Positions 1 through 32,583 of a DNA stretch of 32,583 nt are shown one piece after another (the stretch's first letter is position 1; every line of letters begins with the position of its first letter). The translations under genes and the position numbers were made by a program. The DNA is from Chrysochromulina tobinii (lineage: Eukaryota). The notes under the pieces were generated by a model. The model ran no database searches and had not been told where the DNA came from. It saw only the letters and a program-made list of their open reading frames with translations. The stretch is taken from positions 1-32,583 of the forward strand of contig JWZX01003275.1 in the NCBI GenBank assembly GCA_001275005.1, written 5' to 3'.

Positions 1-277
1 TGTGCAGGCCGACGAGCCAGGTGCCCTTCACCGCCGCGATCGCGCCGCTCTCCACCGACGCGAGCAGCGTCTCAACGTCAAAGTAGGGATTCGGTGCGGC
101 GGCGGCGGCGCTCGCGACGCTCGTCTGCGACTGGGCCGTGGGCGGCCCGCTCGGTGATTCTTTTTTCGGAGCTCGACCTCCTCGGAGGACTCGGCGGAGG
201 ATTCGGCGGAGCATAGCGCGAATCGTGGTGGCCTCTGTCGAGGTGGAAGAGGAGCCCTTCGAGTTGGAGGCGCCCAT
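1..277 (-). CDS. 5' part of a hypothetical protein with an N-myristoylation-type start; runs off the window
   Basis: My translation from the ATG at 277 stays open to base 1: MGASNSKGSSSTST...PNPYFDVETLLASVESGAIAAVKGTWLVGLH. MGxxxS fits the myristoylation consensus. The last segment resembles N-terminal regions of haptophyte LRR ('NLRC3-like') proteins (from memory, unverified). Confidence 0.6.
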   Translation of the reverse strand, partial: MGASNSKGSSSTSTEATTIRAMLRRILRRVLRGGRAPKKESPSGPPTAQSQTSVASAAAAAPNPYFDVETLLASVESGAIAAVKGTWLVGLH

Positions 278-717
278 TTGCAAGTAACTGACGTCTGACC
301 TTGTTTGATAATGACTATTGATGAACCTCGATTAAAATTAACGAAACGTTGGCTTTTCTGAAATCTAGCGCTCTAGAGCCAGGTGAATCCACGACGTCAT
401 CTCCGACGCATGGAACCCCAGTATACCCGCAGACTTCAATCTTCTTCTATCTACTTCTATCCATGCGATGCAATCCCATCAGCAGTTCGCCTCGCGTCAT
501 CGCTACGCAACTGCCGCCTATCCGAACTGCTCCGACGCCGTCTGCCAGTCGCTCCGCCTCTGCCCGCAGCTCGCTCGGCCGCCCCATCTCCTCAAACGCA
601 GCAGGCGCGCCGCGCGAGTTGTCCCCTGCAGTGGGGTTTCAACACCGCCATCGATGGCCTTCAGAATGCAAAAGCTGGGTGAGCGTTGGCACCTCAAGCG
701 AAGAGCGCGTGGACACC

Positions 718-2802
718 TCAAGGGCGTGAATGCGTTGACACCTTGAGTTCTGATCTGTGTGGAGATACCGTGAGTTCGTAGTAGCGTGGCTGCGCCCACG
801 ACGACGCCACGGCTCCATCTGTTTCCACGGGTGCAAGAGGTCCGGCAACGGGCTCGGCCATAGACTTGTTGGCATGTGCTCGCACGGTTGGCGATGTTTG
901 CCTCGGCGGTGACAATGTTTGCCTCGGCGGTGGCGATCGGCGCGCTCGCAGCCGATTGCCTCCCTCGTGAGCCGCAGCGGGAGCAGGTAGTGGCCGTTGC
1001 GACGGGCCAAATTCATGACGAAAAATGAGCTCCGCGTCCTCTTCTTCATAGTAGCGACTGCCGCTGCGCTCAAGAAAACCATCCAGTCCAATGACCGCCG
1101 ACGTGTGGCCCGTGGGACCCTCGTCCTTCGATGGCCACTCGTCTTTGTAAGGCGACGGCAGCCGGAGCGGTGCGCGCTCCTGTGGACGTGCCCCGAAGGC
1201 TGTGGAAACGGTCGGGGCGCGAGGCCATTCAGCCATCTGGGGCGGGGGCGGGGGCGGAGGCGGGGGCGGCTGCTGCTGCTGCTGCTGTTGCTGCTGCCGG
1301 CGCTTGCGCGAGCGCTTCTCGGGGCGCCTCTGCTGCTGCTTTTGCTGCTTTTGCTGCGGCTGCTGCTGCAAGTGTGGCCAGGCTTGCTCCACGTCGGCGG
1401 TGGTGCCAAAGACTGCCTCGAGCACACGATCGAGTACGCCGGCGCGTCGCCAGCGCTGCTCTGCGTCGAGCCAGCGGCGCTCATAGTCCTGCCATTCCCT
1501 CTCGTGCCGTCGGAAGTCCTGCTCCGCCTCGGCGAACTCGTGAAGGATGCGCGCATTGACTCTCTTAAGCTCCGTCACCTGCTGCGCGTGCTTCTGGGCA
1601 CGGCTGGCGCGTTCCTCGCCTCGGCGTGCCTCGAGCTCGCGGAGCTCGCTGATCGAGGATTCGAGCCGCGGGGCCGTGAGCTCTTTGACGGCGCTGTGAA
1701 GATCGGCGTTCCAGCAGGCGAGCAGCACCTGGTAGCGCGCCCGTACGCCCCAGCGCCAAAGCGCCGCGAACAGCCGCGAGTGCCGACGTCGTCGGGCCAT
1801 CAGCGCGATCGTACTCGTCGCCTGCATCACCGCCTGGATGATCTCCCGCCAAAGTTTAAACGCCCCCTTCATCTCAATGAAGCGAAGCGGTTCCGCGGCG
1901 CGCTTATGCTTCTTCTCCACCGCGGCGCCCGCTTCCCAGATGGCAAGGGTGTCGCGCATGTGAGTGTACGCAAGCTTTCTCATCAGGTAGTTGAGTTTGC
2001 GCTCGAGCGCCAGTCGCTCGAACGCGTCGCTGAAGGCACTCTTCCACCCCACAAAGCCCCAGGTGAGGCACTCGTTCATCATCTTGCGCAAGCTCGATTC
2101 GGACTTCTCTTTGAAGAACCTTAACTCCTCTGCCTGTCCCTTCCATTGCGTGAAGGCCCACGTGGAGCTGACGTTTTTGAGGCGGCGCCCCACCAAGTCA
2201 AGGTACTGCAGCACCTTCTTCTGATAGTTTGCCTCCTCCCAATTTTCCACGAGTCGAAGAAACCCCCAGCATAAGTCCTGACTTCTTAGGGCTTTGGCAG
2301 CTTTCTGAGCCTTGAGCATTTTCTGCCCGTCGGCAGCGGCCAGCGCCTGCGCAGCGAGGTGCTCCTCATCGCGCCTTTTTTCAGCCGCAATCTTGAGCTT
2401 GTAATCCGCTAACTCGTTGAGCGCTTGCTGCGTCTCGTGGCGCGCTTGCTGCGCCTCGGCCTCCAGCGCCTCGCTCTTGCGGCGCTCCGCTTCGAGCACT
2501 CTTGCTCCAGCCCCTCGCTCCGCTTCGCTCTTGAGACGCTCTGCCTCCAACTGCTCGCGCAGCACCCGCACTTGCTCCTGCTGAAACGCATCTGCGTCCA
2601 TAACCGCGGAGAGACGCTTGCTAGTGCTCTTCAGCGAGGCCTCGAGCTCGACGATGCGCTGGTTTGCCACCAGAAGCTGTTGATCGAGCTTCTTGGCTTC
2701 GATGAGCTGTTTGGTCATCGAATCGAGCTCCGCCTCATAGTGCAGGCGCAGCGCATTCATCGCATGCGTCGGCGGAGCTGCCGAACTGACCGCCGCCGAC
2801 AT
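718..2802 (-). CDS. Coiled-coil protein with W-containing Sfi1-like repeats and polyQ/polyP tracts
   Basis: Long ORF 718..2886; the first ATG (MSAAVSS) is at 2802. It has an E/K/A/L-rich coiled-coil N-half, repeated xxFxxW motifs (WAFTQWK, WGFVGWK, AFKLWRE, LFAALWRW), Q/P runs and SPPRQ repeats near the C-terminus. Confidence 0.75.
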   Translation of the reverse strand: MSAAVSSAAPPTHAMNALRLHYEAELDSMTKQLIEAKKLDQQLLVANQRIVELEASLKSTSKRLSAVMDADAFQQEQVRVLREQLEAERLKSEAERGAGARVLEAERRKSEALEAEAQQARHETQQALNELADYKLKIAAEKRRDEEHLAAQALAAADGQKMLKAQKAAKALRSQDLCWGFLRLVENWEEANYQKKVLQYLDLVGRRLKNVSSTWAFTQWKGQAEELRFFKEKSESSLRKMMNECLTWGFVGWKSAFSDAFERLALERKLNYLMRKLAYTHMRDTLAIWEAGAAVEKKHKRAAEPLRFIEMKGAFKLWREIIQAVMQATSTIALMARRRRHSRLFAALWRWGVRARYQVLLACWNADLHSAVKELTAPRLESSISELRELEARRGEERASRAQKHAQQVTELKRVNARILHEFAEAEQDFRRHEREWQDYERRWLDAEQRWRRAGVLDRVLEAVFGTTADVEQAWPHLQQQPQQKQQKQQQRRPEKRSRKRRQQQQQQQQQPPPPPPPPPPQMAEWPRAPTVSTAFGARPQERAPLRLPSPYKDEWPSKDEGPTGHTSAVIGLDGFLERSGSRYYEEEDAELIFRHEFGPSQRPLPAPAAAHEGGNRLRARRSPPPRQTLSPPRQTSPTVRAHANKSMAEPVAGPLAPVETDGAVASSWAQPRYYELTVSPHRSELKVSTHSRP

Positions 2803-2911
2803 CTGCCAACCAAACCCCGGCCACGCGTCCCAAAAGTCCACACGTCCAACCAGGGGTGCGTCCAATCCCTGCTCGTGGACGCACACACGTCAAAAAGCAC
2901 GATTTGGCATA

Positions 2912-2994
2912 CAGTCGGGCCTGTGGGGTTCCGACGCGGACGGGGGAGGCCCGACTCCGAGCTCCGCTCCTCTTCACCTCTTCACCTCGTCGAC
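2912..2994 (+). repeat. Left terminal inverted repeat
   Basis: Matches the reverse complement of 5243..5324. The outer about 20 bp and inner about 26 bp are near-identical; the middle has diverged. Confidence 0.9.
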
Positions 2995-3069
2995 CGACAT
3001 CGGGGCACTGGTGCTGCGGCTGTAGCAGGCACTCCCAAGCACCTTGGCCTTCACTTCAGCTCTCCTTTC

Positions 3070-3850
3070 ATGCCGCCAGCTCGGCCCCGCCGCGAGACGT
3101 CGCTCTCGCGACCGCAAGACGAGCACCGCGGCGGCTCTGATGACGACGGAGAAGCTCTTCATGGTGAAGCAGGGGTGCTCGTGGCTCAAGGGGGGTAGCC
3201 GCGAAGCGGCTCGGCCGTCGGGACGGCGCGCTGGATCCCGCTCTGCCGCCGAGGCCCGTGCTCCCGCCGGCGGGGCCCCCCAACGCACCGGAGCCCGCCA
3301 CACCCCGTTTGCGTTGACGATGACGATGAGGCGGACGAGGACGCGGACGATGACGGTGATGCGGGGGTGACCGACGAGGACGACGAGGACGATTCCGATG
3401 GCATGGCGACTTCGAGGACTATTACGATGACGATGTCACCTCTGACTACAAGAACGGCGACCTGGTGCTCCTCAAGGGCCCCTACGGGAATGGTACGTAC
3501 AAGATCACCTTCGCTGCCAAGAAGCGGGGCAAGGTCAAGATGGTGCTCGCACCGCTGGCGCAGCAGATCTTGCCTCCCACATCAGAGGGGTACGAATCGG
3601 ACGTGACCGAGTACGGAGAGGGAGGCCCGAAGACTTGGCTTCATCCACGGCGGCGGTGGCAGCGAGGCGGCGGTTTGAAAACGCACGATGGACACGCTCA
3701 TGCTAGCCGGAAGAATAAGGCGATGAACACGCTCAAGCAGCCGGCCGGCGCCGTGCCCGTGGGAGCTGCGCCCATCCCCGCCTCCACCGCCGCCCTCGCA
3801 ATCGCCGCCCGTGCCGCCCCTGCCAATTGCTGGGCCGAGCTAATCATTCC
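3070..3850 (+). pseudogene. Frameshifted second (cargo/accessory) ORF inside the transposon; acidic tract plus KOW/SH3-like segment
   Basis: Coding-like pieces lie in different frames: TEKLFMVKQGCSWLKGG; DDDDEADEDADDDGDAGVTDEDDEDD; DFEDYYDDDVTSDYKNGDLVLLKGPYGNGTYKITFAAKKRGKVKMVL. Boundaries are approximate. Confidence 0.5.
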
Positions 3851-4560
3851 GTCGTCACTCGACTCCGTCGTCGTCAGGCGACGACGTCGTCGAGTGACTT
3901 CTTTTGCGTTCCCGTTCGGGAATGTAGGAATTTTAATAGATTTGTATACGGAACCGCCCGAACCGGGCCCGTCCGCTCAACAACGAACCGTGAGTCCGCG
4001 CGGGGGCGCGCCGCGGGTGACGACCGGTGTATGGGTCCGCAATCGAATTGCGTTGGTCTATGTTGGTCTTGAGAATGTTGCTTATTCACATGTTCGCTGC
4101 GTGCTTTGTTTAATCACCACTCAGTTACTCACAGCGTACGAAGGCAAAGCCACGCTTCGACCAAAGCACCGCCGTCTCTGTCATGCCTAACTTGCGGAGT
4201 AAAAGTATGGCGACGTTGCGAGCATGGGCGGCACGGGTGGCATGAAGGTCGGGCAGATAGGGCGGAATGGCGCTGGATAGCGATCGAGAGGCTGCCGCGC
4301 ACCTGCATGGGCGCCCTAAAGGAGCTCGGGAGGCCCCTCGAGCTGCCCACCCACTGGAAGGGCAGCCCGAGAGGCCGGGTGACGCAAAGACGGCTGCTGG
4401 CCTGCTTACAGGATAAGCAGGCAGCAGCCGTACGAAGCTGTCCTGATGAAGCACACAACCAGGCACTGCGGCGGCACACACGATGCGCAACGCACAGCCG
4501 CTGCGTTTCCACTTGGAAGTAGGCATTCCGAGCCGTGCTGCCGACGAGCTGCGACGCTGC

Positions 4561-5179
4561 CTACCACGCCCACGTCTCTCTGGCGGCTCGGGCCACGGTG
4601 TAGAGGCAGAGAGCCGAAATGCGGCAAACCTTGTGCGAGAGGTAGTGGTAATGAGCGCTGCAGGTAGTGCCGCGCAGCGAGTATCCGTACGAGCCCTTGA
4701 GTGCATCGTAGTCCATAGAAGTCTCGTCGAGCACGCCGAGCTCCTCGACGGAATGGTACATGAGCACCTCGCGCAGCCAGTCATTCGCACTGGTAGGCGA
4801 GCCCCCGGATCACCTTGCGTGAGTAGCCGAGTCGGGCGACGGCGCGGCAGAAGACGCTATACGAGACGAGCACGCCCGTGTCCAGGAGGAACTGAGCCCG
4901 ATGCTCCTTGAGCGTCACACGTGGTGATTTGATGATGAGTGCCACGATCTGGTGATCCTCGTAACGCGTGAGCGCGCAGGAAGCTAAAGGGTCGGCACCA
5001 TGGCCCTGGTGTGTCTTGACGTCGCCAGTCATCTCATACCGCTTGATCACGTCGTACACAAACGCGCGCGACACGTCCAGCCCATGCTCAGGGTCCGAAA
5101 TCTGCGTGACTGAGTGCCCGTATTCTCGCCAGCGCAGGATGACGCGCCACGCGAGCTCATCGGAGTAGGCGCGGGGCAT
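4561..5179 (-). pseudogene. Tc1/IS630-type transposase pseudogene (HTH plus first catalytic Asp; remainder lost)
   Basis: The ATG at 5179 gives the typical HTH region MPRAYSDELAWRVI...VSRAFVYDVIKRYEMTGDV...VSYSVFCRAVARLGYSRKVI. After a stop/frameshift near 4781 it continues LGVLDETS...SYGYSLRG...RISALCLY (first D motif), then stops at 4561. Confidence 0.85.
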
Positions 5180-5242
5180 ACGGGGCTCATGGGGGTGCTC
5201 GGGACGCCTCAGCAGCCCCCCTGTCAAGGCGAGCGTCGAGTC

Positions 5243-5324
5243 GTCGACGAGGTGAAGAGGTGAAGAGGTGCGGAGGTCGCTTCGGGCCTCCCTCTCCCAG
5301 TTTGGAACCCCACAGGCCCGACTC
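5243..5324 (-). repeat. Right terminal inverted repeat
   Basis: Reverse complement reads GAGTCGGGCCTGTGGGGTTCC...CCTCTTCACCTCTTCACCTCGTCGAC. The terminal base is mismatched against the left TIR. Confidence 0.9.
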
Positions 5325-5358
5325 TAGCGCCTAGCGCCTGATCCACGGGCCTGTACTG

Positions 5359-8043
5359 ATGACACGGACGCTCTTGTTCATCCTATGCGCGAGCGCCTCC
5401 GCGACCAGTCTCCACCGGCTGCGCGGCGGCGATGCCCCCGCCGTCGCGCCCGTCGCGCCCATCGCCTCCAACGCTATGCCCAACGTCATCACCAGCCGTC
5501 CAGCTGCTGCTTCCGTGCCGCCACCCATCTGCCATCCATCCACCTCTGCCTCTGTGGCCACCGCAATGCGCGAGGCCGTGGAGGCACGCTTCCGCGCGCT
5601 GCTCGACGGGCTAGATCCGCTGATATCGCCATCGGAGCTCGCCGACAAGGTATGCGGTGGCCTGCCCGCTGAGGGCGTGAGTGAGGAGGAGCTCAGCTCG
5701 CTTATGGCTGAGACGGCGGCGTACCAGTCGTCGATGCACCCCGACTTTGGGCGGCTGGCGGCGCGGGTTGCCGTCGTACGGCTGCAAGAATGCACTGAGC
5801 CCGGGCTCGTCGCCACGCTCCGCCGCATGCGCGAGCACACGCACCAGGGCGAGCCCGCGCCGATGGTGACGGCGGAGCTGCTGCAGCGCGCAGAGCGCAT
5901 GGCGCCGCGGCTCGAGGCGGCACTGCGGCACGATGCGGACTTTGCGTACGACTACTTCGGTCTGCGCACGCTGCAGCGCTCGTACCTGCACCGCTCGCGT
6001 GATGGTCAGCCCATCGAGCGGCCGCAGCACCTGCTGATGCGCGTGGCACTCTGCGTGCACGGCGACGACGAGGCGGCTGTGCTCGAGGCATACGATCTCA
6101 TGTCACGCGGGCTGTACACGCACGCGACGCCGACGCTCTTCAACGCGGGCTCACCGCGCCAGCAGCTTTCGTCGTGCTTCCTACTCTCCACGCGCGCCGA
6201 CTCGATCGAGGGCATCTTCGACACGCTCGGCCAGTGCGCCCGCATCTCGCGCGATGCTGGCGGCATCGGCCTCTCTGTCTCCAACGTGCGCGCGGCGCGC
6301 TCGTACATCCGCTCGAGCGGCGGCGTCTCGTCGGGCCTCGTCCCCATGCTCCGCGTCTTCGACGCCACCGCGCGCTACGTCGACCAGGGCGGCGGCAAGC
6401 GCAAGGGCGCCTTCGCTGTGTACCTCGAGCCATGGCATGCGGACGTCTTCGACTTCCTCGAGCTGCGCAAGAACCACGGCAAGGAAGAGGCGCGCGCGCG
6501 CGACCTCTTCTACGCGCTCTGGGTGCCCGACCTCTTCATGAAGCGCGTCGAGGCCAACGGCGAGTGGTCGCTCTTCTGCCCTGACGAGTGCCCCGGCCTC
6601 GTCGACACCCACGGTGCCGCCTTCGAGGCGCTGTACGAGCGCTACGAGCGCGAGGGCAAGGCGCGGCGCACCGTGCCCGCGCAGCAGCTGTGGTTCAAGA
6701 TTCTCGAGGCGCAGATCGAGACGGGCACACCCTACATGCTCTACAAGGACGCAGCCAACGCCAAGTCCAACCAGCAGCACCTAGGCACGATCCGCTGCTC
6801 CAACCTGTGCACGGAGATCATTGAGTACACCGCGCCCGACGAGGTGGCCGTGTGCAACCTCGCCTCGATCGCGCTGCCGCGCTTCGTGCGCGCCGAGGCG
6901 GGCGGCGCGCCGGGCGGCGGCAGCGGCGCGCCGTGGCTCGACGCCGAGGACGATGGGCCCGAGGTGGCCGCGGCGGCCCTCGCGCGGTTCGATTTCGAGG
7001 CACTCCGGCGTGTGGCGCGCTTCGTGACGCGCTCTCTCGATCGCGTCATCTCGGTGACGCACTACCCGCTGCCCGAGGCACGCAACTCCAACCTGCGCCA
7101 CCGGCCCATTGGCGTGGGCGTGCAAGGTCTCGCCGACGTCTTCGCGCAGCTGCGCCTCCCCTTCGAGTCCAAAGGCGCACGCGCGCTCAACCGGGCCATC
7201 TTCGAGACGCTGTACTACGCCGCACTCGAGGAGTCGTGCGAGCTCGCGCGCACGCTCGGCCCACATGAGAGCTACGCGGGCAGCCCCGCCTCGCGCGGCG
7301 TGCTCCAGTACGACATGTGGGGCGTGACGCCCTCGGCGCGCTGGGACTGGGCCGCCCTCAAGGCCAAGATTGCGACGCACGGGCTGCGCAACTCGCTGCT
7401 GCTCGCGCCCATGCCCACCGCGTCGACGGCGCAGATCCTGGGCAACAACGAGTGCTTCGAGCCGTACACGTCCAACCTGTACGCGCGGCGCACGCTCGCG
7501 GGCGAGTTCTTTGTGCTCAACCCGCACCTGCAGCGCGAGCTCTCGGCGCTCGGCTTGTGGAGCCGTGAGACGCGCGACGCCATCATCGGGAGCGGCGGCT
7601 CGGTGGAGCCGCTCGTCCAGCTTCCCGCGCGGCTGCGCGCCGTCTTCCGCACCGCGTGGGAGATGAAGCAGCGCCACCTGATCGACATGGCCGCCGACCG
7701 CGGCGCCTTCATCGACCAGAGCCAGTCGCTCAACCTCTTCATCAAGGAGCCTACCTTCACCCAGCTCTCGTCGATGCACTTCCACTCATGGAAGCGTGGC
7801 CTCAAGACGGGTCTCTACTACCTGCGCACGCAGCCCGCGACCGAGGCCATCAAGGGCCTCGGCGTTGCGCAGCAGCAGAGTGCCGCGAGCATGCCGCCGC
7901 TTCGCGAGGGTCAGGAGGGTCAGCCACCGCCGCCGCCGCAGGACGACCCCAATGGCGCTGGGGACGCGCAGAGCCTCGAGGGCCGCGCCGCGAGCTGCGC
8001 TCTGAACTCTCGGCCTGGTGAGTGTCAAATGTGCAGCGGGTAG
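5359..8043 (+). CDS. RRM1: Class Ia ribonucleoside-diphosphate reductase large subunit (R1), with an N-terminal signal-peptide-like extension
   Basis: Intronless 894-aa ORF. Motifs: HATPTLFNAG, QLSSCFL, YVDQGGGKRKG, SNLCTEI (catalytic N/C/E), VCNLASIAL, APMPTASTAQILG, GLYYLR and C-terminal CQMCSG. Confidence 0.97.
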   Translation: MTRTLLFILCASASATSLHRLRGGDAPAVAPVAPIASNAMPNVITSRPAAASVPPPICHPSTSASVATAMREAVEARFRALLDGLDPLISPSELADKVCGGLPAEGVSEEELSSLMAETAAYQSSMHPDFGRLAARVAVVRLQECTEPGLVATLRRMREHTHQGEPAPMVTAELLQRAERMAPRLEAALRHDADFAYDYFGLRTLQRSYLHRSRDGQPIERPQHLLMRVALCVHGDDEAAVLEAYDLMSRGLYTHATPTLFNAGSPRQQLSSCFLLSTRADSIEGIFDTLGQCARISRDAGGIGLSVSNVRAARSYIRSSGGVSSGLVPMLRVFDATARYVDQGGGKRKGAFAVYLEPWHADVFDFLELRKNHGKEEARARDLFYALWVPDLFMKRVEANGEWSLFCPDECPGLVDTHGAAFEALYERYEREGKARRTVPAQQLWFKILEAQIETGTPYMLYKDAANAKSNQQHLGTIRCSNLCTEIIEYTAPDEVAVCNLASIALPRFVRAEAGGAPGGGSGAPWLDAEDDGPEVAAAALARFDFEALRRVARFVTRSLDRVISVTHYPLPEARNSNLRHRPIGVGVQGLADVFAQLRLPFESKGARALNRAIFETLYYAALEESCELARTLGPHESYAGSPASRGVLQYDMWGVTPSARWDWAALKAKIATHGLRNSLLLAPMPTASTAQILGNNECFEPYTSNLYARRTLAGEFFVLNPHLQRELSALGLWSRETRDAIIGSGGSVEPLVQLPARLRAVFRTAWEMKQRHLIDMAADRGAFIDQSQSLNLFIKEPTFTQLSSMHFHSWKRGLKTGLYYLRTQPATEAIKGLGVAQQQSAASMPPLREGQEGQPPPPPQDDPNGAGDAQSLEGRAASCALNSRPGECQMCSG

Positions 8044-8777
8044 CAGCAGCGCGCTCTCAACCACATGCCGCACGCGCAGAAGAGGCTCAGAAGAGGCCAC
8101 TGGCCACGCAAGGCCGGCACCGCAACGAGAAACGCCTGACGGTTCCCAAGCTCCAAGCGCCGGGGGCTATGCCGACCTGCGCCGTCTCCCTCCGCTCCAC
8201 TTTTCCTGCTGCATCCTGGCGGTGCAGTAGGGGAGCCAACTGAGCGACATACACACTTCCTTAACACCGGCTCCGACCCTCGCCGCGCAGTGCCCGCTGC
8301 GCGTACCCCGGGGCCCGGTCTGACCGCCGGTTGGCGCGAGGCGGCACGGCGGACCCGCGCCGCGGTAACGCCGCGGTTCACCGCCCGACGTTCGTTGCTT
8401 CAGCCTTCACGTTTGCTGTCGCCCCGCCGCTTGGGTCCCGCTTGTGCGCGGCCGGGCGGTCCGACGTCCGAGGAACGTCCGAGGTCCATCCGCGGCGTCC
8501 ACGCTCCCTGTTCCGGCTCCCGCGACGACCCGACCCAGGCCGGACCGGGCGGCGCGCCGCCGCCGCCGCGGGGGCGGCCCGCGTTCGTACCGCGCGGCGC
8601 TGCGGCGCCAGCCCGCCACCTGGCCTCCGGCCGTAACAGGTTAAGGTAAGGTTAAGGTTCTGTTTCCGCACTGTTCGTTCCATTAATAATCAACACGAGT
8701 TCATACGCGACAGTGCCAAGAGCAGGTTGAGTTTGCTTCCTCAACACGTCAACGATGGCTCGGCCCTGGAGCGTGGC

Positions 8778-9665
8778 CTACGCCTCGTTTGCCTCCTCTG
8801 GGTTCTGAACCTCTGCCGGCGCCTCCCGCGATGCGAGTGCCCCTATGAGGACTGGCAAACGCTGCCTTGCGGCGGCCACACATGCGGCGAGACCGCCGTC
8901 TGGGAGTGGCGCGCCGCCGGGCTTGTGCACGGCTCGCAGCTCGCCCTGGCAGTCGAGCAAGACGGTGACCGCAGTTGAGCTGAGGGCCTCCTCCTCGGCG
9001 CAAGGGTCGAGGATGAGCGTGCCCGCGAGCACGCCGAAGCTGAACGGGAAGAGCGGTTGTACCACGCGCACCGGCAGCGCCGCCTCGGCTTGCACGGTCA
9101 GCGCACCCGTGGCCTCGTCGCTCGCCACGCGCGGCAGCCGCACGCTCGCCAGCGCTGCCATCATAGCCATCATTGCCGCGTCCGTCAGGTTGCCATCGTG
9201 CTCAAGCACGCACAAGTCGCAATAGCAGCTCCAGACGGCCGTGCCTTCAGCTATGCAAAGTGCCTCTAGGTCCACTAGGCCACTATTCGCCGTGCGCTGC
9301 AGCATTTCAACCAGCACAGCCTTTTCTCGGTCCAACCGGCCGATGCTGATGCCGCCACCACCTCCACCGACACCTCCGTGCGCCGCTGCAACGGCGGGTG
9401 AGCAACTGGCCGGAAGCTCGAGGTTGACCACCACGCGACCCCGTGAGGGCTCCGCCTCCGAGGGCGTCGTCGGGTCACATTGTACACCAGCAAGCACTGC
9501 GGTCTGTCCAAGGTGAACGAGCACTGAGCCGTCGGTCGATGAGAGCGAGGCATCGCGCACTGATAGCTTGCGCGCAGCGAGCAGCGCGCGCCCGTCGGGC
9601 CGTACGCCGCGCTGCACGTGCGCGCGGTGGTATTCTAGGGGGTCGAGGACGCGCAGGAGGGCCAT
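8778..9665 (-). CDS. RRP43: Exosome complex RNase PH-like subunit RRP43/EXOSC8
   Basis: ATG at 9665: MALLRVLDPLEYHRAHVQRGVRPDGR...GSVLVHLGQTAVLAGV...DLEALCIAEGTAVWSCYCDLCVLEHDGNLTDA...LDPCAEEE...HKPGG. Confidence 0.88.
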   Translation of the reverse strand: MALLRVLDPLEYHRAHVQRGVRPDGRALLAARKLSVRDASLSSTDGSVLVHLGQTAVLAGVQCDPTTPSEAEPSRGRVVVNLELPASCSPAVAAAHGGVGGGGGGISIGRLDREKAVLVEMLQRTANSGLVDLEALCIAEGTAVWSCYCDLCVLEHDGNLTDAAMMAMMAALASVRLPRVASDEATGALTVQAEAALPVRVVQPLFPFSFGVLAGTLILDPCAEEEALSSTAVTVLLDCQGELRAVHKPGGAPLPDGGLAACVAAARQRLPVLIGALASREAPAEVQNPEEANEA

Positions 9666-9711
9666 GCGTTGGGGAGCGCCACGTCGTCCGTCCGAGGCCT
9701 GTTTGTTTGGT

Positions 9712-9750
9712 GTCAAGCAAGTCAAGTCAAGTCAAGTCAAAGTCAAGTCA
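9712..9750. repeat. (TCAAG)n pentanucleotide microsatellite
   Basis: gtcaagcaagtcaagtcaagtcaagtcaaagtcaagtca, about 50 bp upstream of the RRP43 start. Confidence 0.85.
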
Positions 9751-9806
9751 AGAAAAACAAAAAAAGTTCTCAGAACCTCGGGCATGCAGGATAGGTGTCG
9801 AGGGAG

Positions 9807-9884
9807 GGCGTGGGCCTCCAGGGGATGAGTTGAGAAGCGTGGGCCTCCAGGGGAATCATTGAGGGGGAATCATTGAGGGGAATG
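9807..9884. repeat. Short direct repeats
   Basis: GCGTGGGCCTCCAGGGGA occurs twice, followed by tandem GGGGAATCATTGAG units. Confidence 0.7.
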
Positions 9885-10119
9885 GACTTGCGACTTCCGC
9901 TAGTCGCATCTCGCAAGTCCGAGAGGGACTTTGTTTCGACTAATCCATGGATGATGGAAGAGATCCTCATCCTGCCCAAGAACTCTGATCACGGACGAGG
10001 AGTTCGAGAGATACGATGATACGTAAGTGCTCGCACACACGGTCACAGTGTCTCACTCACAGTCAGTCTTTACGTTGATCTCAATCCCCGCGCACGCATG
10101 CGCGCGCCTTTGTCTGCTC

Positions 10120-11314
10120 TCAAAACGTGTGGTGGCCGACGGCGAGGGCGGTGGTGAGGATGCCGAAGACGAGGAAGGGCTGCGCCGCGGCCTGGTACTT
10201 AACGTCGTTGGCCACGGGGTCCTGCAAAAAGGAATATTGCGAAAAGATTTGGGGCAGCACGAGGCCGAAGAGGAGGGTCGCGTAGAAGCCTTCGCCAATC
10301 GACCAGAGGTAGGCGGCGACGCCCAGCTGCGTGAGGTCAATCGAGGCGACGCAGATCCACTTGGCCGTGTCGATGCCAAAGGCGACTGGCAGCGAGTTCA
10401 TGCCAAGAGCCCGATCTCCCTCGATGGACTTGAAGTCGTTTACGATGGCGATGCCGAGGCCGGCGATCGAGTAGAGGATGGTGAGCACGATCTCCTGCGG
10501 GCTGATCGAGGCGGCGTCGAACATGGCGTGCCCGCACCACCACGGCAGTGCAATGTACGACGAGCCGAGCGCGTACGTGCCCAGCCAACCCTCGGACTTG
10601 AGCTTGAGCGGCGGCGCCGAGTAGATGTACGCCATGAAGCCGCCAAAGGTGGCGACGGCGGTGATGACGGGCCAGTCGTTGGCCGCCCAGCCATCGAGCC
10701 GGCTGGCGAGCAGCAGGCCGCCCCCGATCAAGAACGCGATCTGCGAGTACACCTCCCACGGCTTGATCTTGCCCGATGGGATTGGCCGATAGGGCTCGTT
10801 GATCGCGTCGAGCTCGCGGTCGTACCAGTCGTTGATGGTCTGCGTGAAGCCGCACATGAACGGGCCAGCGAGCACCATCGCGCAAAGCGCCTTGATGGTG
10901 TCCTCGCCCACGACTGCCCAGCTGTCCGTCGTCGGCGCGTCGCCGAAGAGGTTCCACACCGCATGGTAGTTGCCTGACGCGGCCGCGCCGCACGCGACGC
11001 CCCCAGATGAGCGGCACCCAAGTGGCGGGTTTGGTGAGCTGCAGCCGGATCTTCCAGTTGAGGAACTCTTTGCCAGTAGCCTCCTTGGCACCCTTTAGCC
11101 CGAGCAGCTGCCGGATACCGCCACTGCCGTCCTCGGCTTCTGCGTTCGTCTCGGCTGCAACTGGCTGCTGCTGCATCGCGAGCGGCACGGAGCGCGTCGC
11201 GAGCGCCAGTCGGGGACGTGCGGGCCGCATGGCCGTCGATGCCGGCGCGCGCAACGCGCCCGCACACCCGCAGGACGCAGCCAGCGCGGCGAGCAACCAG
11301 GCGCAGCTCCCCAT
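10120..11314 (-). CDS. chlG: Chlorophyll synthase with bipartite plastid leader; apparent 1-nt frameshift at 11000-11004
   Basis: IRQLLGLKGA...WKIRLQLTKPATWVPLIWG | VACGAAASGNY...TQTINDWYDRELDAINEPYRPIPSG...IVNDFKSIEGDRALG...NDVKYQAAAQPF. Removing one base from the 5-base run joins the two frames. Hydrophobic signal peptide MGSCAWLLAALAASCGCAGA. Confidence 0.95.
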
Positions 11315-11758
11315 CTTCCGACGATCGGGCGAGATGTAAATCTTGCTCGATTACCTGTCACAGACCCAAGAGGGGGGCCGGTAGGACGGCTCGCACTATG
11401 ATTAGGTGCGAACTTGGGCTGCGATCCCTTTCGCTTCGCTCGATCGCGGCGGTACTGTGAATCGCCCTCCTCTCGCCGTTGCACGGTATGCAATGCGTCA
11501 GACTGCGTTGGTCGCGCTTCGCTGCGCGACGAGCCTGTCGTGGCTGGCCTGGATCGAAAGCTGCGCCGCCCTCGCTGCCCCGCTCCTGTCTGAGGTCACG
11601 CCACGCTCCGCGCGGCCGCAGCAGCAGTTGCTATCCTGGCGCTTGAAGCTCCTTTCCCTCTCGCAAGCGCTTCATGTATCGCTGCTGCTCACCTTGGTCG
11701 CGCCCGCCTTTCACAGGCACGTGTTCTTTGTGAGCTCGCAGCAGCAGCAGCAGTAGCC

Positions 11759-12197
11759 ATGGCTGAGGTCGAGGAGACGCTCAAGCGCATCAACTCGCAC
11801 AAGGGTGTGCAGGGCATCGTCATCATGAACTCAGACGCGGTGCCGATCCGCTCCACATTTGACTCTGCAACTGCAACGAAGATCTCTGCTTCGATCAAAC
11901 CGTTGGCTGAGAAGGCGCGCAGCGTGGTGCGCGACCTCGATCCGCAGAACGACCTCACCTTCTTGCGCATCCGGAGCAAGAAGAACGAGACACTGGTGCG
12001 CCGTTGCCACGGCCAGAGCTGCTGCCTCGAACAAGAGACCGAGAATGTTGGCGAACATGGCCTCTCTGTGCACCACATAACCTCCTGCCGCGTCGCGCGC
12101 TCGATCACCTTATCCTCACACGCGCGTGCATCGTCTTCAGGTGGCGCCCGACAAAGACTTTATCCTCGTTGTGGTCCAGAACCCGAATGTTGAGTGA
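11759..12197 (+). CDS. DYNLRB: Dynein light chain roadblock/LC7, 2 exons (11759..11995, 12141..12197), 97 aa
   Basis: [19 protein letters not shown]...[23 protein letters not shown], then intron GTGCGC...TTCAG (11996..12140), then [18 protein letters not shown]. Confidence 0.95.
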
Positions 12198-13070
12198 GCG
12201 TGGGCTGTGTGGCGTGGGTGTGGTGGGCGGCACACAACGAGCATCATGCGGCGGCACTGGAGCGATCAGTCGGTACGTGTGCAGGAAAGGAGGCGGCGGC
12301 GGAGACGTGGCGGCGGACGCGCCGGCACGAGAGCAGCCTGAGCTGATGTGGTACAGGCGTGGTATACGCGTCGCGCTGATGGACCGCGCGGCAGCAAATG
12401 CAGGCGTGGCAGTTGCCGTGGCCACGATGCGTGCATCCTGCACGGCTCGCATTCCTCATCTCCGCAACTCCATGGCATGCCCCCAAAATCCATCTGTACA
12501 CTGCTGTACAGATCCCACCCGCTCGGTCTGCAGGGCCCGATTTGTGATCGTCTTTTACGCACTCGGCCACTCGTACTTACGCTCTGTCCGTGTTGCCATG
12601 TGTGCGTGTGTGTATGTGTTTGCGCCTCAAAGTCTTTCGTCATGCAACATACTTTGAGGAGAAACTACACACTTTAACGACGCTCGGTCGCTGAATTCGT
12701 ATTGAGCCGATATCGGGATACATCGGGCTGGATCGTTGCAACATGCGCGGTGCGTGTAGAACCTCCACTCACACTGAGAGAGAGAGAAAGAGAGGGCGGC
12801 ACAAGCGGCGGTGTCGCCTCGGCGCGAATCCCCAAATATGAATCCGCTCCGGGGCCGGAATGAGCGCTCGCAGACACACGGTCTGGAGGCAACGCACGCA
12901 AAACTCTGAGAGAGAGCCTCAGAGCACTGTGCCCGCAATCGACGCGATGTGCTGGCGAGACGATCAACTCACCAAGATGAGTTACTGTTCCTCTTCCGTG
13001 TGCGCGCTAAGGCCTCCCCGTCGAGCGAACGTAGAGGGCATCGAGGGTTGGCAGTCACGCAGGAGAGTAC

Positions 13071-13650
13071 TCACTCACACTGCTTCAGGTAGAAGGCAGC
13101 GCTGCTAATTTTTGGCTTCGCCTCGAGTGCCTCCTTCGCCTTCCGATGGCCATTATTGCGCGAGGGCTTCGAAATGTCCGCATCATCCTTGATGGGAAGC
13201 GCCAGGATCACCTTGCGAAAAGAGGCGCTTTCCTGCGCCTTGCTCAGGTGCTGGCGGTAAAATTCACGAGTCATGCTCGGGTTGTCCTGCATGGAGAGCA
13301 TCATCTTGCTAATGAGCGGCAGCGGTTGGCCATAGTACCTCAGGTAGCGCTGCTCGCGCTCAGGCACCTCCTGGAGCTCGAAGGCACCCTCGTGTGGCAT
13401 GGAAAGGTGAGGCTGAGGCGGATTTCCTCTCGGTCTCGCTATGAACTCTCTAATCACAGAAGGGCCAGGAACAGGAACCAGTGCACATGGAAGCTGAAAG
13501 AGAGGTAGGCACGAGGGTCAGCGGGTCAGGGGGAAGGAACGTATAACCCCGGATATACACGGCATCGGCAGACTGAGACCGAGAGAGTCGCGGGTAAGAG
13601 GCCAAGCGGGATCGGGAGAGAGCCGGGGAGTGGAGCGCCATTGACTCCAT
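13071..13650 (-). CDS. Hypothetical multi-exon protein; structure uncertain
   Basis: Open coding-like exon from 13493 to about 13080, preceded by a branch point/polypyrimidine/TTCAG acceptor at 13494 and followed by a GTGAGT donor. A first exon may start at MESMAL (about 13650). No family recognised. Confidence 0.45.
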
Positions 13651-13804
13651 CCCCCGCTCCCCCGCTGCCCCGTGATCTATATCATCATCATGAACACGCC
13701 GCCGCCGCCGCCGCCGCCATCTGATACCAATAGACGACGCTCTAGACTGCGGGGCTCGGCGCTCCACTCCTCCGTCGCCTCGTCTCGACGCGCCGATGTC
13801 CGCC

Positions 13805-14425
13805 TCACGCCCTAGGCGTGCTCACCGTCGGCTTGCTGCGCGGGTGCTTGCCGGGCCCAAAGGCAGGGCGGTCGGCAGGGGCGACGCGAGTGGCCTCGGC
13901 CGCGTACTTGGAGTGCGAGATGAAGCAGCCGGTGGGCTCAGCCGCCGCGCGCGCCGCGCGCAGCTTGTAGAGCTCCTTGCGGCACGTGTGGTACCAGCCG
14001 GGCGTCTTCGACTTGCCGTACGCATCCGCCGACCACGAGACGGCAGAGGCCGCGTCATTGAGCGTGCGGTACGGCGCCGACGACGGCCGCTGGCCGACGG
14101 CCGCGCCTACTGCGCCAGCACTAGTGGGCCCTGCGAGGATGGCATCACCATTCAATGCGGCCTCAGTGAGCGCTCGCAGATTGGCGACGAGCGCGGCGAG
14201 CTCGGACGCCGCAGCCGCGTCTTTGGCCGCGAGCTTGAGCTCAAGCGCGGCCACCTGCGCCGACAGCTTTGATACCTCCTCTTTTAGTGCGCGCTGTCGC
14301 TTCACCTCGGCAACTGCGAGCTGCTGCCGGAGGCCAGGGTTGCTGACCTCTTGCTTGCGCAAGGCGTTGCCCACGAGGCCCGGCTGCGGCTTGTGGAGAG
14401 GCGGTGCGGCAACGAAAGTGGCCAT
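13805..14425 (-). CDS. Hypothetical protein with N-terminal coiled coil
   Basis: ATG-initiated 206-aa ORF with coding-like codon usage and a heptad-like segment (LKEEVSKLSAQVAALELKL). Confidence 0.7.
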   Translation of the reverse strand: MATFVAAPPLHKPQPGLVGNALRKQEVSNPGLRQQLAVAEVKRQRALKEEVSKLSAQVAALELKLAAKDAAAASELAALVANLRALTEAALNGDAILAGPTSAGAVGAAVGQRPSSAPYRTLNDAASAVSWSADAYGKSKTPGWYHTCRKELYKLRAARAAAEPTGCFISHSKYAAEATRVAPADRPAFGPGKHPRSKPTVSTPRA

Positions 14426-14801
14426 CTAGTCTTGGACTGCCCAGCGATAGTCGCCTCAGTGTAGAGCGCGCGTCCACGAAGAAAAACGTTTCAACACTTG
14501 ACGATTTGGGGTCGACACTATTTTATGCCTCCTTGTGCTCGCTGCACAGCTTCATCGTTCGGAGCTCTTCGCCTCTCGGTTTTATTACTACAACCGTTCC
14601 CGGGTCAGTACACCGTGGCGGGCGACGACCCGCGGCGGACGGGCGGGGCCGACAGCCCATGCGACAGCGCGTCACGTTCTCTTCCGTCACGCGTCGTGCA
14701 GCGGCGTGACACGCGTCTTGTTTTCCGGTGCACGCGCAACGCGGCCAATCGGAGTCGGCGCGCGGACATTCGGCGCGCGGATCTTCATCAATGCAAGCCT
14801 G

Positions 14802-15617
14802 TCACTTTGTCGCACCGCCATATTTGAAGCCATCCCCTAAGTAGCCGGCCGACGCATTCTCTGGCTGGTCCTCGCCCTCCTCACACTTGCTCGAGTCGAT
14901 CTCACACGGGTCGAAAGTGTTGAACGTCTTCTCGATGCCCGCATTGCGATACACGCCTTTGAAGCCGCCAAACCGGAAGGGTCGCGGGGACCGCTGCTGC
15001 ACAGCAACATAGAAGCTGACCGTCTTCGACTCGCCCTTAGGGATGTTGATCGGAATGCTCGCAAGGGGAGACCCCTTGGTCGTCGGATCGAGCGCTGTGG
15101 ACGCGGCCGCAAAGCCCTCAGCGTCGAACAGGAACCCGAAGATCTCGATGGCGCTCGTCGTCTTCCGACGGCCCTGCTCGGTGAGCGAATCGAACACGCA
15201 CGGCACAGCATCTCAGCGCCGCGCGAAAGTGTGCAGTACGAGCTGATGCTGAGCCATTTTCCTCACGTTGTTCGTCGCAACGCATGTGACCTCGAGGCAG
15301 GACCAAGGGCCGCCCTTGGATGGGACGAAGAAAGCACTCGGACATGCGGGGAGCTCCTTGTAGGACTGCTCCGAAATGAGCACCTCCACGCCGCTGCCCG
15401 TAATCGAAGGCCCTATGTCGTTCCGCAGCGCACCGCTGAAGCCAATCTCATTGGCCTGGCCGTCAACGGCAAAAACAGCGGTCGGGAGCAGCGGCAGGAG
15501 AGCAATAGATGCAGCGCCGTGGAATGCCGAGCGGCGGCTGACGGACTCTAGCCGAGGACTCACATTCGGCCCTGGCGTGAGCGCAAGCGCCAGCGAAAGG
15601 AGGCTGAGCCCGATCAT
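14802..15617 (-). CDS. Putative thylakoid-lumen protein of unknown function, 2 exons (15267..15617, 14802..15173)
   Basis: Signal peptide MIGLSLLSLALA, then twin-arginine SRRSAF, a hydrophobic stretch and AVFA. Intron GTGAGG...GAGCAG (15174..15266) removes an in-frame stop. Confidence 0.8.
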
Positions 15618-15736
15618 GTCGGAGATTGGAAGTGTCTTGGAAGGATGACGCCCGCACTCTCCCTTTGCACAACTATCTGACTCGGCAATTGATAGACTCT
15701 TCATCGTTCCCTACCGCGTTGAATTGACGAATTCGG

Positions 15737-16895
15737 ATGTCCGACGACGCCTCGGAAGACGACGTGCGAAGGGACCTTCCATCGGCCTCGATCGTCAAGG
15801 CCAAGTACCGTGCGGATGGGGCACCCGAGTTCGATGCTGCCGACTTCAAGGAGATGGAGGCCCGCGCGCGTGGGCCAGACGTGCTGACGCCGCAGGAGAT
15901 GGCAATCGTCCTCGAGGCCAAGGAGGAGGGCAATGCCAAGTTCAAGGCTGGCCGTGTAGAGGAGGCCTGCCAGAAATACAACTGCGCTCTTCAGACCTAT
16001 GCTAATCGACCCGGCGGCACGCCCGATCAGCGCCGTGAAAAGAGCAAGCTGTACGCCAACCGCGCCGAGTGCCTGCTGCGGCTAGAGCAATGGCTGGCGG
16101 CCGAGCAGGCAGCATCAAAGGCCATCCAGCTCGACGCGGACAATGTCAAGGCACACTACCGGCCGTGCGCGCGCACTCGAGGTACTTGGCGGCGATGAGC
16201 ACCTCGAGGCAGCATTGGAGGCGCTGGGCCGCATCGAGGCTCGAGGCGGCATGGAACCAGAGTCGGACAAGTTGCGCCGCCGGCTGCATGCAGCTCGTGA
16301 CGAGCTGCGGCTCGTGCGCCGGCGCGACGCGGGCTGTCTCCGCAGGGCCTTCGTATCGGGTGACCTCAAGCTCACACGTGAAGAGTACGCGTCCTCGACC
16401 TCAGCGAGCGCGTCGGTCGACGCGCCCGCGCCGGCGACCGTGCCGAGCTGGCAGCTCCCTATGATCTCCAAAGGAGCTGAGACGCAGCGCCGCTACCTGA
16501 TCGACGTGTATCGCACCGCCGTCGAGGACGCGCGCCAGAACGGCAAGCCGGGCCGCACTGCTCATGGTTTGGGCGCGCCGAGCTACTCGCCTGCGAGCTT
16601 GCTCATGGACTTTCTCATCTTCTGCAAGCTGCTCCGGGATCGCGGCGTGCTGCCGTCGGAGCCGCCGTGGGATTGGGATGCATTCCTGACGCAGGCGGCG
16701 CCCTTGCTACTCCGCCATTTCCACCCGGAGAAGTCGCAGCCGGCCGCGCTCTACGGCCCCGAGGCTGGCTCCGCCCGGGCGATTCGAGCGCTTGTGGCCA
16801 TTATCTACGACTGCGCTGATGGCGGTGGCGGGAGCGGCGACGTGGACGGGAGCGGGAGCGGCGGTGACAGGGCTGGTGGCGTCGGCGGCGGTGGC

Positions 16896-16926
<31 letters not shown>

Positions 16927-17249
16927 ATGGCAATGGACGTGAGGAAGGCGGCGGTGAGGAAGGCGGCGGTAGCTTGGCTGGACGCAGCAGCAGCGCACGA
17001 TCAACCAAGCAACCAACCAACAAACGGCGCACCACGTCGCGTTCTTTTGGGGAGCTGCGTGAAGAGTGGATGCGCGCCGTTGGTTACGTCGACCGGGCCG
17101 GTGGCGACGGTGACGAGGACTCGTCTGTGGCGCCACGCCTTCACCTACTTAGCTTTGATCGCAGCCCAGCGATGTTCAATGACGTGGGCGGCCTCCTTCC
17201 ATGGCGCCGCCTGCTGAACGATCTTGCACAGGCTACGGGCCGTTTGTAG
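15737..17249 (+). CDS. TPR-repeat protein with an uncharacterised C-terminal domain; apparent 1-nt frameshift at about 16163
   Basis: EAKEEGNAKFKAG...LYANRAECLLRLEQW...AIQLDADNVKAHYR|RARALEVLG. Deleting one C in GGCCGT completes the third TPR and joins ORFs 15737..16198 and 16143..17249. Confidence 0.85.
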
Positions 17250-17268
17250 AGCCATTGGTAGACTGGGG

Positions 17269-17734
17269 CTCGTTGCGCGGAACGCGTTGGGGTAAGCATT
17301 CGCAAACATTCGCACACGCTATTGATGATTTTTCGATTCCAAATGTTTCGACCACCGCATCCGCGCGCATACGCGACATTTATCTTCGTCGCGCGTCCTC
17401 AAACGCGACATCTTTCGTCCTCGCGACCTAACGTAAATGCACACGGAAAGGAATGTATCGTGCGAGCTAGGGGATTACCTCTACGCTTGCTGAGGGAGTT
17501 CTGAGGGAGGAGAAGGCTCGGGACGCCCCCTGTGCTAGTCTATACCTCTCTCAGAGCCCTGGACAGCACCTTCTGGTTTACCTCTCACAGGCCGTCGTCG
17601 CCGACTCGCCGTGCGAGAATGAGTCGCCGCTTTTTTCGCCGTCAGTCGCCGAGAAAGCATTGAGGATTTTCCAGCACGTGTGATTCGGTGATCGCTTTTT
17701 CAATCCTCGTTGCGCAGAGCGCGTTGGGGTAAGC
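17269..17734. repeat. 29-bp direct repeat pair flanking a 408-bp spacer
   Basis: CTCGTTGCGCGGAACGCGTTGGGGTAAGC (17269..17297) versus CTCGTTGCGCAGAGCGCGTTGGGGTAAGC (17706..17734); 27/29 identical. Confidence 0.8.
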
Positions 17735-17853
17735 GTTAGGTAAGCTTTCGCTCACAACTCGACGCTCTCGCCGTGCCGACCCCATGGCCGTGCGCCCCAC
17801 CCAACGCCCCCAGCCTCACCCCCGCCGCCACTTCTGGCGCTTGGGCGCACCGT

Positions 17854-20800
17854 CTATCCGTGGGCCAGAATGTGCACGGCGTTGTTGAGCTGGGTGGTGC
17901 GCGTATGGAGCGCGACGGTGATCCGGTTGGCAAAGTGGGCGGAGGCGCTCTCCTCCGAGTGGCCGATGAGCATGCACTCGCGCAGCCAGTTGATATCCTC
18001 GGCCCTCTGAAGCTCGGGAATGCCTGTCGAGAGCATGAGCTGGAAGAGGTTGATGAACTCGTTCGCGTGCGCACGGATGACGTTGTACGCCCGGCCGCAC
18101 AGGTCACTGAAGCGCGCGTAGTCGTCCGCGCCCTTCTCTCCAAGCACATACGCAAAGTCGGGCGTGAACACGAAGGGGGCGCGCTCACGCCTGATGCCAA
18201 ACTTGGACTTGAAGTTGCCCAAAAAGTGGCCAAAGTCGATGTGGAAGAGGTGGCCTGTGCGTGCGAGCATGATGTTGTCATTATGCCTGTCGCCGATGCC
18301 CATGACATACGTGGCAACGCAGTAGGCCGCGAGCGAGACTAGGAAGGTGTCGACCGCCCGGCGGTACGCGTCGGGCGTCGGGTTGTGTTCGCGCAGGTAC
18401 ATAGCCATCGGTTCCTTGGAGAAGGCGCCGCTGGCGCCACCCGAGTAAGTCTTGGTGATGTCTGCTGTAGTCGTCGAGTTGAGTACCACCTCGATGAAGC
18501 CGAGCTCGTTGCCCGTGGCGACGCACCGATAGGCCGAGAGCTGCAGATCGAGCCCCGCGCGCTCCCAGCGACGCTCCATGATGCGCAGGATCTGGAGCGT
18601 GAGCTGGTCCTGGCGCAGGTCGTCGCCGCACTTGAAGATGACGTACAGGTCGGCACCGATTGGGTCGGCGTTCGAAAAGACGAGCCAGAGCGGAACCTTC
18701 TTTGAGTCCATCGTCTTGCACTTCTCGATGCGAAGCCCGGAGCACTCGAAGCGCGGCGAGAGCGGCAGCGTGAATTTGAGTGGGAACGCGACCTTGGCGA
18801 GCTCGGCTTGGAGCACCCGCTTGCGCTCAGGCTTGCGGATGGTCTTAACGAGCTCGGCCGAGGCGACGAGCATGGACTCAACGCGGCACTGCAGCTCGAG
18901 CTCCGACCGGTGCTCTCCACAGCAGCGCAGGTACTCCTGCAGCAGCAGCCCGAAGCGCTCGCACACCTCGGGCGCGTGCATCCCTGCCTTGAGGCACCAA
19001 AAGAACTGGTGGCCAACTTGGTGCGGCGACGAGAGTGCGCGGCGCAGCAGGAAGCGTGCGAGTGCCGAGTCGTGCCGCGCCTCATACTTGAGCACCTGCA
19101 TGCAATGAGGGACAAAATCAGCATGCAATCAGCGAGAGGGAGCGCCTCATACTTGAGCACCTGCACGAGCTGCAGCACGTACAACTCGAGGTCGGTGTCC
19201 GAAAAGTCCTCGAGGCATCCCACGGCATACTCGCGGATGCGTGCGTCCGCAAACTTAGCATCGAGCAGCTCGAGTGCAGCCACCGGCTTGAGCGGCGCCC
19301 AACGGCCAAGCAGCGCATGCATCTCGGCGACCTGGCGGTGATCTGCCCATGAGACGCTCTGCAGGAACTTGGGTAGCGCGATGGGCGACGAGAGGATGAA
19401 GTGCCGGTGCGTCCAGAGGATCTGCTTGTCATCTTGCGTGAGGTCGGCGAGAGGATCCTGCTCGATGAGTACCTTGAGCCGCTTGATCACACCGGGCGAT
19501 GGCATGCGCTGCGCGTCCGCGCCGCCGCCGCCGCCGGCCTCGGCGACCGCGAGCGGGCGAGGTAGGACGAGGGGCGCTACGAAGTTCTCGAATTGGACAA
19601 AGAGCACCGGCGTCTCAGACCCGTACGTGGACACGTTCTCGGTCGCCGCTCCGGATCAGGTTTGCCTCGGCGCCTGGCCAGAGGCGCAGCTGGTACACTC
19701 CGGAGGCGAGCCGATTCTCGTGGTCGTACAGGGGCAGCCCCACCCATCCGAGCGGCACGGGCGTGAGCTCCCTACGAGCTCCGATGTGATCTCGCGTGGG
19801 CTCCCTACGAGCGCTGGCGGGCCGGCCGTACACGGTGAAGCAAGCCCGCCCCGCCTGGGGAGCGTGGCACACGGGTAGGTCGAAGGCGAGCCATTCATTC
19901 CACTGCGGGTTGAAGCCTTCATCGGCGCTGAGCAGGCTTGTCTGGCGCGGGGCGCACAGCGGCACGCCGCCATGGTACAGTGCCGCGCCGACGTGCAGCG
20001 ACCACGTGGATAGGGCGGCAGCCGCCCGGCCCTTGACGAACCAGGTGAGGAGCTGGGCGGCGGCGCGCATGTTCTCAAGCGCCACGATGCGAATGCGCAG
20101 CTTCGTATGCGGCGAGAGCGCCAACACAGAAGGGAAAGCCGACGGATTGAAGGGGACATTGAGTGGCGGTAGCGGCACGTGTTGCGAGGCGGGCGGCGGC
20201 GGCGCTGGCGGCAGGGGCGGTGCAGAGAGCCACGGGTGTGGGAGGAGGCGCAGCTGTATCTCCTGGGAACGCTTGAGGCAGTAGCGCACCGTCGAGTAGT
20301 CGATCAACTCTCCGCCGACGAGATACTCATTCACGCCCAGGAACTTGAGCACCATCTGCTCGGGTCTGAGCGACTCATCCTTGAGGGCGCGCACATAGTG
20401 GCCGTGCGCGAGGGCTCGCAGCTCGGAGACCTTTTGGCTCTTGGTGGCCATGTAGCCCTTGGCAATGTCCTGGCCGAGGAGGAAGATCTTGACCAGGAAG
20501 CGCGAGGGGAGCGTGGCAAGCGGTGGCGTCGGGTCGGTGAACGTGGGCAGCTCGCGGTTCACCTTGGCTGCCTCGTACTCAGCGAGCACCGTCGGGCGCA
20601 GCAGCATCATCGTTCGCCGGAAGTGCAGCACCTCCATCGACTCGGAGGACCAAACGAGAGGATGGCCGAGCAATGCATGCACGACCTCCTCCGCCTCGGC
20701 CAGCGGAGGAACGAGGGCGTCGCGGTACTCGGCGGCGTCCGTGGCACGGCACAGCCGCAGGATGGGCACACGCCGGTGCTCTAGGAAGGATCGCACATAC

Positions 20801-23771
20801 TGGGCCGTCTGCAGCATCGCCTTGCCCCCGGACGAAAGAACTTCCCCCGTTGTGGGCACCTGCAACACCCAGCCACTCTCGCTAGGCGAGCCCTCGGAGG
20901 CGCCCGGACCGGCGCCATGGCCGAGACCGCCGGTGCGCGCCGCATGGCCGAGGACGGCGAGAACAGCGCGGCCGATGCTGTGCTCGTGCGTGAACGTGTG
21001 CAGGCGCGAGGCGCCTTCAGGCAGCAGCACCCGGCACAAGAACGTGGGCGGCAGCGGCTCGCCGCTATTGGCCACCTCGGCCGCAAGTGCGCCGCCCATT
21101 GTCTTGGAATGGCGCGGCCTCCGGTAGAGATGCTCAGCTTGGGTCTCATCGATCAAGCAGCGCGCCTTTGAGGGCCAATCTCGCGCCTCCTGCTCGGCGA
21201 TCACCGGAGCGAGCTTACGCGACGGGAGCACGAAATCTCGCGAGGTCTCACCCACGAGCTCGGAGGTGAGCTCGCCCGTCAGCTGGCCCTTCTTGATGTG
21301 AACGTACATCAGGCGAGCGAGCAGAACAATCAGCTTTCGAGCGCCTGCATCCTCGGCGAGGCTGAGCGACGAGAGCTCGGCATACGAGATAACGCCCACA
21401 TACGCGGGCGTCGCGCCGAGCACGTCCGCCTCGCGCCCCCCTCCCTGGAAGAGGGGACCGTAGCCGAGCGCCGTGCCCGGGCGCAGCGTGCGCGTCACGG
21501 GCGCCTGGGTGCCGTCATGGGCACGGGCACTGACAGGACGATGGTGCACCTCAAGAGAGCCTTCGAGCAGGAGGGCCACGAAGCTCGCCTCTTCCCCCGC
21601 CTTGAGGAGCGGCGAGCCCACGCCGAGGCGCACGACCGCGAGGGCGCGGGAGAGCAGCGCGAGCTCCGAGAGGCTGAGCTCGCCGCGCATCCAGTCCGCC
21701 TTGCGCTCCGCCAGGCGCAGCAGGCGCAGCGCCTGGGCGGTGGGCGTGGGCGAGGGCAGGAGATTGCGAAGGAGATTGCGAAGCATGGGCACCGTGCTGC
21801 CACCGCCTGCCGCCGCCGCAAGCTCGGCTTCTCGCTCGTCCCTGTTTAGGGCATCTCCCTCGCTGTGGAACGAGCTTGCACTCCCACCAAGGGGCTGGGA
21901 GGGGCTCCGACCCCCTCGTCGCTCGTCTTTCGGGAAGGAGCTTTCACTCACACGCCCAGCGGCACAGTCGGCGCCTCCGAGTTCCAGGTGCGCGTGGGTC
22001 ACGGCCGTGGTACGCATCCGCACTATGAATGTTTCGAGGGGCAGGCAGGCCGCACGCTGCGAGGCGCCAGATGAGTGGAATCGCTGCACGAGCAACGACG
22101 CCGAGAGCGGCTGCTCGTCACTCCCACTGTGAACATTCCCAGGCGGCTCGTCACTCCCAGGGCGGTCGGCCCCGGAGGGAATGGACATGTCATCGGCGGG
22201 CGCGGCGGCGGCAGCAGCGTCGGCGTAGGCGGCGGCCATCGCACCGAGGAGCGTGTGGGCGAGGGCTGGTGTCTTGGATGCGATGCGGGGCAAGTCGGCC
22301 AACGAGAGCATGCCCACTATCCCGTCCTCAAGAGCGACGATGTCACTCAGTCGCGCTGGTGCCGTTGAGAAGAGAGCAGCCTCGCCTACGAACTCCGCCG
22401 CACCGCGCACCACTAGCTCCCCGCTGTCAGCTTGGCCGAACTCAGCACACGAGCCCGAGAGTATAAGCCCCACCCACATTGCCGCCTCACCCTGTGCAAA
22501 GAGCACCTCGCCTGCGAGGAAGGGCGCCGCGGCAGCGCCGTCGTGAGCGCCTGGGTGAGCTCCGGGCTGAGGGTACTGAGCCAGCCGCCGCCGCCGGCCA
22601 TGCCGCCGCCGGCTATTCCACCCGCCATGCCACCCGCCATGCCGCCCGCCATGCCGTCGCCCTCGGAGGTCTGAAGACCGATCTGAAGACCGATGAGATA
22701 CTCAAGCACCTTCTCCGACGTGAGCGAGGTAGGCAAGGACGAGTACGTGCGCACAAGCGCGTCGACCCCTCTGCGCGCCGAGGTGATGGGCACGAGGGGT
22801 GGTGATGTCGTGGACAAGCTGACAATCGCATTGGTCGACGACATCGGGAAGGCGCTCACGTCGGGAGCTTTGATTGAGCGCGGTGCTCGCGTCGCGTCGG
22901 GCTCGTTGGACGATTTGGACAGCTTGACCTGCTCACAGAGGCGGGAGGGCGGCGAGCGCAAGGATGGGCTCACTTGATGGATCAAGCAGGCACTAGGCAG
23001 GAATGGACCTGGCAGCGCCTCACCTTGGGGGTGCCTGAGGTGCGGCGCGAGGGGTCGTCGAGGTCCTTGCGCCGGGTGGACGCTTTCGATGCCTTGCGCA
23101 GCAGTGACTCCTGCTTCTTGAGGTCCAAAGGTGTATTGGCGTCCCACCCTTGCTGCGCCTGCTTGGCAAGCAACTCACGCACGCCATGCTGTCGCTGCTG
23201 CTCACTTACGCGCGAGAAGTCGATGCCATCGGACTCAAACTGCTTCTCGAGCGCGGCATTTGCGAGCTGCGTGTTCAGCTTCGTCGCGAGCGTTGGATTG
23301 GACTTCTTGAGCCGCTCGAGCTGTGTGAACGGCACGACTGCGAGATACCCGTCCTCGGATGCCACAACCGACACGTTCCGCGTACCGCCCGAGAATAGGC
23401 TCGTCCCACCGATGATGTCGCCAATGCCACGCAACGCGCCCACTGGCACATCACCGATCATCGGCGTGAGGACGCCCTTTAGCAGCACGCCGAAAAAGGT
23501 GGCCGGCTCGCCTTGAAGAAGGACCGTCTCGCCCTCCTTGAAGTAGAGAATGGTGAGCTCGTGCACGAGGTCGAGCAGTTGTTGGAAGTCGAAGTCCCCA
23601 AAGTACTTGCTGCACTCCTGCGTCTTTGCGAGCAGCTCGATGGCCTGCAGGCGGCAAAGGATGGGATGTGTGACATTGGCCATCATCGAGGGACGAGGGA
23701 GCAGCACTGAAGCCCACCTGCTCTTCGGACACGTCGCTCATCTCGGCTGAGAGCTGCTGCACGAGCGGCAT
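17854..23771 (-). CDS. Class I-type phosphoinositide 3-kinase catalytic subunit with three N-terminal cyclic-nucleotide-binding domains (about 1,900 aa; 4 exons; two apparent 1-nt frameshifts)
   Basis: Exons 23718..23771, 23024..23644, 19161..22928 and 17854..19095, all with in-phase GT-AG junctions. Indels at about 22531 and about 19653. Kinase: MDSKKVPLWL, IFKCGDDLRQDQLTLQ, GIGDRHNDNIM, HIDFGHFLGN. Helical: ALELLDAKFADARIREYAV. C2: ALYHGGVPLC, WNEWLAFDL. RBD-like: LKFLGVNEYL. CNB motifs: QGEPATFFGVLLKG, QGEAAMWVGLILSG, AGEEASFVALLLEG. Confidence 0.88.
19096..19160 (-). other. 65-nt spliceosomal intron bounded by a 24-bp direct repeat
   Basis: CAG|GTGCTC...TGCAG|GTGCTC. Removal restores the conserved LQLVQVLKYEARHDSAL of the PI3K helical domain. 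Confidence 0.9.
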
Positions 23772-24043
23772 TGAAGTCGTGTGAACGACAAGGGCCGTCC
23801 AATCGATGACAAGGGGCAAGACGAGGCAAGTCAAGAGTCAAGACAGTCTTTACAAGTCAAATCGTCGCGGTCGAGTAAACCTCTCCTCACAACTGCTTGC
23901 GGCTTTGACGAGCTCAAAATGATAACGGAGAGTTTTGAAGAGAGGCGTGAAACGTGTTCACAGGACTTTTCGCGCGACTCCTGACGGCTTCGTGCCCGGC
24001 GGAGCATCGGGAGGTGGTGGTTCATAAGGTGGCCTGAATTACT

Positions 24044-24880
<837 letters not shown>

Positions 24881-25694
24881 GCCGCGAGGGATCCTAAAGA
24901 ACTGTAGCTCGACCCCACCTGCTGGGCAGCCAGCGGCAGGTAATTTCCGGCGGCCGAGCGCCGGCGTGCTCGACTACACGAGCTCCCGGGTCACTATGCC
25001 GCCAGGTGGACGATCCGTCTTCCAACTCGGAGATGGGAGTACGCAGCCGCCGCCAAGAGCGCCAACCTATGGGAGTGGTCTGTCCGGAGGAGGGCAGCAG
25101 CAGCAGCAGCACGCGGCGGGAGGGTATGCGGCGGGCTGGGCGCCACCCGAGCGCATGGGGTTGCAGGGTGGTGTGCGTAACCCCAACGCCTCCTCGGTCG
25201 TCTTTGGCTGACGAAACTCGACCATGTTGGTGTTCGCATGCATGCATGTTGATGCGGCGGTACGGCTCGGCTTCAGCGCCGCGTAGGCGGTAGCCGGTAC
25301 CCCCCCGCGCGCGCCTCGCCTAGGCAATCGGAGTCGCACGCATGAAAGGCCCTCAAAGGCGGCAGCGCGGCACACGCCGCCCGCGCCGGACGGGGACGCC
25401 GCCCTACGCCTCGTGATCGGCGATCCGGCGCAAGGTGTCGGCCGCATCGCCCGACCCCGAGCCGATACGCCCGGCCGGGTCGGCGCGCCCCGCGACCCCG
25501 CTAAGCCCGCATTAGACCCCGCGCGCCGCACGATTGGCGCGCCGCCACGCTCCGTGGTGACCGTTTTATGTCTGTACGCGCGCGCACAAAATGTGCTGTG
25601 TGTAATTGGCATACATGGTGCGTGCGTGGTGGGTGCTCCGGTTGACAGCGCGACATCTAATTTATTCATGCTGATGGCCCTGATGCTCTCACCT

Positions 25695-25735
25695 TACTAT
25701 CCTGCGCTGGCGCTACTATCCTGCGCTGGCGCTAC
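25695..25735. repeat. 19-bp tandem duplication
   Basis: TACTATCCTGCGCTGGCGC x2 plus TAC. Confidence 0.85.
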
Positions 25736-25839
25736 CGAAACGCGCGAAAGAATGATGCGCGCGCGTGCGAGCGGTGCAACATAGCCGCGGGCACCTGAGC
25801 GTCGAACACCCAACACGGTAGGCAGCTCCTCCAGACGAT

Positions 25840-26225
25840 TCATTGAAAGTACGACAGCGATAGCGTCGCGAGGACCGACGCAAGGAGAACAAAGAAAAGG
25901 TTCGATCTGCTCTCACGACACATGCAGCAGCGGCAGCAGAGTGTGAGCGGTGGCGTACGCGACTGTGAGTGTGCGCATTCGCTGGCCACGGGCCATAGGC
26001 GGGCAGAGGGCGCGGAAGCACTCACAGCTGGGTGTTCTCGACGCCCGTCGTGTACGAGTCGCCATCCTTGCGGCCCTTGTAGCCAATTGAGCCCTCTGGG
26101 AGCGCCTTGATCTCGCTGGCTTTGCGGGAGTCCTTGGGGAAAGCAAAGTCGGTCACCGTCTTCTTGTTGGTCGACTGAAGACCCTCGTCGATCTTGCGGC
26201 TGCCCACGAGACCCACGGTCGGCAT
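25840..26225 (-). CDS. Small (88 aa) putative tail-anchored membrane protein, 2 exons (26026..26225, 25840..25906)
   Basis: MPTVGLVGSRKIDEG...GVENTQ, intron GTGAGT...GAGCAG (25907..26025), then LSNLFFVLLASVLATLSLSYFQ*. Exon lengths 200+67 give 89 codons. Confidence 0.65.
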
Positions 26226-26384
26226 GGGACCGAAACTTGGATGCGACACGTGTCATCAATCATTCACAATTCACCAACACGCCGTATAACGTATCATTCA
26301 CAACCACATTCAAATTCGTGTGTGTCTCACACCTTCACATTTTCACACCTTCGCATTTGGCCTTCACATTCTTCGTCGTCATTT

Positions 26385-27188
26385 ATGCGAGCCGCACTCG
26401 CAAGAATTCTGCCCATCCTTGCGACGCCACGCTGCCCGCGCACCTTGCAGAGGGTGCTCGTCACTGAAGCAAACGAAGCGATAGCGGACGAGCCGTCGTC
26501 GCACTTACGCGCAGCGCCGACTCGTAGCACCTCACGGGCTGCGCTGCGAGCGGCTGCGCCACGCATTTACTCGGAGCTCAACCACTTGGCCTTCGATGGC
26601 CAGCTGCCGCCTGATATTTCGCTATCATGGAATGCGAGGCTGCGGCGGACGGCCGGTCGCTGCCACTTCATCTCGCTGGCGAATAAAACGAGGGTGGCTT
26701 CCATCGAGCTATCTCCGCGGGTGCTAGACTCCTTGGACCGGCTGCGCACTACCCTCGCCCATGAGATGTGCCATGCCGCGCAGTGGCTGATCACGGGCAC
26801 CGCACGGCCGCCGCACGGCTCGGCGTTTCAGTTGTGGGCACGCCAACTCGAGATGCGCGTGCCCGACATCCAGATCACCACGCGCCACACTTACGAGGTG
26901 TCCTGCCGCTACCGCTATTCGTGCGTCGAGTGCGGACAGCACTATGGCCGTCACTCGCGCTCCCTCGACCTGCGCACGCGGGTGTGCCGATGCGGTGGCA
27001 CGCTCCACTTTGACGGCGCCTTGGGTCACGACGGTGCCCCGATCAAGCCGGCCAAGCCACCGCCTGCGTTCGCCAAGTATGTGCAAGAGGCTTACGCGCC
27101 CTTGCGGAGGCGGTGGCCGAGGGTGACGCACCAGCGCATCATGCAGGAGCTGGGAAAGAAGTGGCGCGCGAAGAGTATAAATTATTAA
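26385..27188 (+). CDS. SprT-like metalloprotease with zinc ribbon and HMG-box-like tail (GCNA/ACRC family)
   Basis: ELNHLAFDGQLP, WNARLRRTAGRC, IELSPRVLD, TLAHEMCHAAQW (HExxH), HGSAF, CVEC...HSRS...CRC, and FAKYVQEAY...HQRIMQELGKKW. Confidence 0.9.
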   Translation: MRAALARILPILATPRCPRTLQRVLVTEANEAIADEPSSHLRAAPTRSTSRAALRAAAPRIYSELNHLAFDGQLPPDISLSWNARLRRTAGRCHFISLANKTRVASIELSPRVLDSLDRLRTTLAHEMCHAAQWLITGTARPPHGSAFQLWARQLEMRVPDIQITTRHTYEVSCRYRYSCVECGQHYGRHSRSLDLRTRVCRCGGTLHFDGALGHDGAPIKPAKPPPAFAKYVQEAYAPLRRRWPRVTHQRIMQELGKKWRAKSINY

Positions 27189-27249
27189 CTTAGCGCCGTA
27201 TCGGGCCTTTTTGCCTCACGTCGCGAGTGTTGCTCCGCGTGCGTCGGCG

Positions 27250-28293
27250 ATGTCGCTCTTGATCACGGGCGGGCTGGGATTCCTCGGGCTGCAGACAGCA
27301 TCGGCGCTGCTGCGCCGCGGCGTTGTGTGGAGCCCACTCTTCAAGCAGCCGGTCTCCATCAAGAAGATCACGCTTTTTGACATACCGGCGGCCATCAGTG
27401 CGGGCGCAGCGTCTGTGCCCAAGGAGCTGCGCGAGGACCCGCGCGTGGCCATCAAGACGGGCGACCTGGGTGAGGAGGGCATCGCTGCCGAGCTCATCGA
27501 CGACGACGACCTCTCCATCGTCCACCTCGCTTCGATGGTGTCCGGCGACACGGAGGCCGACCCGGACCGTGGCTGGAGAGTGAACGTGGAAGGGCAGCGC
27601 GCTCTGCTCGAGGCGGTGAAGGCGAGCGCACCCGGCGCGCGCTTCCTCTTCACCTCCTCGACAGCCACACTCGGCCCGGTGCCCGAGGGACGCATCGCGG
27701 ACGACAGCACCAAGCTGCTGCCCGGCAACACCTACGGATTCCACAAGGCAGTGTGCGAGCTGATGATCAATGATTACGCGCGGCGCGGCTGGGTAGACGC
27801 GCGTGGGCTGCGGCTGCCTGTGATCGTGGTGCGCCCGGGCGCGCCCAACGCCGCTCTCACGGGAGCCTGGTCTACAGTGGTGCGCGATCCTCTCAAGGGT
27901 CTGGACGTGACCATACCGATACCACTCGATGCGAGGCTACCTGTCGCATCCTATCAGACGGTGGTGGGGAGCGTGGCAGCCATGCTCAACGAGGTGGACG
28001 GGCGCGCTCTCGGCGCCGACCGCACCCTCATGCTCCCCTCCCTGTCCCTCTCGGTCGCGGAGATGCATGCAGCCGCACAATCATTTGCCGCGCGCCACGG
28101 GCTGCCCATCGGCACAGTGACCTCACGTGAACAGGAGGTGGCCACACGCATCGTGCGCGGAATGGGGAGCCGCGCCGACGGCGCGCGCGCCGTGAGTGCC
28201 GGTCTGCCGCGCGATGAGAGTGCCGACTCGATAGTGGCCGCGTACGCAGCCGACTATGTGCTGCCGAAGCTCCAAACGAGCAGCACCAGCTGA
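27250..28293 (+). CDS. Extended SDR / NAD-dependent epimerase-dehydrogenase, D-erythronate dehydrogenase (DenD)-like
   Basis: LLITGGLGFLG, HLASMVSGDTEAD, YGFHK (YxxxK) and ELMINDYARRGWVDARGLRLPVIVVRPGAPNAA. Confidence 0.85.
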   Translation: MSLLITGGLGFLGLQTASALLRRGVVWSPLFKQPVSIKKITLFDIPAAISAGAASVPKELREDPRVAIKTGDLGEEGIAAELIDDDDLSIVHLASMVSGDTEADPDRGWRVNVEGQRALLEAVKASAPGARFLFTSSTATLGPVPEGRIADDSTKLLPGNTYGFHKAVCELMINDYARRGWVDARGLRLPVIVVRPGAPNAALTGAWSTVVRDPLKGLDVTIPIPLDARLPVASYQTVVGSVAAMLNEVDGRALGADRTLMLPSLSLSVAEMHAAAQSFAARHGLPIGTVTSREQEVATRIVRGMGSRADGARAVSAGLPRDESADSIVAAYAADYVLPKLQTSSTS

Positions 28294-28623
28294 CGCGGGC
28301 CGCAGGCGGGGCTGTGTGGTCCGGGTGACGGGTGAGCGCTGAGCGGTCCCGCTTGATGTGGCCGCGGCTTCGCTTCGCTTATTTTGTGGGGGTGGACGCC
28401 GCGCTCGAGGCCTGCTCTTGGGCAGAAGATTGCGAGTGTACAGCGAGAGGGATTGTTCATCGCATGGCCATGGGTTCGATTTACCGTTCGGTTCGATTTC
28501 CGTACGTTTATTCAGCCGCGAACCCGGCGCGAATGCGAGGAACCGAACGTCTATAGAGCCTAACACAGTACAACCCTGGTACAACCGAACTACAAGTCCC
28601 AAGCTAACGAGACTCAAATCGCA

Positions 28624-31600
28624 CTACAGTCTACAGTCTACGCTGTGCGAGCTCTCGCTTCGGCCGACGGAGGCGGGCGGGGGGTCTTTCGATGGGGTCC
28701 AAGGGTTCGTGTGGCTTGCGAGGGAGCCGACGACCTCATGCACCACAAACGCGGCCACGTCGGGGTTGCTCCAGTAGCCGTTATGAGCTTTGAGAGCCGC
28801 GAGGTACTCGGAGGCATGCTCAAGCTCACTCTCTTGCAGCTGGTAGTCCACCCGCCCGCCGCCGTTGAGCGACCAGACGACCGAACTGGCGGCGGGGGCG
28901 GGAGCGGGGACGGGGGCAGGAGCAGCAGCGGCATCGGCGGGGGCGCCGGCGGCGGTGGCGTGGGTACCGGTGGAGGCCGCGGAGTTCGCGCAAGCGCCGC
29001 CGCCGCCGCCGCCAAACCAGCCGGACAATGCCGACGGCACGTAGCCGGAGACCGCGGAAGGGACGTACTCGAAGACGTTGTGGTAGAATCGGCTCTTCAC
29101 CTCCCAAGCGTCGTGCAGGTACGCGCTGGTCGCTTGGCGGAGCTTGATGTGCAGTCGCTTCCCATGCCGGTCGCCCGCATAGGGGACGTATACTGGGGGC
29201 GGGGGCTCGAGCGGGGGTGAGCGGTCTCTAGGCGTGACGCCGCTGCCAGTGCGGCCAGCCCCCGTGTCGGCCGCGCCACCTCCCATGCTGCTGCTGCTGC
29301 CGCCTGCCGCCTCCGCCTCCGCCTCGTCCTCCTCCTCCTCGTCGTCCTCGAGAAGCAACGGCTCCAGACGGTAGGCGATAGGGTCGTTACGCGCGAAGAC
29401 GTTGAACACGGCCGTCGGGCGGCGGCCGAGCCGGCGCGGGAGGAGAAAGGAGCGACCCAGCTTCTGCCCGCGCACCGATAGGAAGCAGCCAATTGGGCTC
29501 CCGAGCGTGAGCAGCGCTGCAAAGGCGCATTCGAGCGGAGGGCAGCCGAGCGGCGGCGGCGTACTCAGCAGAGGAGCGTACGATGGAAGCTGCTTGGACG
29601 GCGGCGCGGGGGGCGGAGGCAGCGGCGCGGGCGGCGGAGGCGTCGGCGTGGTGGGTGCTGCGCTGGGCGACGCCAGCACGGTGCGCGCGGCGGACGGGGT
29701 CAGCGGAGGGGACGTTGTAGTAGTAGCAGCAGCAGTAGCAGTAGCAGCAGCAGCAGCAGTAGTAGTAGCTTCGGCGGACGGGGTCAGCGGAGGTACAGCC
29801 AACTCCGAAGCTGTCCATAGCGATGCGCCCCATGAGGCCATCTCCGCTGTGAAAGTCATGGAGCCCACCTCCGCGGCTTCAGAGCCGCCGACCATTCGGA
29901 GATCGTCGAGATCGAGCTCGACCATCAGCCGGCTCAACTCGGCGCCCACGAGATTCTGTATCTCGACGAGCTCGGCCATCTCGGCGTATACGAGCCGCTC
30001 CTCGTCCCTTTCCAAATTAGGGCACAGTCGCTCGCACCCCTCGTCACTTGCCATATTTAGACCGAGTCGGGGCAAAAAGTCCTCGCGCGTCGGCATCGTC
30101 GAGAGGCCCGCTCGGAAGGCGTTCTTGAGCCAAAAGTTGTGGAAGTGCTCGAGGTGCGTCTGGTACGCATCGCGCGCGAGGGTGCTCAAGAGGCTAGCGC
30201 GGTCCTCGACCATCCCCGCGAAGACGGCGTTCTGAAAGGCGAGCGAGCGTCGGAGCCACACGAGGGCGATGGCGGCCGAGGGGTCGGCGAGGACGCCCCC
30301 CGCTCGATGGATGCCACTCGCGCGTTCCGCCTCGAGGAGCTCGCGCAGCGAGATCAGTCGTTGCGAGCCATCTGCCGCCTCGAGATCGCGCCACGCCCGT
30401 TGCATCTTCTCAAGGTTCGCCTCGTCATTCTTCACGACGAGCAGCAGCAGTGGTCCGAAAGCCTCGAAGATCTTGAGCGTGTGGGAGAAAGCCTCTAGCA
30501 GCGCCTCGACACGAACCGTCGCGCCGCCCAATTTGGAATGTCCCAATTTGGAATGTCCCGATTTGGAAGGTGCTGCCCCATGGCCGCTACCATCAATGTC
30601 TTCGTCCGGCGCGTGCGCGTCGTCATGGGCGCCTGGGAGCGCCGCGTACCAGGCGCTCGTCTGGGCGCGCAGCAGCGAGTGGCTGCTCCCATCGGCGGCC
30701 GCGAACAAGGTGCGTCTCCTTCGAGCCATGGCGGCACCGGCATATGTAACGGTGCCGGTGCCGGTGCCAGTGTCGGTGCCAGTGTCAGTGCAGGTGCCAA
30801 TGCAGGTGCCAGTTCCGGTGCTGGTGAGGGGCATGTTGCTCTGAGGCTTGGTGTCACTGGCGGGGTCGACTGTGCTAGTGTCATCAATAGCACTTGCCAT
30901 ATTAGGGTCCCTCAGAGCCGACGATACCGCAGAGGCCGCCATCACCTGTGCGAGCTCGTCACCTTGATCCCGGATGAGCTCGTCACCTCGATCTCGGATG
31001 AGCTCGTCCACCGTAGGCATAGCGGGAGGAGGCGTAGCGGGAGGAGGCGTAGCGGGAGGAGGCGTAGCGGGAGGAGGCGTAGACTCCCACGCTGCGGGCC
31101 GCGCTGCCGCGGGCAGTGAGCGCCCCGGTGTGAGCGTCCGCCCGACCGAGTTCACAGCTGGATGCGGCGCGTTCACAGCTGGATGCGGCGCCGCGCATGT
31201 GCCGTCGACGATGCCGAGGGAGCACAGGACATCGAAAGAGATCAGACTCCCGAGGGAGTGCCCGATGAGGATGTAACGGCCGCCCGATTCGTCAAAGCCG
31301 GGGTTGTACCGCCGCCATGCATGCACGAGCTCGTTGATGCCGCGCACGACCGCGAGCTGTATGGCCGCACGTGTCGAGGGCTGCTCGTAGAGCAAGACAT
31401 CGCATAGGACCTCATTGGTGACCAGACGGAGCGTTGGGATCGAGGGGAGTGTCACTGAGGCCATTCGCCGCCTCCATGCGTCGCCGCCCTTGCTGTGGTG
31501 CCAACCGACTCCGAGAAACTCGACACGGCTGAGCGGCGCACCGCCGCCGCCGCCGCTGCCGCCGCCGCTGCCGCCGCCGCCGCTGATACCCCCAGTGCAT

Positions 31601-32429
31601 TCCTTCGACGCCAACCCGGCAGCCTCGTCGGCGAGAGTCTGCGCGAATGCGGCCGACTTGGCTGCGTTCGCACGCAGCTTATCGACCGAGGAGTTGAACT
31701 CGTTGAAGTTGAATGGATTCGTCGTCGACCAGAGGGACTCGCCGACGCCATGGACGACAAAGGCGAGGGTGGCGGGGCGAGTCTGCTCGTAACGGATCTC
31801 ATCCTCACTCGGTGCTGGCCGACTCTCACCTGCCCAGCCGCGTCCGATGGAGCACGAGGAGGCGCCCCAGAGCGATGCGCCCCATGTGACCACCTCGGCT
31901 GTGGAAGTCATCATCGCGCTCACCGCCGCACGCACGCCGCTGCCGCTCGCACTGCTCGCGCCGCTCAGGGAGATGGTGATGGTGCTGCTCAGGGAGCTGG
32001 TGATGGAACTTGTCATCCCACCGGAGGCCGCCGTGCCGGGCGCGACGCTGATGTTCACCCTGTACGCACCGCCCAAGACGGTGATCGCGCCCGTCGCGCC
32101 CGGCACGGCGCTCATGGCGGAGGGCGATGGCGGCGACGCGTCAGCCGCAGCGGGAGGAGCTCTGCTCTCCAGTGCCCTGATCAAGGCGTCAATGTCATCG
32201 AGCAGGCAACGCAACTCGCGATGCTGTTTGCTGTGCTGACGATCTGCGTCGGTGGCGACGCGAGCATGCAAGTGTCTGAACTGCTCCTCCCAATCGCTGA
32301 GCTTTCCCTCCACCTGCCGCCGCTGCGTGCTGAGCTGCTGCACGCTGGTGCTGTTGGTGATGGCGGTGCTGCTGGTGCTGCTGATGCTGCCGCCGCCGCC
32401 GCCGGCGCTGCTGCCGCCGCCGCCGGCGC

Positions 32430-32461
<32 letters not shown>

Positions 32462-32583
32462 TCGCCTCCTCCTCCGCCGCCGCCGACGACGACGCCGGTG
32501 GTGATGGAGATGGCGGAGGAGGAGGAGACAGCAGAGGAGACGGCGGAGAAGGCGGAGGAAACGGCGGCGGGGGAGGGGGGGGG
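28624..32583 (-). CDS. DDHD-domain (PA-PLA1 type) phospholipase with an internal GLTP domain; 5' end beyond the window
   Basis: The frame is open from the window end to the stop at 28624. Lipase motifs: FVVHGVGE, VEFLGVGWH, TLPSIPTLR...DVLLY, IGHSLGS. DDHD: LGSPIGCFL, FNVFARNDPIAYRLEPLL, RVDYQLQE, HNGYW. GLTP: VVKNDEANLEK, ALVWLRRSLAF, AYQTHLEHFHNFWLK. Confidence 0.88.

Follow-up and report, generated by a model that had tools for sequence, protein, structure and literature searches.

In PKG and EPAC, tandem cyclic-nucleotide-binding (CNB) domains lie N-terminal to the catalytic domain, and binding of the ligand to them relieves autoinhibition. To our knowledge, animals connect cyclic-nucleotide with PIP3 signalling only by indirect routes, via PKA, EPAC or G proteins. 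Among PI3Ks, 'class I/II ancestor' enzymes are reported, one copy each, for Haptophyta, SAR and Excavata, and the non-unikont enzymes, including those of haptophytes, are placed before the split of classes I and II (Philippon et al. 2015, PMC4617754, in its accessible part). The same part of that work traces the class IA adaptors back to the common ancestor of metazoans, choanoflagellates and ichthyosporeans; with so late an origin, p85 would not be expected for a haptophyte enzyme. Haptophytes do offer a precedent for joining a signalling input to a phosphoinositide kinase, the GPCR-PIPK fusions reported in the accessible text of PMC5784254, which, unlike the protein described here, combine a seven-helix receptor with a PI4P 5-kinase and share no related domains with it. 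In the literature searched we found no description of a PI3K with built-in CNB domains, in agreement with the first-pass annotation of this DNA, which knew of no such p110; automatic database annotation may list the architecture. A term search of 12 supplementary files of PMC4617754 returned only four domains for these enzymes and no cyclic nucleotide, and the accessible main text of PMC4580454 does not contain 'PI3K', 'phosphatidylinositol' or 'cyclic'.

We analysed a stretch of 32,583 nucleotides from the alga Chrysochromulina tobinii (contig JWZX01003275.1; hereafter the window) that encodes a PI3K of this kind, CNB-PI3K (Table 1). Three CNB domains (CNB1-CNB2-CNB3) are followed in order by a ubiquitin-fold domain and by the Ras-binding (RBD), C2, helical and kinase domains. 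Tandem CNBs thus stand N-terminal to a catalytic domain, as they do in PKG and EPAC; departures from these proteins and from PKA-R are a lipid kinase as effector and the Gly-Tyr of CNB3, and the gating mechanism is proposed by analogy. From the ubiquitin fold to the kinase the order is that of mammalian p110 gamma, beta, delta and alpha, whereas the about 850 extra N-terminal residues with the three CNBs have no counterpart in mammalian p110. The RBD-C2-helical-kinase core is also shared with the 'class I/II ancestor' PI3Ks (PMC4617754, accessible part). Judged by its sequence, the enzyme is a class I-like PI3K with CNB domains that is probably regulated by cyclic nucleotides.

Table 1. Coordinates of CNB-PI3K, its introns and domains, its neighbours in the window, and CNB-bearing PI3K loci of other protists (the latter numbered within each locus)
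Feature	Coordinates	Strand	Remarks
Whole CNB-PI3K gene	17854..23771	minus	4 exons: 23771-23718, 23644-23024, 22928-19161, 19095-17854; 1,894 aa
Intron 1	23645..23717	minus	73 nt, GT..AG; spliced out in RNA runs X13, X14, X15, retained in DNA run X9
Intron 2	22929..23023	minus	95 nt, GT..AG; spliced out in X13, X14, X15, retained in DNA run X9
Intron 3	19096..19160	minus	65 nt, GT..AG, within 24-nt direct repeat; spliced out in X13, X14
CNB1	23236..23641	minus	PF00027; Gly-Glu, Arg ten residues past Gly
CNB2	22221..22598	minus	Gly-Glu and Arg present; one-residue insertion in cassette
CNB3	21282..21768	minus	Pfam 28.8 bits by itself; Gly-Tyr replaces Gly-Glu, Arg present
Ubiquitin-fold (beta-grasp) domain, at p110 adaptor-binding-domain position	20727..21048	minus	Model and Foldseek; no Pfam match in window
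Ras-binding domain	20232..20514	minus	PF00794, 25.5 bits, cut-off 22
PI3K C2 domain	19586..20112	minus	PF00792
Helical (PIK) domain, split by intron 3	18906..19502	minus	PF00613
Lipid kinase domain	17859..18786	minus	PF00454; KCGDDLRQD, DRHNDN, DFG, basic activation loop; without C-terminal PX-C2 extension
Ribonucleotide reductase large chain	5335-8040	plus	
RNase PH	8781-9731	minus	
UbiA prenyltransferase	10123-11094	minus	
Roadblock/LC7	11594-12190	plus	
DEAD-box helicase with long trinucleotide runs	24038-24904	plus	
SprT-like protein	26091-27185	plus	
Epimerase	27181-28290	plus	
Long ORF	28627-32583	minus	Glycolipid transfer protein and DDHD domains; continues past window end
L058	384-6371	plus	Single ORF: three N-terminal SH3, CNBs (three canonical with Arg-Thr), kinase core
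L076	2954-7627	plus	Single ORF: three N-terminal SH3, CNB domains, kinase core
L034	43-4092	plus	Single ORF: two WW, CNB, GAF, core; no RBD match
L059	5499-9517		CNB and GAF before C2, in pieces; no RBD match
L079	511-4760		CNB and GAF before C2, in pieces; no RBD match
L071	327-4997		CNB and GAF before C2, in pieces; no RBD match

The domain order had been proposed by the first-pass annotation together with the profile search that could verify it. All the profiles named there match, with PI3K_rbd, PI3K_C2, PI3Ka and PI3_PI4_kinase above their Pfam cut-offs, and the order is repeated in orthologs. Against the curated cNMP_binding cut-off of 27.5 bits, CNB1 scores 35.1 bits in the window and 39.9 in the metagenome locus L002, and the ORF carrying CNB2 and CNB3 scores 62.4 bits over two stretches, CNB2 being the better one. 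C2, helical and kinase domains follow one another as in PI3K catalytic subunits, and the kinase, which had been called intact, indeed retains the catalytic Lys, DRH and DFG. Its basic activation loop is that of p110beta but for one residue within GNFKSKFGI.RER, which suggests PI(4,5)P2 as the substrate. The best solved relatives of the core by sequence are p110 gamma, beta, delta and alpha (E 1e-107 to 1e-99 among the best 60 of 96 matches). An AlphaFold2 model of residues 566-1765 of the orthologous locus L007 (pLDDT 81.8, pTM 0.78) likewise matches p110 structures and superposes on p110gamma from the pre-RBD helices onward (Z 36, rmsd 2.7). The region described as RBD-like earned that name by a PF00794 match above cut-off in the window; in L007 the profile scores 19.8, under the cut-off, and the model has a beta-grasp there.

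Assignment to class I held up in part. The architecture and the activation loop agree with it. Class II features are absent, with a stop codon directly after the kinase and no C-terminal PX or C2 match in Pfam, and the presence of an RBD departs from the class III (Vps34) pattern of C2, helical and kinase domains only. What speaks against the unqualified label is that the accessible part of PMC4617754 puts non-unikont enzymes ahead of the separation of classes I and II; our kinase trees contain no labelled class II or III entries. Similarly, the region annotated as resembling the p110 adaptor-binding domain (ABD) does have a ubiquitin fold at the ABD position, modelled as a beta-grasp with pLDDT 82.5, and the linker helices 3′ of it superpose on p110gamma in the model. 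It is at most a candidate adaptor-binding domain, as the fold also matches isolated p110 RBDs: Foldseek returned p110 chains together with the isolated p110alpha RBD (E 3e-5 to 2e-4, TM about 0.6). The sequence of this domain matched no solved structure at E 10, and neither the Pfam p85-binding nor the p110gamma ABD matched CNB-PI3K. Going by the model, a second GTPase-binding domain at this position is no less likely.

The fusion is conserved among relatives. L007 consists of one intronless ORF of 1,875 aa with three cNMP_binding stretches and a complete PI3K core, and three such stretches, ordered as in the window gene, are also found in the proteins P0004 and P0005. When longer proteins were searched with the kinase, PF00027 was present in three of the best 120 of 3,267 matches, namely P0003, P0004 and P0005, whose kinases are 73-74% identical to the query. 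Of the named proteins among these 120, a PI3K fragment of Calcidiscus leptoporus came closest, at 70%. The Calcidiscus enzyme, the window gene and its CNB-PI3K relatives, including L007 and L004 from the 80 of 547 loci kept from a metagenome scan, form one kinase clade (support 1.0; SH-aLRT 100). Through Calcidiscus, its one named member, this clade points to a haptophyte as the probable source of the gene. CNB sequence is present in all six clade members that extend 5′ of the ubiquitin-fold domain, namely the window gene, L007, P0003, P0004, P0005 and L004, the last of which starts within CNB3 and changes frame between CNB3 and the remainder; P0002, P0006, P0007, L005, L006, L008-L011 and L025 do not begin until the RBD region or later, and lie outside this count. 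HMMER against 1.84 billion representatives gave 267 matches; of the 150 listed, 140 are additional to the other searches. Many of those listed are fragments of the CNB-PI3K family that contain one domain or one junction, none with a kinase, and were assigned to the family by profile score, family-specific linkers or tree. A query extending from CNB2 to C2 had no matches in 7,979 candidates among longer proteins, and is insensitive since relatives of such length exist. Four proteins of 1,000-2,000 residues (P0153, P0168, P0173 and P0262) carry three to five Pfam CNB stretches, close to those of the CNB-PI3K family, and no other Pfam domain.

Conservation along the protein is uneven. Between the window gene and L007, CNB1 is 67% identical (91/136), about as conserved as the helical domain (68%), with 49% for CNB2, 48% for CNB3, 75% for the kinase and 27-36% for the two inter-CNB linkers. 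The cassette Arg, seen in all three CNBs by the first-pass annotation, is found in 6/6, 9/9 and 12/12 sequences for CNB1, CNB2 and CNB3, respectively; these and the following counts leave out P0161 and P0225, which belong to a group outside the family, while P0238 stops short of the CNB2 Arg and P0141 of the CNB3 cassette. The annotation's further claim, that only CNB2 keeps the canonical Gly-Glu, proved to be mistaken. At base 23406 the window is at odds with all four sequencing runs examined and with loci L001-L003; its CNB1 cassette IGGTSLF is IGE(T/M)SLFSGGTR in reads and loci, the Gly-Glu having been masked by a wrong base. By sequence, the most canonical pocket is that of CNB1, not CNB2.

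In CNB1, Gly-Glu, a small +3 residue and Arg at +10 are present in every one of the six sequences, in register with Plasmodium PKG. Plasmodium PKG and the CNBs of PKA-RI alpha are its nearest solved relatives, and a search of the ESM Atlas with this domain gave generic CNB clusters only. The cassette Glu of CNB domains contacts ribose, and the Arg is followed by Ala or Thr/Ser in PKA and PKG. Here the residue right after the Arg is Asn in five sequences and Thr in one, so that this position does not single out cAMP or cGMP. According to the accessible part of PMC10959531, the PKA-RI positions A202 and R209 decide between cyclic-nucleotide and nucleoside binding, the Arg neutralising the cyclic phosphate and a Glu at +3 excluding it. 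The small +3 residue and the Arg of CNB1 match these two positions; the acidic +3 residue typical of nucleoside binders is found in none of the three CNBs, and a +3 Glu in no family member. Judging by these residues, CNB1 is probably a genuine site for cyclic nucleotides and the best candidate for a sensor. CNB2 appears to be a possible site, looser than CNB1: the window gene has Gly-Glu, a small +3 residue and Arg, while in the family Glu is found in eight of ten sequences and two have a one-residue insertion. CNB3 seems to be a conserved yet altered domain, with Tyr for Glu in 12/12 and with its Arg followed by Glu in 10/12; in the L007 model it has the secondary structure of a CNB.

These features lead us to propose, at what we consider an even chance, that the three N-terminal CNBs are a built-in regulatory subunit. 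Cyclic AMP or cGMP would bind CNB1, possibly also CNB2; binding would relieve autoinhibition of the kinase; and the released kinase would make PIP3, PI(4,5)P2 being the predicted substrate. CNB3, the neighbour of the kinase core, no longer has the Glu that binds ribose, and for this reason may be a structural coupler and not the main sensor. The RBD may add a second input through a Ras-family GTPase. Against the proposal, long, poorly conserved linkers part CNB1 and CNB2 from the core, so the two may work from afar or serve for docking. A complex prediction for CNB3 and the RBD-to-kinase part of L007, made without alignments and without folded controls, reached 0.23 against a mark of 0.34 and is silent on contact. 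Our proposal draws on the conserved pocket of CNB1 and on the behaviour of PKG and EPAC. It draws as well on the late origin of p85/p101 (PMC4617754, accessible part). If it is true, a lipid kinase that reads a nucleotide would be a new class of cyclic-nucleotide effector, and would answer how class I-like PI3Ks are controlled in lineages without p85/p101.

The CNBs might instead be ligand-free scaffolds, or bind a nucleoside, another nucleotide or a partner protein, with Ras and membranes controlling the kinase. Such a role would suit the invariant Gly-Tyr of CNB3, the variability of CNB2, the odd Asn after the CNB1 Arg and the related CNBs of long multi-CNB proteins without other Pfam domains; CNB folds able to bind other ligands, nucleoside-binding CNBs among them, are known (PMC10959531, accessible part). 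It fits poorly with CNB1, where Glu, Arg, canonical spacing and the small +3 residue are kept in 6/6 at a conservation equal to that of the helical domain, and with the absence of an acidic +3 residue from all three CNBs, and we consider it unlikely, if far from negligible. Another reading, improbable in our view, accepts the binding of a cyclic nucleotide but makes its effect on the kinase inhibition, or a change of location or partners, in place of activation. The sequence does not fix the direction of the effect, and long variable linkers would suit a tethered targeting module; the relief of inhibition upon binding in PKG and EPAC would argue, by analogy, for activation. As to what a built-in cyclic-nucleotide regulator may serve, our guess is a role in feeding or motility, because haptophytes, which are major phytoplankton, often eat prey (PMC4580454, accessible part).

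CNB-PI3K is one expressed, spliced gene, and the fusion is real. Five overlapping ORFs in 23771-17854 carry, in order, one cNMP_binding match, two more, PI3K_rbd, PI3K_C2, PI3Ka and PI3_PI4_kinase. As annotated, they are joined through three introns and two indels: RNA splicing, reads and L001-L003 give an open frame of 1,894 codons, with zero internal stops once the introns are removed and the indels corrected, and an in-frame stop lies 23 codons 5′ of the ATG. The stretch was present in 18 of 21 public runs (6 RNA and 12 DNA), from which three RNA runs and one DNA run were examined. Introns 1 and 2 are absent from all three RNA runs and intron 3 from two of them, while all introns are present in the DNA run. 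A single RNA contig, spliced and 2,078 nt long, links CNB1, CNB2 and the beginning of CNB3, and the points 22530 and 21100, at which the first-pass annotation had envisaged separate transcripts, are both bridged by RNA contigs, the latter in two runs. The whole gene is spanned by no single RNA contig, and 21380-21536, within CNB3, is uncovered among the contigs listed. As the cause of this hole we rejected an in-frame 45-nt intron in CNB3: an RNA contig enters it unspliced, and L007 has an insertion there.

Over about 6 kb, the window differs from the reads in four bases and two indels (23406, 22533, 21116, 19913, 19658 and 19653, the indels being 22533 and 19653). It is one base short at 22533/22534, in CNB2, where RNA run X13 and DNA run X9 read the open form, and has one surplus base at 19653, in the C2 domain, where X13, X14 and X9 do; the correction from reads that had been recommended thus yields a continuous frame. 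L001 and L002 carry exactly the six read-supported differences and, like L003, a strain 98-99% identical, have both indels in the open form. Because X9, L001 and L002 may share the source of the window, L003 and the RNA runs carry more weight as independent evidence. In L002, 1,256 codons run without a stop from upstream of CNB2 into the helical domain. We conclude that both frameshifts are errors of the window assembly. With the gene broken there and truncated in most database entries, it may have been missed for this reason. L002 and L003 differ by 17 synonymous and 17 non-synonymous base changes, too sparse for a domain-wise selection test. Further frameshifts in the same window may also be assembly errors.

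That two separate genes, one for CNBs and one for a PI3K, were merely joined through assembly errors, as the two frameshifts, the RNA hole, the want of a gene-spanning contig and the frame change of L004 past CNB3 might suggest, is largely refuted and has a minimal probability in view of the stop-free codons of L002, the spliced RNA contig from CNB1 to the start of CNB3, the intronless single ORF of L007 and the identical domain order of P0004 and P0005.

Intron 3 has peculiarities of its own. It shares its first 19 bases with the next exon, as part of a 24-nt direct repeat that crosses the junctions. In the DNA run the core of the intron is covered at very great depth and has loose ends; together these observations suggest a repeated intron element. 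The metagenome loci L010 and L025 apparently break at about the site of this intron.

Fusions of CNBs to PI3Ks are found beyond the haptophyte family. A scan with CNB profiles covered all 80 loci, many of them too short to show a CNB, and 123 proteins; among the 77 loci from other species it revealed eight in which a CNB precedes the kinase (L007, L004, L058, L076, L034, L059, L079 and L071). Like the window gene, those of SH3-CNB and WW-CNB-GAF type have CNBs fused to a class I/II-like kinase, and their architectures differ (Table 1); GAF domains can also bind cyclic nucleotides. The three types are separate, well-supported kinase clades, with L058 and L076 outside that of the window gene, and their CNBs also group apart (97/78) in an alignment of 116 columns with outgroups chosen for likeness to the window family. 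The AU test did not reject one clade of the haptophyte group with the CNB-GAF group (p 0.59) or with the SH3-CNB group (p 0.078). A repeated origin of CNB-PI3K fusions is plausible. We tentatively suggest, at a little below even chance, that single-chain PI3Ks in which cAMP or cGMP switches PIP3 output evolved at least three times in protists (CNBx3, SH3-CNB and WW-CNB-GAF), in place of the p85/p101 adaptors of animals. A CNB match in L023 was discarded, as it lies in a gene of its own on the opposite strand, one that encodes membrane segments. L053 (5660-11266, plus strand) encodes a PI3K with PH domains and an RBD, another accessory-domain variant. The neighbours of CNB-PI3K look ordinary among the 28 of 39 window ORFs that were scanned (Table 1).
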